Shown here: in pieces, positions 1 to 64,000 of the stretch
How the letters are laid out: each line of letters begins with the position of its first letter
Position numbering within the stretch: position 1 is the stretch's first letter
Origin: Bryobacterales bacterium
GTDB taxonomy: Bacteria > Acidobacteriota > Terriglobia > Bryobacterales > UBA6623
Length of the DNA stretch: 64,000 nucleotides
Reading direction: 5' to 3'
NCBI GenBank assembly: GCA_965263255.1
Contig: CBDHHA010000008.1
Location: 3,525,987 to 3,589,986 of the forward strand
The notes under the pieces: generated by a model
Seen by the model: only the letters and a program-made list of their open reading frames with translations
Told to the model about the DNA's origin: nothing
The model's database searches: none
Made by a program: the position numbers and the translations under genes

Positions 1-1
1 C

Positions 2-457
2 TGCAACGGGGCACCGGTCAGTTCCACGAAGCCGTTCCTGGCCGAGTTTCGTGGCACGGAGGGAACGGTTTATGTCTATAACGACGGATGGGAAGTCATC
101 CCGGAGCGCCAGGCATCTTTGCCGGCACCGGGAGGCGGCCCGCTTCCGGAGCACCAAGCAAGCCGGATCGCGCACCGGGACTCGTTCGAGCCTGTGATGG
201 ATGCCAGGAATGCCGAGGGACGCGCGGACACCCGGTTCCACATCCGGAACTTCCTGGACTGCATCAAGACGCGCGAAAAGCCCAACTGCGACATCGAGTC
301 GGCCCACCGGGCGACTACCACTGCCAACATCGCCAACATCGCGTACAAGACCCGCCAGCACCTGAGGTGGGACCGAGCCACCGAGCGATTCACCAACAGC
401 GAGGAGGCGAACGGCTACCTGCACTACGAGTACCGGAAGCCGTGGACCCTCGGTTGA
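2..457 (+). CDS. Gfo/Idh/MocA-family oxidoreductase, C-terminal part (5' end outside window)
   Basis: Frame 2 is open from base 2 to the TGA at 455-457. The tail ...HIRNFLDCIKTREKPNCDIESAHRATTTANIANIAYKTRQHLRWD...YRKPW resembles the C-terminal domain of Gfo/Idh/MocA oxidoreductases. Confidence 0.7.
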   Translation, partial: CNGAPVSSTKPFLAEFRGTEGTVYVYNDGWEVIPERQASLPAPGGGPLPEHQASRIAHRDSFEPVMDARNAEGRADTRFHIRNFLDCIKTREKPNCDIESAHRATTTANIANIAYKTRQHLRWDRATERFTNSEEANGYLHYEYRKPWTLG

Positions 458-561
458 GTCCCGATTGAGACTCGTCGCGGCCTGTCTCGGAATCGTCGGG
501 GCTTGCAGGGCCGCGCGCCAGGGCCATGGACAGCCCTTCCATGCCGGCAATCCGCTGCAGG

Positions 562-1968
562 TCAGAACCTCTCGAAGCTGCTCCGGCCGCCGGCTTCGAT
601 GTACCGCTCGTACCAAGGGTGATTGTGCGGCAGCGGAACGCCGTCGCGAGTCCATCCGTCACGCCGGGGCTCGCGGGGCATGGTGTCGCCGGTCTCCACC
701 CGCCAGTTGTCCAGAAGAGTCCTGAGGCTGTTCAAGGCGGACCGGTGCGCCTCCTCGCCCGCGACGTTCCGCAGTGACATGGGATCCACTTGGAGGTCGT
801 ACAGCTCCTCGTACGGCCTCGGTTCCCGGAAGATGAACTCCTGGGCCTCGGTCAAGCGGCCGGCGCGCTGCATCTGCAAGTACCCGGACCACGTGATCGA
901 GTTGATCGAATCGACGCTGTTCCACAGCGGCCTCTCCCAGTAGTAGTTCCGAACCAGCAGATAGCGCTCGGTCCGGACGGCACGGGTGAACTTCTCGAAA
1001 TCATGCCAGTTCGCCTCGGCGTAGATCGCCTCGCGGCCGGGCGCTTCCGGATTCCGGAACATGTCGGCTGCGCTGGTGCCCTGGGCCGAATCGAGGCGGT
1101 ACCCGGCCAGATCCAAGAGCGTGGGAGCGAGATCCACCACGCTGAACAGGCCCTTCTGGACCGTTGCTGCCGGTACGGCCCCGGGAAACCGCACGATCAT
1201 GGGCGTCCGTATTCCGGAGTCATACAGCGTTGTCTTGGCGCGCGGAAACGGCATCCCGTTGTCGGAGACGTAGGCAATCAGGGTCGAATCGAGGACTCCC
1301 TGCCGCTCCAGCTCGGCCAGAATCTCGCCCACGTGCGCGTCGAATCGGGTTACCTCGTCGTAGTAGAGAGCGAGATCCCGGCGAATCAGGGGATGATCCG
1401 GCAGGTACGGAGGAACGACGACGTCCGCAGGGTCGTGGGGGTTGGGAATGGCGTCCTCGTCGAACGGGCGATGCGGGTCCTTCGATGCGACCCAGAAGAA
1501 GAAGGGCTGGTCAGCCGGCCGGCCGGACAGTGCCTTGATTGCCTCGGAGGCGGTCTCCCTGCCGGGGCAGTCGACGACAACGTCCCAGTGCCGCTGCTCG
1601 GCGGATCCGAGATGCCACTTGCCGACAGAGATGTTGTAGTAGTTCTCTTCTCGTAGACGGCGGGCGATCGTGCGCTGGTCGGCCGGCAGGGGCATGTGCA
1701 GGTCCTCCGCCCCGGTCGAGTGCGGATAGCGCCCGGTGAGAATGCTCGCGCGCGACGGGCTGCATGAGGAGATCGTCAGGAAGGCGTTGTCGAATCGCAT
1801 GCCCTCGCGAGCGAGCCGGTCGACGTTCGGCGTCCGCAGAGAGGGGTGTCCGTAGATGGAGAGGTCGCCTTCTCCCTGGTCGTCGGCGATGAAGATCAGT
1901 ATGTTGGCCGGCTGGGCCTGGGCTCCGGTCGCAAGCGCAGCCAGCAGGATCAGCGCACGGAGAATCAT
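562..1968 (-). CDS. Cys-type sulfatase (arylsulfatase family), secreted
   Basis: ORF 562..2016. The likely start is ATG 1966-1968 (MILRALILLAALATGAQA signal peptide). It carries IFIADDQG and the formylglycine motif SSCSPSRASILTGRYPH (C-x-P-x-R). Confidence 0.9.
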   Translation of the reverse strand: MILRALILLAALATGAQAQPANILIFIADDQGEGDLSIYGHPSLRTPNVDRLAREGMRFDNAFLTISSCSPSRASILTGRYPHSTGAEDLHMPLPADQRTIARRLREENYYNISVGKWHLGSAEQRHWDVVVDCPGRETASEAIKALSGRPADQPFFFWVASKDPHRPFDEDAIPNPHDPADVVVPPYLPDHPLIRRDLALYYDEVTRFDAHVGEILAELERQGVLDSTLIAYVSDNGMPFPRAKTTLYDSGIRTPMIVRFPGAVPAATVQKGLFSVVDLAPTLLDLAGYRLDSAQGTSAADMFRNPEAPGREAIYAEANWHDFEKFTRAVRTERYLLVRNYYWERPLWNSVDSINSITWSGYLQMQRAGRLTEAQEFIFREPRPYEELYDLQVDPMSLRNVAGEEAHRSALNSLRTLLDNWRVETGDTMPREPRRDGWTRDGVPLPHNHPWYERYIEAGGRSSFERF

Positions 1969-2126
1969 CCCCGGATTATAGGCACGCCCGATCCCGCCGC
2001 CAGCGGTACGATACATGGCGTCGCGTCATGCGGCGCGCGGATCACGCCGGTAAGGCCCGTGCCTGCGAGAGCCGCAGGGCGGCCAGCGCCGTGACGAGCG
2101 CGCCTTGGTTGCCGGACAGGATTGCC

Positions 2127-3596
2127 ATGCAGTACCCCTCATTCTTCGCATCAGCCTCGAGTCGAGTGCGGACGGCACTGACGTTCGTGATTCTCGGATC
2201 GTTCGGGTGCTCGTCAGCGCCGGTCGAGGATGCGCACCCGCTCAACGTCCTCCTCATCACCGCAGACGACCTGGGCCTGCAACTGAGCAGCTACGGCGAC
2301 TCCGTCATCGAGACGCCGAACATCGATGCCCTCGCCGCCAGTGGCGCGCAATTCGACATCGCCTACGTCGCGCAGGCATCCTGCAGCCCGTCGCGGAGCG
2401 CGATGTTCACCGGCCTGTACGTTCACAGCAACGGGCAGTTCGGGCTCACCAACGCATCGGACTTCAGCCTGCATCCCCGATTGCACGACGCTACGATGCC
2501 CAACATCCTGAAGCGGGCCGGCTACCGCACCGGGCTGATCGGCAAGCTGCATGTCGATCCGGAGGACCGGTTCCAGTGGGACCTCCGCTCGAGGGTCAAT
2601 GCGCGCGACGTGGCGGGAATGGCCTCCGTCGCGGAGGACTTCATGAGGGGCGAGCAGGACGGCCCGTTCTTCCTGATGGTGAACTTCACCGACCCACACG
2701 CCTACCGAGAACGCGATCCGCAGACACGCGAAGTCATTTCCGGGTGGACATTCCTGGACCAATTCGAAGGCGTTCCCGCGACATTGGTCGAGCCCAGCGA
2801 GAAGACAGTCTTCCCGTTTCAGGGAATCGACACGCCCGAGCAGCGGGAGCGGGTTGCGGGGTACTACAACGAGGTCCTGCGAGTCGACGCTGGCGTAGGC
2901 CTGCTGCTGGACTCCATGGAGCGGCTCGGCCGGGCCGGTGACACGCTGGTCATCCTGACCGGTGACCATGGACCGCCGTTTGACCGCGCCAAGACGACCG
3001 TGTACGAGGCCGGTCTGCGCGTCCCCTTCCTGGTGCGCTGGCCAGGCGTCTCGGAGCCGATGCGGAGCGAGGCGATGGTCTCGACGGTCGATATCCTGCC
3101 GACCATCCTTGACGCGACCGGGGCTCCGGCGGCGGTCGAAATGCAGGGCATGTCGCTCAGGCCAGTCCTAGAGGATTCCGGGGCCTCCTGGCGCGAGTAC
3201 CTTGTGGGGGAATTCCACATGCACGGAAAGCCCTGGTTTCCCCGCCGCGCCATCCGAGACGCGCGCTACAAGCTGATTCACAACCTGCTGGCAGAAACCG
3301 GCAGCCCGAGCAATCGCATTGACGGCGACCTGGGCTATCTGACCTCCCGGGAGGAACGCTACGCCGGGACGCCGGTGCGGGAGGCCTTCGATACCTTCGC
3401 CAACCCTCCGGAGTTCGAGCTGTACGACCTTCAGCAGGATCCATGGGAGTTCCAAAACGTCGCCGGGGAGGCCGAGTACTCCGGGATTCTCGAGCGTCTC
3501 CAGGCGGCCTTGGCGGACTGGCGCCGCGAAACCGACGATCCTCTGCTCGACCCTGCGTTTGTCGAGGAGATGCGCGAGCGGGTGGATGGCAGCTGA
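2127..3596 (+). CDS. Cys-type sulfatase, probable lipoprotein
   Basis: ORF 2028..3596. The probable start is ATG 2127 (MQYPSFF...ILGSFGCSS, lipobox-like). It carries LLITADDLG and ASCSPSRSAMFTGLY (C-x-P-x-R). It is divergent from the neighbouring sulfatase. Confidence 0.9.
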   Translation: MQYPSFFASASSRVRTALTFVILGSFGCSSAPVEDAHPLNVLLITADDLGLQLSSYGDSVIETPNIDALAASGAQFDIAYVAQASCSPSRSAMFTGLYVHSNGQFGLTNASDFSLHPRLHDATMPNILKRAGYRTGLIGKLHVDPEDRFQWDLRSRVNARDVAGMASVAEDFMRGEQDGPFFLMVNFTDPHAYRERDPQTREVISGWTFLDQFEGVPATLVEPSEKTVFPFQGIDTPEQRERVAGYYNEVLRVDAGVGLLLDSMERLGRAGDTLVILTGDHGPPFDRAKTTVYEAGLRVPFLVRWPGVSEPMRSEAMVSTVDILPTILDATGAPAAVEMQGMSLRPVLEDSGASWREYLVGEFHMHGKPWFPRRAIRDARYKLIHNLLAETGSPSNRIDGDLGYLTSREERYAGTPVREAFDTFANPPEFELYDLQQDPWEFQNVAGEAEYSGILERLQAALADWRRETDDPLLDPAFVEEMRERVDGS

Positions 3597-3718
3597 CGCC
3601 CTTCGGAACGGGAGAACGAGGCGCGGAGCCCGGTCGCCCCAGGCTCGCAGCGCTCGTTGAAGGCCCGCGGCGAGTTTCCCGAGCGAGGGGGCAGCGGCGT
3701 GCCCTAGAATCGTGCCAT

Positions 3719-5662
3719 ATGCGTTTCCCGCTGCCCCTTGCCGCCCTCCTTGCGGTCTCTGCGTTGGCCCAGGACTCCACTGAGGCGGGCCGATTCACCG
3801 TGGAGCACCCGACGCTCCACAATCTCGGATTCGAGTGGTCCATCACTGGCGACGAGAACCGCAACGCCTCCGTGTCGGTCACCTTCCGGAAGGCTGGCGA
3901 CTCGTCCTGGCGCGAAGCGCTTCCGCTGGTCCGGATCGGCGGCGAGCGTGTCTTCCGCAAGCGGGAAAACCTCGACTACACCGTTCCGGACGGCTTTGCC
4001 GGCAGCATCCTGAACCTCGAGGAGGGCACGGAGTACGAATGCCGCTTCGAGCTGAGCGATCCGGACGGTACGGCCGGCGAGGCCGTCAAGACCGTCCGCG
4101 TCACGACCCGGTCCGAGCCGCAGCCGTTCGAAGGAGGGGAGATCCGGCACGTCTATCCCCCGTATCACGAGGGCGAGAAGCTGGAGCCCCACTTCACGAG
4201 CCTGCTGCAGGCCTACTACGGAGCCGGCCTCGGCGACTGGAGCGTCGTGTGGGAACGCCCCGTGAAGCCCGGCGACACCATCCTGGTGCACGCCGGCCTT
4301 TACCGGAACGACAGGTTGAACTACGTCGATCCGATGATGACGCCGTTCGACGGCACGAACTGGCTCACCATCAAGGCGACGCCAGAGCGACCGATCACGA
4401 TTCGCGCCGCCGGCGATGGCGATGTCGTGTTCGACGGAGCCGGCAACCACCGGCTCTTCGATGTCACCGCCTCGGCCCATCACATCTTCGACGGCCTCAC
4501 GTTCCGCAACACGGACATAGCCATATTCGCTGGATTCAAGAATGTCACCGGGGCTACCGGGCTCACGGTCAGGAACTGCCGCTTCGAGGACATCGGGTTC
4601 GGAGTCTGGACCGAGTACGCGGGTTCGAGCGACTTCTACATTGCCGACAACATCTTCCTCGGCCGCACCGAGCAGCGGAACCTGCTCGTGGGCTGGACGG
4701 GCCCTCTGTGGCGCAGCGCGGGCCCCTACGGATCGCACGAGGTCCGCAGCTACTACGCCGTCAAGGTGTACGGGCCGGGCCACGTGATCGCCCACAACGC
4801 GGTCGCCTACTTCCACGACGGCATCGGCATCTCCACTTACGGCACGCCCGAATCGGACCCGGAACGGCGTGCCTCGTCAATCGACATCTACGGCAATGAC
4901 ATCCACTTGTCGGGCGACGACTTCATCGAGACCGACGGCGGCGTCCACAATATCCGCGTGTACAACAACCGCGGCGTCAACGCGGCGCATGGCGGCTACA
5001 GCTCGCAGCCGGTCTTCGGCGGCCCGGCCTACTTCATCCGGAACCTGCTCTATCACGTGCCCAGCGGCGTCGCGTTCAAGTTCTCGGCGAAGGCAGCCGG
5101 GCTGTTCGCCTACCACAACACGATCATCGGCGAGCAGGTGGCGGGGGACCCGACGTCGAACATGCATTACCGGAACAACCTCTTCCTCGGACGCGGCACG
5201 CCCGACCGCGGAGTGATGAGGTGGTCGAACGCAACCGCAGCGCACAGTTCCGACTACAACGGCTATCGCCCCAACCCGAACGTATCGGCGCAATACCGAT
5301 GGCTTTCGCCGCCAGAGGGAGAGACGCGCTACGAGCCGAAGCCGGACGACCAGCGAGCATTCGCCACCCTTGCCGAGCTCAGGGCCGCCACGGGACAGGA
5401 ACAGCACGGAATTGAAGTGGACTTCGGGATCTTCCGGCGCATGGAGCCGCCCGACCCTTCGAAACGTCATGCCGTGTACCACGCCAGGGACCTGGACTTC
5501 CGCCTCAGGCCCGGCAGCAGGGCTGTCGACGCCGGGGTCCGGATCCCCACCGTCAACGACGGGTATGCGGGCGACGCGCCGGATTTGGGAGCCCTCGAGG
5601 TCGGCCAACCGGTTCCCCGGTACGGTCCCCGGTGGCTGGAGAGCGAGCCCTTCTACCAGTAG
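3719..5662 (+). CDS. Secreted right-handed parallel beta-helix repeat protein (possible polysaccharide lyase/hydrolase)
   Basis: ORF 3443..5662. The probable start is ATG 3719 (MRFPLPLAALLAVSALA signal). Repeated short rungs (ITIRAAGDGDVVFDGAGN, LTFRNTDIAIF, LTVRNCRFEDIGFGVW, YIADNIFLG, IYGNDIHLSGDDFIETD, IRVYNNRGVN) are typical of the pectate-lyase fold. Confidence 0.7.
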   Translation: MRFPLPLAALLAVSALAQDSTEAGRFTVEHPTLHNLGFEWSITGDENRNASVSVTFRKAGDSSWREALPLVRIGGERVFRKRENLDYTVPDGFAGSILNLEEGTEYECRFELSDPDGTAGEAVKTVRVTTRSEPQPFEGGEIRHVYPPYHEGEKLEPHFTSLLQAYYGAGLGDWSVVWERPVKPGDTILVHAGLYRNDRLNYVDPMMTPFDGTNWLTIKATPERPITIRAAGDGDVVFDGAGNHRLFDVTASAHHIFDGLTFRNTDIAIFAGFKNVTGATGLTVRNCRFEDIGFGVWTEYAGSSDFYIADNIFLGRTEQRNLLVGWTGPLWRSAGPYGSHEVRSYYAVKVYGPGHVIAHNAVAYFHDGIGISTYGTPESDPERRASSIDIYGNDIHLSGDDFIETDGGVHNIRVYNNRGVNAAHGGYSSQPVFGGPAYFIRNLLYHVPSGVAFKFSAKAAGLFAYHNTIIGEQVAGDPTSNMHYRNNLFLGRGTPDRGVMRWSNATAAHSSDYNGYRPNPNVSAQYRWLSPPEGETRYEPKPDDQRAFATLAELRAATGQEQHGIEVDFGIFRRMEPPDPSKRHAVYHARDLDFRLRPGSRAVDAGVRIPTVNDGYAGDAPDLGALEVGQPVPRYGPRWLESEPFYQ

Positions 5663-5724
5663 GGTCCATTCGGAGCGACGCGGGGCAGCAGCCTTTGTCT
5701 CGCGACCTGCGGATCCGTTTCGGG

Positions 5725-8700
5725 TCAGTTCCTCGCTTGTGACTGCACGAATCGGAGGAGGTCTGCCATCTCGGCCGGCGCAATCTCGTCCGCCAGGCCC
5801 TCCGGCATCAGGGACAGGCCCATTGAGGTGAGCGAGGCGATCCGAGACCGCATAACTGTGTCTTCGAAGCCCTCGCCCCTGCGCAAGGTGACGATTCGGA
5901 CGTACTCGCGAGCGAGAATGCCCGTGAGGATCCGCCCGTCCACCGTGTCCAACCGGTAGTTGACGAAGTTGGACTGGACGGACCGGTTGGGATCGAGAAT
6001 GTCAACAAGCAGCTCCTCGCGGGAGGACGAGGCTCGCTCGACCAGATCCGGGCCAACCTCGTGCCCCATGCCGCCGAGCCGATGGCAGGTGGCGCACTCG
6101 CGATCGAACACCTCGGCGCCGCGGCTGGCATCGCCTTCCATGTCGAGGGCCAGACGATAGTCGCGAATCACGTCCTCGGGACTCGCAGCTTCGACCTCGG
6201 ACAGAATCCGCCGCGCCTGCGCGCGGATCCCGGGGCTGGGGTGCTCCAGCAAAGCCTTTCTCCGCGCCGGCTCCAGCTGCGCGGCCACTACCGTCCCGTC
6301 TGCCAATGCGTCCAGGAACAGTTGCAGGCGTTCCTCACTGCGGAACAGCACTTCCGCAGCCTCGCGACGCACGGCGGGACTGTAGCTCCGCCAGCGGTCG
6401 AGGAGCACGCGCCCGACTTCCGCTCCCCCGTGAGCCGCCAGAGACCGTACCGCCGCCAGCTGGACGCTGGCGGCCTCGTCCGGGGAAAGCAGCGTTGCAA
6501 GCGCAGTGATCGCCTCTGTTCGGGGGGCCCAGGACAGCAAGCGGATTGCTCGCGTGCGCTCCGCCTCGTCCGCAGGGTCCCGGTCGGCCGCGACGGCCGC
6601 CGCCTCTGCGAGAGCGTCATCAATAACAGAGCGCAATGGCGGACTCGCCCGAGCGTCACGGTACTCCCGGAGGGAACTCCCTTCCCGCTGAAGGCCTGCG
6701 GCAATGCCGGATAGCGCCGCTACGCGGATCCCTCTGCCGGGGGGGCCTCGCACCCCCGCAGCGGCCTCGAGCACGGCCAGAACCGCTTCGGGCGGTTCGT
6801 TGGTCGCCACGATCGAGGCCAGCTGGCTGACGGCACCGGCGCTGTCGGAGTTGGAGAGGAAGGACGGATCGCCGAGCAGCAGATCCACCAGGGCCAGGGA
6901 ATCGTCCCGCGCTCCCGCGAACACCGCGGCGCGGGTCCACTCGTCCCCCGGATTCCGGCGCAGGATGGAGGCGAGAATCCGGGGGGCGTCGTCGCGGCCG
7001 AGCGCCGGGACTGCAAGCGCAACTTGGAACCTTACGGCGGCATCGGGATCCCCGGACATCGCCGCCAGCCGGGCGGCAAGTGCGGGCGAGTCCGGAAGCC
7101 GGGATTCGGCGATGCGCACCGCGCTCTTGCGCATAGCGCCGAGCGTATCGGCGAGCGCCGCCACGAGCGTGCCCTCGTCAAGCCGGTCGAGACCCTCCAG
7201 CACCCACAGGGCATGGAGCCTGCCCCGGGGAGACTGGGACTGCACGACCGAGGCACTGAGGGCCGCGGCCGCCCGGACGGCAGATCGCTCGAACAGGAGC
7301 CTGTGGGCGGTCTCACGCTGCCAGCCATCTGCGTGACCGAGGAGGGCGACCAGTTCGAAGTCATCGGCCTGGCCCAGTTGCGGCGGCGCGGGCCGGGCGA
7401 AGCCGTCCGGGACGATGCGGTAGATGCGGCCCATGTCCTGCCCGGTGTAGTAGTCGACATGCTCCAGAATTTCGCCGGGAATGGCGCTCGGATCCTCGAT
7501 CACTTCGCGGTACATGTCCGCCAGGTAGAGGCAACCGTCCGGGCCGTTCACGAGATTGACGGGCCGGAACCAGTTGTCGGTCGACGCCAGAAAGTCCCGC
7601 CCGGGCGCGCCGCGGCGGCCCCGGAACGTGACACCGGAAGCCTCTAGAACTGTCCGCAGCACGAGGTTGCCCGCAGGTTCCGGCGCGAAGGCGTTCCCGG
7701 CGAACTCCGGGGGATACGCCGCCCCGCGATAGATCGCGAGGCCCGCTCCGCCCGTGTAGTAGCCGTGGGTGGCAAGTTCGCGGGGTGGGAACCGCCGCGC
7801 CCGCATTTCGTGGGTCGTGTCTACCCAGCGGTCCCAGTGCTCCTTGCGGGCGACACGCCACGGCTCCGGGCGGCTGATCGGATATACCCGGCGGTCCGCC
7901 AGCGGGACGGGTTCCGCCAGTCTCCGCGGCTCCATGCCCTCGACCCAGTGGCGCAGAGGGAAGACTGCGTGGATGACCGGGTTGCCGGAATTCGAGCCGA
8001 AGCGGTTGCCCCAGTCGTCGAAGGCGTTGCCGAAGTCACCGCCTGTACCCTCGACGGCTTCGAAGGCCTCGGTGACGGGGTGGAAACGGAAGTCGTTCGA
8101 GCCCAGCGGCAGTCCGCCGCCCTCGTCCCGTTCGACGTGCCGGATCGTGCCGCCATTGTAGGAAGTGGTGCCGTAGATCCAGTGATCGAGCCCCCACCGG
8201 AGGTTGTTGACGATGTCCTCGGACTTTTGCGTGCCGAAGCCCGTGAACACGGTCCGGCGGATATCAGCGGCCCCGTCACCGTCCGTGTCCTTCAGGTAGA
8301 GGATGTCCGGCGCCGCAGTGACGAAGATCCCGCCCTTCCAGCAAGCGATCCCGCTGGGCCAGTGCAGGCGGTCAGCGAATACGCCGGCGGTCTCGAAGAA
8401 CCCGTCAGCGTCCTTGTCCTCCAGCAGCCGGATCCGGCCGGCAGCGCCGCCGCCCGGGGGCGGGTCGTGGGGATAGCCCCGCATCTCCGCCACGTACATC
8501 CGGCCGCTCTCGTCGAAGGCCATGGCGATCGGATCCGCCACATTCGGCTCGGAAGCCGCCAACTCGACCCGGAAGCCCTCGGCAACCTGGAACGATCGCA
8601 GGGCCTCGGCGGGCGAAAGAGGCGGCCGGCGCTCGAGGCCGTTTGCAAGCGGTGACTTCCCCCCGCAAGCGATCTGCCAGAGGCAGGCAGCCGCGAGGCC

Positions 8701-8760
8701 GGCAAGGACGATCAGCCGCCGGCACGTGCCGGCTTGAGGTTGGCGCCAGTGCATTGGCAT
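5725..8760 (-). CDS. PVC-type heme-binding CxxCH protein (membrane-bound dehydrogenase domain + HEAT-like repeats + C-terminal cytochrome c)
   Basis: ORF 5725..8985. I prefer the start ATG 8758-8760 (MPMHWRQ...LAACLWQIACGG) because the longer form overlaps the upstream gene. N-terminal FRVELAASEPNVADPIAMAFDESGRMYVAEMRGYP, Ala/Leu-rich helical repeats, and the heme motif CATCHRLGGMG near the C-terminus. Confidence 0.85.
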   Translation of the reverse strand: MPMHWRQPQAGTCRRLIVLAGLAAACLWQIACGGKSPLANGLERRPPLSPAEALRSFQVAEGFRVELAASEPNVADPIAMAFDESGRMYVAEMRGYPHDPPPGGGAAGRIRLLEDKDADGFFETAGVFADRLHWPSGIACWKGGIFVTAAPDILYLKDTDGDGAADIRRTVFTGFGTQKSEDIVNNLRWGLDHWIYGTTSYNGGTIRHVERDEGGGLPLGSNDFRFHPVTEAFEAVEGTGGDFGNAFDDWGNRFGSNSGNPVIHAVFPLRHWVEGMEPRRLAEPVPLADRRVYPISRPEPWRVARKEHWDRWVDTTHEMRARRFPPRELATHGYYTGGAGLAIYRGAAYPPEFAGNAFAPEPAGNLVLRTVLEASGVTFRGRRGAPGRDFLASTDNWFRPVNLVNGPDGCLYLADMYREVIEDPSAIPGEILEHVDYYTGQDMGRIYRIVPDGFARPAPPQLGQADDFELVALLGHADGWQRETAHRLLFERSAVRAAAALSASVVQSQSPRGRLHALWVLEGLDRLDEGTLVAALADTLGAMRKSAVRIAESRLPDSPALAARLAAMSGDPDAAVRFQVALAVPALGRDDAPRILASILRRNPGDEWTRAAVFAGARDDSLALVDLLLGDPSFLSNSDSAGAVSQLASIVATNEPPEAVLAVLEAAAGVRGPPGRGIRVAALSGIAAGLQREGSSLREYRDARASPPLRSVIDDALAEAAAVAADRDPADEAERTRAIRLLSWAPRTEAITALATLLSPDEAASVQLAAVRSLAAHGGAEVGRVLLDRWRSYSPAVRREAAEVLFRSEERLQLFLDALADGTVVAAQLEPARRKALLEHPSPGIRAQARRILSEVEAASPEDVIRDYRLALDMEGDASRGAEVFDRECATCHRLGGMGHEVGPDLVERASSSREELLVDILDPNRSVQSNFVNYRLDTVDGRILTGILAREYVRIVTLRRGEGFEDTVMRSRIASLTSMGLSLMPEGLADEIAPAEMADLLRFVQSQARN

Positions 8761-8848
8761 TTGCTCTTGGGCGGGCGACGGGCGCCGCCGCCGGTCGAGG
8801 CTGGTGCGAGAGTCGATCCGGTGGCCGGCACCGCGCGCCCCGCCTGGG

Positions 8849-10102
8849 TTAGTCCCACCAAGTCTCGCCCTCGGCGAGGTGGGCCTGTACAACATCCGGA
8901 TCGAGTTCGATGCCCAATCCGGGCTTGTCGGGCACCTCGACGAAGCCGCCCTGTGCCAGCGGCCCGTCATGGATGATGACGTCATCCATCCACCCTCCGT
9001 CGAAGAACAGGGTCTCGCATGCGAAGTAATCCCGGATAGTCGAGGCCCAGTGGATGGTGGCCATTCCGTTGACGATGCTGCCGGTGTTGTGGTTCGCCAC
9101 GGGCAGGAAGTACAGGTCCGCGAGATCGGCCATGCGCTTGTTCTCGAGGAACCCGCCCGAATTGCGCAGGTCCGGATGGAGGATGTCGATGGCCGCGTTG
9201 ACCACGAACGGGAGCGCCTCGGCGCGGCGCATCCAGTTCTCGCCGGTGCAGATCGGAACCGGAGACATCTCGGCGAGCCGCTTCCAGCTCTCCGAATACG
9301 CGACGGGAAGCGGATCCTCCAGGAATCGCGGCTTCACGTCCTCGAGCGCTATGGCCATGTCGATCGCACTCCGGAGATCGAATTCCCAGTGGCAGCCGAT
9401 CAGTATGTCGTGCTCGAAGCCGAGCGCCTCGCGGCAGTTCTCGAATCCCAGCCGCAGGCGCCGCAGCTCGTCGCTGGAGAGCATGCGGTTGGACGGGTCG
9501 CGGCCGGGATCGATGCCGGGGCTGTTCCTCAGCGGGCCGAACTTGTGCATGTTGATCCCGAACGGGCTCTCCTTGACATGCTGGGCCCAGTCGCGCAGCA
9601 CGGCCTTGTCGAAGAAATCGTCCGGACGCGAGTGGTCGTAGAGGCGCACGCGGTCGCGGAACTTGCCTCCGAGCAGTTTGTGCGTCGGGACGTCGAGCAA
9701 CTTTCCGGCCAGGTCCCAAAGGGCCATCTCGATGCCGCTCATGGCGCGCTGCTGCGCATGGGCGCTGCCGTCGGTGTAGCGGTATACCGTGTACAGACGG
9801 TCAATCTGCAGGGGATCCTGCCCGACGAAGAGCTCGCGGAGTCCGTCAATCTCCTGCTGGATCCCGAGGCCGGGGGATCCATAGGCTTCGGCGATGCCGT
9901 GGACACCGGCATCGGTATCCACGCGGACCAGCGTGTAGCTCCTCGGCCCCTGGAGCATCATGGTCCGGATGTCGGTGATCTTGACCTTGTTGCGGTCGGC
10001 GGCACTGAGCCTGTGGAACCCAGCCAGCCAGGCCGGTACGGAGTAGCCTGCAGCGGAGGAGAGGAACGACCGCCTTGTCAGCTTGCCCATCGCAGCCAAC
10101 AT
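8849..10102 (-). CDS. Enolase-superfamily (mandelate racemase/muconate lactonising enzyme family) dehydratase with Tat-like signal
   Basis: 417-aa ORF. N-terminus MGKLTRRSFLSSAAG (RRxFL). KITDIRTMMLQ...VRVDTDAGVHGIAEAYG and the barrel region resemble the galactonate/mannonate-dehydratase-like members of the family. Confidence 0.8.
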   Translation of the reverse strand: MLAAMGKLTRRSFLSSAAGYSVPAWLAGFHRLSAADRNKVKITDIRTMMLQGPRSYTLVRVDTDAGVHGIAEAYGSPGLGIQQEIDGLRELFVGQDPLQIDRLYTVYRYTDGSAHAQQRAMSGIEMALWDLAGKLLDVPTHKLLGGKFRDRVRLYDHSRPDDFFDKAVLRDWAQHVKESPFGINMHKFGPLRNSPGIDPGRDPSNRMLSSDELRRLRLGFENCREALGFEHDILIGCHWEFDLRSAIDMAIALEDVKPRFLEDPLPVAYSESWKRLAEMSPVPICTGENWMRRAEALPFVVNAAIDILHPDLRNSGGFLENKRMADLADLYFLPVANHNTGSIVNGMATIHWASTIRDYFACETLFFDGGWMDDVIIHDGPLAQGGFVEVPDKPGLGIELDPDVVQAHLAEGETWWD

Positions 10103-10217
10103 TATAGGGTCGGCCTCCCGGGACCCAAGCCGCCGATCCGCCGCTACCGGGCGGATACGGCCTGAAGGATGGTCGCTGGCGCGGCGCGGGCATGCGCCGG
10201 GCCGGGCGGCACGCGCC

Positions 10218-10571
10218 CTACCTGCGGGGACGCTCTTTCAGGCGGGCCGCCTTGCCCTTCAGCTTCCGCAGGTAGTAGAGCTTGGCCCTTCGCACCCTGT
10301 TTCGCTTGACGACATCGACCTTCTCGATGATCGGCGAATGCAGCGGGAAGATGCGCTCGACACCCTGTCCGAAGCTGACCTTGCGGACCGTGATGGTCTC
10401 GCGGATGCCCGGGTTGTTGCGGGCCAGCAGGATGCCCTCGAAGATCTGGATACGCTCCTTCTCGCCCTCCCTGATCTTGACGTGCACCCGAATCTGGTCG
10501 CCCGGCTCCAGGTCCGGCACGGAAGGCTTGCGATGAGCCTGCTCGACTTTTTCGATAATCGCGTTCTGCAT
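10218..10571 (-). CDS. rplS: 50S ribosomal protein L19
   Basis: 117 aa. GDQIRVHVKIREGEKERIQIFEGILLARNNPGIRETITVRKVSFGQGVERIFPLHSPIIEKVDV is a canonical L19 sequence. It is the last gene of the ffh cluster. Confidence 0.97.
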   Translation of the reverse strand: MQNAIIEKVEQAHRKPSVPDLEPGDQIRVHVKIREGEKERIQIFEGILLARNNPGIRETITVRKVSFGQGVERIFPLHSPIIEKVDVVKRNRVRRAKLYYLRKLKGKAARLKERPRR

Positions 10572-10622
10572 GATCCAGTCTCCAGTATCGCGTCTTGGCT
10601 GCCCGCAGCTGCGGAACCAGCC

Positions 10623-11372
10623 CTAATCCTTGGTAGCGCGCACCCCGGCACCGTCATCCGGCAGCAGGTCCGGTCGGTTGGCGCGTGTCTTCTCCATCGC
10701 TGCTTCGCGACGCCACCGGGAGATTTCCGCGTGGTGGCCGCTGAGCAGCACCTCCGGGACGTCCCACGGGCCACTCTCCGAGTTGGGCGAGTCGTAGCTG
10801 GCGGGACGCGTGTACTGCGGGAAGTCCAGGATCCCCACGTCCCCTCCGGCGCCGGTAGCGAATGACTCGCGCCTTTTCGAGGACTCGTTGCCGAGCACGC
10901 CCGGAAGCAGCCGCGCCACGCTATCGATGACCACCCCGGCGGCCCACTCTCCCCCGCTGAGCACGTAGCTGCCGATCGAGAGCTCCTCGTCGACAAGGTG
11001 GCTCGCCACTCTCTCGTCCACGCCTTCGTACCTTCCGCAGACCAGCACGACGGCATCCATGCCGGCAAGCCTCTCGGCGGCCGCCTGGTCGAACAGCGCC
11101 CCCTGCGCCGAGAGCAGCACCTTGCAGGCGTTGCCGGGGCACTGGGAGCCGATCTCGGCCAGTGCCGAGTCGATCGGTTCGATCTTCATCACCATGCCCT
11201 CGTCGCCTCCGAACGGCCTGTCATCCACTGTGCGATGAGCGTCCGATGTCCAGTTCCTCAGGTCGTGGACCCGGATCTCGACGAGGCCCGATGCCTGGGC
11301 CCGGCCTAGGACGCCGCAGGAGAGCGGGTCCCGGAAGAAATCCGGGAATATCGTCACGATGTGGAACTGCAC
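10623..11372 (-). CDS. trmD: tRNA (guanine37-N1)-methyltransferase
   Basis: 249 aa starting MQFHIVTIFPDFF. It carries VLVCGRYEGVDERV and LLSGHHAEISRWRRE. It sits between rimM and rplS. Confidence 0.95.
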   Translation of the reverse strand: MQFHIVTIFPDFFRDPLSCGVLGRAQASGLVEIRVHDLRNWTSDAHRTVDDRPFGGDEGMVMKIEPIDSALAEIGSQCPGNACKVLLSAQGALFDQAAAERLAGMDAVVLVCGRYEGVDERVASHLVDEELSIGSYVLSGGEWAAGVVIDSVARLLPGVLGNESSKRRESFATGAGGDVGILDFPQYTRPASYDSPNSESGPWDVPEVLLSGHHAEISRWRREAAMEKTRANRPDLLPDDGAGVRATKD

Positions 11373-11373
11373 G

Positions 11374-11913
11374 TCAGGCCTTCAAGTCTTCCATTCCCTC
11401 CGGCAGCCGGACCCGGATCCGCCTCGACTCGAGGTCGATCTGCTGGCAGATCTCGTTCGCGAAGGGCACTAGCATCTCCCTGCGGCACTCGTCGACGACA
11501 GCGAGCAGCAGCACGCCGCCCGGCGGCTCGTAGACCTCCTCGACCCGGCCCATGTCGCGGCCCGACTCGGCGTCCACCAGCCTGCACCCGACGAGGTCGT
11601 CGAGATAGTACTCGCCGGCCTGGAGCGGCTCCAGCGCGCTCCTCTCGCAGCGCACCTGACCTCCCCGCAAGCACTCGGCATCCGAGATCGTCGCGAATCC
11701 GGAGAACCCCAGGATCACGCGACCCTTGTGCTCCCATGACGTAGCGACTTCCAGATCGAGCAGGCTGCGATTCGGAAGCAGCACTTCCAGGCGGGCACCG
11801 GGCTCGAATTGACGCAGGCCGCCCGAGAGATTCTCCGCGGCGACTTCGCCCTTGTTGCCCCAGGGCCGGGAAATCCTAGCCAGTGTTACGTACTCGGCGT
11901 CCTCCTTCTTCAT
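11374..11913 (-). CDS. rimM: 16S rRNA processing protein RimM
   Basis: 179 aa. N-terminal VTLARISRPWGNKGEV and a PRC-barrel-like C-terminus. Its stop lies 1 nt before the trmD start. Confidence 0.9.
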   Translation of the reverse strand: MKKEDAEYVTLARISRPWGNKGEVAAENLSGGLRQFEPGARLEVLLPNRSLLDLEVATSWEHKGRVILGFSGFATISDAECLRGGQVRCERSALEPLQAGEYYLDDLVGCRLVDAESGRDMGRVEEVYEPPGGVLLLAVVDECRREMLVPFANEICQQIDLESRRIRVRLPEGMEDLKA

Positions 11914-11946
11914 GCACGGAGCGTCTCCCGGAACGATCGCGCCCGG

Positions 11947-12201
11947 CTAGTCCTCGAGAATCTCGAGCGTGTAGCGATGGTTGTACTTCATGCTGACGGC
12001 GCCAAGCAGGGTCCGGATGGACTTGGCAGTCCTGCCCTTCTTCCCGATGACCTTGCCAAGGTCGGACGGATGGACGGTGAGTTCCATGACACAACTATGG
12101 TTGCCGTCGACCGCCTCTACCGAGACATCGTCGGGAGTGTCCACGAGGGACTTGACGATCACCTCGATCATTTCAACGACTGATTCCGTGTCCTGGCCCA
12201 T
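11947..12201 (-). CDS. KH-domain RNA-binding protein (UPF0109/YlqC-like)
   Basis: 84 aa. LTVHPSDLGKVIGKKGRTAKSIRTLL contains the KH GxxG loop. It holds the conserved position between rpsP and rimM. Confidence 0.85.
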   Translation of the reverse strand: MGQDTESVVEMIEVIVKSLVDTPDDVSVEAVDGNHSCVMELTVHPSDLGKVIGKKGRTAKSIRTLLGAVSMKYNHRYTLEILED

Positions 12202-12270
12202 CGTTCAAACACCCCGCAGCTTTCGGGCAGCATGCATGATTGCGCTGCCGTTTCCGGTGGGAGCCGGGCC

Positions 12271-12708
12271 TCAGCCCACGTCCTCCGGGATCTCGACGTC
12301 CGAGTCGTCCTCGTCGGCCGCGTCGCCGGTCGGCTGGCCCGGCTGCTGGGACTCGGCGGTCGCGGTCGCCTCCTCTTCGGCCGGCGCCGCGGCAGCCTTC
12401 GCGTCGGCAGCCTGCTCCTCGGCAGCGGCGCTCTCGGCCGCCTCCTCGGGCTCCTCGGCGACTTGCGAGCTGCGCTCGTCGAAGTGCTTCATCAGGCGCG
12501 TGACCGTCTTCGACGGCTGGGCCCCGACGCCCATCCAGTAGTCGATCCGATCGCGCTTGAGCACAACCTCGATCGGATCGGGCCGCGGGTTGTAGTGGCC
12601 CACGATCTCAATGTTCCGGCTGTCCCGCGCGCGGCGACTGTCAATCACTACCACGCGGTAACTGGGCCGCTTCTTGGCACCCGTCCGCGAAAGCCGAATT
12701 GCAACCAT
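12271..12708 (-). CDS. rpsP: 30S ribosomal protein S16 with acidic C-terminal extension
   Basis: MVAIRLSRTGAKKRPSYRVVVIDSRRARDSRNIEIVGHYNP is canonical S16. It is followed by a tail of about 65 aa rich in Ala, Glu and Asp. Confidence 0.95.
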   Translation of the reverse strand: MVAIRLSRTGAKKRPSYRVVVIDSRRARDSRNIEIVGHYNPRPDPIEVVLKRDRIDYWMGVGAQPSKTVTRLMKHFDERSSQVAEEPEEAAESAAAEEQAADAKAAAAPAEEEATATAESQQPGQPTGDAADEDDSDVEIPEDVG

Positions 12709-12737
12709 TGTTTCCTCCGAAGCAAGCCCGGGCAGCG

Positions 12738-14156
12738 CTAGCGGCCCAGCAGCTTGCCGATATCCATCCCGCCTGGCCCTACCGGCCCCGGGGGTAGCAT
12801 CGCGGGCCCCCGCCTGCGCTTGCCTTTCCTGTTCTTCTTCCTGCGCCTGCCGCCAGCAGCCGCCGGAGCCAGGCCGCGCATCATGTCCCGTGCCTGGCGA
12901 TACTGCTTGACCACGCGGTTGACCTCCTGCACGGTGGTGCCGCTGCCAGAGGCAATGCGCCTCCGCCTGCTCCCGTTGAGCAGCCCGTCGTTGGCCCGTT
13001 CCTTGGCGGTCATCGAGTTGATGATCGCCTCGGTGCGGGAGAGTTCCTTCGTGTCGATGTCAGCAGCCTGGATCTGCTTGAACGGCCCTGCGCTGGGCAG
13101 CATGTCGATGATCGACTTGAGCGAGCCCATCTTGCGGACCTGGAGCAGCTGCTTGCGGAAATCCTCGAGCGAGAACTGATCCGCAAGCATGCGCTCCTGC
13201 AACTCGAGCGCCTGCTTCTGGTCGATGTTCTCCTCGACCTGCTCGATCAGCGTGAGCATGTCGCCCATGCCGAGCATCCGGGAGACGATCCGGTCCGGAT
13301 GGAACACCTCGAAGGCGCTGGGCTTCTCGCCGACGCCCAGGAACTTGATCGGGCAGCCGGTGACCTGCCGGATGGAGAGTGCGGCGCCGCCCCGGGCGTC
13401 GCCATCCATCTTGGTGAGAACGACTCCGGTCAGGGCGATGCGTCCGTGGAATTCCGCGGCCGACTTGACGGCATCCTGGCCGGTCATGGCATCCGCTACG
13501 AAGAGGATCTCCGCAGGCTCGAGCGAGTCCTTGAGCTGCCCGAGTTCGTCCATCAGGGCTTGGTCGAGATGCAGCCGCCCCGCCGTGTCGACGAGGACCA
13601 CATCCCGGCCGGTCTGCCGCGCCTCGCGGACCGCGCCGACGGCAAGCTCGAGAGGCGTCGTCTCCGACTCGGCGCCGCGGTATACAGGCTGTGCGATCTG
13701 GCTGGCGACGATTGCAAGCTGCTCGCGGGCAGCGGGCCTCTGCACGTCCACAGACACGAGCAGGGGCTTGCGGCCCTGCTTCGACAGCCACAGGGCCAGT
13801 TTTCCGGACGATGTGGTCTTGCCGGAACCCTGCAGCCCCACCATGAAATAGACCGTGGGCAGCTGGTTGGCCTGCTTGAGCCTGGCCTGTTCGGTGCCGA
13901 GGAGCTCGATCAGCTCGTCCCGGACAATCTTGAGGAGCTGCTCGGCGGGCGATAGCGCGGTCAGGACTTCCTGGTCGACGGCCTTCTCGCGCACCCGCGC
14001 GACGAAGTCCTTGACAACACGGAAGTTGACATCCGCCTCCAGGAGAGCGAGGCGGATTTCCTTCAAGCCCTCCTGGACGTGCTCCTCGGAGAGCCTGCCC
14101 TGGCCGCGCAGGTTCTTGAACGCACGCTGCAGCTTCTCTGAGAGATTGTCGAACAT
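12738..14156 (-). CDS. ffh: Signal recognition particle protein Ffh
   Basis: 472 aa. MFDNLSEKLQRAFKNLRGQGRLSE, P-loop GLQGSGKTTSSGKLA, DTAGRL, TKMDGDARGGAALS, and a Met-rich M domain. Confidence 0.97.
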   Translation of the reverse strand: MFDNLSEKLQRAFKNLRGQGRLSEEHVQEGLKEIRLALLEADVNFRVVKDFVARVREKAVDQEVLTALSPAEQLLKIVRDELIELLGTEQARLKQANQLPTVYFMVGLQGSGKTTSSGKLALWLSKQGRKPLLVSVDVQRPAAREQLAIVASQIAQPVYRGAESETTPLELAVGAVREARQTGRDVVLVDTAGRLHLDQALMDELGQLKDSLEPAEILFVADAMTGQDAVKSAAEFHGRIALTGVVLTKMDGDARGGAALSIRQVTGCPIKFLGVGEKPSAFEVFHPDRIVSRMLGMGDMLTLIEQVEENIDQKQALELQERMLADQFSLEDFRKQLLQVRKMGSLKSIIDMLPSAGPFKQIQAADIDTKELSRTEAIINSMTAKERANDGLLNGSRRRRIASGSGTTVQEVNRVVKQYRQARDMMRGLAPAAAGGRRRKKNRKGKRRRGPAMLPPGPVGPGGMDIGKLLGR

Positions 14157-14419
14157 CGGGATCGACCCGCGCCTCCGAGCACCGCCTTCATCGTCAGGAC
14201 GGCGTTGGAGCCTTCCTCGTGTTCGGGAAAAACGCCTAGGCTACGGGACCGAACGCCACCCCTTGCCCGGCGGGCGTTTACACGATTGTACCACCAAGCC
14301 CTTTGCCCGCGGCGCGAATCGAGGGCCGCAATCGTTCAGCAGCAGCCCGAGGCAGCCGGGACCTGCTAGAATTCTGGGAGCCGCGGCTGAAAGCGGCCTG
14401 CAGAAGGAAAGGGAACTCC

Positions 14420-14932
14420 ATGAGCAGCATCTCACGACGCGCGGTCATCCTGTCCGGCGCAGCAGCGGCAATGTCCGGCAGGGCGGTCGCGGCGCTGGCG
14501 GTCGGTGACGCGGCACCTGACTTCACGCTTCCGGGCACGGACGGGAAGGACGCGAAGCTGTCGGCCTTCCGCGGCAAGAAGAATGTCGTGCTGGCCTTCT
14601 TCCCCAAGGCGTTCACCGGTGGTTGAACGCGCGAGATGAAGGGATACCAGGCTGGTATCCAGCAGTTCACCGACTCCGACTCCGTTGTGTTCGGCGTCAG
14701 CACCGACCCGCTCGACACGAACAAGAAGTTCGCCGAGTCGCTGAGCCTCGAGTTCGCGATCCTCAGCGACGAGGGCGGCGCGGTCTCGAAGAGCTTCGGC
14801 GTCCTCAACGAGCGGATGATGTCCAACCGGACGACGTTCGTCATCGGCAAGGACGGGAACATCGCGCACGTCGAGAGCGGTTCGGGTGCCATCGACCCGG
14901 CCGGCGCGGCAGCCGCCTGCAGCAAGCTCTAG
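14420..14932 (+). CDS. AhpE-like 1-Cys peroxiredoxin, candidate selenoprotein (in-frame UGA 14624-14626 read as Sec), Tat-like signal
   Basis: ORFs 14303..14626 and 14636..14932 are in the same frame (offset 333 nt). The joined protein reads ...[17 protein letters not shown]-[TGA]-TREMKGYQ...FGVSTDP...FAILSD...[11 protein letters not shown]. The TGA sits at the Cys of the Prx motif P-x-x-x-T-x-x-C. The probable start is ATG 14420, preceded by AAGGAAAGGGA, and the N-terminus is [24 protein letters not shown]. Confidence 0.65.
14637..14669 (+). promoter_or_regulatory. Putative bacterial SECIS-like hairpin downstream of the UGA
   Basis: The upper stem 14642-14649 (GGATACCA) pairs with 14653-14660 (TGGTATCC), giving 8 bp. 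The apical loop is GGC, or AGGCU if the closing A-U opens. A possible lower stem is 14637-14640 (TGAA) with 14666-14669 (TTCA). The upper stem starts 15 nt after the UGA. Confidence 0.45.
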
Positions 14933-14986
14933 CGGAACCTCCGCACTCGGTCGGACGGCGGGCCCGCCATTACGTCGGCTCGCCGC

Positions 14987-16176
<1,190 letters not shown>

Positions 16177-16412
16177 GACCCCCTCAGTTTCCCCCAACCG
16201 CCGACGGACGCGCAAAGCGAGAGGGCCCGGCCGAAGAGCCGTCGCAGGCTGGCGGGATCGCAATACCAGGGATCGGTCGCCCGGGACCGAGTCGCGGCCC
16301 GCCATGACTCCGAGCCAAGCGCCTCCCTTCAGCGGCCACCATCGAGTCCGCCAGGGCGAGCTCAACGCGCAAAGTGCGAGTCTCGACGTGGTGTAGAATG
16401 ACCTTTAGGCGT

Positions 16413-16489
16413 GCGCTCGTAGCTCAGCTGGATAGAGCGTCTGGCTACGGACCAGAAGGCCGGGGGTTCGAATCCTCCCGAGCGCGCCA
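16413..16489 (+). tRNA. tRNA-Arg (anticodon ACG), CCA encoded
   Basis: GCGCTCG acceptor stem pairing with CGAGCGC, D-arm TAGCTCAGCTGGATAGAGC, anticodon loop CTACGGA (ACG), T-arm GGGGGTTCGAATCCTCC, discriminator G, then CCA. Very similar to E. coli tRNA-Arg(ACG). A TAGAAT hexamer lies at 16394-16399. Confidence 0.95.
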
Positions 16490-16531
16490 CTCCCCGTCCG
16501 GAGCCGCATCAGGGCTTTCGCGGCCCTGCCG

Positions 16532-17764
16532 CTAGCAGCCGAACACTCTCCCCCTGTGCTGGCCGACCAGTAGCTGGAACAGCCGGTGAGCGATCAGCTC
16601 GTGGAGCGTGAGGAGTTCCCGGTTGCCCTCGACAATCTCGTCGAGGCTGCCGGACGACCCTCCCCCGGCCCTTAGCGCCGCGGTCGCTTCCTGCATGACC
16701 GAATCCTCGAGGACCTCCCCGGCAATGTTCCAGAGCGTGATGAACCGGTCGACGGCCGTCGGGAAGCTGACCTTCCAAACGCCGTAGTTGGAAGTGGTCC
16801 GCGGCGGCTTGAAGTCGAGATTGAACGGCCCCTCGTAGCCGTGGGACCGGAGCAGGACCAGAACGTTCAGCCAGTCCAGCGGGTTCACGATCCCCACGCC
16901 CAGGTCGACATCGTGCTTCAGCGGGTAGCCGTCATTGATGTCGAAGTGGAAGAGCTTGTTGCACAGCAGCGCGCGGGCCAGCACGGCGCGCGTTGCGCCG
17001 CCCCACATCAGCTCGTGCAGGAACTCGGGATTCAGGCCCACCATTTCAGGGTGGTCGAGCAGCCCGCTGGAGATGAAGGCCAGCATGGCGTCGCTGCTTG
17101 GGAGGATGATCTGGGCCTGCGGCTCGAAGGGCTTCGCTTCCAGGCAGTGCTTCAGCGTCTCGCGACCCTTTTCGCTTGCAACCTTGATATCGCGCGCGCA
17201 GGCGGCATTGAGTCCGTCGGCGAACCATCGCAAGGTGTCGGTCTCGTCGGTGGCGCCTTGCACCATGTAACCGAGGGTGCCCGGCCAGTACACGGCGAAG
17301 CGCGCTCCCAGCTCGTGGCCGATGTCGACAGTGTTTTCCAGGCGCCGGGCCGCGTACTCGCGCACCTCGGGGGCTTCCGCGGCGGCGCTGGCAGCGAAGA
17401 CGGGATGGAAGAAGGTCTCGCAAGTGACCATGGAGCACTGCACCCCGTGGTCGCCGAGCGCCTTGTTGATGCGCTCGACCACGGGCCACTGCCGCTCCGA
17501 GAGGAGATCGTCCGTGGCGATGACGTCGCTGTCGTGCGTGGTCCAGCACCGGACTCCGATCTCCCCGAGATGGCGGATGACCTCCTCGAATCCCACCGGC
17601 TCGCGTGTCGGTGCGTGGAAAAGGGCCTGGCCCTCGTAAGCGCCGGCCCACTGAGGGCCGCTGATGTAGTACTTCCGGCGCTCCTCGGGCGAGTAGCTCC
17701 CGCCGGCGGCCTGCATCAGGCGGTCCGTGAGGGCGCGTTGCTGGGAGGGGGGGGTAGAGGGCAT
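16532..17764 (-). CDS. Xylose-isomerase-like TIM-barrel protein (divergent sugar isomerase family member)
   Basis: 410 aa. Motifs alignable by eye to the xylose isomerase family: TTHDSDV (cf FHDxD), YWPGTLGY (cf WGGREGY), LEAKPFEP (cf EPKPxEP), NPEFLHELMWG, FHFDINDG. Confidence 0.65.
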   Translation of the reverse strand: MPSTPPSQQRALTDRLMQAAGGSYSPEERRKYYISGPQWAGAYEGQALFHAPTREPVGFEEVIRHLGEIGVRCWTTHDSDVIATDDLLSERQWPVVERINKALGDHGVQCSMVTCETFFHPVFAASAAAEAPEVREYAARRLENTVDIGHELGARFAVYWPGTLGYMVQGATDETDTLRWFADGLNAACARDIKVASEKGRETLKHCLEAKPFEPQAQIILPSSDAMLAFISSGLLDHPEMVGLNPEFLHELMWGGATRAVLARALLCNKLFHFDINDGYPLKHDVDLGVGIVNPLDWLNVLVLLRSHGYEGPFNLDFKPPRTTSNYGVWKVSFPTAVDRFITLWNIAGEVLEDSVMQEATAALRAGGGSSGSLDEIVEGNRELLTLHELIAHRLFQLLVGQHRGRVFGC

Positions 17765-17813
17765 CTAGTCCAGTAGAACGCCCGTGCTCGAATCGCGTCA
17801 AGCCAACTGCAAT

Positions 17814-18476
17814 TCAGTCATCGGCCCGCGGTCCGGGGAGTCCGACGGGCTGGCGGAACATGGCCCGCAACGGCTTGCGCAGGAGCATGTCGTAGAGTTC
17901 GAGAGGGATCCGCACCAGGTCGTGGAGAAACGGCTTCTGGCCATGGCCGACGATCAGCACGTCGCGCCGGTGGAGGAAATAGCTCACGACGGCCGAGAAC
18001 ATCGAGAACACGATCGAGACGAGCACGCTCTCGTAGAGCCTCGCGGTCCCGCGAAGCGAGTGGACCGCGAACTCGATCCCGTGGCCGATGGCCGGCAGCG
18101 CGAACATGATGACGACGCTAGCCTTCCACGCTGGCTGCACGCGACGGAACGATTGCGACAGGGACGCCAAGGTGCCGACCATCGGCGCGCGATAGAAGAT
18201 CTCGGTGAGGGCAGCGTCAACGGCGCTGTCCCAGCTCGCTGTCAGATTGACGGCAAAGAAGATCGAGGTCCTGGCGATCGCGCTCAGGAGCGCGTTCTTC
18301 CAGTTCCAGTAACGGATCATCCAGCGCAGCGGATGACGCGCCAAGGCTCTGAGCGCACCGCCCAACGATGTCGGCACCGAGTCGGCAGGTCGCCCGGCTG
18401 AGGGTTTGTCCTCAATCTGCATTGGCGTGGAGCCCCGTCCGAATGACTCGGAGGGGGTCGAGCAATCACTCATCAT
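17814..18476 (-). CDS. Hypothetical integral membrane protein
   Basis: 220-aa ORF with several hydrophobic helices (SIFFAVNLTASW, ASVVIMFALPAIGHGIEFAV, LVSIVFSMFSAVVSYFL). I recognise no family, and the start is uncertain. Confidence 0.5.
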   Translation of the reverse strand: MMSDCSTPSESFGRGSTPMQIEDKPSAGRPADSVPTSLGGALRALARHPLRWMIRYWNWKNALLSAIARTSIFFAVNLTASWDSAVDAALTEIFYRAPMVGTLASLSQSFRRVQPAWKASVVIMFALPAIGHGIEFAVHSLRGTARLYESVLVSIVFSMFSAVVSYFLHRRDVLIVGHGQKPFLHDLVRIPLELYDMLLRKPLRAMFRQPVGLPGPRADD

Positions 18477-18658
18477 CGCAGCCCGTTCGCGAGAGCGAGA
18501 ACGCCGGGGCTATCCGGCACGCAGCGCTGCGCTCGGCGTCGCCGCCGTGCGTGGCATTCACAGGCATCGAGAGAGCATTACGGGGCACTCCGCGGCGCGA
18601 AATTTCAGTCTTCAACCGACACATCGCTTGGAGTACACTGCGACCGGGGATTCCTACG

Positions 18659-19096
18659 ATGCCTGTCAGAACTGCCCGCGTGCCTGCCTGCTGTTTCGTC
18701 GCCGCCTTGGCGGCAGCCGTCCCGTTGCTGGCTCACCACGCGTTCTCGGCCGAGTTCGATGCCAACCGGCCGGTCCAGCTCAAAGGGACCGTCACGAAGA
18801 TGGAGTGGATCAACCCGCATGCCTGGATTCACATCGACGTGCACACGGACAACGGCAATGTCGAGAAATGGATGGTGGAGGGAGGGACGCCCAACACGCT
18901 ATTCCGGCGCGGCTTCACGAAGCGGTCGCTGCTGCCGGGCACGGTAATCCTCGTGGACGGCTATCAGGCCAAGGACGGGACGCAGAAGGCGAACGGCCGC
19001 GACCTGACGTTCGAGGACGGGCGCAAGCTCTTCATGGGCTCGTCCGGCACGGGCGCCCCGCGGGACGGTCGCGATCCGACCGAGCGAAGGCGCTGA
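18659..19096 (+). CDS. DUF6152-like secreted protein (mature N-terminus His-His)
   Basis: ORF 18368..19096. The probable start is ATG 18659 (MPVRTARVPACCFVAALAAAVPLLA|HHAFSAEFD...). The pattern HHxFxxxFD...LxGTVTKxEWxNPHxWIxxDV matches what I recall of the DUF6152 family. Confidence 0.65.
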   Translation: MPVRTARVPACCFVAALAAAVPLLAHHAFSAEFDANRPVQLKGTVTKMEWINPHAWIHIDVHTDNGNVEKWMVEGGTPNTLFRRGFTKRSLLPGTVILVDGYQAKDGTQKANGRDLTFEDGRKLFMGSSGTGAPRDGRDPTERRR

Positions 19097-19145
19097 GCGG
19101 CCGGCGAGCAGATCCGGCGCACGACGCGGTCACGTCTCGCTCGAC

Positions 19146-19622
19146 TCAGTAGAACGCGATCCAGCGACCGGAAAAGCCAACGCAGAACCAGAGCCCCATG
19201 GACGCGAGGGCGCTCAGGCGTCCCCAGACCGGCCCCAGCCGTGCCTCGTCCGCCGCGGTGACGCGCTTCCGCACGGTAAAGGTGTACGCGGCGGCAACCA
19301 CGAGGAAGCCCATCTTGTACCAGAACGGCGGGCTGTAGTAGCACTTGATCGCTTCTGACAGGAACATGGGGATGCCGGTCCCGATCATCGTGGCCAAGCT
19401 GCCGACGAGCCACGGCTGCGCGCTCCGGGCCAGCAGCGAGACCGGCTGGCTTCGCAGGCCGAACCCCAGCAACCGGAGATCCACCAACAGTACGGTTCCC
19501 CCCATCAACGCGAGCGCCAGCAGGTGCACCGCCTCGATGACCGGGAAGAGCCAGAGCGACTCCCGGACCACGGTGCCGATGGCCGTGGCTTCGAACCATT
19601 CGAACAGCGGGAACAGGTCCAT
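19146..19622 (-). CDS. Four-helix integral membrane protein, paralogue A (uncharacterised family)
   Basis: 158 aa, MDLFPLFEWFEATAIGTVVRESLWLFPVIEAVHLLALALMGG... It aligns along its full length with the adjacent ORF. Confidence 0.7.
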   Translation of the reverse strand: MDLFPLFEWFEATAIGTVVRESLWLFPVIEAVHLLALALMGGTVLLVDLRLLGFGLRSQPVSLLARSAQPWLVGSLATMIGTGIPMFLSEAIKCYYSPPFWYKMGFLVVAAAYTFTVRKRVTAADEARLGPVWGRLSALASMGLWFCVGFSGRWIAFY

Positions 19623-19634
19623 GAGCCAACCCCT

Positions 19635-20132
19635 CTAGTCGAACCAGTTGTAGGCCTGCATGCGGCCGCAGACAACGACGGCGCTCCACAGGACAAGCGA
19701 CAGGAGGCCCGCCATCCGGGCGCGGAACGGCAGGCTGTCGGACCGATCCCATTCCGCGACCCATCGGAAAACGGTCCTGTGGAACACGAAGGCGTTTAGT
19801 CCCGCCAGCGCGATCGCCACCATCTTGATCTGGAAGAAGATGTTCTGCGAGGCCCGGACCGGGCTGGACAGGAACAGGAGGGATCCGCTGACGACCATCA
19901 GCACGAACCCGGCGATGGCCCAGGGAAAGAGTCGGTTCACCACGTCGGACACCGGCACCTGGCGCAGAGCGAGACCGACCAAGCGCAAGTCCCAGGTAGC
20001 AGTCATGCCGAGAAACAGGCAAAGCGTGAGGACATGGGACGTCTCGACGAACGGGTAGAACAGGATCGACTCGCGGATCCCCACGCTGGCCGGGGTCCCC
20101 TCGAGCCACTCGAGCAATGCTGGAAGCGACAT
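19635..20132 (-). CDS. Four-helix integral membrane protein, paralogue B
   Basis: ORF 19635..20186. I prefer the start ATG 20130-20132 (MSLPALLEWLEGTPASVGIRESILFYPFVETSHVLTLCLFLGM) because it aligns with the start of paralogue A. Confidence 0.7.
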   Translation of the reverse strand: MSLPALLEWLEGTPASVGIRESILFYPFVETSHVLTLCLFLGMTATWDLRLVGLALRQVPVSDVVNRLFPWAIAGFVLMVVSGSLLFLSSPVRASQNIFFQIKMVAIALAGLNAFVFHRTVFRWVAEWDRSDSLPFRARMAGLLSLVLWSAVVVCGRMQAYNWFD

Positions 20133-20237
20133 GGCCGGATTCGGGCTGGTGTCCCGGCCCGCCATAGGCGGGCTGCCCGCAAGCAAGAACCGACTCTACC
20201 AGAACGCCGGATTGTAGAGTACCCTTTGGATGACGGC

Positions 20238-20735
20238 ATGGCTTGGTACAGCGGGAATTCGGCTCGACGATGCGCAGTGGTTTCCCTTGCGGCCGTGGCA
20301 GCCTCGTGCAGCCCGGCAGGAGACTCGGAAGCTCCGCCCTCTCCGTTCAAGGCAGTCGCCTCGGTGGAAGTCCTAATGCACGAGATCGTCTACCCGAATG
20401 CCGAAGTCGTGTGGGACGCGGTCGGGACGATCATCACGGCCGAAGGGACCAATGAGATCCGGCCGGGCAGCCAAGAGGAATGGGACGCGGTGGCGCGCAG
20501 TGCGCTGACCGTGGCGGAAGCGGGGAACCTGCTGATGCTAGAAGGCCGGGCGCAGGACAGCGGCGAATGGATGGAGCGGGCCGCAGCGCTGATCGACGCG
20601 GCCACCCTTGCGATCGACGCCGCGCACGAGCATGACCCCGAAGCGCTGTTCGACGTCGGCGGTCAGATCTACGAAGCCTGCAACGCCTGCCACGAGTCGT
20701 ATTGGGAGAAGCCTCCGTCGGCAATGAGGCCGTGA
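20238..20735 (+). CDS. Cytochrome c'-like (class II, C-terminal CxxCH) lipoprotein
   Basis: ORF 20034..20735. The probable start is ATG 20238 (MAWYSGNSARRCAVVSLAAVAASCS lipobox). The body is helical, and a single heme motif CNACHESYW lies about 15 aa from the C-terminus. Confidence 0.65.
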   Translation: MAWYSGNSARRCAVVSLAAVAASCSPAGDSEAPPSPFKAVASVEVLMHEIVYPNAEVVWDAVGTIITAEGTNEIRPGSQEEWDAVARSALTVAEAGNLLMLEGRAQDSGEWMERAAALIDAATLAIDAAHEHDPEALFDVGGQIYEACNACHESYWEKPPSAMRP

Positions 20736-20795
20736 GGCCGAAGCCCTGCCCGCAGGGCACGAGAGGCCTCCGGCGAGTCTGACGGCAAGAGCCGG

Positions 20796-22265
20796 TCAGA
20801 ACCGGCGCGACCATTCCTGCGGCCAGCGCTCGACCACCACCTTCTTGTCGGTGTAGAACTCGACCGCATCGCGGCCCTGGCCGTGCATGACCCCGAAGAA
20901 GCTGTCCTTCCAGCCGCTGAAGGGGAAGTATGCCATAGGGGCCGCCACGCCGATGTTCACGCCGACATTCCCGGTCGGCACTTCGCTGCGGAACTTGCGA
21001 GCCGAGGCACCGCTCGCCGTGAAGATCGACGATGCGTTCCCGAACGGACTCCGAGCAATCACTTCGATCGCCTCGTCGAGGCTGCCGACAGGCGTCAAGC
21101 CCAGGACCGGGCCGAAGACTTCTGTCGAGCCTAGGAATCCTCCGGCATCCACGCGATCCAAGATGGTCGGTCCCACGAAGTTGCCGCCAGCATGGCCCTC
21201 AACCTTCAGCCCCCTGCCGTCGATCACGGCATCAGCCCCGTCGGCGATCCCGCGGGCGATCGCACCTTCGATGCGCGTCCTGCTGTCCGGGGTGATCACG
21301 GGCCCCATCTGGACGCCCTCGACCAGGCCCGGGCCAACCTGGAGGGAACCGGCGGCAGAGGCGATCGCATCCCGGAACGGCCCGTGAGCCCCGGCAACGG
21401 TCACGACAGTCGACACCGCGAGGCAGCGTTGACCAGCGCATCCGAAGGCGCTGTCGCCGATGATCTTGGTCGTGGTCTCGAGATCGGCATCCGGCATCAC
21501 GACGACGTGGTTCTTGGCGCCACCCTGGCACTGCACCCGCTTGCCGTGGCGCGCCGCCAGCGCGTAGACGTGCCGTGCGACGGGACTCGACCCGACGAAG
21601 CTGATCGCGCGAACCTCGGGGTGCTCGATGAGCGCGTCGGCGGCGTCCCTGCCCCCGTTCACGAGGTTCACGACGCCCGCCGGCAGTCCCGTGGACTCGA
21701 GGATCTCGATCACCTTGCGAATCGACAGCGGCACCTTTTCCGAGGGCTTGATGACGGCAGTGTTGCCGCATGCGATCGCATAGGGCAGGAACCACAGCGG
21801 GATCATCACCGGGAAGTTGAAGGGCGTGACGATTCCGACGACGCCGAGCGGCTGCCGGATCATCGTTTCGTCGATCCCGCGAGCGATGTCCTCGAGATTG
21901 TACCCCTGCATCATCGTGGGAATCCCGCATGCGACCTCGACGTTCTCGATGCCGCGACGCAGTTCCCCGGCAGCTTCGGCGTAGGTCTTGCCGTTCTCCC
22001 GGGAGATGCATCGCGCGATGCCTTCGAATTCCTCTTCGAGCCTCTGCTTGAAGCGGAAGAGGAACTGAATCCGATCGCCCGGGGGCACGGATCGCCAGTC
22101 CGGGTAGGCCTTGGCGGCGGCCTCGACAGCGAGCACCGTGGCATCGCGCCCCTCCAGGGGGACTGTCGCAAGGATCTCGTTCGTAGCGGGATCGATGACC
22201 GAAGTCACGTCGCCGCCAGGCGTGGCCTGCCAGCTTCCGCCGATATAGTTCGACACGCGTTCCAT
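20796..22265 (-). CDS. mmsA: CoA-acylating methylmalonate-semialdehyde dehydrogenase
   Basis: 489 aa. MERVSNYIGGSW, VVGIVTPFNFPVMIPLWFLPYAIACGNTAVIKPSEKVP, catalytic AFGCAGQRCLA, and C-terminal FPFSGWKDSFFG. Confidence 0.9.
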   Translation of the reverse strand: MERVSNYIGGSWQATPGGDVTSVIDPATNEILATVPLEGRDATVLAVEAAAKAYPDWRSVPPGDRIQFLFRFKQRLEEEFEGIARCISRENGKTYAEAAGELRRGIENVEVACGIPTMMQGYNLEDIARGIDETMIRQPLGVVGIVTPFNFPVMIPLWFLPYAIACGNTAVIKPSEKVPLSIRKVIEILESTGLPAGVVNLVNGGRDAADALIEHPEVRAISFVGSSPVARHVYALAARHGKRVQCQGGAKNHVVVMPDADLETTTKIIGDSAFGCAGQRCLAVSTVVTVAGAHGPFRDAIASAAGSLQVGPGLVEGVQMGPVITPDSRTRIEGAIARGIADGADAVIDGRGLKVEGHAGGNFVGPTILDRVDAGGFLGSTEVFGPVLGLTPVGSLDEAIEVIARSPFGNASSIFTASGASARKFRSEVPTGNVGVNIGVAAPMAYFPFSGWKDSFFGVMHGQGRDAVEFYTDKKVVVERWPQEWSRRF

Positions 22266-22403
22266 TGACCCCCATTATCAAGGGGTGAGGGGAGCACGCC
22301 CGTCCAACTCCGCCCTAGCAAGGTCGAGCGAGGAAGTTGCAGGTTTCATGGCGGGGGTTGGGCAAGGTGTCAGTTCGGACGGACGCGTCGGTGCGGCTGG
22401 CCT

Positions 22404-22826
22404 GTGGGGAGAGGACTACTGATGAGACGTCGCACTGCGAACGGCATCGACGGATGGCTGCTGGCGTACCTGCTGGGCTCGATCCCCATCATGGCGATCT
22501 GCTCGATTGGCCTGTCCGGATGGTTCTTCGACTATCCCATCGGTCTGATGGCCGCTATCTTCTGCGCTCTCGCAATTCCGCTTGGGCTGATCGCAACGCG
22601 GTCTCCTCGGGCACCGCGATGGAACGTCGCCGTCCTCTGGACCATGGCCGTGCTGATGACGCTGCGGGCGGCGAGCGTACTCTTCGTTCCGGTCGGAGGG
22701 GACGAACAGCCGCCGCCTCAAGACGAATTGCTCGCGGTGGCAAAGACTCTCGCAGGAATCGTCGCCCTGTTCGTTGCATGGGCCGCCGCATGGACACGCT
22801 TCTTCCGCAGGGCGGAACGCGTCTAG
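22404..22826 (+). CDS. Hypothetical membrane protein
   Basis: 140-aa ORF with four hydrophobic segments. GGAGAGGAC lies upstream of the ATG. I recognise no family. Confidence 0.5.
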   Translation: MGRGLLMRRRTANGIDGWLLAYLLGSIPIMAICSIGLSGWFFDYPIGLMAAIFCALAIPLGLIATRSPRAPRWNVAVLWTMAVLMTLRAASVLFVPVGGDEQPPPQDELLAVAKTLAGIVALFVAWAAAWTRFFRRAERV

Positions 22827-23047
22827 ATCACGCTTCCGTCGCTAGAGGCCACGACAAGAGCGCGCTGCGAGCAACCGGCATGGAATGCGGTCCGATGCTT
22901 GATTCGCAGTCTGCGGCGCCCAGGCCAGCCGTCACGGATGGACAGGCCACTTCGGAGTCAGGGGAACGACTCGAGCCGGGTTGACGTGTGAGATCCCGGA
23001 ACCTCGGCGCTGGCGGTAGCCAATGGATTAGGAAGCACATTCGCCGT

Positions 23048-23088
23048 CACTGATCGTTTAACCTGTTGATACGCTGTTCCGATCAGTG
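23048..23088. repeat. Perfect 9-bp inverted repeat with AT-richer 23-nt spacer, immediately upstream of the aldo/keto reductase RBS
   Basis: CACTGATCG (23048-23056) and CGATCAGTG (23080-23088) are exact reverse complements. The spacer is tttaacctgttgatacgctgttc. GAGGAGGA follows at 23090-23097. Confidence 0.6.
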
Positions 23089-23106
23089 CGAGGAGGACCA
23101 AGCAAA

Positions 23107-24072
23107 GTGGCAGAGAGCAGAAGAGAGTTCGTCAAGGCGGCGGCAGGCCTAGGGTTGGCGGCGAGCGCGGCAGCGGCCGCGGAAGTACCGCGGCGCAAGT
23201 TCGGCAAGACGGGCCTGGAGGTCAGCATCGTCGGCCTCGGCGGAGGACGGGTCGGCACTCACAGGGACGAGGCGGAGGCTCTCCGCACCATCCGCCATTG
23301 CTATGAGTCCGGGATCAACTACTTCGACACAGCCGCGGCAGGTGCGTACGGGCTCAGCCAGCAGCGCTATGGTGTCGCCTTGGAGGGCGTGCCTCGGGAC
23401 CGCCTCGTTTTCGGCACGAAGACCCGGCACCGTACCTACAGCCACTCGGAACTGGACTTGAACCAGAGTCTTGGCGGCCTGCGCACCGACTATATCGACC
23501 TCTACCAAGTGCACAACGTGATGCACATGGAGGACATCGACTTCGTCTTCGGCCCGAGAGGGGTCATGGAGATGATCGAGAAAGCTCGTCGAGACGGCAA
23601 GATCCGGTTCGTGGGTTTCACCGGCCACATGGATCCGCGAGTGATGGCCAAGATGCTGGAGGTATACGACTGGGACACAGTTCTGATGCCGCTGAGCGTT
23701 ACCGACGGGGCGAACCAGGATCTGAGCTTCGAACGGACGACCTTGCCCAGAGCCGTCGAGAAGGACCTCGGCATCATGGCGATGAAGACGACGGGAGTCG
23801 GCGTGCTGCACGACCAGGGAATCTCGACGCTTGAGGAGAATCTGGACTACGTTTGGTCGCTCCCCATTTCGACAGCGATCCTCGGGTGCACGACGCCCGA
23901 ACAAGTGGACAGAGACCTGCAAGCCGCCCGGGCGCACCGGAAGCTGAGCGAGAGCCAGATGGGCGCGCTTCGCAAGAAGTGGCGCGACGTTGATTTCGCG
24001 AGGCTCGAGAGTTGGAAGGTCGACCAGGGAGCGACGCTGGCATCGTCGGGCGAGGAATACTTCGGCGACTGA
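23107..24072 (+). CDS. Aldo/keto reductase with twin-arginine signal
   Basis: ORF 23086..24072. I prefer the GTG 23107 start, about 9 nt after GAGGAGGA. The N-terminus AESRREFVKAAAGLGLAASAAAA matches the Tat motif (SRRxFVK). AKR-family motifs are GINYFDTAAAGAYG, LYQVHNV and FVGFTGH. Confidence 0.85.
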   Translation: MAESRREFVKAAAGLGLAASAAAAAEVPRRKFGKTGLEVSIVGLGGGRVGTHRDEAEALRTIRHCYESGINYFDTAAAGAYGLSQQRYGVALEGVPRDRLVFGTKTRHRTYSHSELDLNQSLGGLRTDYIDLYQVHNVMHMEDIDFVFGPRGVMEMIEKARRDGKIRFVGFTGHMDPRVMAKMLEVYDWDTVLMPLSVTDGANQDLSFERTTLPRAVEKDLGIMAMKTTGVGVLHDQGISTLEENLDYVWSLPISTAILGCTTPEQVDRDLQAARAHRKLSESQMGALRKKWRDVDFARLESWKVDQGATLASSGEEYFGD

Positions 24073-24297
24073 CTCGCCGGGACCGAGACTCGGTCTGCGT
24101 GCTGGCCCGATGCTGCCAGTTGGCGGGGACATGTATCGACATGTGCCCCCGGTCGGTGACGCGTCCTGCAAGCGCCGAAGCTTCTGGAGGCTTGGGGGAG
24201 CTGCCGGAATGAGGGCGGGCTGCCTCGCCGCAAGGCTGCGACTTGATGTCCGCCGGCCATCCAGCATGGCTGGAGTCGTCAACAGACGGAGTCACGT

Positions 24298-26130
24298 GTG
24301 GTTTCCGAACGGGCTCCGCAGCATCGCAGCGAAGGTCGCGCCTGGATAACCCAGCAGGCGTGCGCTACCGCCGAACGTCCGTCGGCTTGCAGCCTTACGA
24401 CAGTGGGGGTACAGAGGCCCTTGACGGCAGATCAACTGAGAGAGGTGATTGCCAGCGGCGAATCAGTCGCCGTTGAGTTCATGGGTGAAGAATCCGCTCC
24501 TCTCGGCGATCGAGAGCTTGTGGAAGCGGTCGCTTGTCTAGCCAATCGAAGCGACAACGGACCGGGCTGGCTGCTGGTCGGCGTGGAGGACGACGGTCGG
24601 GTAAGCGGCGCCCGCGCGCGCCCCGGAGACGGACAGACCGAGAACCAGCGCGTACAGGCTCTCATTGCGACTCGGACCCGGCCCTTCCTAGCCACTCGGG
24701 TCGAAGCGATCGAGGTAAACGGGCGCGAGGTCGTCGTGATCGAGGTGCTGCCTGCGCGCCGACCAGTGGGCACCTCGGACGGGCTCTATCTGCGACGGGC
24801 GGTCAGCAGTGAAGGCATGCCGTTGTGCCTGCCGTTCCACTTCCTGCAGATGCAATCCAGACAAGCCGACCTAGGGCTGGTCGACTTCACCGCGTTCCCA
24901 CTGCAGGGGCTCAGCTTTGCCGCACTCGATCCATTGGAATTCGAGCGCTATCGTCGCAGCATACGAGAGAACCGACGCCGCGGAGACGAAACGCTGCTGG
25001 CCCTCGGCAACCTGGAACTCGCGAAGGCGTTGGGTGCGGTTGAAGTCTCGAATGGGGAGGTGGCGGTAAGAGTATTGGGCTTGCTGCTGTTCGGTAGGGA
25101 GGATGTTCTGGCATCGGCAATTCCGACACACGAGGTTGCGTTCCAACTTGTTTCGGACGGCAACGTGGAGGTCAACGATTTCCTCCGCTGGCCGCTGCTG
25201 CGCGCCATGGAGGAACTGGAGGCGCGGTTCCGGGCGCACAATCGTGAGCGGGAGACCCTAGTCGGCATGACGCGGATCGGCGTGCCCAACGTTCCGGGGA
25301 GGGCCTTCCGAGAGGGCATAGCCAACGCCCTGACGCATCGCGACTACACGCAGAGCGGTGCGGTTCACGTGGCTTGGCACAATGACCGTCTCGAGATCTC
25401 GAACCCTGGCGGGTTTCCGGAGGGCGTTCGTGTCGACAACATCCTAATCACCCAGCCGAGGCCCCGGAACCCGCTGCTCGCGGACGCATTCAGGCGCGCT
25501 GGCATCGTCGAACGGACCGGGAGAGGCGTTGACACGATCTTCGCCGAGCAGGTTCGCACGGGACATTCGCCCCCGTCGTATCGAGGGAGTTCTGCAGCGG
25601 GAGTCCTGCTGGAACTGCCCTGCGGCGAGCCGAATCTCGAGTTCGTTCAGTTCGTGGCCGAACAGGGACTCAAGGACCACCCGTTCCGACAGGAGGAACT
25701 TCTGTTGCTGCACGCACTGTCCCGCAAGTTCGAGTTGACGGCGGCCGAAGCGGCCAGTGCAATTCAGCGGGAAGCGCAGAATGCGACAGACGTCCTCGAA
25801 GCGCTGCGTGAACGCGGCGTCGCCGAATCCCGCCGGACTGCGGACGGCCTGACCTACCGCCTCTCGGCAAGTGCCTCGCTGCGGCTTGACTCACGGCTGG
25901 CAGGCGAACGCAGCATAGGACAGCAGGGTCGGGAAGAGGCGCTGGTGCTTGGATTTCTCGACGGGCACGCCTCGATCTCGCGAAGGGAAGCGGCAGAACT
26001 GTGTGGCATTGCATCCCCCCGGTCCTACCGTCTGTTGCGGAAGATGGAAGACAAGGGTGTACTCCGACGAACCGCACAACGGGGCCGGGGCGTTCGTTAC
26101 GAGAGATGCAAGCAGAAACACGCACTATAA
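24298..26130 (+). CDS. AlbA_2 (Schlafen-like) DNA-binding domain + HATPase_c_4-like domain + C-terminal wHTH protein (putative transcriptional regulator)
   Basis: GESVAVEFMGE...VACLANRSDNGPGWLLVGVEDDGRVSG (AlbA_2-like). REGIANALTHRDYTQSGAVHVAWHNDRLEISNPGGFPEGV...PRNPLLADAFRRAGIVERTGRGVDTI (HATPase_c_4-like). The start codon is uncertain; the ORF track start at 24298 is GTG. Confidence 0.75.
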   Translation: MVSERAPQHRSEGRAWITQQACATAERPSACSLTTVGVQRPLTADQLREVIASGESVAVEFMGEESAPLGDRELVEAVACLANRSDNGPGWLLVGVEDDGRVSGARARPGDGQTENQRVQALIATRTRPFLATRVEAIEVNGREVVVIEVLPARRPVGTSDGLYLRRAVSSEGMPLCLPFHFLQMQSRQADLGLVDFTAFPLQGLSFAALDPLEFERYRRSIRENRRRGDETLLALGNLELAKALGAVEVSNGEVAVRVLGLLLFGREDVLASAIPTHEVAFQLVSDGNVEVNDFLRWPLLRAMEELEARFRAHNRERETLVGMTRIGVPNVPGRAFREGIANALTHRDYTQSGAVHVAWHNDRLEISNPGGFPEGVRVDNILITQPRPRNPLLADAFRRAGIVERTGRGVDTIFAEQVRTGHSPPSYRGSSAAGVLLELPCGEPNLEFVQFVAEQGLKDHPFRQEELLLLHALSRKFELTAAEAASAIQREAQNATDVLEALRERGVAESRRTADGLTYRLSASASLRLDSRLAGERSIGQQGREEALVLGFLDGHASISRREAAELCGIASPRSYRLLRKMEDKGVLRRTAQRGRGVRYERCKQKHAL

Positions 26131-26318
26131 TACGCACGGCATGGAGCCATAAATGCACGGCGTGCGTTTCGTCGCGCGCCGCGTGCAATTCGGGTGAGCA
26201 GACGAGCAAGGCACCGGTGGGCCGCACGGTGATGGGGCTGCCGGCCCTGCCTGGCTAACTTTGGCTCGGATCTGATGGTCGCTCAGTTTCTCGCGGGCGC
26301 CCCACAGCCAGAATCAGG

Positions 26319-26795
26319 TCACTCGAATACGATCTCGGCAATGTAGAGGCTGGGCATCACTTGGTTCCAGCCCTCCGGAATGGCATCGAACGGGAGCCTG
26401 AAATCCACTTCCGACGAAGGTGCCAAGCCATTGCCGGGTCGCACGATGGTCGAGAGCACGCGATGCAGCTCGATTCCGTAGACATCGAAGAAGACGCAAT
26501 TGATGCGGATGCTCTGGATCGGCCGCTCGCCTAGATTGACTATCTTCCCTGTGATCTCGACGAGAGTCTGCCCGAGCGCGTTGTCGGCAGCCGACATCTC
26601 AACGCCGGTCAGGTCGAGATTGGGCAGGTAGTCGCGCGCCTCCGGGGTAAGGACAATCTGCTCGGGGGGCTGCTCGGTTCGATCCTTCCACTCAAAGTAC
26701 GTGAACGCGGCGATTCCGGTCGCGAGCACGGCCGCTATGAGAACCGGCACGGCCTTCGATCCGGACTTGCGTATCTTCTGGCCTGTTTCCAGCAT
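26319..26795 (-). CDS. Hypothetical membrane-anchored protein
   Basis: 158 aa. A single N-terminal TM helix (AVPVLIAAVLATGIAAFTYF) is followed by a soluble domain of about 115 aa. I recognise no family. Confidence 0.5.
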   Translation of the reverse strand: MLETGQKIRKSGSKAVPVLIAAVLATGIAAFTYFEWKDRTEQPPEQIVLTPEARDYLPNLDLTGVEMSAADNALGQTLVEITGKIVNLGERPIQSIRINCVFFDVYGIELHRVLSTIVRPGNGLAPSSEVDFRLPFDAIPEGWNQVMPSLYIAEIVFE

Positions 26796-26887
26796 CGCGC
26801 TACCTGCGGTAGGTGTGGCCGGCGGCCACCGGAATCCTGCCGCTTACCGGATACGAGAATGATCGCAAACTCGACGGGGCCGTTCGC

Positions 26888-28876
26888 TCAGCGCTCCAGC
26901 CACTCGATCACTCCGGAGCTGGAAGCGTCGCCGTCCTCGATCGCCAGGCGATGGGATTGGCCAGCCGCTGCGAACGCGGCACGATACGCGGCATTGGGAA
27001 ACGCTTCGTGGCCGTTGTAGAGCAGAAGGTGATTCTCCGCAAGCAGCGGGGCAAGTGCCCGGAAGTCGCCCGCGCGACGAATTCCCGGAATGAACAGACC
27101 GCTCACGTAGTCGGAGTCCGTGGTCGGGTCGAATCCGTCAAGGTCAGCAGCGACGGACCCGATCCTGCCGTCGATCCCCGCCGCAAGCAGCACCCAAAGG
27201 CCTGCGCGTCCCAGGCCGACCATCCGCACGGGACGCGAGCCGGCCTGACTCCGCAGGAAGGCCGCAGCGGTGAGGATGTCCTGCACCCGATTCGCATCAT
27301 CGCTGCGGTTGAAGACGTGATAGTACCGCTCGCCGCTCCTGCCGGCGCCGGCGATGTCGCGTTCTGCCACGGCCGCGCCGGTCTGGAAGGCGTCGATCAT
27401 CAGCACGGGCACGCCTCGACCGATCAAGGCACGGCCGATCTCGGAGCGCTCCGCAGCGTCGCTGCCGCCGGAGTGAACGAGCAGCACCGGTGCCGTTTTC
27501 GTGGAATCCGCGTTCGAGAACCGCGCGGGCACCCGATCCCCCGCCCCGGCGCGGCCGATGAGAATGTCGGGCCCTTCTCCGTGCTCCATCACGATCTGCT
27601 CGGGATCCGGCACTTCAGCCAAAAGCGCAAGCTCGAGGCGCTCTCGGAAAGAGTTCCGCGCTCGCTGCAGTGACTCCGCGTCGCTGACCGAGAGCGCAAG
27701 CGTCGCGGCCTCGGCTTCGGCGATCCGCTGGCGCACAAGCTCTTCGAATCCCAGAGCCCCCTCGGGCAGAGAGCGTCCCCACAGGTACAGCAGCGAACTC
27801 AGCTGCTCGGGGCGTGATCGACGCTCCTTGAAGTGCGACACCTCCGCATCGCCGAGGATATGCTTGCCGAAGAATTCGTAGACGGCCTCCCTGCTATCCA
27901 AGTGGTAGTTGTGAGGCGAATCGAACTGCCGCCATTCCACGTTGGACTCGGCGTCAAGCAGGCGGTAGACGCTCTCGATCGAGGGATACTCCTCAGTCGG
28001 AACGTTGGCCGTCCAGTCGCCGGTGGCGGAGACCAGCAGCTGGGGCTTGGGCGCGAACAGCGCGGCAATTTCGACGTTGTTGGTGCCGATGCGCAGAAGA
28101 GGGGCGTTCTCGCAGCGCGACCCGCCCTGCATGCGGAAGGAGACCATGTTGACGGGTGCCGAATAGCCGATGCGATCGTCCACCGCACCCAGCAGGAACG
28201 CCTGCGTGGCGCCTCCGGACGCGCCGGTCACGCCAATGCGGCCGGGGTCGACATCCGGCAGCGAAACGAGGTAGTCGACCACCCGGATGCTGTTCCAGAG
28301 CTGGAGGCCGAGGGTGCCGACGAGCCACAGTTCCTCGCGCGGTCCGGCGAAGCCGTGCGGAGCCTGCATCGTGTCGTTCCAACCCACCATGTCGTAAGCG
28401 AAGACGACGTAGCCCTGGCGAGCGAAGCTGATGGCCCTTGCAGGCACGGAATTGATCTCCGAGTTCTCGAACCGGCCGTACTGCCAGTGGCCGTGCGGTG
28501 AGACAACCGCAGGCATTCGACCTTCCTTGCCTACAGGCCGATACAGGTTGCCGCCAAGGAAGTAGCCCGGGTAGGTCTCCAGAAGGACAGCGGTGACGGA
28601 GTAGTCGTCCTGAACGGTCGTCTGGCCGAGGCGGGGATTCAGCGGGTGCTTTCGCGGGAGCGGAAGCAGCCCTGCGGAGAAGAGCACCTGCTTGCGCAGA
28701 AATGCCGCGCGGTCGCGCCACGCGGATCGCGTGTATTCGGGCAGCGAGTAATGCGCGTCGGTGTGGAGGATCCGAGTGTTGCGCAGGTCGGACTCGGGAA
28801 TCTCCGGCCGCGCGACAGCGCAACACAGCAACGCAAGGGACCCAACGGCCAAAGATCTTCGAGCGGTCACAGACAA
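26888..28876 (-). CDS. Secreted alpha/beta-hydrolase-fold protein (acetyl-xylan-esterase-like), two-lobed
   Basis: 662 aa. Signal peptide (LAVGSLALLCCAVA), nucleophile elbow GVTGASGGAT (G-x-S-x-G), and a second alpha/beta-like half (VLLVHSGGSDAAERSEIGRALIGRGVPVLMIDAFQTG). Confidence 0.65.
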   Translation of the reverse strand: MSVTARRSLAVGSLALLCCAVARPEIPESDLRNTRILHTDAHYSLPEYTRSAWRDRAAFLRKQVLFSAGLLPLPRKHPLNPRLGQTTVQDDYSVTAVLLETYPGYFLGGNLYRPVGKEGRMPAVVSPHGHWQYGRFENSEINSVPARAISFARQGYVVFAYDMVGWNDTMQAPHGFAGPREELWLVGTLGLQLWNSIRVVDYLVSLPDVDPGRIGVTGASGGATQAFLLGAVDDRIGYSAPVNMVSFRMQGGSRCENAPLLRIGTNNVEIAALFAPKPQLLVSATGDWTANVPTEEYPSIESVYRLLDAESNVEWRQFDSPHNYHLDSREAVYEFFGKHILGDAEVSHFKERRSRPEQLSSLLYLWGRSLPEGALGFEELVRQRIAEAEAATLALSVSDAESLQRARNSFRERLELALLAEVPDPEQIVMEHGEGPDILIGRAGAGDRVPARFSNADSTKTAPVLLVHSGGSDAAERSEIGRALIGRGVPVLMIDAFQTGAAVAERDIAGAGRSGERYYHVFNRSDDANRVQDILTAAAFLRSQAGSRPVRMVGLGRAGLWVLLAAGIDGRIGSVAADLDGFDPTTDSDYVSGLFIPGIRRAGDFRALAPLLAENHLLLYNGHEAFPNAAYRAAFAAAGQSHRLAIEDGDASSSGVIEWLER

Positions 28877-28947
28877 AGGCTACCAGCAGTGAGTGGGTTG
28901 CGGACTGTCAGTTCCGCAACTGCCGTAGCCGGAACCGAGCCAAGGCG

Positions 28948-29370
28948 CTATCGGATCCAGTGTTTCTCGTGACAGCTCTCGCACGCCTCGATGATCTGGT
29001 TGCCAGCCTCGGCTACGGCGGCAGCATTCTCCGCCTCGGCAGCCTTGAGGGCCTCCTCGCCCGCCTCCACGAGCGCGCGGGACGTGGAAAGCCACACCTC
29101 CGAGTCCCGGGCACGCTGCCTCATCAGGAGCAGATTCCCGGATTCAGCCAAGATGACGGCCTGATTCTTCACAGCGCCCCACGCCTCGTCCGTTTCGGGT
29201 TCGTTCCGTGCCACGTCGAACAGTGCGTTTGATGCGGGAATCAGCATGGCCTGCATGAGCTGGGTGATCGACGCAATGGGCCTGAATGCGACTTCCTGGG
29301 TCGACGAGACACCTACTAGTAGGAGGGCTCCGAGAATTCCAAGAAGTCTCCGCCTAAGTCTGCCTTGCAT
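28948..29370 (-). CDS. Cytochrome c'-like (class II) exported protein, paralogue of 20238..20735
   Basis: 140 aa. Signal peptide (LLGILGALLLVGVSS), helical body, and C-terminal heme motif CESCHEKHW. It shares the ...AESGNLLLM.../...AEAGNLLML... segment with the other copy. Confidence 0.65.
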   Translation of the reverse strand: MQGRLRRRLLGILGALLLVGVSSTQEVAFRPIASITQLMQAMLIPASNALFDVARNEPETDEAWGAVKNQAVILAESGNLLLMRQRARDSEVWLSTSRALVEAGEEALKAAEAENAAAVAEAGNQIIEACESCHEKHWIR

Positions 29371-29537
29371 CGGACTCGTCTACCCGCTCCGGGATCTCGC
29401 CCAGCCCAGATCATAGCCCTTCGGATCCGCAGAATCCCAGTCGGTGCAGGCACTAGCCAGGAGCAGCGGTAGGCCGTGTTAGCCTCGAACTGGAGGCCTG
29501 TCTGAGGGACTCGGGCAGGGTCTCCCACGACACGGCC

Positions 29538-31817
29538 ATGAACTCCCGAGACAAGGCAGCCCTCGACTATCACCGATACCCGCGCCCCGGGAAGATCTCG
29601 ATCGCTCCGACCAAGCCTTCGGACACCCAGATCGATCTCAGCCTGGCGTATTCGCCCGGCGTCGCGGACGCGTGCCTGGAAATCGTTCGCGACCCGCGGA
29701 TGGCGGGGCGCTATACAACCCGCTCGAACCTCGTGGCGGTGGTCTCGAACGGTTCAGCGGTGCTGGGACTGGGCGATATCGGGCCGCTTGCCGGCAAGCC
29801 GGTCATGGAGGGCAAGGCTGTCCTATTCAAGCGCTTCGCCGACATCGACGTCTTCGATCTCGAAGTGGCGACGTCGGATCCGGAAGAGATCGTCAGGGTG
29901 GTGGAACTGCTCGAACCGACATTCGGGGGCGTGAACCTCGAGGACATCAAGGCACCGGAGTGCTTCTTCGTCGAGGAGGAGCTCGAAAAGCGGGTCAGTA
30001 TCCCGGTATTCCACGATGACCAGCACGGCACAGCGATCATCAGCGGTGCGGCCCTGCTGAATGCGATGGAGGTGGCCGGCAAGGATCTCGCCTCGGTCCG
30101 GGTGGTTGTGAACGGAGCGGGAGCGAGCGGCATTGCCTGTGCCGGGCTATACCTAGGCCTGGGCGTTCGCCCGGAGAACCTGTTGCTGCTGGATTCGAGG
30201 GGAGTGATCTACGAGGGCCGCGCTGCGGGGATGAATCAGTACAAGGAGCGCTTCGCCCGCGAAACGAGCCTGCGGACGCTCGAGGAGGCCGTTCGAGGAG
30301 CGGACGTGTTCGTGGGCCTGTCCAAGGCGGATGTGCTGACGCCGGAAATGCTGAAATCTATGGCGGATCGCCCGGTCGTCTTCGCGCTTGCGAATCCTGA
30401 CCCGGAAATCGCGTATGAGCGGGCCCTGGCCACGCGGTCCGACGCGATCGTCGCGACCGGTCGGTCCGACCATCCGAATCAGGTCAATAACGTCCTCTGC
30501 TTCCCGTCGATGTTCCGGGGGGCACTGGACGTCGAGGCAACTTGCATCAACGAAGCGATGAAGCTGGCAGCCGTTCGCTCGCTCGCGGCCCTGGCGAAGG
30601 CCTCGGTCCCCGATTCGGTGAGACGAATCTACACGGCGGAGGAACTGAATTTCGGCCCGCGCTACATCATCCCGAAGCCCTTCGACCCGCGCGTGACGCT
30701 CGAGGTCTCGCATGCGGTCGCGGAGGCGGCAATCGAGAGCGGGGTCGCGAGGAAGGGAATCCTGCTGGATGACTACCGCGAGAGCCTCGCGGTCCGCCTT
30801 GACAGCAGCCAGGAGGTGTTCCAGCTAATACTCGGCCGGGCGAAGGAGGATCCGCGGCGCATTGTGCTTCCCGAGGGGGATCACGAGAAGATTCTGCGGG
30901 CGGCCTCCGTGCTGAGGGAGGAGCGAATCGCCACGCCCGTCCTGCTGGGTGACCCGGACAAGATCCTCGCTCGCGTTGAGGAACTCCGCCTGCCGAGGGA
31001 CGGCTGGGAGATCGTCAACCCGGTAGGATTCCCGCGGATCGGCGAATACGCGGAGGAGGTCTACCAACTGCGGCAGCGCAAGGGCTGCACGCTCGAGGAT
31101 GCGCACGCCATGCTCGAGGACCCGATTGCGTTCGGCGCCGCGATGGTTCGCTTGGGCGATGTCGAGGGCATGGTTGCGGGCATTGATCGCCACTACCCGG
31201 AGACGCTCCGCGTGGCACTGCGGATCGTCGAGCGCAGGAGCGGCGTCAGAAAGGTGTCGGGCCTGTACATGATGATCCGGCAGAGGAAGATCTACCTGCT
31301 GGCGGACACCACGGTCAACATCGACCCCAGTCCGGAGGACCTGGCAGAAATCGCGGTGCTGGCAGCGCGTCGCGCGAGCCGCCTCGGAATCGTCCCGCGC
31401 GTGGCGCTGCTGTCGTTCTCCAACTTCGGGTCCGCGCGCGCCCAGGACTCGGAGAAGGTGCGCCGGGCCGCCGATCTCTGCGCGAAGCTGGACCCGGCAC
31501 TGATCGTGGACGGCGAGATGCAGGCTGACACGGCGCTGGACCCTGCAATGATGCAGGAGTTCTTCCCGTTCTCCAAGCTGCAGGGCGAGGCGAACGTGCT
31601 CGTGTTCCCGAACCTGGCTTCGGCCAACATCGCGTACAAGCTCCTCAAGGAGTTCGCCGGAGCAAGGTCGGTTGGCCCGATCCTGATGGGACTAGACCGA
31701 CCTGTCGCGGTGCTGCAGAAGGGATTCAGCGTGGAGGACGTGATCACGCTGTCGGCGGTCGCCGTCCACGACGCGCAGGAACGTGTACCGGGCGGTCTGG
31801 CGGCACTGGCAGGATGA
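29538..31817 (+). CDS. maeB: NADP-dependent malic enzyme (malic enzyme domain + phosphotransacetylase-like domain)
   Basis: 759 aa. [78 protein letters not shown], and a C-terminal PTA-like domain. Confidence 0.95.
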
Positions 31818-32111
31818 CATTCGCGTTAACCGGGCCGATGGCGACCACGCGGCGGAGGCAGCGATCTCAGGGTCGGGGCAACCGGCTGACCGGACGGCCC
31901 GGCGTGACCAACTCCCGGCAGCCTTTCAGAGGTCAGAACCTAGGGGAGCCGTAGTTGTGCCACCGAGGGACAGACCTTCTTCCGAAGGAGGCTGCGATTC
32001 CGTATCGGTCGTCTCCTGGATCCCACGGTGGACGGTGCTTGTCGCGTGCGGGCGAGAGTATGGGAGTCGGCAGCCGAGCAGGTAGGTTGCTAGGGAGACA
32101 TAGGAATCAGC

Positions 32112-32834
32112 ATGGCCTGCAGAAGAATCTATCGTCCGAGGGGCTTCTCGTCGAGTCCGGGTACTCGTGGCGAGCAAGTAGACCTGAGAGTCGCTCGCGC
32201 TGGGGCAACGGCGTCTTGGATCTTGCGTGCCCGACTTGGATCCGCAGCGTGCTCACTTGGCCTATTGCTCTTCTTGCCTATCCCGGCCCTTGCTGCCGTT
32301 TCAGGCGACTGGGAGGCCGTTCGCGCGTTGGATGCCGGGCGGCGTATCCGAGTAGTGCTGAACGAACCGAGCGGCACCGTCTTGGCGGGACGATTCGATT
32401 CTGCGACTGCAGACCAGATCGCAGTGCGCACGAGGGACGGCGGCACACAGACATTCCAAAGGGGCAATGTGCATCAGGTCCGTTTGCGAGTGCCGTACTG
32501 GAGGCGCAAGATTAGTTGGGCGGTGGGCCTCCCCTGCGCGGCCCTCGGAATAGTCGCTGCCAGCATCTCGGACGGGCCCGTCGGTGCTGACGGAACGATG
32601 GGAGACGCGACTGCACAGCGAGTGGCCACACCATTGGTGGCCTTCGGAGTCTGCTATGCCCTATTCGGGGAGGCGGGAAGTACGAGACGCGTGTATACGG
32701 CGGCTCCGGTGCCGGACGCTTCCCAGCCGAAGGGCTCTGGCACCGGAAGCTCTTCGCGGACGAACACTGTGGCTGCCTCTAGACAAGCGGATGCGAGGAA
32801 TGTGGGGGCGGTCAGAAACAGTCCTGGGCGGTAA
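32112..32834 (+). CDS. Hypothetical exported/membrane protein, paralogue 1
   Basis: 240-aa ORF with an uncertain start. Signal-like LGLLLFLPIPALAA, the domain SGDWEAVRALDAGRRIRVVL...GRFDSATADQIAVRTRDGGTQTFQRGNVHQVRLRVP, then hydrophobic segments. Confidence 0.5.
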   Translation: MACRRIYRPRGFSSSPGTRGEQVDLRVARAGATASWILRARLGSAACSLGLLLFLPIPALAAVSGDWEAVRALDAGRRIRVVLNEPSGTVLAGRFDSATADQIAVRTRDGGTQTFQRGNVHQVRLRVPYWRRKISWAVGLPCAALGIVAASISDGPVGADGTMGDATAQRVATPLVAFGVCYALFGEAGSTRRVYTAAPVPDASQPKGSGTGSSSRTNTVAASRQADARNVGAVRNSPGR

Positions 32835-33049
32835 ACGCTTCTTTGTCGCGGCGTGTCAGGCTGGCCAGTCTCCTACGTAGACGCTCCACCTGAGAATCGA
32901 AGCCGGGCTGGGATGGGTCGCCGGGTTAGGCAATACTTCCGGTCAGAACCGACTCGCCGATCAATCGGCAGCAGCAGAGGTGGGAGCACCGCGTCGTCCA
33001 TTGGGTGCACGGTCGTTCGGGACAGCATCAGAGGGTGCACTGAGGGGCC

Positions 33050-33393
33050 GAGGCATGCACATAGCTGGGTCAGGTGCTCAATTTCGGTCACGAGATTCGG
33101 GCTGACACCGCACCCGATTCGGCAATAGTGCAGCAGGCTTTCCGTTCGCCACGCTACATGGCGAGGCAAGCGTGCGTGTAGTTGCGAGTTTCGCCTCGGC
33201 AAACGTCGGGTACAAGCCTCTCAACGAGTTCGCAGGCTCAAGGTCAGCGGGCCCGATCGCGATGGAATTGGACAGATCGGCCGCCATGCGGCAGAACGGC
33301 TTCAGCGTGAAAGCAGCGATCGCCCTTTCGGCGTTCGCCGCTCACAACGCGCAGGAACGGATCCCCGGCGGCTTGGCGGTCGGAACGGATTGA
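33050..33393 (+). pseudogene. Decayed duplicate of the maeB 3' end (remnant)
   Basis: ORF 33172..33393 (..SFASANVGYKPLNEFAGSRSAGPIAMELDRSAAMRQNGFSVKAAIALSAFAAHNAQERIPGGLA) aligns with the maeB C-terminus (..[64 protein letters not shown]). Nucleotide similarity continues upstream to about 33050-33090 but is broken by stops and frame changes. The 5' boundary is approximate. Confidence 0.7.
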
Positions 33394-33508
33394 GAGCGGG
33401 GGCGCGGCGAGGCAGCGCAATCGGGCACAGGTTAGAATCAGACCCAGTCCCGCGGACGGCCAGCCTAGCCCGCGCCCGCAAGACCGCCATGTTGCAGGCT
33501 CCGATGCC

Positions 33509-34108
33509 ATGAAGCGAAACGTAAATTGGTGCGCCGCAGTTCGTAGAGCCTTGGCCTGCCAGCTCGCACTGCTCACTACGTTGTCTCCACTCTTGGCGAC
33601 CGACGCGACCGGCAACTGGGACGCGGTTCGAGAACTGACGCCGGGGCACCGGACCCGAGTGCTTCTCGAGAAGAGCCCGGCGTCCCCGAAGGGTACGGTG
33701 GTGAAGGGGCGATTCGCTTCCGCAACCGAGAATCAAATTACCGTGCTCACCTCGGATGGCAGCACGCGGTCCTTCCGCAAGGATGGAGTGCGCCAGATCC
33801 GGGTCCGGGTACCGTTCTTGAGCCGGAGACCCGCTTGGAGCGCGTGCGCATTCGCTGGCGGCGTCATGAGTCTTATTGCGGCCAGCGGAGCCGGGGACAT
33901 GACCGTCGCCGCCGCCGGTCCCGGTTATTGTGCTCTGTTCTATGGCCTGTTCTCTTCGGCCGGCCGTACGAGGCCCGTATACGACGCCGGGGTGGTCAGT
34001 AAGGGCTCGCCACCTACGAGCGCTGGGTCGGGGGAGCCAGGCAGTGAGGAGCATCAGGGGGGCACTGGGGCAGTGAAGGCACTGGTCGTCGAGGGTAATC
34101 GGAACTAG
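33509..34108 (+). CDS. Hypothetical exported/membrane protein, paralogue 2
   Basis: 199 aa. TGNWDAVRELTPGHRTRVLL...GRFASATENQITVLTSDGSTRSFRKDGVRQIRVRVP aligns with 32112..32834, and the downstream hydrophobic segments are similar. Confidence 0.5.
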   Translation: MKRNVNWCAAVRRALACQLALLTTLSPLLATDATGNWDAVRELTPGHRTRVLLEKSPASPKGTVVKGRFASATENQITVLTSDGSTRSFRKDGVRQIRVRVPFLSRRPAWSACAFAGGVMSLIAASGAGDMTVAAAGPGYCALFYGLFSSAGRTRPVYDAGVVSKGSPPTSAGSGEPGSEEHQGGTGAVKALVVEGNRN

Positions 34109-34229
34109 GTCCGGAGACGGTCGATTTCGAGTTAGGTTGAGCGAACTTGTGTATCGCTCCGGGCCAAGGGGATGCGAAGCTTACCGGCCACGAGAGAATC
34201 GGTCGGCGCTAGGGTCGCGGCATCCAGAG

Positions 34230-34949
34230 TCAGAGTACGGATGCACCAAGCGAGGGACCGTCACTGGCACCACTTGGATCGGCAAGTCTGGCGGTTTTCC
34301 GACTCATCCGCCCTTCCCACTCACCGAGGCATTGCGCCAGATCGGCAGGTTCGTTGACGGAGACGACCGTCAGCCCCGCCTCGACCGCAGAACGGATCCC
34401 CGTCGCCGAATCCTCGAATGCGAGACACTCGCTCGGGACCTTCAGATCGAAGCTCTTTCGAAGCTTGTCAAATGCCAGCCTGTAGGGCAACGGATCGGGC
34501 TTCAGGCGCTCGACGTGATCCCCGCAGATGATGAACTCCATCCGGTCGGCAACTCCCTGCCGCTGCAGAATGGGCACGACATCTGGGATCGTGCTCGATG
34601 ACACGACCCCCATGGGAACACGCCCGTGGTTGCGCCGGATCCAATCGCCGACGTCCGGGTCGATCTCGAGTTCCTCCACCGACCGGGCCCTGTATGCCCG
34701 GTGCTTGCGGCCTCGGCCGTAGTCGAGCGCTTCGGGCGTTACGGGCATGCCCGCCCGGCCCAGGAAGAATTCGCAGGCTCGGGTGTCGCTGATGCCGACG
34801 AGCAGCCGAACGTAGTCGTCCCAGCTAACCGTGACCCCCCATGGTTCCACGGCCTCCAGCCAGGATTCGTGATGGAGGTGCTCGCTGTCGACCAAAGTGC
34901 CGTCGAAGTCGAACAGTACGGCGCGAATGCTGGGGCTAGCAGATCCCAA
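34230..34949 (-). CDS. HAD-superfamily hydrolase (subfamily IA, beta-phosphoglucomutase-like)
   Basis: 239 aa with a TTG start. Motif I is AVLFDFDGTLVDSE. Later motifs are VVSSS and C-terminal AFEDSATGIRSAVEAG. Confidence 0.85.
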   Translation of the reverse strand: MGSASPSIRAVLFDFDGTLVDSEHLHHESWLEAVEPWGVTVSWDDYVRLLVGISDTRACEFFLGRAGMPVTPEALDYGRGRKHRAYRARSVEELEIDPDVGDWIRRNHGRVPMGVVSSSTIPDVVPILQRQGVADRMEFIICGDHVERLKPDPLPYRLAFDKLRKSFDLKVPSECLAFEDSATGIRSAVEAGLTVVSVNEPADLAQCLGEWEGRMSRKTARLADPSGASDGPSLGASVL

Positions 34950-35076
34950 GTGCCAGTGTATCGTCAGACATCGGCACAGCTATAAGGCACCCTCAAGGGC
35001 TGCAGACTGCACCGGCCGGAGACTGCGGACCAGCACCTCGTCCGGGCGGGGCGGTCGGCTATAATCATGCGTCCAA

Positions 35077-36039
35077 GTGATTGGCCCGCTGCGCATCTCG
35101 ACCCTAGCTGCGTTGACCGCGCTGGTGGCATGCGACAGCCCGGAAGGGCCGTTCCCCGCCAAGGAGATCAAGCTCATCGTCCAGGCAGCGCCGGGCGGTA
35201 CGTCCGATACGGTCTCGAGAGTGATGGGCAGCCTAGCCGAAGGCCGGCTCGGCGTGCCAATCGTCTGCGAGAACAAGCCCGGGGCCAGCGGAGCCCTTGC
35301 GTTCTCGTTCGTCTCGCGGCGACCGGCCGACGGATACACCATCGGTCACGCCCCTGTGGAAATCGCAGTGGTCAGATCGCTCGGCTACGCCGACATCGGC
35401 CCGTCAGACGTCTCACTGATCTGCCTTGTCTCGAAGACCGCCCCCGCACTGGTTGTCGGCAGCGAGTCTCCCTGGCGAACCTTCGAAGAGTTCATCGGCG
35501 CAGCGAAGGAGGAACCCGGACGGATCGTCATGGCGAACTCGGGAATCGGCTCGATCTGGCACTTCAACATCCTGCTGATGGAGCAGGGAACGGGAGCGCG
35601 GTTCACGCACCTGCCATACGGAGGCTCGACGCCAGCCCTCGTCTCGGTGATCGGCGGCCACGCTGACGCGGCGGTGGCGGGCGTGGGCGAGGTGGTCTCC
35701 CACGTCCAGGCCGGCAAGCTGCGTGCGCTGGCGGTATTCGACGCCAGCCGTTCCGCCGTACTGGCGGACGTGCCGACGACCCACGAGCTGGGGTATCCGA
35801 TCGGTGCCCCCGCATGGAGCGGATTCTTCGGTCCCGCGGGGATACCGGACGACCGGATCGAGACGCTCGCGGAGGCGTTCCGAGGTGCCTTCGGCACCGA
35901 GGAATGGGCTAGGCTCTGCCTGGAGCGCGGCATGGAGCCGCTCTTCCTAGACAAGGACGAGTTCTCGGACTTCGCATTGCAGCAGCAGGCGTTCTTCGAG
36001 GGCGAGATTCCGAAGCTGGTGCGGTTGGAGTCCCATTAG
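35077..36039 (+). CDS. tctC: Tripartite tricarboxylate transporter substrate-binding protein
   Basis: 320 aa with a GTG start. Lipobox-like LTALVACDS. IKLIVQAAPGGTSDTVSRVM...ENKPGASGALA is typical of the Bug/TctC family. It is followed directly by tctB. Confidence 0.9.
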   Translation: MIGPLRISTLAALTALVACDSPEGPFPAKEIKLIVQAAPGGTSDTVSRVMGSLAEGRLGVPIVCENKPGASGALAFSFVSRRPADGYTIGHAPVEIAVVRSLGYADIGPSDVSLICLVSKTAPALVVGSESPWRTFEEFIGAAKEEPGRIVMANSGIGSIWHFNILLMEQGTGARFTHLPYGGSTPALVSVIGGHADAAVAGVGEVVSHVQAGKLRALAVFDASRSAVLADVPTTHELGYPIGAPAWSGFFGPAGIPDDRIETLAEAFRGAFGTEEWARLCLERGMEPLFLDKDEFSDFALQQQAFFEGEIPKLVRLESH

Positions 36040-36462
36040 ATGCCAAGAACGGCCACCATCACGGGTGCAGCATTCCTGGCTCTGGGTGCCGCGCTGATCG
36101 CCAGCGGCGTGGCCCTGCCGTCGGGAGTCGGCGGATTGCCCGGTGCCGGGTTCTTCCCGCAAGCGATCGGCGCACTGATGGCACTGCTAGCCTGCGCCGT
36201 GCTCGCCAAGAGCCGCTCGGGGGATGGGGACGAGTCGCCTGCACTCTCCAACTTCCGGCAGGTTGCTGGAACGGCGGCCCTCCTGTTCGCATATCTGCTG
36301 CTTTGGGGAACCGGCTTCTTCCTGCCTCGCACGGCGGTGTTCCTTGCATTGACACTGCGATTCCTCGGCCAGGGGTGGCCTGCTGCGGCAGGATACGCAA
36401 CGGCCTTGACAGCCGCAATGTACCTAGCGTTCGACATGGGCTTGAACGTGTCCCTGGAGTAG
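36040..36462 (+). CDS. tctB: Tripartite tricarboxylate transporter small membrane subunit
   Basis: 140 aa with four hydrophobic helices. Its ATG follows the tctC stop with no gap. The call rests on position between tctC and tctA. Confidence 0.75.
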   Translation: MPRTATITGAAFLALGAALIASGVALPSGVGGLPGAGFFPQAIGALMALLACAVLAKSRSGDGDESPALSNFRQVAGTAALLFAYLLLWGTGFFLPRTAVFLALTLRFLGQGWPAAAGYATALTAAMYLAFDMGLNVSLE

Positions 36463-36538
36463 CGTCGTTGGCGGCACCCGAGGCACATCGCAGGCAACCA
36501 GCCGGCCATGATGGCCGGAACATGGCAGAAGGCTCACC

Positions 36539-38038
36539 TTGACTGCAGAGATCCTCGCAGGCCTGTCGGCAATCCTGCAGTGGCAGGTATTGGGATTCCT
36601 GTGCGTCGGCGTCTCCCTAGGCGCAGTCTTCGGCTCGCTGCCAGGCCTGACCGCAACCATGGGCGTCGCAGTCCTGACGCCGCTGACATTCTGGGTCTCG
36701 GCCGAGCAGGGCCTCGCAATGCTGCTCGGAATCTACTGCGGAGCCATACCAGCGGGCGGGATTCCCGCGATCCTCATCAATGTCCCCGGCACGCCGGCGT
36801 CGATCGCCACGACCTGGGACGGATACCCGCTCACGCGGAAGGGCCAGGCGGGTCTGGCGCTCGGCGTCAATGCGCTCGCTTCGGCAGCGGGCCAGTTGAC
36901 CAGCATCCTGTTCCTCGCCTTCCTGGCCTTCCCGATTGCCAGCTTCGCGCTACGTTTCGGGCCTGCAGAGTACTTCGGCCTGGCCGTGCTGGGCATCAGC
37001 CTGATGGCCGGCGTGTCGGGCCGGCACGTGCTGAATGGAATGCTGGGCGGAACGCTGGGCTTGGCGCTGGCGCTGGTGGGTCTCGATCCGATGACGGCCT
37101 ACCCGCGCTACACCTTCGGCATGTCGGAATTCCTGGATGGGATCTCGTTCGTTCCCGTCATGATCGGGCTGTTCGGGCTTGGGGAAGTGCTGGTGCAGAT
37201 TTCCGACCGACACGCGGCAAGGGAGAGCCCCGACTCGAAGATCGGTCGGGTCCTGCCCCGGCTCACCGAGGTGCGCCAGATGGCCGGCGCCACGCTCAGC
37301 GGCGCCACGGTCGGGACGATGGTCGGCGCGATTCCGGCCGCGGGCGGCGATATCGGATCCGTGATCGCGTGGGAGCAGGCCCGGCGCGCCTCCAGGCGCA
37401 AGGAGGAGTTCGGCAAGGGCTCGCTGCGCGGCTTGGCAGCGAGCTGCTCGGCCTGCAATGCCGCCATCGGGGGCGCAATGACCACGATGCTGACCCTCGG
37501 CATTCCCGGTGACGCGGTGTCCGCGATCCTGATCGGCGCCTTGCTGATCCATGGCATCCAGCCCGGGCCGCTTCTCTTCGCCAACAAGCAGTCGTTCGTC
37601 TTCTCCATCGTCTTCCTGCTCGTGCTCGCGTCCCTGATGATCATGGCAATCGGCATCCTGGCGGCCCGGCCTCTGTCCCGGATGCTGAACATCCCCGCAC
37701 CATGGCTGTGGACAGGGATCGTCCTCTTCGGCACGGTAGGTTCGTACGCACTGAACAACGCGGTCGTTGACATCTGGGTGATGTACGCCGCTGGCGTGGC
37801 GGGCTTCCTGTTCCGGCGGGCCCGGATTCCGCTGGGCCCGCTGGTGCTGGGCCTGATTCTCGGACCGATGATGGAGTCCAATCTCCGCCGTGCGCTCATC
37901 CTCAGCCGCGGGGACTGGCTGGCACTGCTGTCGCGCCCCATCCTGCTGGCGTTCCTTGTCGCAGCGGCATTGTCGCTGCTCTGGCCTTTGATCCGGGCAC
38001 GGCGGTCGCGCAGCTTCACTAACCTCGAAGGCACGTAG
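36539..38038 (+). CDS. tctA: Tripartite tricarboxylate transporter large permease
   Basis: 499 aa with a TTG start. Polytopic, with GSLPGLTATMGVAVLTPLTF, GIPAILINVPGTPAS and IPAAGGDIGS, which are typical of TctA. Confidence 0.9.
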   Translation: MTAEILAGLSAILQWQVLGFLCVGVSLGAVFGSLPGLTATMGVAVLTPLTFWVSAEQGLAMLLGIYCGAIPAGGIPAILINVPGTPASIATTWDGYPLTRKGQAGLALGVNALASAAGQLTSILFLAFLAFPIASFALRFGPAEYFGLAVLGISLMAGVSGRHVLNGMLGGTLGLALALVGLDPMTAYPRYTFGMSEFLDGISFVPVMIGLFGLGEVLVQISDRHAARESPDSKIGRVLPRLTEVRQMAGATLSGATVGTMVGAIPAAGGDIGSVIAWEQARRASRRKEEFGKGSLRGLAASCSACNAAIGGAMTTMLTLGIPGDAVSAILIGALLIHGIQPGPLLFANKQSFVFSIVFLLVLASLMIMAIGILAARPLSRMLNIPAPWLWTGIVLFGTVGSYALNNAVVDIWVMYAAGVAGFLFRRARIPLGPLVLGLILGPMMESNLRRALILSRGDWLALLSRPILLAFLVAAALSLLWPLIRARRSRSFTNLEGT

Positions 38039-38149
38039 CGCGCCTATACAGGAAGCGGAGCAGGTTCGAAGGTTCCGCTCGGAACTGGAACGGTGTGGAA
38101 TCAGCCCGTTCCGCATGCTGGCACTAAGAAAGTCTTGAAGGGGAACACA

Positions 38150-39469
38150 ATGCATTCCGCACTCGCCGCGATCCGGAGATCTGCCATCAGAAGCGCATGG
38201 CCGTGGGCAGCCTGCTTCTGCCTAGGAGCCGGAATGGCCGTCTCGGCCGGCACCGATGCCAAGGACTCCTGGAGGCAGTGGCGGGGTCCCAACAACAACG
38301 GCGTCGCGGAGAGCGATGCCCCATTGAACTTCTCCGCGACAGAGAACGTGAAGTGGCGGATTTCGATCCCCGGCAAGGGCCACTCCACGCCGGTCATCTC
38401 GGACGGGACCATCTATCTGACAACAGCTAAAGAGACCGGAACGGACTCGGAGTCAGGCGCCCTCGTCGAGCACGACTTTCTGGTCATGGCTATCGACGCC
38501 GAGACGGGCAAGGAGATCTGGCGCCGGGAGGCGACCAAGGCAGTGCCCCACGAGGGGTATCACCGCAGGTACGGCAGCTACGCCTCCAATTCGCCCGTGA
38601 CTGACGGCGAGATCCTGATTGCGAGCTTCGGCTCGCGCGGCGTCTATGCGTACGACATGGACGGCAACCTGCTGTGGCAGAAGGATCTCGGCCCGCTCTA
38701 CATGCGAAACGCTTTCGGCGAAGGGATTGCGCCGGTCCTTCACGGCGACTCGCTCATCATTCAGAACGATCACGAGGGCGAGTCGTACATCGTGGTTCTG
38801 GACAAGCAAACCGGGAAGGAGCGCTGGCGCGCGGAGCGGGACGAACGCAGCAGCTGGGCCCAGCCGATCGTGGTCGAACACCAAGGCCGCGAGCAGCTCG
38901 TTACAAGTTCGACCCGCGTCCGAAGCTACGACTTCGCCACCGGAGAACTTATCTGGGAAGCGGGTGGGCTGGGCGCGAACGCAATTCCGGCCGTGATCAA
39001 CGTCGACAGCGAGATGGTCATTGCGATGACCGGTTACCGGGATCCGAACCTCCTGGCAATCAAGCTGGGAGGCACGGGCGACATCACCGACGACCCGGAA
39101 TTCGTGAAGTGGACCAACGATCGAGGGAACGCCTACTCTTCGTCACCGGCGCTCCACGACGGCATCCTGTACTTCGTCACGGACCGCGGCCTTGTCAGTG
39201 CGTTCGATGCCGCGAGCGGCGAGAAGCACTACCACCAGCAGAGGCTGCCGGAAACCTACACGTTCAAGTCATCTCCGGTCGCCACGAACGGCAAGCTGTA
39301 CCTCGCCAGCGAGGAAGGCGACGTCATTGTCCTCAAGCTGGGCACGGAGTACGAGGTGCTGGCTGTCAATGACATGGAGGGCGAGGTCTTCGTCGCGTCC
39401 CCGGTCATCCTCGATAGCAAGCTCTATCTCAGGAGCGAGGACGAACTGTTCTGCATCGCCTCGGACTAG
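38150..39469 (+). CDS. Secreted PQQ-like (BamB-type) beta-propeller repeat protein
   Basis: ORF 38093..39469. The probable start is ATG 38150, after GAAGGGGA. Signal peptide, WRQWRGPNNNGV, and repeated G.IYL/LYF...G.L.A.D..TG...W blades. Confidence 0.8.
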   Translation: MHSALAAIRRSAIRSAWPWAACFCLGAGMAVSAGTDAKDSWRQWRGPNNNGVAESDAPLNFSATENVKWRISIPGKGHSTPVISDGTIYLTTAKETGTDSESGALVEHDFLVMAIDAETGKEIWRREATKAVPHEGYHRRYGSYASNSPVTDGEILIASFGSRGVYAYDMDGNLLWQKDLGPLYMRNAFGEGIAPVLHGDSLIIQNDHEGESYIVVLDKQTGKERWRAERDERSSWAQPIVVEHQGREQLVTSSTRVRSYDFATGELIWEAGGLGANAIPAVINVDSEMVIAMTGYRDPNLLAIKLGGTGDITDDPEFVKWTNDRGNAYSSSPALHDGILYFVTDRGLVSAFDAASGEKHYHQQRLPETYTFKSSPVATNGKLYLASEEGDVIVLKLGTEYEVLAVNDMEGEVFVASPVILDSKLYLRSEDELFCIASD

Positions 39470-39487
39470 GGACGGGCGCAGACAATC

Positions 39488-39522
39488 CTGCCGTCAGGGC
39501 CCGGTGCCGGGGCTGACGGCGG
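39488..39522 (+). terminator. GC-rich hairpin between the propeller gene and the sulfatase gene (possible terminator or attenuator; no U-tract)
   Basis: CCGTCAG (39491-39497) pairs with CTGACGG (39513-39519). Inner pairing CCCG/CGGG surrounds GTGC. It lies 20 nt after the stop at 39469. Confidence 0.3.
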
Positions 39523-39544
39523 CCAGACCTCCGGGGAGGGGAAC

Positions 39545-40840
39545 ATGACAAAGCGACTCATCGCAGCCCTCGGCGCATTCGCTGTCGTTGGGGCCGCGCA
39601 GGATCGTCCCAACATCGTTGTCATCGTTTCCGACGACCAGGGCTATTCGGACATCAGCTGCTACCCGCATTCGGACGGAGTCTCGACGCCCGGAATGGAC
39701 AGGATTGCGGCCGAGGGAGTGCGAATGACCAGCGGCTACGCAAGCTGCCCGGTTTGCGCGCCCACGCGCGCCGGCCTGCTGACCGGCCGTTACCAGCAGC
39801 GGTTCGGCTTCTATACCGCCTCCGACTCGCGGGCCGGACTGCCGCGCACCGAGTCGACGCTTGCAGACGTGCTGCGCGAATCAGGATACGCGACAGGGGT
39901 CTTCGGGAAGTGGCATCTCGGATACCAGCCCCCATTTCACCCTCTCGAGCGCGGATTCGACACCTTCTACGGCTTCCTTGGCCACGGCGGTCACGATTAC
40001 TTCGATCTCTCGGATACAACGGACGAGGTCAGGGCGATCTATCGCGACCGCGATCCGATCAGCGACAGCGGGTACCTGACGCGAAACATCACACGGCATG
40101 CCGTGTCGTTCATCGAGAGTAATCGGACCCGCCCGTTCTTCGCGTACGTTCCCTACAACGCGGTCCACAATCCCCTGCAGGCACCGGAAGATTACGTGCG
40201 GCGCTTTTCGAATCCGGATCCGGACAGGAACACCTACCTAGCCATGCTGGCCATCCTTGACGAAGGAGTGGCGGAGATCCTGGGCACCCTGGACCGGCTC
40301 GGACTGGCCGACAACACCCTTGTGATCTTCTTTTCCGACAACGGAGGGGCTCGCGGGACGACCGCGCAGAACGGAACACTGCGCGACTACAAGCACAGCG
40401 TCTACGAGGGAGGGATTCGCGTGCCGTTCCTGCTGCGGTGGCCGGGGCGGATTCCCGCCGGAACGGTATCGGACGAGCCGGTGATCTCCATCGATGTCTT
40501 TTCGACGGTCCTGTCGGCGGCGGGGATCGAGCCCGGCGGCGACCGAATGCTGGACAGCAAGGACATCATCCCTGCCGTTACCGGCGGCTCTTCGGCCCCC
40601 CTGCATCAAGCCCTGTTCTGGAACTGGATCGGCAAGGACTCGGACAAGGGCTGGGCGGTCCGCAAGGGACGCTGGAAGCTTCTCGTGGACGACGGCGGAA
40701 TGGAGCTCTACGACCTCGAGTCCGACATCGGAGAATCGCAGGACCTAGCATCCTCCGAGCCTGAACTCGTGGAGGAACTAAGGGCTACATACCGGGAATG
40801 GCGAGACCAGCTAGCCCCCAGAATCCGACGCAACAACTAG
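39545..40840 (+). CDS. Cys-type sulfatase, secreted
   Basis: 431 aa. Signal peptide, NIVVIVSDDQGYSD, and active-site PVCAPTRAGLLTGRY (C-x-P-x-R). Confidence 0.9.
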   Translation: MTKRLIAALGAFAVVGAAQDRPNIVVIVSDDQGYSDISCYPHSDGVSTPGMDRIAAEGVRMTSGYASCPVCAPTRAGLLTGRYQQRFGFYTASDSRAGLPRTESTLADVLRESGYATGVFGKWHLGYQPPFHPLERGFDTFYGFLGHGGHDYFDLSDTTDEVRAIYRDRDPISDSGYLTRNITRHAVSFIESNRTRPFFAYVPYNAVHNPLQAPEDYVRRFSNPDPDRNTYLAMLAILDEGVAEILGTLDRLGLADNTLVIFFSDNGGARGTTAQNGTLRDYKHSVYEGGIRVPFLLRWPGRIPAGTVSDEPVISIDVFSTVLSAAGIEPGGDRMLDSKDIIPAVTGGSSAPLHQALFWNWIGKDSDKGWAVRKGRWKLLVDDGGMELYDLESDIGESQDLASSEPELVEELRATYREWRDQLAPRIRRNN

Positions 40841-40893
40841 ACCCTGTATCCCTGCTTGGCTGCACGACGGACCCGCTCAGCGTCGAGAGGCGT

Positions 40894-42690
40894 TCAGTTC
40901 GACGCCACTGTGCCCCTTCGGGCTAGAGGAGCGGAATCGAATCCCGGCCGCCCCTCGACGAACCCGTAGCGCTGGTTCGTCTCCAGATCCGTCCATCTCT
41001 GGCGCCGTCCCGAGGGCCAGACGATCTCGAGTGACTCGACCGTCTCGGCCTGACCGAGGCCGAAGTGCAGGGCGAGGTCGCTTTGCGAGTAGTAGCTCCC
41101 CCCGCCTATGACTGGCTGCAGCTGCGCTCGGCCCTCAGCAGTGACGGTTACGAGCGCCCCGATGCCGCTGCGGTTGGACTCCGTCCCCTCCAGCCGGACC
41201 AAGACTGCGTTTGCCTCCGGCGTCGAGCTCTTCAGCAAGGCCGGCGGAGCGTTAACGTTGACCACCACGATCTCGGGATGGCCGTCTCCGTCGAGATCCC
41301 CGGCGGCCATTCCCCGCGCTGGCCTGGGCACTTGGAGCGCGGCCCCGGCCTTGTCTGTCGCGTCTACGAACACGCCGTTTCCCAGGTTCCGGTAGAACAC
41401 GGTCGGCTGGCGATAGGTCTCCCCGATGGGAGCCGCGTCAACCTCCGGGTAGACGTGCCCATTGGCCAGCAGGAGATCCGGCGCCCCGTCCTCGTCAGCG
41501 TCCACGAACAGTACCCCCCACCCGAGCAGCTGGTGCGCCGCGAGACCGGAGTCGAAGGCGAGGTCGTCGAAGAACGACCCGTCCTCGTTGTTGTAGAGGG
41601 ACGGCAAGTCGCCCGAGAAGTTGGTCTTGGCGATGTCAAGAAAGCCGTTGCCGTCGTAATCGGCGACGGCGACTCCCATCCCCGCCTGCAGCTGCCCGTC
41701 CGCGTTGTAGGCGACACCCGCCTCGGGGGCGACATCAGTGAAAGTACCGTCCCCGTTGTTGCTGTAGAGGAGGCTCGGCGTCATGTCGCATGCGACGTAG
41801 ATGTCGGTGTCTCCGTCGCGATCGAAATCCGCAGCCACGGCCCCCAGCGCGTACCGGCCTCCCGGCTCGAGGATGCCCGAGGGAGCGGACACGTCCTCGA
41901 AGCGGCCGTCTCCGAGGTTCCGGTAGAGAGCGTTGCTGGCTCGCGGCAAGCCTTGGGGACCGCACATGACCGGAATCCCCTTCCATTCGCACGAACCGCT
42001 GGAGCCGGGCTTCGGTGTGATGGCGGGGTCAAAGTCGACGTAATTCGCTACGAAGAGGTCGATTAGACCGTCCGAGTCGTAGTCGAGCAGTGCGCAGCCA
42101 GAACCCCAGCGCTGTCGCCCTGCCGGTTGCGGCAGGGCCTCGCTGGCGATTCGGAAGGTCCCCTTCTCGTTCCGGTACAGGACGTTGGACCCGAAGTAGG
42201 TGACCAGCAGGTCCTGCCATCCATCGTTGTCGACGTCGCCAACGCAGGCCGCCTGTCCCCAGCCGCTAGCGACAAGGCCGAATTCTGCGGCAGCCTCGCG
42301 GAAGTTGCCCGTGCCGTCGTTGACGTATAGGAATGAAGGCTTGCTCTCCCCGGACTCGTGAGCCCGGAAGGTCGTGCCATTGATCACAAAGACGTCGTTG
42401 TCACCGTCACGATCGAAGTCGAGGATGGCAGCGCCGGTTCCGGTGGTCTCGAGGATGTAGGTGTTCGACTGAGGGCTGCCGAACGTTACTTCGTGAACGA
42501 GTCCCGCGACCGTCGCGATATCACGGTAGGCGGGTGTGCCACCCGGCACCTGCACTGGCAGCGATCCCGCGAGAAAGACCGCAACGAGGGAATGCCGCAG
42601 CGGGGGCGGGAGCCTCGGCTCGGTTGCACAGGAGCGGCTGGCTCTCGTCATGCCCGTCCCACCGGGAGAGTACCGACTTCGGCTCAGCAT
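40894..42690 (-). CDS. CRTAC1-family protein (FG-GAP/VCBS repeats + ASPIC/UnbV C-terminal domain)
   Basis: 598 aa. Repeats are DFDRDGDNDVFV, DVDNDGWQDLLV, DYDSDGLIDLFV, DFDRDGDTDIYV, DADEDGAPDLLL and DLDGDGHPEIVV. The C-terminus is NRSGIGALVTV...GGGSYYSQSDLALHFGLG. Confidence 0.85.
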   Translation of the reverse strand: MLSRSRYSPGGTGMTRASRSCATEPRLPPPLRHSLVAVFLAGSLPVQVPGGTPAYRDIATVAGLVHEVTFGSPQSNTYILETTGTGAAILDFDRDGDNDVFVINGTTFRAHESGESKPSFLYVNDGTGNFREAAAEFGLVASGWGQAACVGDVDNDGWQDLLVTYFGSNVLYRNEKGTFRIASEALPQPAGRQRWGSGCALLDYDSDGLIDLFVANYVDFDPAITPKPGSSGSCEWKGIPVMCGPQGLPRASNALYRNLGDGRFEDVSAPSGILEPGGRYALGAVAADFDRDGDTDIYVACDMTPSLLYSNNGDGTFTDVAPEAGVAYNADGQLQAGMGVAVADYDGNGFLDIAKTNFSGDLPSLYNNEDGSFFDDLAFDSGLAAHQLLGWGVLFVDADEDGAPDLLLANGHVYPEVDAAPIGETYRQPTVFYRNLGNGVFVDATDKAGAALQVPRPARGMAAGDLDGDGHPEIVVVNVNAPPALLKSSTPEANAVLVRLEGTESNRSGIGALVTVTAEGRAQLQPVIGGGSYYSQSDLALHFGLGQAETVESLEIVWPSGRRQRWTDLETNQRYGFVEGRPGFDSAPLARRGTVASN

Positions 42691-42743
42691 GCCTGCTCCT
42701 TACGGTACCGCCCGGGATCCGCGGACCCGAAGCCGCAATGCAG

Positions 42744-42775
42744 AAGGGCCCCCGCCGTTTCCGGCGGAGGCCCTT
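42744..42775 (-). terminator. Strong hairpin after the TonB-dependent receptor gene (candidate intrinsic terminator)
   Basis: Minus-strand RNA is AAGGGCCUCCGCCG-GAAA-CGGCGGGGGCCCUU: 14 stem positions with one mismatch and a GNRA-type loop. It begins 22 nt after the stop at 42797 and is followed by CUGCAUU, which is only a weak U-tract. Confidence 0.5.
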
Positions 42776-42796
42776 GGTCTCAGGTCGGATGACCGA

Positions 42797-45700
42797 TCAG
42801 AACATGAAGCGGAGTGCGAACTGGAATTGCCGGTTCAGCCCGCCACGCGTGCTGGCGATCTGGCCGAAGGCACCCGAGCCGTGAGTTGAGTTGGGCCGGT
42901 TGAACTGCGGCGTGTTCGTCAGATTGAACGACTCGATCCGGAATTGGACCTTCGAACTCTCCGTGATCGGGAAGTCCTTGAACAGTGAAAGGTCCACCGT
43001 GTTCGTCGGCGGCCCGATGTTGGAATAGTTCCCGAGCGCGCCGAACGTGCCGACCGCGGGATCCTGTAGCGCCGAAGTGTCGAACCACTCCTCCGGAGTC
43101 CGCCCGCCTTCGGGAGCGGCGTTTGGATCGCGCCCGTCCACCGGGTCGGGCCGCCTCGTGCCAGTACAGGAACAGATCGCACGGTTGGTCCCGATGCTGA
43201 AGTAGTTGCCGGTCTGGAGAGTCAGGATTCCGTTCAGCTGCCAGCCCCCGATCAGCATCCTGGCCGGACCGGTTAGGGTCGCAGGAGTCGGAAGATTCCA
43301 GTTCCCGCTGAGTACGAAGCGATGACGGACATCGAAGCTGGCGTGCGCGTACTCGAGCGACTGGTGGGGCGTCCGGTTGCCGGGTCCGCCCGAAAGGGTG
43401 GTGCCCGTGTCGGCGAGCGCGTGACCCCATGTGTAGGACATGAGGAAACCCAAGCCGTCCGAATAGCGCTTGTCGAGCTTTGCAGTAAAGGCGTTGTACG
43501 TCGAGCGCCCGTTGCTGTTGGTAAATGTGATGCCGGAGTTCACGAACTTGAACGGTCGCCGAGGAAGGGCCGGCTGGTTGGGCCGGGGATCGTTCACGAC
43601 GGGGTTGCCATTGTAGTTGTCGGTGAGCCGGTTGCCCTTGGATCCGATGTAGGCCAGTTCGAGGACGGAATTCCATCCTAAGTCCCGCTGCAGGTTGAAA
43701 TTCCACTTGTTCACCAAAGGCCACCGGCGCTGGGTGTACAGGGATCGGAAGGAGATCGGCGCCGGAAGCGTGAATGCGTCGACCGGGAAGCCGTCCGAGA
43801 ACTTGTTGACGAACGGATTCCGGTCAGACGGGCGGTCCTTCTCGAAGCGCGTCTCTTGGTTGAACGGGACGTTCTCGCCACGATTGGGGTTGCCCCCCTC
43901 GTTCTCCTCGGCCCCGTAGAAGATACCGAAGCCGGCGCGGATCACCGTGCCGGGCATCGCTTCGTAGGCAACCCCGATGCGGGGCGCGATGTTCGTGCGG
44001 TCCCATTCCGTCAGATAGAGCGACGCCTCGCCCCTCTCAACCGCAATCGTGGGGTAGTCGGTTGCGAAGTTCGGGGGCAGAGGAGCGTCCTGATCCTTGC
44101 CCTGCGGAATGACGAGGGTTGGGACGCTGTGGTCCGTCCCAAATACATCCAGATGCGCCTGGCGGCCAAACTTCTCGCCGATCGGCGTGGTGAGTTCGTA
44201 CCGCACACCCAGATTGATCGTCAGCCTAGACGACACCTTCCAGTCGTCTTGGACAAAGAAGGAATAGGCATCCTTGAACGACGAGATGAAGTTGGCAGTA
44301 GTGATGCGCGCCCAGTGGACGTCGCCGAGCAGCCACGAAGCCATGCCGTCGCCCGTGTCATTGAAGCCGACCTGGTCCGAATCGGCCCGGTTGAAGTCCA
44401 TGCGGCCGCGGGGTGACGGAACCTGGAAGAACGGAAAGCCGATCGGCCTGTACTCTGCACCGAACTTGATCGCGTGCGAGCCCTTGTTCCAGGACACGTT
44501 CTGGATGAAGTCCCAGACGTTGTTGTACTCCTGTGTCGGCAGCCACTCCGAGCCGCCCACCGTGCTGTAGCCCTGCGGCCCGAGCCGCATCATGCCGCCA
44601 TTGTTCGTGGTGAAGGGGTTCAGCCCGCCGAATCCCAAGGACGAGAACGAATCGTTATCCGCGTTGCTCTGCACCCTGGTCGTGATGAGGCGGGAGTACG
44701 CTACTCGCGATTCGGTGATTAGGCTGGGCGACCAGATCTTGGTGTAGCTCATCATCGCCGCACGACTCAGGTTCTCCTCGGTCTCGCCGAGGAACCCGCC
44801 GGCATCCAAGTCGCCGGGAAGCGGGGGTGTCTGGAACTTCTGCTCGTCGATCCAGCTGATGCTGCCGAACAGGCTGTCGTTGTCCGAGATCCGGTGATCG
44901 ACGCGCACGTCCCACTGGTGCACGTCGCGCGTGGCGTTCCGGGCGGTGAAGTAGTTGTTCCCGGGACGATTGCCGGCCGCGGTCGGGTTCTGGTTCTCGG
45001 TCGGATACTGGCCGATCAGGTTGGAGGCAATGGAGTCGAACCGGGATGACGGGATCATGTTGTTCGGGAACGGATCCCGGATAACCGTCCCGTCGACCAC
45101 CCTCTGCGTGGAGCGGTCGAAGATCTGCCCGCGGACGACGTTGCGCCCTAGGGCGTCCTGGCCGAGCACGTCGGAGGGACGCAGCACCGAGGTGAAGTCG
45201 CCCTGCGCCATGCCGGGAGCCGGAACCGTGAGCGAGCTGGAGAGGCTTCCGTCGCGGATCAGCGTTCCTTGGTAGTCGGCGAACCAGAACGTCCGGTTGC
45301 GCGCGATCGGGCCGCCCACCGCAGCTCCGTACTGGTTCTGCTTGTAGGGCTGGCGCGCCTTCTTGTTCCGGTTCAGCTCCCAAGTGTTCGCGTTGAGCTT
45401 CGTGTTCTGGAGGAACTCGAAGAGCGTTCCGTGAACCTCGTTCGTGCCCGACTTGATGGTCACGTTGACCACGCCGCCAGCGGCGCGGCCGTACTCGGCG
45501 TTGTAGCCGTTCGTCAGGATCTGCATCTCGCCGATGGCCTCGACCGAGGGGCCGACCACGTAGGCGGTCTGGTTAATGAAGTCGATGACGTTGACGTTGT
45601 TGTCCACGCCGTTTAGCAGGAAGTTGTTCTGGCCGTTGGAGCGCACGCCGTTGGCGGAGAAGCCGCCGCCGGCCGCGTCGCGGGCGCCCGGCTCGGCCGG

Positions 45701-46201
45701 AACGACAGCGGGGACGGTCCGGGCGAGGAAGGCGAAGCGCCGCTGGCCGCCCAAGGGCAGCTCGCTCGTCTGGCGGTTCTCCAGCGTGCCGCCCATCTGG
45801 GTGGTCTCCGTCTGGAGGGCTGGCGGCGCGGCCGAAACCTCGATGGTCTCGGTGACCTCGCCGATCTCCAGCACGAAGTTGGACTGGACGCGCCCTGACG
45901 ACTGGAGGATCACGCCGGTCTGGACGGACCGCTTGAAGCCGGGCGACTCGCAGGCAATTGTGTACGTTCCGGGCTTGATCAGCGGGCGGATGTAGTTTCC
46001 GAGGGCATCGGACTCAACCATGTCGGCCACGCCAGTGGCTTCCTCGGTAATAGTGATCGTGGCGCCGGGGATCGCGGCGCCGGACGGATCCGTCACGCTG
46101 CCGAGCAGCGTTCCCATGTCTCGCTGGGCCATCGCCGGCATTGCGCCGACGAGGCATGCGAGCAGCAGGGCCGGGATCGCGCGGAATGTGATTCCTCGCA
46201 T
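42797..46201 (-). CDS. TonB-dependent receptor with N-terminal carboxypeptidase-regulatory-like domain
   Basis: ORF 42797..46228. I prefer ATG 46199-46201 (MRGITFRAIPALLLACLVGAMPAMA) because AGGAGG lies 10 nt upstream. GTLLGSVTDPSGAAIPGATITITEEATG, a long beta-barrel region, and a C-terminal ...QFALRFMF. Confidence 0.9.
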   Translation of the reverse strand: MRGITFRAIPALLLACLVGAMPAMAQRDMGTLLGSVTDPSGAAIPGATITITEEATGVADMVESDALGNYIRPLIKPGTYTIACESPGFKRSVQTGVILQSSGRVQSNFVLEIGEVTETIEVSAAPPALQTETTQMGGTLENRQTSELPLGGQRRFAFLARTVPAVVPAEPGARDAAGGGFSANGVRSNGQNNFLLNGVDNNVNVIDFINQTAYVVGPSVEAIGEMQILTNGYNAEYGRAAGGVVNVTIKSGTNEVHGTLFEFLQNTKLNANTWELNRNKKARQPYKQNQYGAAVGGPIARNRTFWFADYQGTLIRDGSLSSSLTVPAPGMAQGDFTSVLRPSDVLGQDALGRNVVRGQIFDRSTQRVVDGTVIRDPFPNNMIPSSRFDSIASNLIGQYPTENQNPTAAGNRPGNNYFTARNATRDVHQWDVRVDHRISDNDSLFGSISWIDEQKFQTPPLPGDLDAGGFLGETEENLSRAAMMSYTKIWSPSLITESRVAYSRLITTRVQSNADNDSFSSLGFGGLNPFTTNNGGMMRLGPQGYSTVGGSEWLPTQEYNNVWDFIQNVSWNKGSHAIKFGAEYRPIGFPFFQVPSPRGRMDFNRADSDQVGFNDTGDGMASWLLGDVHWARITTANFISSFKDAYSFFVQDDWKVSSRLTINLGVRYELTTPIGEKFGRQAHLDVFGTDHSVPTLVIPQGKDQDAPLPPNFATDYPTIAVERGEASLYLTEWDRTNIAPRIGVAYEAMPGTVIRAGFGIFYGAEENEGGNPNRGENVPFNQETRFEKDRPSDRNPFVNKFSDGFPVDAFTLPAPISFRSLYTQRRWPLVNKWNFNLQRDLGWNSVLELAYIGSKGNRLTDNYNGNPVVNDPRPNQPALPRRPFKFVNSGITFTNSNGRSTYNAFTAKLDKRYSDGLGFLMSYTWGHALADTGTTLSGGPGNRTPHQSLEYAHASFDVRHRFVLSGNWNLPTPATLTGPARMLIGGWQLNGILTLQTGNYFSIGTNRAICSCTGTRRPDPVDGRDPNAAPEGGRTPEEWFDTSALQDPAVGTFGALGNYSNIGPPTNTVDLSLFKDFPITESSKVQFRIESFNLTNTPQFNRPNSTHGSGAFGQIASTRGGLNRQFQFALRFMF

Positions 46202-46349
46202 GAAGTGTTTGCCTCCTACTGCGGCCATAGGCCTGAACTGAATTTCTTGCGGCTAGAGGGACTAACCCCCTCTAACCCCACCGTCGCAATATCATAGCAC
46301 CGCGTCGAGCGTCAGCGCTGCGCGGAATCCGGCCAAGCCCTCCACAGGT

Positions 46350-46412
46350 GGGAGCGGACCGGCACTGCTCCGCGCCGGAGCTCCTTTCGCACCATCCCGC
46401 AGCGGTCCGCTC
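46350..46412 (-). terminator. Long-range 11-bp inverted repeat with internal hairpin downstream of the DUF1501 gene (possible terminator or structured element)
   Basis: GGAGCGGACCG (46350-46360) and CGGTCCGCTCC (46402-46412) are exact reverse complements. An internal GCTCCG-CGC-CGGAGC hairpin lies at 46366-46380. The element sits in the 215-bp gap between two minus-strand genes. Confidence 0.3.
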
Positions 46413-46443
46413 CGAGCCGCTGCCTTCCGTTCCGGAAAGCGGT

Positions 46444-47811
46444 CTACGCGAGCAGCTCTTTCACGACCCTGCCGTGCACGTCAGTCAGGCGGAAGTCGCG
46501 GCCCGCGTGGCGGTAGGTCAGGCGCTCGTGGTCCATGCCGAGCCGGTCCAGGATCGTCGCTTGGAAGTCATGCACGGTGACCGGATCCTCGGCGACGTCG
46601 AAACCCATCTCGTCGCTCGCCCCGAACACCGTGCCGCCCTTGATGCCGCCTCCGGCCAGCCACGAGCTGTACACCCGGGCATGGTGGCCGCGGCCCTCCG
46701 CTCCGGGCGACGGGCAGGTTGGCGTCCGCCCGAACTCGGTCGTCCAAACGACGATGGTCTCGTCGAGCAGGCCCCTGGCCTTGAGGTCCCGGATGAGCGC
46801 GCCGATCGGCCGGTCTACATTCCGGGCGAGCCGGTTGTAGTGGGCCATCTTGGCGTGCGTGTCCCAGTTCTTGTCGATCGAGGTACCCCCGTCGATCAGT
46901 TCCACGAAGCGCACGCCGCGCTCCACGAGCCGGCGCGCGACGAGGCACTGCCAGGCGAAGCCGTCCGTGCTGCCCCTTTCGAGCCCGTACAGGCCAAGGG
47001 TGCCGTCGGACTCTCCGGACAGGTCGAAGGCCTCGGGTGCCTCCGCCTGCATGCCGAAAGCCGTCTCGAACGACTGGATCCGGGCGGTCAGGTTCGAGTC
47101 GCGCTCGCGACCCCGCAAGTGCTGGCGGTTGAAGTACTCCAGCATGTCCAGCTCGGTCCGCTGCTGGGCGGCGGTGTTCCGCCGGCTCATGTGGGCGATG
47201 GGCTCGTCCCCTGGCAGGATGCGTGTGCCCTGGTGCAGCACGGGCAGGAAGTCCGAGCCCCAGACCTGGCCCCCCGCGTACGGGATCTCGGGAGCGATCA
47301 CCATGAACGAGGGCAGGTTCCTATTGAACGTGCCGAGCCCGTAGCTGACCCAGGAGCCGATGCTGGGCCGGTTGAACGTTGCTGAGCCCGTATGGATGCC
47401 CAGCGTGGCGCCGAAGTGGTCGCCGTTAATGTTCTTCATCGATCGGACCACGGCGATGTCGTCGATCACCTTGCCGATCTCGGGAAACAGGTCGCTGACC
47501 TCGGTACCACTCTGCCCGTAGCGCCGGAACTCCCAGTCGGAGCCCTTGTAGACACGATTCTTGCCGTGGCGCTTGTCGTGGTTCTCCCGCAGGAACGGCT
47601 TGGGGTCGAAGGTGTCGACGTGCGAGACCCCCCCGGTCATGAACAGGAAGATGACGTGCTTCGCCTTGCCACCGTAATGCGGTGCCTTGGGCGCGAGCGG
47701 ATCGGCCGGATCGGATCCCAGCATCTCCGAGAGCAGACCGGGAAGGAGCAGCCCGCCGCCCGCCAGCGAGCGGATCGATTGCCGGCGACTGGGAAGGGGC
47801 ACGCACGCCAT
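46444..47811 (-). CDS. DUF1501 domain protein (sulfatase-like fold), Tat-like signal
   Basis: 455 aa. PSRRQSIRSLAGGGLLLPGLL, FLFMTGGVSHVDTFDPKP, WDTH...and TEFGRTP are typical of DUF1501 proteins. Confidence 0.88.
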   Translation of the reverse strand: MACVPLPSRRQSIRSLAGGGLLLPGLLSEMLGSDPADPLAPKAPHYGGKAKHVIFLFMTGGVSHVDTFDPKPFLRENHDKRHGKNRVYKGSDWEFRRYGQSGTEVSDLFPEIGKVIDDIAVVRSMKNINGDHFGATLGIHTGSATFNRPSIGSWVSYGLGTFNRNLPSFMVIAPEIPYAGGQVWGSDFLPVLHQGTRILPGDEPIAHMSRRNTAAQQRTELDMLEYFNRQHLRGRERDSNLTARIQSFETAFGMQAEAPEAFDLSGESDGTLGLYGLERGSTDGFAWQCLVARRLVERGVRFVELIDGGTSIDKNWDTHAKMAHYNRLARNVDRPIGALIRDLKARGLLDETIVVWTTEFGRTPTCPSPGAEGRGHHARVYSSWLAGGGIKGGTVFGASDEMGFDVAEDPVTVHDFQATILDRLGMDHERLTYRHAGRDFRLTDVHGRVVKELLA

Positions 47812-47843
47812 GGCAACCTAATGGTACCGCCGAGGCCCGCCAT

Positions 47844-48557
47844 TTGACACGCTACGAACGAGTTTTCCTGCTGCTTTCCGGGTTCTTCATTGCCAGTCTG
47901 GTCCTGGCAAACGCCCTGGTCTTCAAGTTCATGGACATCTCGCTGCCGTTCATCGGGGTCGCCACCATCAGCGTCGGCGTGCTGCCGTACCCGATCACGT
48001 TCCTCTGCACGGACCTGATCAGCGAGCTCTACGGCAAGAAGCGAGCGCAGGCCGTGGTGGTGACGGGATTCCTGGTCAGCCTCTACATGCTGGCGCTGCT
48101 CCAGGTCGGACGAGTGGTCCCGGTCTCGCACCTGCAGGACCCGGCGGTCCAGGAGCAGTACCTGGCGGTGTTCGGGCAGAGCGCACGGGCAATCTTCGCA
48201 AGCATGGTCGCCTACCTGGTGGCCCAGCTCATCGACGTCAGGCTGTATCACTTCTGGCGCAGGCTGACCGGAGGCAGGCACCTCTGGCTGCGCAACAACG
48301 GCTCGACCATGGTCAGCCAGCTGGTCGACACCACCGCCGTCGTGACGATCCTCTTCTACGGAGTGTGGTCGTGGAGTGAGATCGGCGCCGTGATCCTCGC
48401 GAGCTATGCCTACAAGCTGATCGTGGCGGCAGCGGACACCCCGCTGATGTATCTCGGGAGGTCGCTGCTCGGGGACATCCTCGCCGAGTCCTTGAAGCGG
48501 AACCGGATCGGAACGGACGAGGTCGCCGAATCAGACAGGCCGGACAACCTGCAGTGA
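47844..48557 (+). CDS. yhhQ: Queuosine-precursor transporter family protein (YhhQ/DUF165, VUT family)
   Basis: ORF 47682..48557. The upstream part overlaps the DUF1501 gene, so I suggest the in-frame TTG at 47844 as the start. ...FKFMDISLPFIGVATISVGVLPYPITFLCTDLISELYGKKRA and DTTAVVTILFYG resemble YhhQ. Confidence 0.75.
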   Translation: MTRYERVFLLLSGFFIASLVLANALVFKFMDISLPFIGVATISVGVLPYPITFLCTDLISELYGKKRAQAVVVTGFLVSLYMLALLQVGRVVPVSHLQDPAVQEQYLAVFGQSARAIFASMVAYLVAQLIDVRLYHFWRRLTGGRHLWLRNNGSTMVSQLVDTTAVVTILFYGVWSWSEIGAVILASYAYKLIVAAADTPLMYLGRSLLGDILAESLKRNRIGTDEVAESDRPDNLQ

Positions 48558-48848
48558 AATCGACTCGACCAAGTGGCCGGCCTTCTCCCGGAACTTGACC
48601 ATGTGCGGCGCGACGGAGTGGGCCTTGAGATCGTCCATGGTCTCCCAGGTCTCCACGACGGTCACTCGCTGCGGTTCGAGAGCCTGAGTGCTCCATCCGG
48701 TGCCGGCGTCGAGGCACGGCTCGTACCGGATGCAACCCTGCTCCGCTCGGACGTTCGGCAGGTTGCCCTTGAAGTGGCTCAGGTATTCGTCGAGGCTGCC
48801 CTCCCGGACGCGGATGGAGGCAATGACGTGAATCATGGTGCCTTCCAT
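48531..48848 (-). CDS. Antibiotic-biosynthesis-monooxygenase (ABM) domain protein
   Basis: Only the last 101-105 aa of ORF 48531..49061 look coding (MEGTMIHVIASIRVREGSLDEYLSHFKG...VVETWETMDDLKAHSVAPHMVKF). The start is ATG 48846-48848 or 48834-48836. Confidence 0.7.
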   Translation of the reverse strand: MEGTMIHVIASIRVREGSLDEYLSHFKGNLPNVRAEQGCIRYEPCLDAGTGWSTQALEPQRVTVVETWETMDDLKAHSVAPHMVKFREKAGHLVESISLQVVRPV

Positions 48849-49065
48849 TGTCCCCGGTGGGCACACGACCGTCCGCGGGGCGGCCGGGCTCGGACCGAGA
48901 GGCCCCGGGGCCGGCCCTCCGGCCAGTCCCACTAGAATGATCCGTGCAAGGCCAATGATCTGACCGACCGCCGCCGGGCGCGTGCCGAACCGACGGGCCA
49001 GGGCGGGTCGCACGGACCGGGAGCGCCGCCGGACGGGACCGAGTCCGTCGCCGTGCGCCACGAAG

Positions 49066-50370
49066 ATGCAGAAGTACAGCCCCGAAATCCGGCGCTTGAT
49101 CGACGGCGGCCTGTTCGACCGGCTCCCGAGAACCTTCTCGGTCTACTCCCTAGACCGCATCCGGGACTGGCACCGGCTGTTTCCTGCCGAGAAGCGCTAC
49201 TTCGAGCGGCTGTTCGGACTGCTGGACCGCTCCCCGGATGGCGCTGTGACAGAGCTATTCGCGCCGCTGCGCGAAGTGGAGCGGAAGATGGATCTCGGAG
49301 GGGGGCTCTGGAGCACGCGGGAGTTCACGCTCGAGCATGTCGACTTCCTGCAGCGGAATCCCCACCTTGCGGAATGGAGGGAGGCGATCGCCGCAGTCTT
49401 CGCCCGGATCGACCCCATCCTGGACGATGAGGTGGCACGATCCGGAAACGCCAGGCTGGTGATCGTCGCCTCTCCCGCAGAACTGCCGATGGGTCCCGAC
49501 CGGATGTGGACGCGCATCCGCGCCAACGGCCAGGCGCTACCCCTCGCCCTGGAGGACGGAGCGGATCTAGGCGACTACCTTGCGAAGCTGCTCACCGGCG
49601 CTCCGCGTGCCAGTCGCGCGCCCAGCATCGTCGACCTGTACGCCGCGCAAAGGGCCAGGGACCCGTTCGACGCCTGGGTCGTCGAAGCCGGCGATCCCGT
49701 CCTGCGGCTGGCCCAGACATTCGACGGATGGGTCGGCCTCAGCTACGAGCGGCTCTCCGAACTGCGCCGCATCCTGATGAAAGAGGTCAACGAGCTCGTC
49801 ACTCAGGAGCGGATACCGGGTCCCCGGCAGCTCGGCGAGCGCCTGCAGCGGATGAACCCCGGGGCGCTCCGCCGCGCCGCTGGACGCGACCCGGCCATGC
49901 AGGACTTCCTCCAGTCCGTGCTGCTCAACGGCAACGGGACGCTGCTAATCAACAACACCTTCGTCGAGTGGACCACGCTGCAGGCGGTCCGGCGAGCGCG
50001 CCCGTCGCTGGTGGTGTCTTCCTTCGGCATCCGCAACAAGGTCAAGCCGTTCAGCAGCCTTCTGATCTACTCCGACCAGGATGAGACGAGCCCGATCCCG
50101 ACGCAGGCCGACATGCTGGGCTCGTACGTCGACTTGGAGGTCTTTTACCAGTACCTATGGCAGGAATGCGACAAGTACGCCGAGTACCGCCGGAACACGG
50201 CGTACCTCTTCGTCGGCATCGGGATGGACGCGCTCTTCGTGATCGCCCCTCCGGATTTCCCGTTGCTCAGGGCAAGCGGCCCGGTGAAGCTCGAAGATGT
50301 CTTCTCGGCGTGCAGGGCATGGATGGGGGTGCGGGCGGAATCCGAGGCGGCGGGCGGCGCGGTACCCTGA
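49066..50370 (+). CDS. Conserved-looking hypothetical protein (no family recognised)
   Basis: ORF 48982..50370. The probable start is ATG 49066 (MQKYSPEIRRLIDGGLFDRLP...). It has 434 aa, is soluble-looking, and shows coding-like composition throughout. Confidence 0.55.
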   Translation: MQKYSPEIRRLIDGGLFDRLPRTFSVYSLDRIRDWHRLFPAEKRYFERLFGLLDRSPDGAVTELFAPLREVERKMDLGGGLWSTREFTLEHVDFLQRNPHLAEWREAIAAVFARIDPILDDEVARSGNARLVIVASPAELPMGPDRMWTRIRANGQALPLALEDGADLGDYLAKLLTGAPRASRAPSIVDLYAAQRARDPFDAWVVEAGDPVLRLAQTFDGWVGLSYERLSELRRILMKEVNELVTQERIPGPRQLGERLQRMNPGALRRAAGRDPAMQDFLQSVLLNGNGTLLINNTFVEWTTLQAVRRARPSLVVSSFGIRNKVKPFSSLLIYSDQDETSPIPTQADMLGSYVDLEVFYQYLWQECDKYAEYRRNTAYLFVGIGMDALFVIAPPDFPLLRASGPVKLEDVFSACRAWMGVRAESEAAGGAVP

Positions 50371-50398
50371 GGGGGACGCCTAGCGTCCGCGCCGAACG

Positions 50399-50659
50399 AT
50401 GCGATTGCCTCTCGCCATCGCGCTCGCGATCTGCTCCCTGCCGCAACTCGCCGGCACGCCCGGGGAGGAGGCACTACTCGAGCGCCTGGCGCACTCCGGC
50501 AGGCTCTCCACAATCGGACTGCGGTCGTCGGACCGCCTCCGCCCTCTCGGCGCCCTCGCGCCCGGCGACCCTCCCCTGCTGGCCTTCCGCTATCTCGAGG
50601 ATCGCCGCCGGCACCGATTCGGCGAGCTCGACCTGATGATGGACGATGCCGGGCACTAG
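50399..50659 (+). CDS. Possible small exported protein
   Basis: 86-aa ORF with a signal-like N-terminus (MRLPLAIALAICSLPQLAG). Its 3' end overlaps the next gene's start by 14 nt. Support is weak. Confidence 0.3.
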   Translation: MRLPLAIALAICSLPQLAGTPGEEALLERLAHSGRLSTIGLRSSDRLRPLGALAPGDPPLLAFRYLEDRRRHRFGELDLMMDDAGH

Positions 50660-51674
50660 GCGCTGGCGGGCCGTCCTGCTCGGGCTTGCGGCCACGGCAG
50701 CGTGCACCGCTCCCGCGAGCGCAGACGAGCCGTTCGAGGAAGGACTGCGCCTGTTCAACGCGGGCAGCCTCGAAGAGGCCAAGGAGCGCTTCTCGTCGTC
50801 GACCGACCGGCGCGCGACCGTCCTGACAGCTATCGTCAGCGCTTCCCTCGGTGACTGCGCGGAAGCCCTGCCCAAGTTGGCGGAGGCCGCGGCTGGGGGC
50901 GATCCGTCCACGTCGCGCCTGGCCGGCCTTGCGGCAGCGCGCTGCGCCATTGCCGGCAAGCGGTTCGATTCCGCTCTCGACACTCTCGGGAAGCTCAGGG
51001 CGGGACATCCGGTGGACCCCGACATCCTGTACGAGACCGCGCGGCTGCACCTGAAGGGCTGGAACGAGGCCGTGTCGGAAATGTTCCGGGCTGTGCCGGC
51101 CTCGTTCCGCGTCAACCAGCTCTCCGCCGAGATCTTCGAGATCCAGGGACGGTACGACGACGCTGTCCGCGAGTACCGCAAGGCCATCGAGAAGGCTCCG
51201 GGCACCATCAACCTGCACTACCGTCTCGGACGGGCACTGCTGATGCGATCGCACGAGCCGAGCGCGCTCGAGGAGGCGCTCGCGGAGTTCCGGGCCGAGC
51301 TGGAACTGAATCCGAGCGACGCCGTCGCGGAGTTCCAGGTCGGCCAGATTCTCCAGGTACAAGGCCGCACCGGTGAAGCGCTCGAGCATTTCGAGCGCGC
51401 CGTGGAGCTTGACGGCGAGTTTCCCGAGGCGCTGATCGCAGTTGCCAAGGAGCGCACCCGGATGGAGCAATTCGGCCAGGCGATCGCACTGCTGGAGCGC
51501 GCCCTCGCGCTTCATCCCGAAAGCGAGCCTGCGCACTACAGCCTGATGCTGGCCTACCGCAACGCGGGCCGCCGGGAGGATGCCCAGCGCGTGCAGGCGG
51601 CGCTCGAGCGGCTCCAGTCCCCCGACGACGGTGAATTCAGCGAGTTCCTCAAGCGGATCGGCGAGGCCCCCTAG
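50646..51674 (+). CDS. Tetratricopeptide-repeat protein, exported
   Basis: 342 aa. Signal peptide (RAVLLGLAATAACTAPASA). Multiple TPR-like helical pairs (..YRKAIEKAPGTINLHYRLGRALL.., ..AEFQVGQILQVQGRTGEALEHFERAVELD.., ..HYSLMLAYRNAGRREDA..). Confidence 0.8.
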   Translation: MPGTRRWRAVLLGLAATAACTAPASADEPFEEGLRLFNAGSLEEAKERFSSSTDRRATVLTAIVSASLGDCAEALPKLAEAAAGGDPSTSRLAGLAAARCAIAGKRFDSALDTLGKLRAGHPVDPDILYETARLHLKGWNEAVSEMFRAVPASFRVNQLSAEIFEIQGRYDDAVREYRKAIEKAPGTINLHYRLGRALLMRSHEPSALEEALAEFRAELELNPSDAVAEFQVGQILQVQGRTGEALEHFERAVELDGEFPEALIAVAKERTRMEQFGQAIALLERALALHPESEPAHYSLMLAYRNAGRREDAQRVQAALERLQSPDDGEFSEFLKRIGEAP

Positions 51675-51675
51675 A

Positions 51676-53307
51676 TTGGGCGCGGCCCGGCTGCTCTCCG
51701 TCGCCGCCGTGGCGGCGGCCCTCCTTCCCGCCGACGACGCCGGCGTTCGGTATGTCGACATCGCGGAGGCAGCGGGGTTCACGCACGTTTTCCCCAACGG
51801 GGGCGACACGCGAAAGGAGTGGATCCTGGAGACGACTGGGAGCGGCGCTGCGTTCCTGGACTACGACGGCGACGGCCTGCAGGACGCGTTCCTGGTCTCC
51901 GGGGAGGGCGCGACGAACCGGCTATACCGCAACCTGGGCGGCGGGCGCTTCGAGGACGTGACCCAAGCGGCGGGACTGCTGAGTTCCGGCTGGGGCCAGG
52001 GGGTCTGCGCAGGGGACTTCGACAACGACGGCTTCGTGGACCTCTTCGTGACGTACTGGGGCCGCAACAGGCTTTACCGCAACACGGGAATGTCGGGCTT
52101 CGAGCCCCGCGAGATCCCCGATTCGGGCAGCTACAGCACCGGCTGCGCGTTCCTGGACGCCGACAACGACGGCGATCTGGACCTGTTCGTGTCGAATTAC
52201 CTGCAGTTCGATTTCGAAACCACCCCCGGCCCCGGCGACAACCCCTATTGCTTCTACCGCGACATGCCAGTCGCATGCGGGCCGCGGGGCCTGCCCTTCG
52301 CCCGTAACGAGTTCCTCCGCAACGACAACGGCGCTTTCCGGGACATGTCGAGGGAAAGCGGCATCGCCGGGCCGGGCCGCAATTACTCTCTCGGCGTCGT
52401 GACGGGCGACTTCGACCGGGACGGGTGGACGGACATTTACGTGGCTTGCGACCGGACGCCCTCGATCCTGTACATGAACCGGGGCGACGGCACGTTCCGC
52501 GACGAGGCAATGCTGCGGGGAGCGGCGCTCGACGAGCACGGCGAGGCGCTCTCGGGGATGGGAGTTGCCGCGGCGGACTTCGACAGGGACGGCTACGCAG
52601 ATATCTTCCGGACGAACTTCTCCGACGAGCGGTCGACCCTGTACGCGAGTCGCGGGGATGGGGACTTCGACGACGCCACCGTGCGGTTCGGACTGGGCGT
52701 CAACACCCGCTTCGTTGGCTGGGGCACGGCATTCCTCGACATCGACAACGACGGATGGCGGGACGTGCTGCTGGTGAACGGCCATGTATTCCCGGAGGTC
52801 GAGAGCCTCGGCAATGTGGACCTGAGCTACCGCGAGAGGGCGGTGGTGTACCGCAATGTCGGCGGCGGGCGGTTCGACGATATCTCACTCGCTGCGGGCC
52901 CGGGCATCCTGCAGCGGCGCGCGGCGCGCGGCCTGGCAGTCGGGGACGTCGACAACGACGGCCGGCCGGAGATCCTGATCAACAGCCAGAACGAGCGGCC
53001 GGCGCTGCTGGCGCAGCGAGGGAGGAGCGCCGGGAACTGGATGATCCTCGATCTGGAGGGCAGCCGCTCCAATCGCAGCGCGATTGGGGCCCGCGTGCTC
53101 GTGAGAACCGCGGCAGGTGCCCAGCAAGCGGAAGTCCGGGGAGGCGGCAGCTATCTGTCCCAGCACACGCTCCGGCTCCATTTCGGGCTCGCTGCGGCCG
53201 GGGAGGCCAGTGTCGAGATTCGCTGGCCGAGCGGCCTGTCCCAGACGCTGGAAGGCCTGCAGGCGGGGCGGGTGCACCGGATTCGCGAGCCCGCGGGAAC
53301 GGATTAA
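51676..53307 (+). CDS. CRTAC1-family protein (FG-GAP/VCBS repeats + ASPIC/UnbV), second copy
   Basis: ORF 51580..53307. I suggest the in-frame TTG 51676, 2 nt after the TPR gene stop, as the start. Repeats are DYDGDGLQDAFL, DFDNDGFVDLFV, DADNDGDLDLFV, DFDRDGWTDIYV, DFDRDGYADIF, DIDNDGWRDVLL and DVDNDGRPEILI. The C-terminus is NRSAIGARVLV...GGGSYLSQHTLRLHFGL. Confidence 0.85.
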   Translation: MGAARLLSVAAVAAALLPADDAGVRYVDIAEAAGFTHVFPNGGDTRKEWILETTGSGAAFLDYDGDGLQDAFLVSGEGATNRLYRNLGGGRFEDVTQAAGLLSSGWGQGVCAGDFDNDGFVDLFVTYWGRNRLYRNTGMSGFEPREIPDSGSYSTGCAFLDADNDGDLDLFVSNYLQFDFETTPGPGDNPYCFYRDMPVACGPRGLPFARNEFLRNDNGAFRDMSRESGIAGPGRNYSLGVVTGDFDRDGWTDIYVACDRTPSILYMNRGDGTFRDEAMLRGAALDEHGEALSGMGVAAADFDRDGYADIFRTNFSDERSTLYASRGDGDFDDATVRFGLGVNTRFVGWGTAFLDIDNDGWRDVLLVNGHVFPEVESLGNVDLSYRERAVVYRNVGGGRFDDISLAAGPGILQRRAARGLAVGDVDNDGRPEILINSQNERPALLAQRGRSAGNWMILDLEGSRSNRSAIGARVLVRTAAGAQQAEVRGGGSYLSQHTLRLHFGLAAAGEASVEIRWPSGLSQTLEGLQAGRVHRIREPAGTD

Positions 53308-53311
53308 CCCA

Positions 53312-54526
53312 TCAGCCGGCAGCGGAGCCGTTCACCGCGCCCTTGCGGCGCGGCCTGACCGCTTCGTGCACCTTCCGGATCGCCCGGGCGGCATCCTCGG
53401 CATCCTGCTCGGTCCCCATGAACAGGCGCAACGGCAGCCAGAAGGAGTCCCGCGTCGCCGACTCGGCAACCGGGCAGGACATCGCCCTGTGCGGAAGGTC
53501 AAGGAACACGGGGTTCGCGTACAGCGGATGGGGGTAGAACGGGCGCACCGGCACTCCCTCCGCCTGCACCGCCTTGACGAAGTCGTCCCGTCCGGTTCCG
53601 AACCGATCCTCGTCCACCCGGCCGGGCACGATGTAGCGGGTCTGGACTGTCGCGCCGTCGGGCGCCTTCTGGAGCGTCAGGCCGTCGACCTCGGCCAAGG
53701 CGGCCTCGAAACGGGCGAAATTGCTGGCCCGGAGCCGGATCTGGTCAGCGAGCCGCTCGAGCTGAGCGGTCAGCAGTGCGGCCTGCATCGCGGTCATGCG
53801 GAGGTTGGTGCCCAGCTCGAAGTGCTCGAACCAGCCCCGGTCCGGCCGGCGGCCTGCATTGGCAATGCTCCGGGCGCGGACAGCCAAGGTCTCGTCAGCG
53901 GTCACGAGAATCCCGCCCTCGCCGGCCGCCATGGCCTTGGAATTCTGGAAGCTGAACGTCCCGCAAGTTCCCAGCCCGCCAGCCCTCGTGCCGAACCACT
54001 CCGCGCCGTGGGCATGGGCCGCGTCCTCGATCACCACTATGCCGCGATCAGCAGCGATGTCCCGGAGCCGGTCAAGGTCCGCCACGACGCCCCCGAAATG
54101 GACCGGAATGAGCGCCCGAGTCACATCGGAGACAGCTTCCGACGCGCGGACAGGATCGAGATTGTAGGAATCGGCCTCAATGTCGGCGAAGACCGGTATG
54201 GCCCCGACGCGGCTGACTGCAGTGGCGGTCGCGATAAAGCTATGCGCGGGAACTATGACCTCGTCCCCGGGACCGATGCCGCACGCATGCAGCGCAAGCT
54301 CGAGAGCCATGGTGCCGCTGGATACCGCAACGCCGAACTCGCAATCGTGCAACTGCGCGAAGAGTTCCTCGAACGCCTCGACGACCTCCCCGCTCCCGCC
54401 CCAGTTCGGCGTCTCCAGCACGGCTCGGACCCGGTCGAGGTCACCTTCGCCGAGCGCGGGCCATTCCGGATACGGCTCTTCGCGGACTGCCGGACCGCCG
54501 TCCAATGCCAATCGGTGATCCGACAC
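53312..54526 (-). CDS. DegT/DnrJ/EryC1/StrS-family PLP-dependent aminotransferase
   Basis: 404 aa. ALELALHACGIGPGDEVIVPAHSFIATA, VIEDAAHAHGA, and GTFSFQNSKAMAAGEGG (PLP-lysine context). Confidence 0.9.
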   Translation of the reverse strand: MSDHRLALDGGPAVREEPYPEWPALGEGDLDRVRAVLETPNWGGSGEVVEAFEELFAQLHDCEFGVAVSSGTMALELALHACGIGPGDEVIVPAHSFIATATAVSRVGAIPVFADIEADSYNLDPVRASEAVSDVTRALIPVHFGGVVADLDRLRDIAADRGIVVIEDAAHAHGAEWFGTRAGGLGTCGTFSFQNSKAMAAGEGGILVTADETLAVRARSIANAGRRPDRGWFEHFELGTNLRMTAMQAALLTAQLERLADQIRLRASNFARFEAALAEVDGLTLQKAPDGATVQTRYIVPGRVDEDRFGTGRDDFVKAVQAEGVPVRPFYPHPLYANPVFLDLPHRAMSCPVAESATRDSFWLPLRLFMGTEQDAEDAARAIRKVHEAVRPRRKGAVNGSAAG

Positions 54527-54958
54527 GACCTCTCAGTGTAGTGAGTGAACTGCCGCCCATTGCCGCGAGCGCGCGAGTCTGCGCAGACGAGCCGGACGGG
54601 CCGGCTGGTGCGGATCCAACATCGGGTATTCGTGGCTTGCCGGCGGGAAGGAAACTGGTGGATCCAGCAGCGCGGCCGGATCGAAGCCGGGTAGGTCACC
54701 GCTCATGGCGCCGGAGCGGACACTTGGCGGCCACCATCGCGAGAACGGCCTCGCCTTTGTCGCCGGAATCTGATACGGGCGCTGGTCCGCGCCGATCCGG
54801 CAGAAGGCATTGGCCGCTGCCGGTGCCCCTGCGGGGCAACAATAATGGAGGCGTCAGGCCGCTCCCGGGCAATCGGCCGCCGAGTCGCGATCCATTCACG
54901 GACTCGATCTCGGTCCCGGCAGGCGTCTCCTGTGGCCCATGTCGAGAGGAACCGATTG

Positions 54959-55973
54959 ATGCACCGAAGACTGCACTGCGTGATTGCTTTGGCAGCAATG
55001 CCCCACCTGCACTGCGGGGAGGGGGTCACCAGCGAACCTCCTGATGCCGCACCAGGAGGAGCCTGGTCGGTTGTCGCCACCTCAGGGAGCCCGACCGCCC
55101 GGCACGAGGCGGCAATGGCCTCCGTGGGCGGCAAGGGGTATCTCATGGGCGGGCGGGGCGTGAAGCCCGTGGAGGAGTTCGATCCGGAAACGCGGTCGTG
55201 GCGGAAGCTCGGTCCGACGCCGTTGGAGATGCACCACTTCCAGCCCGTGGCGCACGGGAACCGAATCTACGTGTTGACCGCGATGACCGGGAAGTACCCG
55301 ACTGAGACGCCACTCGATTCCGTGTACGTTTTCGACCCGGCCTCGGACGCCTGGCAACGAGGCCCCGAGATCCCTCCCGAGCGCAGGAGAGGTGCCGCCG
55401 GCGCAGTGGTGCATGACGGCAAGTTCTACCTGGCCTGCGGGATCGTCAACGGACATACGAGCGGGACGGTGCCTTGGTTCGACGAGTTCGACCCGGCGTC
55501 AAACACGTGGCGCCAGCTGCCGGATGCTCCGCGCGCGAGGGATCACTTCTCCGCGGTCGTCAGCCAGGGGCGGCTCTACCTGGTAGGCGGCCGCGACACC
55601 AGCTACCACGAGGCCGGACAACTTCACCGCATTCTTCGGAGCGGTCATTCCCCAAGTGGACGTGTACGACTTCTCATCCGGCGAGTGGACCACCCTGCCA
55701 CAGCACCTTCCGGTGCCCACTGCAGCGGGCGGCCTAGTCGAGTCTGGCGGTGCAATCTACTACTTCGGCGGTGAGACGGACCAGGATCTGGCGCATGCGG
55801 AAACCCAACGACTCGATCCTGGAACCGGCGAGTGGGGGCTCGTCGCTCCGCTCCGAAGGGGTCGGCACGGTGGAGGCGCCGCCGTCCTGGACGGTAGGAT
55901 CTATGTGGCCGCCGGCAGCGGCGGCCGCGGAGGGGGTCCCGAACTCTCCTCCACCGAAGTCTTCGCACCATGA
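54959..55973 (+). pseudogene. Kelch-repeat protein interrupted by a frameshift (pseudogene or sequencing error)
   Basis: The N-terminal part is in the frame of ORF 54845..55774, with probable start ATG 54959. It contains GKGYLMGG, NRIYVLTAM, GKFYLACG and GRLYLVGGRDTSYHEAG. The continuation DNFTAFFGAVIPQVDVYDFSSGEWTTL...GAIYYFGG...GRIYVAAG is in the frame of ORF 55656..55973. The frame switch must lie between 55587 and 55619. Confidence 0.75.
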
Positions 55974-56100
55974 CCGGACCGGGCGATCGGATGAGGGGAA
56001 CCCCGCGCAGTGCGTACCGGGGGCCTCGGCCGGGCCCGGAGCGACTGAGAGACAAGGGGGCCAATGGCCAGCCGGGAGCTGGCGGTAGGGAGTCGGAACG

Positions 56101-57165
56101 ATGACTCCTGTGTCCGCTGGAGGGATGCTCGCGATCCTAGCTCTCGCGCTGCCCGCGGCCGGGCAGGAGCTCCTGCCGAATCCCTACGGGGAGGGCCAGC
56201 GCTGGGGCAACCTGCCTGCGGGCCGTGACTGGGGCTCAACGAGCGCGGTATTCCCCCACCGAGACTCGGAGGGCCAGCTGACGGGCAGCATCTGGGTCGC
56301 CGAGCGGTGCGCGGCCAGCCACTGCAGGGAAAGCGACCTGGATCCCGTCCTGCTGTTCGGCTCCGACGGCAAACTGCTTCTGAGCTTCGGGTCAGGTCAG
56401 TTCATCTGGCCTCACGGAATTCACGTCGACCATCAGGGCAATGTCTGGATCGCGGACGCAGTGCATACGGACTGCGAGACCGGACAGGAGGACGGCAGGG
56501 GTCACCAAGTGCACAAGTTCAGCCCGGCAGGAGAGCCCTTGATGAGACTGGGAACAGCAGGCGTGCCCGGGGAGGGGACAACCTCCTTCCGATGCCCTTC
56601 GGATGTGGCTGTCGCGAGGGACGGGACGGTCTTCGTGGGGGATGGCCACAATCACGGCCATGGCGGGAGCAACCGCATCGTCAAGTTCACGGCGGACGGC
56701 CATTTCGTCAGCGCGTGGGGCCGGGCAGGCTCGGGTCCAGGCGAGTTCCGGGGCATCCACGCCCTCGCGGTGGACTCGCAAGACAGGCTCTTCGTGGGTG
56801 ACCGCGCGAACCAACGGATCCAGATCCTAGACACCGACGGCAACCATCTGGCGACCTGGAGGCAGTTTGGCTCGCCAAGCGGGATCTACATCGACGAAGG
56901 CGACAAGATCTATGTCGCCGACTCGGATTCCGGCTACGACCCTGGCAACACGGGCAGTCCACGCAATCCGGGATTCCGGCGGGGAATCTACATTGGCGAC
57001 GCGCGCACAGGCACGGTCGAGGCGTTCATTCCCGACCCGGACCCAGACCTGAGCAGGGTCACAAGCGGGGCGGAAGGCGTGGCCGCTGTCGGGGACTCCG
57101 TGTTCGGTGCCCAAGTTGGCGGGTCCCGCGGCGTGCTGCGGTATTCCGCTCGCCGCCACCGCTGA
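56101..57165 (+). CDS. Secreted NHL-repeat six-bladed beta-propeller protein
   Basis: 354 aa with a signal peptide. The blades are PHGIHVDHQGNVWIAD, PSDVAVARDGTVFVGD, IHALAVDSQDRLFVGD and PSGIYIDEGDKIYVAD. Confidence 0.75.
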   Translation: MTPVSAGGMLAILALALPAAGQELLPNPYGEGQRWGNLPAGRDWGSTSAVFPHRDSEGQLTGSIWVAERCAASHCRESDLDPVLLFGSDGKLLLSFGSGQFIWPHGIHVDHQGNVWIADAVHTDCETGQEDGRGHQVHKFSPAGEPLMRLGTAGVPGEGTTSFRCPSDVAVARDGTVFVGDGHNHGHGGSNRIVKFTADGHFVSAWGRAGSGPGEFRGIHALAVDSQDRLFVGDRANQRIQILDTDGNHLATWRQFGSPSGIYIDEGDKIYVADSDSGYDPGNTGSPRNPGFRRGIYIGDARTGTVEAFIPDPDPDLSRVTSGAEGVAAVGDSVFGAQVGGSRGVLRYSARRHR

Positions 57166-57340
57166 CGGCTCGGCGGCCGAAGGGCGTCGAAGCCAGGGAC
57201 ACCGCCCCGAACGGCCGGCTTGGTCGTGGTCGGCTCTCGGTTCGTTCCGTAGGGGCGACAATGCCCTGAAGGGCACTCCCGCGTCGAATTGCCCGGCAGG
57301 CGGGGGCTCTGGTACCGTAACGGCTTGGGAATTCACCAGG

Positions 57341-57991
57341 ATGGAAAAACAGGACATCTTGAACAGGATCCTGAGTGTCGGCATCGTCCCGATCGTTCGC
57401 ACGGACACGGCGGCGCAGGCACTGCAGGCAATCGAGGCGATCGGGAATGCGGGCCTGCCCGTGGTGGAGGTCACGATGACCGTCCCGGGAGCACTGAAGA
57501 TACTTGAGACGGCTTGTGCCCGGTTCGGCAGCAACATGGTCATGGGAGCCGGAACCGTGCTGGACTCGGCCACGGCCAGGCAGTGCATTCTTGCGGGAGC
57601 GGAGTTCTGCGTGACGCCGTCGCTGGACGTCGGCACGATCGAGATGTGCAATCGCTATTCGAAGTGCGCCATTCCGGGAGCCCTCACCCCGACTGAGATC
57701 ATGACCGCCTGGGATGCAGGGGCGACGATGGTCAAGGTGTTCCCGGTGGGCGCGGTGGGCGGCGCAGACTACATCAAGGCAGTCAAGGCCCCGCTGCCAC
57801 AAGTAATGCTCGTCCCTACCGGTGGCGTCAGCATCGACAACGCCGCGTCTTTCTTCGAGGCAGGGGCAAGTGCCGTGGCAGTGGGCTCGGATATCGTCAG
57901 CAAGCGGTGGCTGATGGAGCGGGACTACAGGCGGATCGAGGCAGCGGCCCGGGGATTTCTGAACGCCGTGGCCCAGGCTCGCGCGGCCTGA
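57341..57991 (+). CDS. eda: 2-dehydro-3-deoxyphosphogluconate / 4-hydroxy-2-oxoglutarate aldolase
   Basis: ORF 57107..57991. The probable start is ATG 57341 (MEKQDILNRILSVGIVPIVR). It carries GLPVVEVTM, GAGTVLD, FCVTP, IPGALTPTEI, VKVFP and PTGGVS. Confidence 0.9.
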   Translation: MEKQDILNRILSVGIVPIVRTDTAAQALQAIEAIGNAGLPVVEVTMTVPGALKILETACARFGSNMVMGAGTVLDSATARQCILAGAEFCVTPSLDVGTIEMCNRYSKCAIPGALTPTEIMTAWDAGATMVKVFPVGAVGGADYIKAVKAPLPQVMLVPTGGVSIDNAASFFEAGASAVAVGSDIVSKRWLMERDYRRIEAAARGFLNAVAQARAA

Positions 57992-58000
57992 GATCGCCGG

Positions 58001-59023
58001 GTGGGCGACCCGATACTGGCCCAGCTCGGCGCGACACCGGCGATCGTGCTGGTGCGGCTGCGCTCGATGGGCGACACGGTCTTGTCGACACCGGCCTTTG
58101 CCCTGCTGCGCCGTAGCGTGCCAAGGGCGCGAATCCATGTCGTGATGGACGACCGATTCGCGGACGTGCTTGCAGGCCAGCCGGACATTGACGCTGTCCT
58201 GCAGCTGCCATCCCGTGGGGGCCTCGGAGTGAAGGCCCGATTGGTCCGCCAGATCAGGGCGCTCAGGCCAAGCCTCTGCCTGGACATGCACGGAGGGTCG
58301 ACGGCCGCATGGCTAACGGCACTCTCGGGCGCCAAATGGCGGGCCGGATTCCAGCACTTCCGCCAGGGCTGGGCCTACAACGTGCGGATACCGCGCGCTC
58401 AGCAGGTACTGCGGCGCGCCCCCGATGCCAGGGTCCATACGGCGGAGCATCACGCCGCTGCCATGGTCCATCTCGGAGCCCCGGCCGGCGAGATCCCCCG
58501 CTCCCGGCTCGCGGGCACCCCATCCCGCCGGCACCCGCCCTACGCGGTCATCCACCCCGGAGCGGCGTACCACACCAAAGCTTGGCCGGCCGACCGCTTC
58601 CGGGCAGTTGCCGGCGAACTCCGCGAGCGGCACGGACTGGCCCCAGTGTTCGTAGCGGGACCGGGAGACGAGGCAGCCGCACGGCAGCTGTCGGGCCTCG
58701 ACGTAAGGAGCGACCTGCCCGTGTCAGCGCTCTCTGCACTGCTGTCCGGAGCGCGCCTGTTCGTGGGCAACGATTCCGGTCCGGCGCATGTCGCAGCTGC
58801 CTATGGAGTGCCTTGCGTCGTGGTCTTCGGTTCGTCCGATTCGGGGGCTTGGCACCCCTGGAGGACACCGCACCGGGTAGTCGAGACGGACTGGGACTGC
58901 AAGCCTTGCCCGGGAGACCGCTGCTACGAGTACGACGAGCCGCGCTGCATCCTAACCGTCGAACTGGGGGACGTGTCCCAGGCGATTGGCGAGCTGCTGG
59001 CCGAGACCCGGTCAGCTAGCTGA
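58001..59023 (+). CDS. Glycosyltransferase family 9 (heptosyltransferase-like)
   Basis: 340 aa with a GTG start. ILVRLRSMGDTVLSTPAF, and the C-terminal motif LFVGNDSGPAHVAAAYGVPCVVVFG. Confidence 0.85.
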   Translation: MGDPILAQLGATPAIVLVRLRSMGDTVLSTPAFALLRRSVPRARIHVVMDDRFADVLAGQPDIDAVLQLPSRGGLGVKARLVRQIRALRPSLCLDMHGGSTAAWLTALSGAKWRAGFQHFRQGWAYNVRIPRAQQVLRRAPDARVHTAEHHAAAMVHLGAPAGEIPRSRLAGTPSRRHPPYAVIHPGAAYHTKAWPADRFRAVAGELRERHGLAPVFVAGPGDEAAARQLSGLDVRSDLPVSALSALLSGARLFVGNDSGPAHVAAAYGVPCVVVFGSSDSGAWHPWRTPHRVVETDWDCKPCPGDRCYEYDEPRCILTVELGDVSQAIGELLAETRSAS

Positions 59024-59642
59024 GCAGGTAAACGGCGGAATCGGCGCGCACGTTCGGCCATAGCCGCACCTGCCTGCCGTTCTTCAGGAAGCGGGCCTGT
59101 TCCGCGCGCAGGCCCTCGTGCTGCAGCAGGTCCTCGAAATCGAGGATCGTCAGCACGCGGATATTGGGAGAGTCGTACCACGCGAACGGAAGGTGGGCTG
59201 TTCGCGGGGCCCTTCCGGAGCGCAGCAGCGACAGCCGCACGGACCAGTGCCCGAAATTGGGGAAGACCACGATGATCCGGCGGGCGACGCGACGCATCTC
59301 GCGCAGCACTGCCAGCGGCTGCTGGACGACCTGCAAGGTCCGGCTGAGGATCACATAGTCGAAGCAGGCGTCGGGGTAGTCGGCCAGTCCCTGGTTGATG
59401 TCACCTTGGAACACCGACAGGCCCTGCTCGACGCACCTGCGGACCCTCTCGGGCGAGATCTCCACGCCGCGAGCCTGCACGCGCTTGTGCCGCACGAGCC
59501 AAGCGAGCAGGTCACCCTCACCGCAGCCGAGGTCCAGTACTCGCGACGAGTCCTCGATGAATTCGGAGATGATCCGGTGATCGAGCCGGGCGAGCAGTTC
59601 CGGGACCGGTCCCGTTTCGACCGTCGCTTCGGCTACGGGCAT
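59016..59642 (-). CDS. metW: MetW-like methyltransferase-fold protein
   Basis: 208 aa. RVLDLGCGEGDLLAWL, FDYVILSRTLQVVQQPLAVLREMRRVARRIIVVFPNFGHWSVR and LPFAWYDSPNIRVLTI closely resemble MetW. No metX is adjacent. Confidence 0.8.
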   Translation of the reverse strand: MPVAEATVETGPVPELLARLDHRIISEFIEDSSRVLDLGCGEGDLLAWLVRHKRVQARGVEISPERVRRCVEQGLSVFQGDINQGLADYPDACFDYVILSRTLQVVQQPLAVLREMRRVARRIIVVFPNFGHWSVRLSLLRSGRAPRTAHLPFAWYDSPNIRVLTILDFEDLLQHEGLRAEQARFLKNGRQVRLWPNVRADSAVYLLS

Positions 59643-59657
59643 GGGCGTAACCCCTGA

Positions 59658-60830
59658 TTATAGGGACGCGCCGGACGGCACGAGAATATCGACGCCGATC
59701 GCGTCGTGGTCGGACAACGGCGGGTTCCGGCCCTCCCGGAACTCGTGCAGCACGACCGGCGCGGTACCAGTCGCGTCCCGGACGGCGAACCAATCGATCT
59801 TCAGCGGACACTTGCCGTCGAATTCACGCAGCGCCCAGCGGATGAAGTCGAAACACCAGCGCGGAACCCACTCGCGGAGATTCTTGTAGGTCTTGGGGTC
59901 GTCTACGTCATAGGAGGTCGTCCGCTCGTCGAGGACATTGGTGCCGCGCCAGTCGAAGCGCCGCTCGTCAAGCAGCTGGAACAGGTCGCGCTCGAAACGG
60001 TTGTAGGGGCGAAGGAAGTGATTGCGGATCGTGTTGCTGGCACCCAGCATGACCCGCACCCAGTACCCGGCGATTGCCGTGGCTGCACTGGAAGAATCGA
60101 AGGTGGTGGTGTTCCAATCCCCGCCAATGACGGCCGGGCCGCTGGCCGGGAGCCCTTCGATCACCGCCCTCATCTGGTTCCGGCGATGGCGCTGGCTCGA
60201 CTGTGCATCGAGATGCACCGAGCATGCGGTCAGGTCCAGTCCCGGCAGCGCGATGTCGGCAACGACGGCGGCCTGCTGGCCCAGGCGCTTCTCCCGCCCG
60301 CGCATCTTGTCCTTGCCGTTGCCGAGCGGGATCGAGCGGGGATGCAGGATCGGATACCGGCTCAGGATGGCGTTCCCGTGCAATCCAAGCTCGTTCTCCC
60401 CTTGGACCTCGTTCTCGACGCCGGCTCCTTTGGCGAGGTTCAGGTAGCAGGGAGCAAACGCGTAATTCAGCCCCAGATCGCGAGCGAGGTCGCGGGCGAC
60501 GTTCCGGTTCCCCGAACGTGCCATGCCGACATCGGTCTCGGTGAGCAGGTAGATGTCCGCAGTCGAGAGGTACGGATGGGTCCGCAGCGACTGGATCTGG
60601 CCGTCGTACTGTATGCCGCGCTCGAGATTCCAGGCGACAATCCGGTACGAGGGCTTGGCAGGAGCCGCAGGGCCCGCGAAGCAGCCAGATTCCGTAGTCC
60701 CCAGCACGCGGTCCGCGGCAGGCTTCACCTCCTCGGTATGCGGAGCTTGCAAGGAGTTCCGGAGTCGACCGGCAACTCGCAAGCTCGGGGAACCGCGGGA
60801 GCAGATGGTCCCGCACCAGCAGGGCGACAT
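59658..60830 (-). CDS. Endonuclease/exonuclease/phosphatase (EEP) family protein
   Basis: 390-aa ORF with an uncertain start. YRIVAWNLERG, DIYLLTETD, GNAILSRYPI, and C-terminal LSDHDAIGVDI. Confidence 0.75.
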   Translation of the reverse strand: MSPCWCGTICSRGSPSLRVAGRLRNSLQAPHTEEVKPAADRVLGTTESGCFAGPAAPAKPSYRIVAWNLERGIQYDGQIQSLRTHPYLSTADIYLLTETDVGMARSGNRNVARDLARDLGLNYAFAPCYLNLAKGAGVENEVQGENELGLHGNAILSRYPILHPRSIPLGNGKDKMRGREKRLGQQAAVVADIALPGLDLTACSVHLDAQSSQRHRRNQMRAVIEGLPASGPAVIGGDWNTTTFDSSSAATAIAGYWVRVMLGASNTIRNHFLRPYNRFERDLFQLLDERRFDWRGTNVLDERTTSYDVDDPKTYKNLREWVPRWCFDFIRWALREFDGKCPLKIDWFAVRDATGTAPVVLHEFREGRNPPLSDHDAIGVDILVPSGASL

Positions 60831-60940
60831 CCTCGGGAGCGAGGTGGTCCCCGTGGGACGGCGCGAGCGGCGGACTGGTTCGCGTCTCCAAGTTCCAGTC
60901 TATCGGCGGGGTCGGGCCCGGCGGCGATAATTGGAAGTCG

Positions 60941-61657
60941 ATGGCATTGCGCCGAGTCTTCGTCGACCGGATCGAAGGCAGCGAGGCACTCGCGACGGGC
61001 CGCACTGCGCACCATCTGGCCCGGTCAGCGCGCCTGCGTCCTGGCGAGACGGTGGAGGTCTCGGACCAGTCGGCGGCCTACCGCGCGATTACGGCAGGCT
61101 GCTCTCCGACAGAAGTGCGGTTCCGGATCGTCGAGCAGCTGCCGGCAGCCGATCCTGCCGTCACTCTGGACGCGGCGCTGGCGATCATCAAGTTCCCGCG
61201 ATTCGACTGGGCGGTCGAGAAGCTGACTGAGTTCGGCGTGCGGTCAGTCATCCCGATCGTGGCAGCCCGCAGCGACGCGAAGCTCGTGGCAGCCGCTGGC
61301 AAGCGGGCGGAGCGCTGGCGGCGGATCGCGTTCGAGGCCGCGCAGCAGGCGCGATGCTTGGCCGCGCCGACGGTCAAGCCGCTAGTCTCGTTTGACGAGT
61401 TCATAGAGTCCTGCGAGAGCGACTCCCGCATCTTGGCCGTGCCCGGGGGACTGCCGATGCGGGCCCCGTCGTTCCGGGAGTCGTGCGCATTTCTTGTCGG
61501 CCCCGAGGGTGGCTGGACGGACGAGGAGCAGCGGCTAGCGCAAGGCAGGGGATTCGTTCCGACTGGCCTCAGCGGGACGGTCCTGCGGTCGGAGACCGCC
61601 GCGGTCGCGCTGGCAGCCATCGGTACCGGAAGATGCGCGGGGGACGGCACCCAGTGA
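60941..61657 (+). CDS. rsmE: 16S rRNA (uracil1498-N3)-methyltransferase
   Basis: 238 aa. MALRRVFVD, KFPRFDWAVEKLTEFGV, FLVGPEGGWTDEE and GTVLRSETAAVAALA. Confidence 0.9.
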   Translation: MALRRVFVDRIEGSEALATGRTAHHLARSARLRPGETVEVSDQSAAYRAITAGCSPTEVRFRIVEQLPAADPAVTLDAALAIIKFPRFDWAVEKLTEFGVRSVIPIVAARSDAKLVAAAGKRAERWRRIAFEAAQQARCLAAPTVKPLVSFDEFIESCESDSRILAVPGGLPMRAPSFRESCAFLVGPEGGWTDEEQRLAQGRGFVPTGLSGTVLRSETAAVALAAIGTGRCAGDGTQ

Positions 61658-61677
61658 ACGAATCCGGGGCCGACCGC

Positions 61678-62244
61678 ATGCAGCGATGCATCGAGCGGTT
61701 TGACGCCGCCAACGCCGAGGATCCAAACAGAGAGCCGGACGGACTGCCGAAGGAACTGGCCTACTCGCAGAGGATGACCGCCTGGCTGGAGAGGCTCGCG
61801 CCGGACGCGCCCGACGAGGTGAAGCTGGCGGTTCGCGCCCAGCACATCCGTCGGTGGGAGATTCCGCGGAACAGCTACCCGCAGGGCCGGGCCGCTTACC
61901 TGCGGTGGCGGAAGGAGCTAGGCCGCTTCCACGCGGACACGGCTGGGGCCATCATGCGAGATTGCGGGTACGGCGCCGAGATGGTCGCTAGAGTGCAGGC
62001 GATCATCCGCAAGGAGCGCTACAAAGCCGATCCGTGGGCGCAGCTGCTGGAGGACGTTGCGTGCCTGGTGTTCCTGGAGTTCTATTTCGAGGCGTTCTCC
62101 GGCGAGCAGAGCGAAGAGAGCATGGTCAATATCCTGCGCCGGACATGGCGCAAGATGTCGGTGCGCGGGCACGAAGCTGCCGGGACGATCAGCTACACTC
62201 CTCGCTGCGCGGCCTTGCTCAAGGCGGCATTGGGTTCGGAGTAG
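61678..62244 (+). CDS. DUF4202 domain protein
   Basis: ORF 61483..62244. The start is either ATG 61678 (MQRCIERFDAANAEDPN) or GTG 61654, which overlaps the rsmE stop. LAVRAQHIRRWEIPRNSYPQGRAAYLRWRKEL...LEDVACLVFLEFYF matches my recollection of DUF4202. Confidence 0.7.
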   Translation: MQRCIERFDAANAEDPNREPDGLPKELAYSQRMTAWLERLAPDAPDEVKLAVRAQHIRRWEIPRNSYPQGRAAYLRWRKELGRFHADTAGAIMRDCGYGAEMVARVQAIIRKERYKADPWAQLLEDVACLVFLEFYFEAFSGEQSEESMVNILRRTWRKMSVRGHEAAGTISYTPRCAALLKAALGSE

Positions 62245-62253
62245 GAGGGAACG

Positions 62254-62722
62254 GCGACAATCAGCCGCCCGTTGAACTGACGGACTGCCGGGGTGCAAGC
62301 TGACAGGCAGCCGACCGCCGGCCTGACAATCAGCCGCCCGTTGAACTGACGGACTGCCGAGGCGCAAGCTGACAGGCAGCCGACCGCCGGCCTGACAATC
62401 AGCCGCCCGTTGAACTGACGGACTGCCGAGGTGCAAGCTGACAGGCAGCCGACCGCCGGCCTGACAATCAGCCGCCCGTTGAACTGACGGACTGCCGAGG
62501 TGCAAGCTGACAGGCAGCCGACCGCCGGCCTGACAATCAGCCGCCCGTTGAACTGACGGACTGCCGAGGTGCAAGCTGACAGGCAGCCGACCGCTGGCCT
62601 GACAATCAGCCGCCCGTTGAACTGACGGACTGCCGAGGTGCAAGCTGACAGGCAGCCGACCGCTGGCCTGACAATCAGCCGCCCGTTGAACTGACGGACT
62701 GCCGAGGTGTAAGCTGACAGGC
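62254..62722. repeat. 69-bp tandem direct repeat, about 6.8 near-identical copies, each unit made of three 23-bp sub-repeats
   Basis: Units start at 62254 (5' end degenerate), 62323, 62392, 62461, 62530, 62599 and 62668 (truncated after CTGACAGGC at 62722). The consensus is CTGACAATCAGCCGCCCGTTGAA|CTGACGGACTGCCGAGGTGCAAG|CTGACAGGCAGCCGACCGCCGGC. Only about 5 variable sites occur across all copies. Confidence 0.97.
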
Positions 62723-62811
62723 GTCTTAGGGTTAGCTCCCTCCGGCTCCCGAGGTTCTCCCTGACAGCCAGTCGCAAGTTCCAGTTTCCTGCGCCCTTGC
62801 CGGACGCGACC

Positions 62812-64000
62812 GTGATCCCGCGGTACGCCGCGAAGCTGCTCGAGGAGTCGCTCGCGGACTCTCCAGTCACGCTCATCCAGGGCCCCCGTCAATGCGGCAA
62901 GAGCACCCTCGCACAGCTGGTAGCCGAGCCGCTGGGCTACGGCTACCTCAGCTTCGACGATCATGCCATCAGGGAGGCCGCGGTACGCGACCCGTCGGGC
63001 TTCATGGGCGCCCTTCCGGACAGGATGGTGCTGGACGAGGTGCAGCGTGTTCCAGAACTGTTCCTGTCGGTGAAGATCGCCGTCGACAGGCAGCGCACCC
63101 CAGGCCGGTTCATTCTCACCGGTTCGACCAACGTGCTGCTAACCCCCGGGCTGGCCGACTCGCTCGCAGGCAGGATGGAGACCGTCCAGCTGCATCCGTT
63201 GTCCCAAAGAGAAATCGAGCGCAGCACCGCAACCACCTTCGTCGAGAGGCTGTTCGCCGGATCGTTCGGGATCAGCCCCGCCGAGCGTCTTGGTGACAGC
63301 CTCGCGGAGCGGGTGGCCGCAGGCGGGTACCCGGCGGCACTCGCCCGTTCCCCGAGGCGGAGACCGGCCTGGTATCGCGATTATGTCAACGGCCTGATGC
63401 AGTCAGACGCCCGCGACATGGCGAGCATTCGCTCGCTCGAAACCCTGCCCAGGCTGCTGGCGGCGGCCGCCTCCCAGACTGCCCAGCTGTTCAATCTCTC
63501 GGATCTGGCATCGCCATTCCAAGTCAGCCGCAACACCATCCGCGACTACTTCATCCTCATCGAGCGGCTGTTTCTCGCCAGCAGGCTCCCCTCCTGGCAC
63601 AGCAACCTGATGAGCAGGCTGGTCAAGGCCCCGAAGGTTCACGTCGGCGACACTGGCGTCGCATGCGCGCTGATGGGTGCGGGACCAGCAACGCTGCGGG
63701 CAAACCGGTCCGTGCTGGGAGGATTGCTCGAGACATTCGTGCTGCAGGAACTGCGCAGGCAGGCGGAGTGCCTGGCCGGGCCGTACTCGTTCTTCCACTT
63801 TCGCGACCGCGACGGTGCGGAGGCCGACATCGTAATCGAGCAGGGGGCTCTCAACGTGGCAGGCGTCGAGGTCAAGGCGGGGGCGACGGTCTTCTCGTCC
63901 GATTTCTCGGGGTTGCGGAAACTCAAGGCTGCCGCCGGAAGCCGCTTCGCCTGCGGAGTGGTGCTGTACGACGGCGAGGCGAGCGTGGGCTTCGGCGAGC
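62812..64000 (+). CDS. AAA+ ATPase with DUF4143-like C-terminal domain (3' end outside window)
   Basis: This frame is open from 62713 to the window end and is absent from the ORF track. The likely start is GTG 62812 (VIPRYAAKLLEESLADSPVTLIQGPRQCGKSTL). Walker A is GPRQCGKST, Walker B-like is MVLDEVQRVPELF, followed by ILTGSTN. The C-terminal region is FVLQELRRQ...FHFRDRDGAEADIVIE...GVEVKAG. Confidence 0.85.
   Translation, partial: MIPRYAAKLLEESLADSPVTLIQGPRQCGKSTLAQLVAEPLGYGYLSFDDHAIREAAVRDPSGFMGALPDRMVLDEVQRVPELFLSVKIAVDRQRTPGRFILTGSTNVLLTPGLADSLAGRMETVQLHPLSQREIERSTATTFVERLFAGSFGISPAERLGDSLAERVAAGGYPAALARSPRRRPAWYRDYVNGLMQSDARDMASIRSLETLPRLLAAAASQTAQLFNLSDLASPFQVSRNTIRDYFILIERLFLASRLPSWHSNLMSRLVKAPKVHVGDTGVACALMGAGPATLRANRSVLGGLLETFVLQELRRQAECLAGPYSFFHFRDRDGAEADIVIEQGALNVAGVEVKAGATVFSSDFSGLRKLKAAAGSRFACGVVLYDGEASVGFGE

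Follow-up and report, generated by a model that had tools for sequence, protein, structure and literature searches.

We identified in a Bryobacterales genome a gene that very probably encodes an exported peroxiredoxin (Prx) with selenocysteine (Sec) as its peroxidatic residue, the decoding of an in-frame UGA being directed by an mRNA hairpin. The gene lies on the forward strand of the window, by which we mean the whole stretch of DNA analysed, 64 kb in length, and comprises 170 codons, including the UGA at codon 69, followed by a TAG stop at 14930-14932. Its features are collected in Table 1. An earlier note on this DNA had suggested a candidate selenoprotein split into two ORFs; our analyses support this suggestion and add to it a SECIS-type hairpin that is specific to the TGA-containing genes.

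One reading frame interrupted by a single UGA

Translation of the region 14303-14932 on the + strand showed that ORFs 14303..14626 and 14636..14932 are read in the same frame. The only internal stop is the TGA, which is followed by the codons for T-R-E and then by the methionine of the second ORF, as expected from the original description of two ORFs separated by TGA and three sense codons. The same note had anticipated that a standard annotation would return two fragments or a pseudogene, and gene callers report precisely these two pieces. An identical split into 68 and 98 residues was found on four contigs from one ENA metagenome, where ffh is located upstream in divergent orientation and a thiolase gene downstream.

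The start codon was assigned to the ATG at 14420, an equivalent ATG being present in all orthologues, and the TGA thereby becomes codon 69. The purine-rich stretch preceding it may function as a Shine-Dalgarno sequence; it is conserved, since the in-frame upstream translation '..[KE]GN.M' is common to the Bryobacterales orthologues. When the window was scanned for TGA codons joining two coding-like stretches of at least 100 codons each in the same frame, two positions emerged, 14624 and 57989. The latter was rejected as a second recoded gene, as it separates a KDPG aldolase gene from the unrelated GT9 heptosyltransferase gene that comes after it.

Table 1. Features of the predicted selenoprotein gene, with positions in the window.
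Feature	Position	Strand	Basis
Predicted Sec-containing peroxiredoxin coding sequence	14420..14932	+	Single frame, AhpC-TSA profile across the TGA, conserved ATG
Shine-Dalgarno-like AAGGAAAGGG	14404..14413	+	6 nt upstream of ATG 14420, read from the sequence
Predicted export signal, residues 1 to ~24	14420..14491	+	Motif only; cleavage site approximate
Active-site motif P62-K-A-F-T66-G-G-U69	14603..14626	+	Alignments to structures and homologues
In-frame TGA, predicted Sec codon U69 at the peroxidatic Cys position	14624..14626	+	Cys in homologues and structures; TGA invariant in 32 clade-A sequences
Bacterial SECIS-type hairpin within the coding sequence	14642..14660	+	7 bp stem 14643-14649/14653-14659, loop GGC 14650-14652
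Codon of R137, conserved catalytic Arg of peroxiredoxins	14828..14830	+	Invariant column
Codon of C167, C-terminal motif G-A-x-x-A-C, candidate resolving Cys	14918..14920	+	Invariant in Sec and Cys forms

Peroxiredoxin identity of the joined product

A conceptual protein in which C was put in place of the TGA was used for the profile searches. This protein matched the Pfam AhpC-TSA profile (PF00578) with a score of 126 bits against a cutoff of 26 (E=1.1e-36), and the match covered profile positions 1-123 of 124, corresponding to residues 28-150, uninterrupted across the TGA junction. The nearest solved structures are peroxiredoxins, namely the archaeal PrxQ-type proteins 2ywn/4g2e (E=1e-23), M. 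tuberculosis AhpE (E~4e-22) and Sulfolobus Bcp1/Bcp4. When aligned with AhpE, the query segment FFPKAFTGG-[TGA]-TREM faces FFPLAFTGI-C-QGEL, so that the TGA column is that of the peroxidatic Cys, and the 18 full-length homologues (51-64% identical, 171-181 residues) all carry FTGGC-T[K/R]EM at the same column. The earlier note had placed the TGA exactly on the catalytic Cys and had proposed an alignment of the U-to-C protein with its homologues; the profile match spanning the TGA and the Cys occupying that column in every full-length homologue and in the solved Prx structures confirmed this placement.

Both R137 (24 sequences) and C167 are invariant in the homologue alignment. The window protein contains the Prx catalytic set P62, T66, U69 and R137 (P-x3-T-x2-U plus Arg). 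On these alignments, the joined frame is a gene of the AhpC/TSA peroxiredoxin superfamily, whose product is predicted to have peroxidase activity.

Conservation of the UGA codon

A genome scan with one genome per species returned 42 related loci. The catalytic codon is TGA in 39 of these 42 loci and in the four metagenome contigs, all from independent Acidobacteriota assemblies. Clade A, which contains the window-like genes, consists of 32 loci from Bryobacterales, Terriglobia, Thermoanaerobaculia, Holophagales and 'Ca. Multivorans' MAGs; 31 of them have TGA and the exception, L021, has TGC. Clade B includes eight loci from Vicinamibacterales and other Acidobacteriota, seven with TGA and one, the planctomycete L038, with TGC. 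The two last loci of the 42 encode distant Cys-containing peroxiredoxins. TGC or TGT occurs at the catalytic codon of the Cys-form homologues L047 and L048. The in-frame stop at the catalytic position of the clade-A Sec forms is TGA in 32 cases out of 32, and never TAA or TAG.

Among the best 120 database matches, about 45 are 98-residue proteins that are 85-100% identical to residues 73-170 only. They are spread over many contigs, some of them closed 5-6 Mb chromosomes, and the same in-frame stop has therefore been mis-split in many genomes. Selection was evaluated by Nei-Gojobori comparisons with the window sequence on unsaturated pairs, which returned dN/dS values of 0.03-0.33 upstream of the TGA (42 codons) and of 0.09-0.5 downstream (57 codons). 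As these values are well below 1 on either side, both halves are translated in one frame and are under selection.

A single base change is enough to create a TGA, and the interruption might in principle reflect a TGC or TGT miscalled as TGA or a recent pseudogene. The earlier note had indicated a miscall as a result that would refute the proposal. Comparison of genomes excludes this possibility, since the identical TGA is found in dozens of independent assemblies from several Acidobacteriota classes. Decay is likewise at odds with the dN/dS values on both sides and with the co-occurrence of a conserved, TGA-specific hairpin (see below). We regard an artefact or pseudogene as scarcely credible and effectively refuted. 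The claim that neither half would be functional alone also stood, as the halves were never found as normally separate proteins, both are under purifying constraint and neither corresponds to a complete Prx fold.

A SECIS-type hairpin within the coding sequence

Downstream of the TGA the gene contains a perfect hairpin, GGAUACCA-GGC-UGGUAUCC, whose stem starts 17 nt after the TGA and may be extended by an optional outer pair, G14642-C14660. The calculated energy is -11.2 kcal/mol (local 25 nt) and the spacing between UGA and loop is 23 nt. The model of bacterial SECIS (bSECIS) elements specifies a loop of 3-9 nt, a stem of 4-16 bp, a UGA-loop distance of 16-37 nt and an MFE <= -7.5 kcal/mol (PMC13188914), with the loop pattern N1-G-[G/U]-N-N2 and a G in the first two loop positions (PMC13188914). 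The window hairpin, with its 3-nt loop, 7-8 bp and A-GGC-U arrangement, agrees with all of these constraints, spacing and energy included.

Pairing was evaluated in a register-true alignment of the 32 clade-A Sec forms, which represent 30 distinct sequences. Across the distinct sequences, the stem cells were paired in 210 cases out of 210, against 24-57% when the 3' partners were slid, and RNAalifold independently predicted the same stem. At the stem pair 33-41, 23 sequences have C-G, five U-A and two U.G, while pair 30-44 is either A-U or G.U among the clade-A Sec forms. Since the U-A state at 33-41 needs the change of GGU to GAU, and hence of Gly to Asp, the stem is preserved at a cost to the protein sequence. 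Covariation is thin, as the stem hardly varies: it amounts to one compensatory pair, which probably arose in two or three events. Conservation at the nucleotide level is the stronger argument for the hairpin.

The six codons forming the hairpin are the lowest-entropy stretch of the gene, with a mean codon entropy of 0.23 bits compared with 0.88 for 52 other equally conserved columns. The Ala codon in the hairpin is GCT in 32 of 32 sequences, against 4.3% at the other Ala columns. One of the two Gly codons is always GGU (27/27) and the other always GGA or GGG (32/32); GGC, which accounts for 72% at Gly columns elsewhere, is absent at both. The Cys-form L047 encodes the same GYQAGI peptide by GGC UAU CAG GCG GGC AUC, with which the stem is impossible, and the Cys forms L048 and L021 are also devoid of it. 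In clade B, the UGA is followed at an equal distance by another hairpin, GUCGCUC-CGUG[A/C]-GAGCGGC, and the Cys-form L038, a relative of this clade, has no hairpin.

Rfam searches of the window at the gathering threshold and of positions 14380-14980 at E<=10 detected no SECIS or tRNA-Sec family and returned chance matches only. The missing Rfam match is expected, as the SECIS elements of different bacterial genes show little mutual resemblance (PMC13188914). A fold z-score for the whole segment 14618-14690 (z=0.61) carried no information, and the case for the hairpin is comparative and not thermodynamic.

The output of the gene callers, which is exactly the two fragments, and the ATG located three codons past the TGA would also suit a UGA acting mostly as a true stop, yielding a 68-residue peptide and perhaps, from a start of its own, a 98-residue fragment, while the hairpin would serve mRNA stability or translational pausing. 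Several observations make this reading highly improbable. Neither fragment is a complete thioredoxin-fold Prx and the profile match is continuous over the junction, while the second fragment has no export signal and no catalytic residue. The 9 nt between TGA and ATG are conserved as the sense codons T-[R/M/L/K]-E, matching the T[K/R]E of the Cys forms. Moreover, the hairpin accompanies only the TGA forms, and the in-frame stop is invariably TGA in clade A, with neither TAA nor TAG in any of the 32 sequences.

UGA usage and selenocysteine machinery

Insertion of selenocysteine at the UGA of codon 69 is the reading in which we have high confidence, on the basis of the codon, the hairpin and their conservation. 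UGA is otherwise a stop in this DNA, since TGA ends 13 of the 28 confident window genes, including rimM and rpsP; therefore, read-through at 14624 must be local and signal-dependent.

We searched for the machinery by local tblastn, using SelA, SelB and SelD of E. coli and SelA and SelB of Solibacter as queries, and detected no SelA, SelB or SelD either in the 64-kb window or among the clade-A loci; among all loci, matches were returned only by L051 and L052, the contigs picked for SelA. The window contains one tRNA gene, a tRNA-Arg, and ARAGORN analysis of the window and 45 loci revealed no tRNA-Sec in the window or the clade-A loci. The single positive was L046, a Terriglobia MAG, where the contig encoding a clade-B Sec-Prx also carries, 7 kb away from it, a tRNA-SeC with anticodon TCA (GGAAGCG...CGCUUCC-GCCA). 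In L051/L052, we considered the gap that precedes selA as a possible site of selC; the gene in this gap proved to be a tRNA-Pro(CGG).

The cultured Bryobacterales Solibacter usitatus possesses SelA, SelB and two Sec-FdhA, whose sequences Zhang et al. 2006 (PMC1794560) give in their supplement, and the same study lists four selenoproteins from three families for Acidobacteria (PMC1794560). A database search with Solibacter SelA scored 8000 candidates, all of which passed. The best 120 of these 8000 come from soil relatives and are at least 72% identical to the query, several being named Acidobacteriia or Bryobacteraceae, and none of these 120 is on a contig carrying a Sec-Prx. The literature on selenoproteins in Solibacter or sponge-associated Acidobacteria yielded nothing specific. 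From this support at the level of the lineage only, we infer that the Sec machinery exists in this genome; its absence would be very surprising, given the selection that maintains both TGA and hairpin across about 40 species.

The computed evidence fits Sec or Cys at the ribosome equally, and we considered a site-specific recoding of the UGA to Cys or another residue, for instance by a SelB-delivered, tRNA-Sec-like tRNA(Cys), with the hairpin still binding SelB. According to the citations in PMC8762117, Cys recoding of Sec-UGA codons has been documented in some bacteria by Mukai et al. 2016 (PMC4833512) and Vargas-Rodriguez et al. 2018 (PMC6103700), and the lack of SelA and SelD homologues in the 64-kb window and the clade-A loci would be in line with it. 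However, SelA, which is needed only for Sec-tRNA(Sec), is abundant in Bryobacterales/Acidobacteriia, and the tRNA found beside the related Sec-Prx has the features by which ARAGORN recognises tRNA-Sec. Furthermore, TGC is one mutation away, as exemplified by L021 and L038, but the costly UGA and its hairpin have been kept in about 40 species, an expense that is understandable only with an inserted residue other than Cys. Recoding to Cys is thus very unlikely, and selenocysteine remains the preferred residue.

Predicted export signal, candidate resolving cysteine and proposed mechanism

All orthologues begin with a signal peptide. The signal region of the window protein consists of S5-R6-R7-A-V-I-L, a hydrophobic Ala-rich core and A-V-A ahead of the mature VGDAAPDF. 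The Bryobacterales orthologues retain the twin-arginine motif S/T-R-R-x-[VIA]-[IL]-L, whereas those from Thermoanaerobaculia, Holophagales and Multivorans have a plain Sec-type (secretory) signal in its place. The Tat-signal models of Pfam and NCBIfam gave no match at E<=0.01, and the Tat assignment accordingly rests on the motif. The product is probably exported to the periplasm, and such an enzyme would be suited to removing peroxide from the periplasm or from outside the cell.

C167 is located in a C-terminal extension past the structure-aligned region, the alignments ending at residue 150-152. As this Cys is invariant in Sec and Cys forms and has an equivalent in the Anaeromyxobacter Sec-Prx, it is the natural candidate for the resolving residue. 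Clade B is devoid of C167 and has instead a Cys four residues after the Sec. C167 probably resolves U69 as a selenenylsulfide, and the protein would then be a two-residue Prx and not of the 1-Cys AhpE type.

In the mechanism that we propose, the UGA of codon 69 would be bypassed as a stop during translation. The mRNA hairpin 17-35 nt downstream would act as a bSECIS and recruit SelB with GTP and Sec-tRNA(Sec), leading to insertion of Sec. The product, bearing an N-terminal signal of the twin-arginine type, would then be sent, probably, to the periplasm, where U69, activated by T66 and R137, may reduce peroxides. The resulting selenenic acid would probably be resolved by C167 as a selenenylsulfide and the enzyme recycled by a thiol reductant.

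A wider scheme can be put forward only tentatively. It combines Tat export in Bryobacterales with Sec-type export in the sister classes, a U69-C167 selenenylsulfide and a periplasmic reductant, together with a Cys-to-Sec conversion in two exported Acidobacteriota Prx clades, each possibly with its own embedded SECIS constraining the coding sequence.

Subfamily placement

The structure matches scored 81-82 bits for the AhpE chains, 87 bits for the archaeal PrxQ-type 2ywn and 72-73 bits for Bcp1/Bcp4. The best NCBIfam match was the Bcp equivalog, with 88 bits, below its cutoff of 140. For PrxU (NCBIfam NF040737), the score of 53.5 bits is far below the cutoff of 270 and places the protein outside that family; for the Prx-SUH thiol peroxidase (NCBIfam NF045827), it scored 24 bits, the cutoff being 298. 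Judged by these scores, the window protein is an intermediate between the PrxQ/BCP and AhpE types. The earlier note had described it as an AhpE-like 1-Cys peroxiredoxin, which was correct in so far as AhpE is among the closest structures; however, PrxQ/BCP-type proteins score equally, and a 1-Cys enzyme is unlikely given the invariant C167.

Significance

Knowledge of Sec-peroxiredoxins goes back to 2001, and the catalogue of 2006 already included a 46%-identical relative. What is probably new is a Sec-Prx in this Acidobacteriota lineage, together with its probable compartment, neither having an earlier specific description. Our results extend the Sec-peroxiredoxins to a widespread Acidobacteriota group and to an apparently periplasmic setting. 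Public annotation is wrong for the family of the window protein, which appears as dozens of 98-residue 'redoxin domain-containing protein' entries and 68-residue pieces instead of one predicted 170-residue selenoprotein. Because Sec-Prx genes are annotated as fragments, the selenoproteomes and antioxidant repertoires of Acidobacteriota are under-counted. While the gene leaves the knowledge of selenocysteine decoding unchanged, it illustrates neatly, in a natural setting, how an RNA element within a gene can restrict the choice of codons and even of an amino acid.

Comparison with known systems

Sec-containing peroxiredoxins (PF00578, T-x-x-U) are an established prokaryotic selenoprotein family (PMC13188914), and 12 bacterial members were recorded by Zhang et al. 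2006 (PMC1794560). The entry Anaeromyxobacter_dehalogenans_2 (PMC1794560, supplementary file 4) shows 46% identity to the window protein over 140 residues. The two proteins share the active site KAFT-x-G-U-TRE with Sec at the peroxidatic position, the LLSDEGG and ANR-T-[FY]V blocks and the C-terminal G-S-x-AIDPAGA-x-x-x-C. They differ in origin and motif, the former being from Myxococcota with FTPGU and the window protein from Acidobacteriota/Bryobacterales with FTGGU; in addition, the catalogued sequence is N-terminally truncated, whereas the window protein carries a Tat-type signal, as judged by its motif. Neither the FTGGU motif nor the GYQAGI peptide occurs in the 2006 selenoproteome catalogue (PMC1794560).

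M. tuberculosis AhpE (PDB 1xvw, 1xxu, 4x0x) and the archaeal PrxQ/BCP-type proteins (2ywn/4g2e, 3drn) share with the window protein the FFP-x-AFTG-x-C loop and the overall length. In contrast, they are Cys enzymes with no signal peptide, and AhpE is a 1-Cys Prx. Since the alignments with AhpE and PrxQ stop short of it, the C-terminal extension with C167 is specific to the family of the window protein.

PrxU of Eubacterium acidaminophilum was reportedly characterised experimentally as a Sec-peroxiredoxin by Sohling et al. in 2001. It resembles the window protein in its AhpC/TSA fold, in the presence of Sec in place of the peroxidatic Cys and in the UGA followed by a downstream hairpin, but it is an AhpC/Prx1-type, cytoplasmic protein with the motif FTFVU. 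Finally, the catalytic subunits of the E. coli formate dehydrogenases N and O are Tat-exported selenoproteins. Although these large molybdoenzymes are unrelated in fold and function, they provide a precedent for the combination of Sec and a twin-arginine signal in one protein.

Clade-B peroxiredoxins and a nearby tRNA-Sec

Besides the window-like selenocysteine peroxiredoxins (Sec-Prx, clade A), the genomic loci compared (L handles) contained a second group, clade B, consisting of Acidobacteriota peroxiredoxins predicted to be exported, in which the catalytic codon is again TGA and the motif ends in [KR]SLR. The hairpin downstream of the TGA, GUCGCUC-CGUG[A/C]-GAGCGGC, differs from that of clade A, a Cys occurs four residues after the Sec position and the C-terminal Cys is absent. 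A planctomycete clade-B homologue carries TGC at the catalytic codon (L038:3217) and lacks the hairpin. These features suggest a separate Cys-to-Sec conversion.

At the clade-B locus L046, a tRNA-SeC gene lies on the same contig, about 7 kb upstream of the Sec-Prx. The gene is adjoined by a transposase/integrase-like ORF, and neither selA nor selB was found next to it.

Coordinates of the features described here
Feature	Position	Strand	Remark
tRNA-SeC, anticodon TCA	L046:2819-2916	-	409-kb Terriglobia MAG contig
Transposase/integrase-like ORF	L046:1549-2694	-	
Clade-B catalytic TGA	L037:10184; L039:10208; L040:10166; L041:3793; L042:1878; L043:8610; L046:10166		
Divergent Sec-Prx paralogues	L018:10001-10513; L019:10001-10513		active site AFFKEALTGG-U-TLEM
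tRNA-Arg(ACG)	window:16413-16489	+	1.5 kb downstream of the Prx gene
Two same-frame ORFs split by TGA (57989) plus three codons	window:57107-59023	+	
selA region	L051:9868-11332; L052:9868-11335		Solibacter-like genomes

Variation among Sec-Prx genes

In L005-L036 the type of export signal encoded at the N-terminus, some 200 nt before each TGA, varies across orthologues, with a twin-arginine motif in Bryobacterales and a plain Sec-type signal in Thermoanaerobaculia, Holophagales and 'Ca. Multivorans'. The divergent paralogues L018 and L019 have another residue in place of the conserved P-x3-T proline, and their predicted export signal is Sec-type, not Tat-type. As the contigs of L018 (CBDBHC010000002.1) and L009 (CBDBHC010000001.1) belong to one MAG, that genome has two Sec-Prx genes.

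GGT was unusually frequent at the two Gly codons directly 5' of the UGA (window:14618-14623; 11/19 and 17/32 across orthologues); elsewhere in the gene, GGC dominates at most Gly columns. Codon context at the site of recoding may account for this excess.

Gene neighbourhood and possible habitat

The tRNA-Arg(ACG) gene is found downstream of Prx in most Bryobacterales orthologous loci, usually at about 1.4-2.2 kb and at about 6 kb in L015, accompanied in most of them by an ffh-rpsP-rimM-trmD-rplS block upstream of Prx. Judging from naming conventions, the isolate names SB06xx_bin, RHO3_bin, COS3_bin and CO36388bin (loci L007, L008, L019, L022, L023, L025, L027 and L036) hint that many Sec-Prx-bearing MAGs may come from marine sponge microbiome studies. 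In that case the lineage of the window could be a marine or host-associated one instead of a soil lineage.

A second TGA junction in the window, at 57989, resembles the Prx arrangement but separates two unrelated adjacent genes, one for a KDPG/KHG aldolase and one for a heptosyltransferase of glycosyltransferase family 9.

Annotation in public records

The C-terminal fragment appears under the name 'redoxin domain-containing protein' in public records such as the 98-aa NCBI nr entries P0031 and P0044. Among the best 120 database matches, none was a full-length member of the family with U in its sequence, and the family therefore seems to be systematically mis-annotated.

In Solibacter-like genomes, selA has a tRNA-Pro(CGG) gene on one side and efp on the other. 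The Solibacter usitatus 'SelA' printed in a 2006 supplement has an N-terminus reading ...GEWIRTTGLLVPNQALYQAEPRP..., a stretch that looks like a translated tRNA-Pro gene, as if the start codon had been called too far upstream.

Follow-up and report, generated by a model that had tools for sequence, protein, structure and literature searches.

The hairpin at positions 14642-14660 of the window (the whole stretch of 64,000 nucleotides analysed here) is very probably the predicted SelB-binding stem-loop, or bacterial SECIS element, of a selenoprotein mRNA. The preliminary description had proposed a bacterial SECIS at this place, and the interpretation is supported by covariation among orthologues, by a freeze of silent sites, by the loss of the hairpin from cysteine forms of the gene and by the published rules for such elements. 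The features concerned are the following.

14420..14932, + strand: coding sequence of a selenocysteine-containing peroxiredoxin of the AhpC/TSA fold, 170 aa, a single open frame when TGA is read as U.
14420..14497, + strand: putative N-terminal signal peptide of 26 aa with a twin-arginine-like SRRAVIL, from a reading of the sequence.
14624..14626, + strand: in-frame UGA predicted to encode selenocysteine (residue 69), which would occupy the peroxidatic position in the motif PKAFTGG-U-TRE.
14642..14660, + strand: SECIS upper stem-loop with an 8-bp stem, GGAUACCA/UGGUAUCC, and the apical loop GGC at 14650-14652, from folding and covariation.
14637..14669, + strand: proposed lower helix, UGAA (14637-14640) with UUCA (14666-14669), unproven.
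14918..14920, + strand: codon of Cys167, a putative resolving cysteine within AIDPxGAxxAC(S/T)(R/K)L, a motif conserved at the C-terminus.

In the list of open reading frames made with translation table 11, the locus appears as two frames, 14303..14626 and 14636..14932, divided at the UGA. The continuous product matches the Pfam family AhpC-TSA (PF00578) at 1.1e-36 over residues 28-150 of the 170-aa peroxiredoxin. Its active site, P62-KAF-T66-GG-U69, has the form PxxxTxxU, so that an AhpC/TSA domain and selenocysteine (Sec) occur together, as expected of a Sec-peroxiredoxin; PxxxTxxU is the signature stated for these proteins (PMC13188914). Residue U69 aligns with the peroxidatic cysteine of the nearest solved structures, which are peroxiredoxins of the AhpE/BCP type. 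With a score of 53.5 bits, where the cut-off is 270, the protein lies outside the PrxU equivalog (NF040737), and none of the NCBIfam models reaches its own cut-off for the window's peroxiredoxin. Because gene callers split the gene at the UGA and no NCBIfam model applies at its cut-off, such Sec-peroxiredoxins are probably under-annotated in Acidobacteriota metagenome-assembled genomes (MAGs).

In all 19 of the orthologues listed, the conserved (L)KVGDxAPDF is preceded by an N-terminal extension that begins with charged residues and continues with hydrophobic ones, and the N-terminal sequence suggests that the Sec-peroxiredoxin is an exported enzyme. The C-terminal motif AIDPxGAxxAC is present in every orthologue listed, in Sec and Cys forms alike, and Cys167 within it is likely the resolving cysteine. 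Taken together, the putative signal peptide and the conserved C-terminal cysteine make it probable that the protein is exported and works as a peroxidase cycling via a selenenyl-sulfide. Among the orthologues, the predicted signal peptides are of the Sec (export) or the Tat type. Downstream, a thiolase-like gene with a GHPxG-type motif occupies 14970-16180 on the - strand and is divided across frames in the list of open reading frames (14987..15943 and 15913..16365). The sole tRNA of the window is a tRNA-Arg (ACG) at 16413-16489 (+).

The geometry of the hairpin is as the preliminary description had it. The segments GGATACCA (14642-14649) and TGGTATCC (14653-14660) form 8 bp without a mismatch; the apical loop at 14650-14652 is GGC, or AGGCU upon opening of the closing A-U pair; and the 15-nt gap between UGA and stem spans 14627-14641. 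Folding with RNAfold, which had been suggested as a check, returns the 8-bp hairpin in both the minimum free energy (MFE) and the centroid structure. The fold of the single 61-nt sequence has a z-score of -1.2, and 21 of 200 shuffled sequences are as stable. Perfect hairpins of at least 8 bp with loops of 3-8 nt number 16 in the 64-kb window, against 13.8 +/- 4.4 in Markov-simulated sequence, and the expectation for one within the allowed spacing after one given TGA is about 0.0055. The claim that an 8-bp palindrome at exactly this location would be a notable coincidence therefore stands for its placement, which is improbable (~0.0055), but not for its presence as such, as 8-bp hairpins occur in the window at chance frequency. 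On the single sequence the hairpin is indistinguishable from chance; the comparative evidence shows that it is more than that.

A cmscan of 14300-15000 against Rfam at E <= 10 gave only chance matches to snoRNA and lncRNA families and none to SECIS families, a result that is uninformative rather than negative. Bacterial SECIS elements vary in sequence, and we know of no general model that covers them.

The bSECIS consensus rules (Zhang and Gladyshev, via PMC13188914, Fig. 2A) were applied by hand. They call for a 4-16 bp upper stem capped by a loop of 3-9 nt; a G at one or both of the first two positions of this loop, usually in the arrangement N1-G-[G/U]-N-N2 with N1 and N2 paired; a distance of 16-37 nt from UGA to loop; and an MFE of -7.5 kcal/mol or lower (PMC13188914). 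The window hairpin conforms to all four rules. Its loop is 3 nt (GGC) or 5 nt (AGGCU) on a perfect 8-bp stem, the UGA and the loop are 23 nt apart (14627-14649; 22 if the A-U pair opens), the pentaloop AGGCU fits N1-G-[G/U]-N-N2 with N1 and N2 paired, and the 36-nt segment folds at -11.2 kcal/mol, against the threshold of -7.5. Among the UGA orthologues, 92% fold at or below -7.5 kcal/mol, the median being -10.0. All 110 have G as the first loop base and G or U as the second. Their pentaloops are AGGCU (87), AGUCU (13), AGGAU (6), GGGAC (2), AGGGU (1) and AGUUG (1), with N1 and N2 forming a standard pair in 109 of the 110, the exception being AGUUG (A, G); the change of the closing A-U pair to G-C is compensatory.

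Orthologues of the gene are widespread. An orthologue with exactly one TGA was found in all 31 of the 31 genomes of the genus, and 222 of the 401 genomes sampled from the class (~55%) contain an orthologue at E <= 1e-28, with a single TGA in about 90% of the matches listed from the class-level search. The full-length reading frame continues across the UGA in over 100 genomes, with identities of 45-94%. The close relatives are MAGs of Bryobacterales, Terriglobia, Thermoanaerobaculia and Holophagales, all of them Acidobacteriota. The set used for comparison comprised 110 UGA forms and 14 Cys forms (TGC or TGT), and the covariation alignment, A1, comprised the 109 distinct UGA sequences. From the UGA to +60, all orthologues can be aligned without insertions or deletions.

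The preliminary description had named compensatory change in UGA-containing orthologues as a check on the hairpin, and the helix is indeed conserved in them, with covariation at three pairs. The five apical pairs are complete in 98 of the 110 UGA orthologues, and the remaining 12 retain four of the five. In A1 (n = 109), pair 30-38 is CG in 54 sequences, UA in 53 and UG in 2, and is never unpaired; pair 29-39 is AU in 107 and UA in 2; pair 32-36 is AU in 106 and GC in 2; and pair 31-37 is invariant, CG in 109 of 109. The observed covariation score was reached by none of 500 shuffles, and 81-84% of cells are paired in the true register, against 32-37% in slid registers. The switch from C-G to U-A at pair 30-38 couples a silent change of the Tyr codon (TAC/TAT) to the replacement of Gly (GGU) by Asp (GAU). 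Because the two changes are coupled, the amino acids allowed at the Gly/Asp position are dictated by the RNA helix: residue +10 would be limited to Gly or Asp, since the second base of its codon has to match the wobble position of the Tyr codon.

The number of independent events behind this pattern is smaller than the counts suggest. The CG/UA/UG state changes 9 times on a quick maximum-likelihood protein tree, and independent pairs number 3 when only well-supported branches are counted and 8 over the best tree; the tree used for this count still contained the protein column of the trait itself. Over the raw 110 UGA forms, pair 30-38 is C-G in 54, U-A in 54, U-G in 2 and mismatched in none, a split that overstates independence, because only 3 compensatory events are both independent and well supported and much of the 54/54 division is therefore inherited. 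Below the apical pairs, the upper stem takes one of two forms in the family: an uninterrupted GGA...UCC, which the window has, and GCG...U-CGC, in which a U is bulged out on the 3' side. The five apical pairs alone are universal. The lower helix that had also been proposed fares differently. The segments TGAA and TTCA are present as claimed, but covariation support is absent among the orthologues, where few compensatory changes are seen, 77.8% of cells are paired and 166 of 500 column shuffles are as good.

Forms of the gene with cysteine in place of selenocysteine provide a second line of evidence. The preliminary description held that the same palindrome in Cys-containing homologues would point to conserved amino acids only; the hairpin is missing in 13 of the 14 Cys orthologues, which favours a SECIS element, and all five core pairs are present in one. 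The mean fold energy is -4.8 kcal/mol for the Cys forms, against -9.8 kcal/mol for the UGA forms. Changes between Sec and Cys number at least 6 on the tree, which means that the Cys forms do not make up a single ancient clade. Two tandem pairs of Sec and Cys paralogues, L091 (G258:C25:839751-841051) and L095 (G322:C25:10898-12158), share 78-82% of their residues and constitute a natural control for the hairpin: it is found in the Sec copy only, and the nucleotides of the Cys copy diverge exactly there. Tandem Sec/Sec pairs were also observed, in genomes G159, G317, G305, G153 and G072.

The single exception is L085 (G059:C1:114953-115747), which has TGT in place of TGA and an intact hairpin. 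Its genome, G059, is 99% complete, and SelB was not detected in it. The tRNA-Sec match of this genome, at 57 bits, lies above the cut-off, at a level where control genomes give false positives, and the case for loss of the Sec trait in G059 therefore rests mainly on the missing SelB. The hairpin of L085 is likely a relic SECIS left by a recent replacement of Sec by Cys, and on this reading it does not show that the palindrome is dictated by the amino acids.

The window's genome, G000, from an uncultured member of the Bryobacterales (phylum Acidobacteriota), contains the machinery for selenocysteine decoding, with a tRNA-Sec (71.8 bits; called SeC with anticodon tca (UCA) by ARAGORN), SelB (337 bits) and SelA (508 bits). 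Across genomes, which were picked by form and not at random, SelB is over the cut-off in 28 and below it in none of those with the UGA form, and over the cut-off in 23 and not in 11 of those that lack it (Fisher p = 6e-4). Among the genomes lacking SelB, three have the Cys form, and tRNA-Sec is also missing from two of these three.

Two further genes of G000, both outside the window, have in-frame TGA codons. One is an FdhA-like molybdopterin oxidoreductase gene (L189; G000:C8:973116-973679, +), with the TGA in SCNRT-U-HAPSVAGL and a hairpin 3' of the UGA that folds at -28.8 kcal/mol over 60 nt and has the loop GGUCUG. The other is a second AhpC/TSA gene (G000:C8:4716657-4717052, -), with the TGA in W-U-PFC (UxxC) and a downstream hairpin CCAGCU/AGCUGG with the loop CGUGC; it probably encodes a Prx-like thiol:disulfide oxidoreductase selenoprotein. 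The loop of the post-UGA hairpin has a G in its first two positions in both genes.

By the proposed mechanism, SelB would sit on the apical loop, 23 nt past the UGA (14624-14626) at which the ribosome has arrived, and would recognise a loop of the type G-G/U-N closed by an A-U pair. Together with GTP and Sec-tRNA(Sec), it would hand the Sec-tRNA(Sec) to the A site, and selenocysteine would replace termination at the peroxidatic position of this AhpE/BCP-like peroxiredoxin. We infer both the binding of SelB and the actual insertion of Sec at the UGA.

A palindrome in a coding region could also be the by-product of a conserved peptide, here G/A-Y-Q-A-G/D-I, without a function at the RNA level. 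The peptide Y-Q-(A/S/D)-(G/D)-(I/L) is well conserved and is partly kept in Cys forms, as YQAGL in L083 and L091b and as YQAGI in L085, the last of which combines cysteine with a full hairpin. The choice of codons, however, argues strongly against this explanation. In the hairpin, third positions are frozen, for GCT, GGT and GAT contrary to the preference shown elsewhere in these genes: Ala is GCT in 87 of 87 cases, against 10% elsewhere; Ser is TCT in 13 of 13, against 5%; Gly is GGT in 54 of 56, against 18%; Asp is GAT in 54 of 54, against 34%; and Gln is CAG in 108 of 108, against 69%. Since silent sites are frozen to the pairing bases, conservation of the amino acids is no sufficient explanation. 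The choice between TAC and TAT, moreover, follows the second base of the Gly/Asp codon with 0 mismatches in 110. L083 and L091b encode the same peptide with other codons, and their helix is lost; synonymous variation is free in the Cys orthologues generally, but not in the Sec forms. A by-product of the peptide is accordingly a very improbable source of the helix.

It is just as hard to believe that the TGA terminates translation, whether within a pseudogene or between two small genes, with the hairpin acting as a terminator, an attenuator or a structure for translational coupling. The two frames obtained with table 11, 14303..14626 and 14636..14932, the second of which starts at an internal ATG, speak for such a reading. 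Yet the TGA coincides exactly with the catalytic Cys position in a single-domain fold whose two halves are both needed, more than 100 genomes (45-94% identity) share this single TGA and its frame, there is no T-run 3' of the hairpin, and the UGA form is restricted to SelB-positive genomes. There remains the case of a UGA that is recoded while the hairpin works independently of SelB, as a generic stimulator of read-through or pausing or in some different capacity, for instance in mRNA stability. In other systems, structured RNA downstream of a stop codon can promote read-through, and SelB binding is a prediction at this locus. We give this reading very little weight as well, given that the G-G/U-N loop and the spacing match the SelB-dependent consensus, that the UGA form is confined to genomes with SelB, that the hairpin decays after a change from UGA to UGY and that the same type of loop is found in the other Sec genes of G000.

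The mechanism and the selenoprotein family are already known, and a catalogue from 2006 already contains Sec-peroxiredoxins of this kind; knowledge of Sec decoding is unchanged by the finding, whose main value is for annotation and as an example. The locus is a clean example of an RNA signal that constrains a coding sequence, with Cys paralogues and SelB-less Cys orthologues as controls. A broader proposal can be put forward tentatively, and we regard it as rather unlikely: that the orthologous group is a dominant exported (periplasmic) selenoperoxidase of the Acidobacteriota, with a SECIS of unusually conserved sequence, UAYCAG(G/U)CUGRUA, that constrains the protein, and with a tight G-G/U-N triloop and, in many members, a 3' bulged U that could reflect lineage-specific SelB rules unlike those established for E. 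coli and Moorella.

Knowledge of Sec-peroxiredoxins goes back to PrxU of Eubacterium acidaminophilum (cited in PMC13188914). According to its supplement, the 2006 catalogue of Prx selenoproteins (PMC1794560) includes an entry named 'Anaeromyxobacter_dehalogenans_2', and the sequence of that entry is 46% identical to the window protein over 140 residues, with AFTPG-U-TRE at the active site and a shared C-terminal AIDPAGAxxxC. The main text of the BSepDB paper mentions neither Acidobacteria nor Prx. The window protein differs from these known Sec-peroxiredoxins in having a predicted signal peptide and in being very widespread in Acidobacteriota.

The best relatives of known structure, judged by sequence, are the AhpE/BCP (PrxQ) peroxiredoxins, among them M. 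tuberculosis Rv2238c AhpE and Sulfolobus tokodaii 2ywn (E 1e-23 to 1e-19). Whereas these solved enzymes are Cys-containing and cytoplasmic, the window family has Sec, a predicted signal peptide and the C-terminal Cys motif. It also lacks the resolving Cys of BCP five residues past the active site, which is retained in a sister subfamily with U-TAEC. This sister Sec-peroxiredoxin subfamily, with the motif FTGG-U-TAEC (L178, L180-L184 and L187), occurs in Vicinamibacterales and other Acidobacteriota and has a distinct hairpin, CGCUC-CGUGA-GAGCG, equally far from the UGA.

As an RNA element, the window hairpin resembles the bSECIS archetype of E. coli fdhF, in that a stem-loop lies inside the coding region, directly 3' of the Sec-UGA, and its loop begins with G-G/U. 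It departs from bSECIS elements in general by a sequence, UAYCAG(G/U)CUGRUA, that is specific to the lineage and the family, and from the fdhF element by a tight triloop or pentaloop in place of the fdhF loop. The fdhF SECIS has its bulged U on the 5' side, while in many orthologues of the window gene (GCG...U-CGC) a bulged U is found on the 3' side of the stem.

What the first reader, a model, noticed from the sequence alone, without database searches (positions are those of the whole stretch)
62254..62722. Hierarchical tandem repeat: about 6.8 copies of a 69-bp unit, each built from three 23-bp CTGAC-initiated sub-repeats
Seen directly: a 469-bp array fills most of the 567-bp gap between the DUF4202 gene stop (62244) and the AAA+/DUF4143 ATPase start (about 62812). 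The units are almost identical, with about 5 variable positions in total (for example GAGGTG/GAGGCG/GGGGTG/GAGGTGT and CCGCCGGC/CCGCTGGC), which implies recent expansion or homogenisation. Each 69-mer splits exactly into three 23-mers sharing the core CTGAC-r-r-n-C-w-GCCG, so about 20 such motifs occur at a strict 23-bp spacing on one strand. All three plus-strand frames are closed by the TGA within CTGAC. Two minus-strand frames are open only because 69 is a multiple of 3. Inference: this is not coding. Regularly phased direct repeats of about 2 helical turns are characteristic of multimeric protein-binding arrays, such as iteron-like, centromere/parC-like or regulator-titration sites. CTGACA also resembles a -35 hexamer. 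I know of no described element with this sequence.
Basis: partly seen in the sequence, partly recalled or inferred. Interest (0 to 1): 0.65.

Follow-up and report, generated by a model that had tools for sequence, protein, structure and literature searches.

The report
Amplified operator boxes before DUF4143 ATPase
The 469-bp repeat is a seven-fold amplification of a three-box control region found, at a strict 23-bp spacing, in front of nearly every member of a very common but uncharacterised ATPase-nuclease gene family (a candidate phage-defence gene), and sequence co-variation suggests that the protein binds these boxes itself.

Summary
In detail: 62254-62722 holds 6.8 copies of a 69-bp unit (98% identical). 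Each unit is three 23-bp sub-repeats, giving 20 boxes on one strand.

It is not an anonymous minisatellite. The downstream gene is an AAA_14 + DUF4143 ATPase-nuclease (PADLOC candidate defence gene PDC-S01).

- In 80 metagenome loci chosen by protein similarity alone, 77 carry at least 2 copies (usually 3-4) of a 15-bp box, cTT[AGT]C[AG]AT[CT][AG]GCCGa.
- The boxes sit at 23-bp spacing, on the gene strand, immediately upstream. Density is about 17 per kb against 0.13 per kb elsewhere.
- In most loci the last two boxes form the -35 (TTGCAA) and -10 (TAC[GA]AT), and the ATG follows within 0-3 nt, which implies a leaderless mRNA.
- No other gene is co-inherited.
- The strongest protein-DNA covariation pairs residue 241, at the start of a predicted recognition helix, with box position 3.

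Best reading: the boxes are the ATPase's own operator or assembly sites, and the window carries an amplified copy. A syntenic relative has 5 boxes; another lineage has 8, 13 or 28 at one locus.

Iteron, centromere, RNA and coding readings are not supported. No binding experiment exists. I found no description of the element in Rfam or in the literature searched.

The parts
62254..62722 (+). Hierarchical tandem array: 6.8 x 69 bp, equal to 20 scoring 15-bp boxes at 62254 + 23n (n = 0..19), plus a truncated 21st unit (62714-62722). Box A (CTGACAATCAGCCGC) scores 19.5 bits against the family matrix, box B (CTGACGGACTGCCGA) 10.4 bits and box C (CTGACAGGCAGCCGA) 12.0 bits.
62723..62760 (+). Non-repeat stretch between the amplified block and the proximal box.
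62761..62775 (+). Degenerate proximal box CTGACAGCCAGTCGC. It is homologous to the last box of L082 and L174 and is out of phase with the array by +1.
62776..62811 (+). Short leader conserved among the closest relatives (GTTTCCTGCGCCCTTGCC...). It holds an alternative in-frame TTG start at 62797. No sigma-70-like promoter or terminator was recognised here.
62812..64000 (+). AAA_14 + DUF4143 ATPase-nuclease gene (PADLOC PDC-S01). It runs off the window end, with about 14 codons missing. Walker A is GPRQCGKST (residues 24-32), Walker B is LDEVQ (74-78), and the PD-(D/E)XK-type motif is D332...E337xD339...E353xK355.
63424..63597 (+). Predicted helix-turn-helix region of the ATPase (residues 205-262). 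The putative recognition helix is S239-RNTIRDY... The N241 codon lies at 63532-63534 and is the residue that co-varies with box position 3.
61483..62244 (+). Upstream neighbour, the DUF4202 gene. It is not part of the element. Its stop codon lies 10 nt before the array, with no terminator between.

Best explanation
The array is an amplified copy of a cis-regulatory element that travels with the AAA_14-DUF4143 ATPase-nuclease gene (PDC-S01).

The element:
- It is a row of 15-bp boxes (consensus cTT[AGT]C[AG]AT[CT][AG]GCCGa; CTGAC[AG]ATC[AT]GCCGa in this clade).
- The boxes are spaced exactly 23 bp apart, all on the gene strand, and end at or near the start codon.
- Normally there are 3-4 boxes.
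- In most relatives the last two boxes double as the -35 and -10 of a promoter that fires a leaderless mRNA.

Proposed mechanism (inferred):
- One protomer of the ATPase binds each box through a helix-turn-helix between its ATPase and nuclease domains.
- The 23-bp phasing (about 2.2 helical turns) lets neighbouring protomers contact each other.
- Occupancy of the promoter boxes shuts off the gene (autorepression).

Origin of the window's array:
- An ancestral three-box block (3 x 23 = 69 bp) was recently amplified about 7-fold by unequal recombination or slippage.
- This added about 17 extra binding sites upstream of the original proximal box.
- The extra boxes would act as a sink for the protein and raise its autoregulated set-point, or they may be neutral.

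Status of each step:
- Shown: the conservation, position, strand, phasing, promoter overlap, absence of any other linked gene, copy-number variation, and covariation with one residue.
- Inferred: binding by the ATPase, repression and titration.
For: (1) Positional association.
- 17 of 80 genome hits to a two-box pattern lie just upstream, on the same strand, of an ATPase homologue (41-70% identity).
- These come from Acidobacteriota, Rhodothermales/Bacteroidota, Dehalococcoidia and Actinomycetota.

(2) Unbiased test on 80 loci picked by protein similarity only.
- They show a lag-23 autocorrelation peak (0.39 against 0.26 background) that is absent from gene-body and far-upstream controls.
- 70 of 80 loci exceed the 99th percentile of 4955 control windows.
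- A cross-validated matrix finds at least 2 boxes in 77 of 80 loci, at about 17 per kb against 0.13 per kb elsewhere.
- Spacing is 23 bp in 257 cases and 22 bp in 13. There are essentially no minus-strand boxes upstream.

(3) Promoter overlap.
- In 53 of 80 loci the proximal box reads GTTAC[GA]AT..GCCG and the next reads CTTGCAAT.
- An in-frame start codon (ATG or GTG) lies 0-3 nt after GCCG in 50 of these 53 (47 ATG, 5 GTG; one is 4 nt away, two have no start within 12 nt).
- An independent scan calls TTGCAA-18-TACAAT at exactly those boxes.
- 32 of 53 pass a promoter test at the fixed register.
- The best-conserved positions (T2, C5, G11, C13, G14) are not promoter positions.

(4) No flanking gene is conserved, so the ATPase is the only co-inherited protein.

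(5) Covariation.
- Over all variable protein columns x box positions, the top pair is residue 241 with box position 3 (normalised MI 0.79; next best 0.42).
- N241 goes with TGAC in 10 of 10 loci. P241 goes with TGAC in 0 of 67.
- TGAC-type proteins are not one clade by nearest neighbour.
- In a prospective check, 3 of 3 new N241 proteins have TGAC boxes, S241 has CTGGC, and one Q241 has CTAGC.

(6) Relatives of 33-36% identity keep the 23-bp phasing but with different box sequences.

(7) Residue 241 lies at the start of helix 240-252 of a three-helix unit.
- Some members give weak GntR/HTH_11 hits.
- The weak structural neighbours of the isolated domain are mostly winged-helix regulators.

(8) Amplification.
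- The syntenic locus L174 (RsmE-DUF4202-ATPase) has 5 boxes.
- The Der-linked locus has 8, 13 or 28 boxes in three genomes.
- Unit sizes of 23, 46, 69 and 184 bp occur.
Against: - There is no binding, footprinting or expression data for any family member. No solved structure exists.
- The helix-turn-helix is predicted with low confidence (pLDDT 50-60; domain model pLDDT 61, no Foldseek hit below E = 5). Pfam HTH hits are sub-threshold.
- The residue-241 rule fails or is mixed for T and Q (P0064 and P0068).
- The sequences are phylogenetically related, so mutual information has no formal P-value.
- Most G3-type loci were ascertained by a DNA pattern, whereas T3-type loci were ascertained by protein.
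- In the window itself no sigma-70-like promoter is recognisable. The amplified block also lies 90-560 nt from the start codon, so promoter occlusion by these particular boxes is not evident.
- The extra boxes may have no effect at all.
Confidence: 0.6

Rival explanations
1. The unit is functional, but the amplification is a neutral VNTR. The three-box operator was multiplied by slippage or unequal crossing-over simply because phased repeats are unstable. The extra 17 boxes have no selected role.
For: - The units are 98% identical, and shared variants sit in adjacent units.
- Copy number differs widely between related genomes at the same locus: 5 against 20, and 8, 13 or 28.
- The amplified unit size is arbitrary (23, 46, 69 or 184 bp).
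- Most family members manage with 3-4 boxes.
Against: - Large expansions are seen only in G3-type, mostly Acidobacteriota loci, and they recur there. This could reflect selection as well as mutation bias.
- All amplified boxes keep the invariant positions.
- This reading is compatible with the main explanation rather than exclusive of it.
Confidence: 0.4
2. The boxes are read by something other than the ATPase. One version is RNA polymerase alone: tandem promoter-like modules, since 23 bp equals the hexamer start-to-start distance of a 17-nt-spacer promoter. The other version is a host transcription factor.
For: - The boxes contain -35-like (TTGCAA/CTGACA) and -10-like (TACAAT/GACAAT) hexamers.
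- DNA binding by the ATPase is unproven, and its HTH is predicted weakly.
Against: - The most conserved positions (GCCG, T2, C5) lie outside the promoter hexamers. They are equally conserved in boxes 3-4, upstream of the -35.
- The element is kept across phyla with different promoter types and has no conserved neighbour gene.
- Box sequence changes with protein divergence and co-varies with residue 241.
- The boxes are about 130-fold rarer elsewhere in the same loci, and no cluster occurs elsewhere in the 64-kb window.
Confidence: 0.13
3. The array is a replication-origin iteron set or a plasmid/chromosome partition centromere (parC/sopC-like).
For: - Direct repeats are phased at about two helical turns and sit next to the gene of a putative binding protein.
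- F sopC is likewise a run of near-identical tandem units (own knowledge).
- Homologues occur on many plasmids.
Against: - There is no Rep, ParA/ParB or ParM/ParR gene. The only linked gene is AAA_14/DUF4143.
- The context is chromosomal housekeeping genes (RsmE, DUF4202).
- The region is 65% G+C with no AT-rich unwinding element.
- The normal form is 3-4 boxes that coincide with the promoter and start codon.
- On plasmids the gene sits far from the annotated replication functions.
Confidence: 0.03
4. The array is transcribed and acts as a structured or sponge RNA, on the sense strand as a 5' UTR or on the antisense strand.
For: - The minus-strand RNA fold is more stable than shuffles (z = -6.0).
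- No terminator separates DUF4202 from the array.
Against: - The plus-strand fold has z = +0.74.
- There is no Rfam match in the window or in 15 related loci.
- In most relatives the boxes lie upstream of the inferred transcription start (leaderless ATG).
- The CTGAcaaTCAG quasi-palindrome that drives the fold is not kept in T3-type boxes, and there is no compensatory change.
- The z-score rests on one 69-nt sequence repeated.
Confidence: 0.04
5. The copy number, or the whole array, is an assembly artefact, or the repeat encodes a repetitive protein on the minus strand.
For: - Repeats are error-prone in assemblies.
- Two minus-strand ORFs cross the array, and a gene caller annotated a comparable array as a 195-aa ORF in L177.
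Against: - Units carry ordered point variants.
- Comparable arrays occur in several independent assemblies, including complete chromosomes.
- The minus-strand ORFs overlap both flanking genes antisense.
- Arrays with 23-, 46- and 184-bp units cannot keep a reading frame.
Confidence: 0.05

Closest known systems
Plasmid iterons and their Rep initiators (R6K pi, RK2 TrfA, pPS10/pSC101 RepA, P1 RepA). Comparison from own knowledge.
   Same: - Direct repeats on one strand, phased at about 22-23 bp.
- They lie next to the gene of the protein that binds them, with one winged-helix protomer per repeat.
- Extra repeat clusters titrate the protein (P1 incA).
- The protein is autoregulated.
   Different: - There is no Rep-family protein, no origin features and no evidence of replication. 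The binder would be an AAA+ ATPase fused to a PD-(D/E)XK nuclease.
- The boxes themselves form the -35 and -10 and abut the start codon.
- The locus is a single chromosomal copy.
Centromere arrays that double as operators: parC/ParR of plasmid R1 and sopC/SopB of F. Comparison from own knowledge.
   Same: - Runs of phased direct repeats, bound cooperatively.
- parC contains the promoter of its own operon and mediates autorepression.
- sopC consists of near-identical tandem units, like the window's array.
   Different: - There is no partition ATPase or adaptor genes.
- The unit length and sequence are unrelated.
- No segregation role is suggested by the context.
AAA+ initiators with arrays of their own sites near their gene: DnaA boxes at the dnaA promoter and oriC, the datA titration locus, and archaeal Orc1/Cdc6 with ORB elements. 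Comparison from own knowledge.
   Same: - An AAA+ module plus a helix-turn-helix or winged-helix DNA reader.
- Multiple phased sites next to the gene.
- Autoregulation, and a separate high-capacity titration locus (datA). That locus is the closest analogy to what the window's 20-box block could do.
   Different: - A nuclease domain is fused.
- The direct-repeat register is a strict 23 bp.
- No origin is present.
- Foldseek finds only generic AAA+ similarity to DnaA, RuvB, RFC and SSO1545.
PDC-S01, a PADLOC phage-defence candidate (AAA_14 + DUF4143 / COG1373).
   Same: - The downstream protein matches model PDLC04790 at E = 2.7e-148.
- The family is described as an ATPase fused to a PD-(D/E)XK domain, and as the fourth most common candidate defence gene in prokaryotes (PMC12988326; PMC3424549).
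   Different: - The literature found treats it as an untested single-gene candidate (bioRxiv 10.1101/2024.01.29.577857).
- It mentions no cis element, DNA-binding specificity or regulation.
- The window's copy sits among housekeeping genes, not in a defence island.
Promoter-located tandem-repeat (VNTR) expression switches in bacteria, such as repeat tracts in Neisseria and Haemophilus promoters. Comparison from own knowledge.
   Same: Repeat copy number next to a promoter varies between close relatives and can tune expression.
   Different: - Those tracts have 1-7-bp units and alter promoter spacing.
- Here the unit is a multi-box protein-binding module of 23-184 bp, amplified upstream of the promoter.

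Membership tests
Box array of AAA_14-DUF4143 (PDC-S01) genes, the element defined here | 15-bp boxes matching cTT[AGT]C[AG]AT[CT][AG]GCCGa at 23-bp spacing | tested here: met
   The window has 20 boxes scoring 8-19.5 bits at 62254 + 23n. The matrix was built from other loci.
Box array of AAA_14-DUF4143 (PDC-S01) genes, the element defined here | Located directly upstream of, and on the same strand as, an AAA_14 + DUF4143 gene | tested here: met
   Pfam gives AAA_14 at 3.8e-27 and DUF4143 at 8.4e-42 for the ORF from 62812. The same arrangement is seen in 77 of 80 protein-selected loci.
Box array of AAA_14-DUF4143 (PDC-S01) genes, the element defined here | The last boxes coincide with the -35 and -10, and the start codon abuts the last box | tested here: not met
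   This holds in 53 of 80 relatives. In the window the last good box ends 107 nt before the GTG, only a degenerate proximal box remains (62761), and no promoter is recognised.
Autoregulatory operator bound by its own gene product | The gene product binds the sites specifically | not testable with these tools
   Support is indirect: covariation of residue 241 with box position 3, no other linked gene, and box sequence diverging with the protein.
Autoregulatory operator bound by its own gene product | The sites overlap the core promoter of the same gene | tested here: inconclusive
   Met by sequence inference in most relatives. It is not resolvable in the window. No TSS data exist.
Replication iterons | Adjacent Rep-type initiator gene and origin features (AT-rich unwinding element, DnaA boxes) | tested here: not met
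   The neighbours are DUF4202 and AAA_14/DUF4143. No neighbour is conserved. Local G+C is 65%.
Replication iterons | Direct repeats of about 17-22 bp phased at about two helical turns | tested here: met
   Spacing is a strict 23 bp.
Partition centromere (parC/sopC/parS) | Linked parA/parB or parM/parR genes | tested here: not met
   None are found in the window flank or in 100 related loci.
VNTR / minisatellite | Near-identical head-to-tail units whose copy number differs between related genomes | tested here: met
   The array has 98% identity and 6.8 copies. The syntenic L174 has 5 boxes against 20 in the window. L039, L025 and L177 have 8, 13 and 28.
CRISPR array | Identical repeats separated by unique spacers, with cas genes or a leader | tested here: not met
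   The 8-9-nt 'spacers' recur identically from unit to unit. No cas genes lie nearby.
Described structured RNA (Rfam 15) | Match to a covariance model | tested here: not met
   There are no meaningful hits in the window at E <= 10. There are none in 15 related loci at E <= 1.
PDC-S01 (PADLOC), for the downstream protein | Match to the PDC-S01 HMMs | tested here: met
   PDLC04790 matches at E = 2.7e-148 over residues 1-396.
PDC-S01 (PADLOC), for the downstream protein | Anti-phage activity | not testable with these tools
   The literature calls it an untested candidate.

The most novel reading that the evidence does not exclude
The box array is more than a repressor site. It may be the docking platform on which the AAA+ nuclease is stored as an ATP-dependent, DNA-templated oligomer, one protomer per 23 bp, winding about 69 degrees per step. 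Infection or DNA damage would release or activate the stored enzyme. Under this reading the array length, which expands and contracts as a VNTR from 3 to at least 28 boxes, is a fast-evolving dose control for one of the commonest candidate immune genes in prokaryotes. The one-residue/one-base code (N, P or Q at residue 241 paired with G, T or A at box position 3) keeps paralogous systems from cross-talking.
Probability: 0.15. Interest if true: 0.85.

Novelty: new variant of a known kind. Interest (0 to 1): 0.66.

Why it matters
AAA_14-DUF4143 proteins (COG1373, PDC-S01) are reported as the fourth most common candidate defence gene in prokaryotes, with tens of thousands of copies. They have no known mechanism, ligand, structure or regulation.

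A conserved, precisely positioned DNA element that co-varies with one residue of the protein gives the first concrete, testable handle on the family:
- a predicted DNA-binding specificity and a predicted recognition residue;
- a compact promoter-in-operator architecture with a leaderless start;
- culturable hosts in which to test it, including Agrobacterium tumefaciens pAt, Sinorhizobium fredii NGR234 and Tateyamaria.

Practical points:
- These arrays are miscalled as genes (L177 and the window's minus-strand ORFs).
- They are sites of repeat-length polymorphism that can break short-read assemblies.

Tried and rejected
- Rfam scans of the window (E <= 10) and of 15 related loci (E <= 1) gave nothing relevant.
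- RNA folding: the plus strand is unremarkable. The minus strand has z = -6, but this rests on one repeated unit, and the quasi-palindrome behind it is absent from other box types.
- The strict core CTGACNNNCNGCCG was too narrow. It gave 0 hits in the 80 protein-selected loci until autocorrelation and a matrix revealed the broader box.
- A search for a conserved neighbour gene that could encode a separate regulator found none.
- Viral contigs contain no ATPase relatives and no box arrays. The single hit, L181, is a chance match in coding DNA. A phage-borne decoy idea therefore has no support.
- PDB searches by sequence and by profile found only P-loop similarity.
- Foldseek on the full model gave generic AAA+ hits plus Card1. 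Foldseek on the isolated middle domain gave no significant hit. That domain model has low confidence.
- P0001, the 98%-identical relative, could not be located on a contig, so the closest strain comparison was not possible.
- A literature search for 'AAA_14' returned only noise. Searches for DUF4143, COG1373 and PDC-S01 returned no functional or regulatory study.
- Promoter and terminator scans of the window's own leader found nothing.
Full report
1. THE OBSERVATION

- Tandem Repeats Finder reports 62256-62722, period 69, 6.8 copies, 98% matches, no indels, score 899. It is by far the strongest repeat in the window.
- Laid out from 62254, the seven units differ by five substitutions at four positions. 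Shared variants sit in adjacent units, as expected from local duplication.
- Each 69-mer is three 23-mers that share CTGAC...C.GCCG. All ten shared positions fall in the first 14 bases.
- The core occurs 19 times at exactly 23-bp spacing, plus a 20th copy that begins GCGAC. Shuffles of the window predict 0.47 matches.
- No plus-strand ORF crosses the array. Two minus-strand ORFs do, but they overlap both flanking genes antisense.
- The flanking genes are DUF4202 (stop at 62244) and an AAA_14 + DUF4143 protein starting at GTG 62812, or TTG 62797.

2. WHAT IT IS ATTACHED TO

A scan of 185,579 species-representative genomes with a two-box pattern returned 80 loci. Most were single chance hits in high-G+C actinomycetes. 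In 17 loci, however, the match lay just upstream of, and on the same strand as, a homologue of the window's ATPase (41-70% identity). These loci come from Bryobacterales and other Acidobacteriota, Rhodothermales/Bacteroidota, Dehalococcoidia and Conexibacteraceae.

Array unit size varies between these loci:
- L079 has six 23-bp units.
- L025 has six 46-bp units.
- L003 has five 23-bp units plus degenerate copies.

The upstream neighbour also differs: Der GTPase in L025, DUF4202 in the window. The link is therefore to the ATPase.

3. UNBIASED TEST

That set was ascertained through the DNA motif, so I also took 80 metagenome loci chosen only by protein similarity (53-64% identity).
- The strict core was absent from them.
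- Their upstream 200 nt nevertheless showed a sharp autocorrelation peak at lag 23 (0.389 against about 0.26). Echoes appeared at lags 46 and 69. Gene-body and far-upstream controls showed none.
- The underlying box is cTT[AGT]C[AG]AT[CT][AG]GCCGa, 15.7 bits. T2, C5, G11, C13 and G14 are nearly invariant. The window's CTGACAATCAGCCG is one variant of it.
- With this matrix, 79 of 80 loci have at least one box and 77 of 80 have at least two. The mode is 3-4 and the maximum is 6.
- All boxes are on the gene strand. Spacing is 23 bp 257 times and 22 bp 13 times. The background is about 1 box per 10 kb.
- Model-free: 70 of 80 loci exceed the 99th percentile of 4955 control windows for lag-23 identity.
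- With split-half cross-validation, 77 of 80 test loci have at least 2 boxes, at about 17 per kb against 0.13 per kb elsewhere.

4. ANATOMY IN THE FAMILY

Class I (53 of 80 loci):
- The proximal box reads GTTAC[GA]AT[CT][AG]GCCG, the next CTTGCAAT..., and the third CTTTCAAT...
- An in-frame start codon (ATG or GTG) lies 0-3 nt after GCCG in 50 of these 53 (47 ATG, 5 GTG; one is 4 nt away, two have no start within 12 nt).
- This places TTGCAA, an 18-nt spacer and TAC[GA]AT so that the start codon lies 7-9 nt after the -10. That is the geometry of a leaderless mRNA. This is an inference; no TSS data exist.
- The consensus scanner independently calls TTGCAA-18-TACAAT at those boxes in L152 and L103.
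- 32 of 53 loci pass a promoter test at the fixed register.

Class II (24 of 80 loci):
- The last box supplies the -35.
- A separate TATCAT or TACGAT supplies the -10.
- The start codon follows 5-8 nt later.

The most conserved positions (GCCG, T2, C5) are not promoter positions, and they are kept equally in boxes upstream of the -35. Something other than RNA polymerase therefore reads the box.

5. WHO READS IT

- No flanking ORF is conserved across about 100 loci. The ATPase is the only protein that travels with the boxes.
- The protein has Walker A and B motifs and a PD-(D/E)XK-type D...ExD...ExK motif, all invariant.
- Between them lies a three-helix unit, residues 211-221, 229-236 and 240-252 in the AlphaFold model, though at low confidence. 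It contains the pattern L-x-x-L-A-x-x-F-x-V-S-R-x-T-I-R-D-Y.
- Some members give sub-threshold GntR or HTH_11 hits.
- The weak structural neighbours of the isolated domain are mostly winged-helix regulators, but none is significant.
- The strongest argument is covariation. Over all variable protein columns against all variable box positions, the top pair is residue 241 with box position 3, at normalised mutual information 0.79. Residue 241 is the x in S-R-x-T, in the first turn of the third helix. The next pair scores 0.42.
- N241 goes with TGAC boxes in 10 of 10 loci. P241 goes with TT[TGA]C and never with TGAC (0 of 67). Q241 goes mostly with TAGC or TTAC.
- TGAC-type proteins are not each other's nearest relatives in several cases.
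- A prospective check on seven further proteins gave N to TGAC in 3 of 3, S to CTGGC, and one Q to CTAGC. One Q was mixed and one T failed.
- Homologues at 33-36% identity keep the 23-bp phasing with different box sequences: S. fredii NGR234 has five ATTGAcACTTTcACCg, and Rhizobium CCGE531 has five TTAACATTTCGCCA. At 30% identity or below the arrangement disappears or becomes a palindrome.
- Box and protein therefore diverge together.

6. THE WINDOW'S COPY

The 69-bp unit is three boxes, which is the usual size of a whole array. The window therefore carries a three-box block amplified 6.8-fold, giving 20 scoring boxes. It is followed by 38 nt of unique sequence, a degenerate proximal box at 62761, and a short leader homologous to those of L082 and L174.

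Copy number varies at fixed loci:
- L174 is syntenic with the window (RsmE-DUF4202-ATPase, 72% protein identity). It has only five boxes in a 297-nt gap.
- The Der-linked locus has 8 boxes (L039), 13 boxes (L025) and 28 boxes (L177; 46 bp x 13.1, 99% identical).
- L024 has a 184-bp unit repeated 3.3 times.

Across 107 loci, arrays with T or A at box position 3 hold 0-6 boxes. G3-type arrays hold 3-28, and the window's is the second largest. The amplification thus behaves as a VNTR built from a functional module.

In the window itself no sigma-70-type promoter or terminator is recognisable. How these particular boxes affect transcription is therefore open.

7. MECHANISM AND RIVALS

Best-supported explanation (confidence about 0.6):
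- The boxes are the cognate sites of the ATPase's helix-turn-helix.
- They are bound one protomer per box and cooperatively, because of the 23-bp phasing.
- Occupancy of the promoter boxes gives autorepression.
- The window's extra boxes would sequester protein and raise its set-point, by analogy with datA or P1 incA (own knowledge), or they may be neutral.

Rivals:
- A neutral-VNTR reading of the amplification is compatible with this explanation, and I give it about 0.4.
- A promoter-only or host-factor reading (about 0.13) does not explain the GCCG conservation, the cross-phylum linkage or the covariation.
- Iteron and centromere readings (about 0.03) fail on the defining gene content.
- An RNA reading (about 0.04) rests only on a minus-strand fold z-score of -6, which comes from one repeated unit. 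It conflicts with the leaderless geometry and with the negative Rfam results.
- Coding is excluded because unit lengths of 23, 46 and 184 bp cannot keep a frame.

8. WHAT IS KNOWN

- The protein is PADLOC's PDC-S01 (E = 2.7e-148).
- It was predicted as a defence candidate by 'guilt by embedding' and has not been tested (bioRxiv 10.1101/2024.01.29.577857).
- It is reported as the fourth most common such gene in prokaryotes and described as an ATPase fused to a PD-(D/E)XK domain (PMC12988326; PMC3424549).
- Searches for DUF4143, COG1373 and PDC-S01 found no paper on its regulation, DNA binding or upstream repeats. No PDB entry matches beyond the P-loop.
- Within the limits of that library, the element appears to be undescribed. 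The library lacks most subscription journals.
- In kind, it is a new variant of a familiar theme: phased direct-repeat operators or iterons next to the gene of their binding protein.

9. VERDICT

The protein-binding-array reading and the ATPase association hold. The iteron and centromere analogies do not.
- Interest is 0.66. The finding is not a new category of system. It does reveal a conserved cis-element, a putative recognition code and a repeat-length polymorphism for a very abundant family of unknown mechanism, and it can be tested in culturable Alphaproteobacteria.

Noticed in passing
L082 1-850: Upstream of the intact ATPase lie two degenerate tandem copies, about 465 bp each, of [box array + 5' fragment of an ATPase gene]. 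This suggests past recombination or cassette replacement at the array.
   Followed up: partly
L177 803-1403; window 61918-62964 (-) and 62193-62876 (-): A public gene call (195 aa) in L177 is nothing but the 46-bp x 13 box array. The window's long minus-strand ORFs through the array are the same kind of artefact.
   Followed up: yes
L030 7003-7095 and L032 6558-6650: Four-unit 23-bp tandem arrays carry the CTGACNNNCNGCCG core in an Actinomycetota MAG and a Bacillota MAG, with no ATPase homologue within the 8-kb loci. They may be orphan arrays or coincidence.
   Followed up: partly
L170 (Moraxella bovis plasmid) about 640-694: A homologue at 30% identity has a 45-bp perfect palindrome (AAACCTAGTTTAATTTAAGATATAATCTTAAATTAAACTAGGTTT) abutting its ATG instead of direct repeats. 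This is a different operator architecture in a distant subfamily.
   Followed up: no
L169 (S. fredii NGR234 pNGR234b) about 540-660; L168 about 520-630: Homologues at 33-34% identity have five 23-bp-phased boxes of unrelated sequence (ATTGAcACTTTcACCg; TTAACATTTCGCCA). Each subfamily seems to have its own box.
   Followed up: partly
L174 1273-1303: A 13-bp-stem hairpin (GATGTTTGGCCAG / CTGGCCAAACATC) lies between DUF4202 and the array in the syntenic relative. The window lacks this roughly 210-nt stretch, and its array starts 10 nt after the DUF4202 stop.
   Followed up: no
L176 1-1113; L165 160-1337 and 3751-6218: Mobile-element genes sit next to some array + ATPase units. L176 has a group II intron reverse transcriptase. 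The Sphingomonas plasmid locus L165 has an IS3 transposase, a tyrosine recombinase and a Mu-type transposase.
   Followed up: no
L061 4814-7998: Two ATPase paralogues (43% and 41% identity to the window protein) are placed divergently, with box clusters between them.
   Followed up: no
window 62245-62815, minus strand: The predicted RNA fold of the minus strand is much more stable than shuffles (z = -6.0), while the plus strand is not (z = +0.74). I attribute this to the CTGAcaaTCAG quasi-palindrome plus G-U pairs repeated 7 times. This is otherwise unexplained.
   Followed up: partly
window 61483-62244: The DUF4202 ORF as listed (253 aa) is probably over-extended at its 5' end. The Pfam domain covers residues 68-245, and the syntenic orthologue in L174 is 197 aa.
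   Followed up: no
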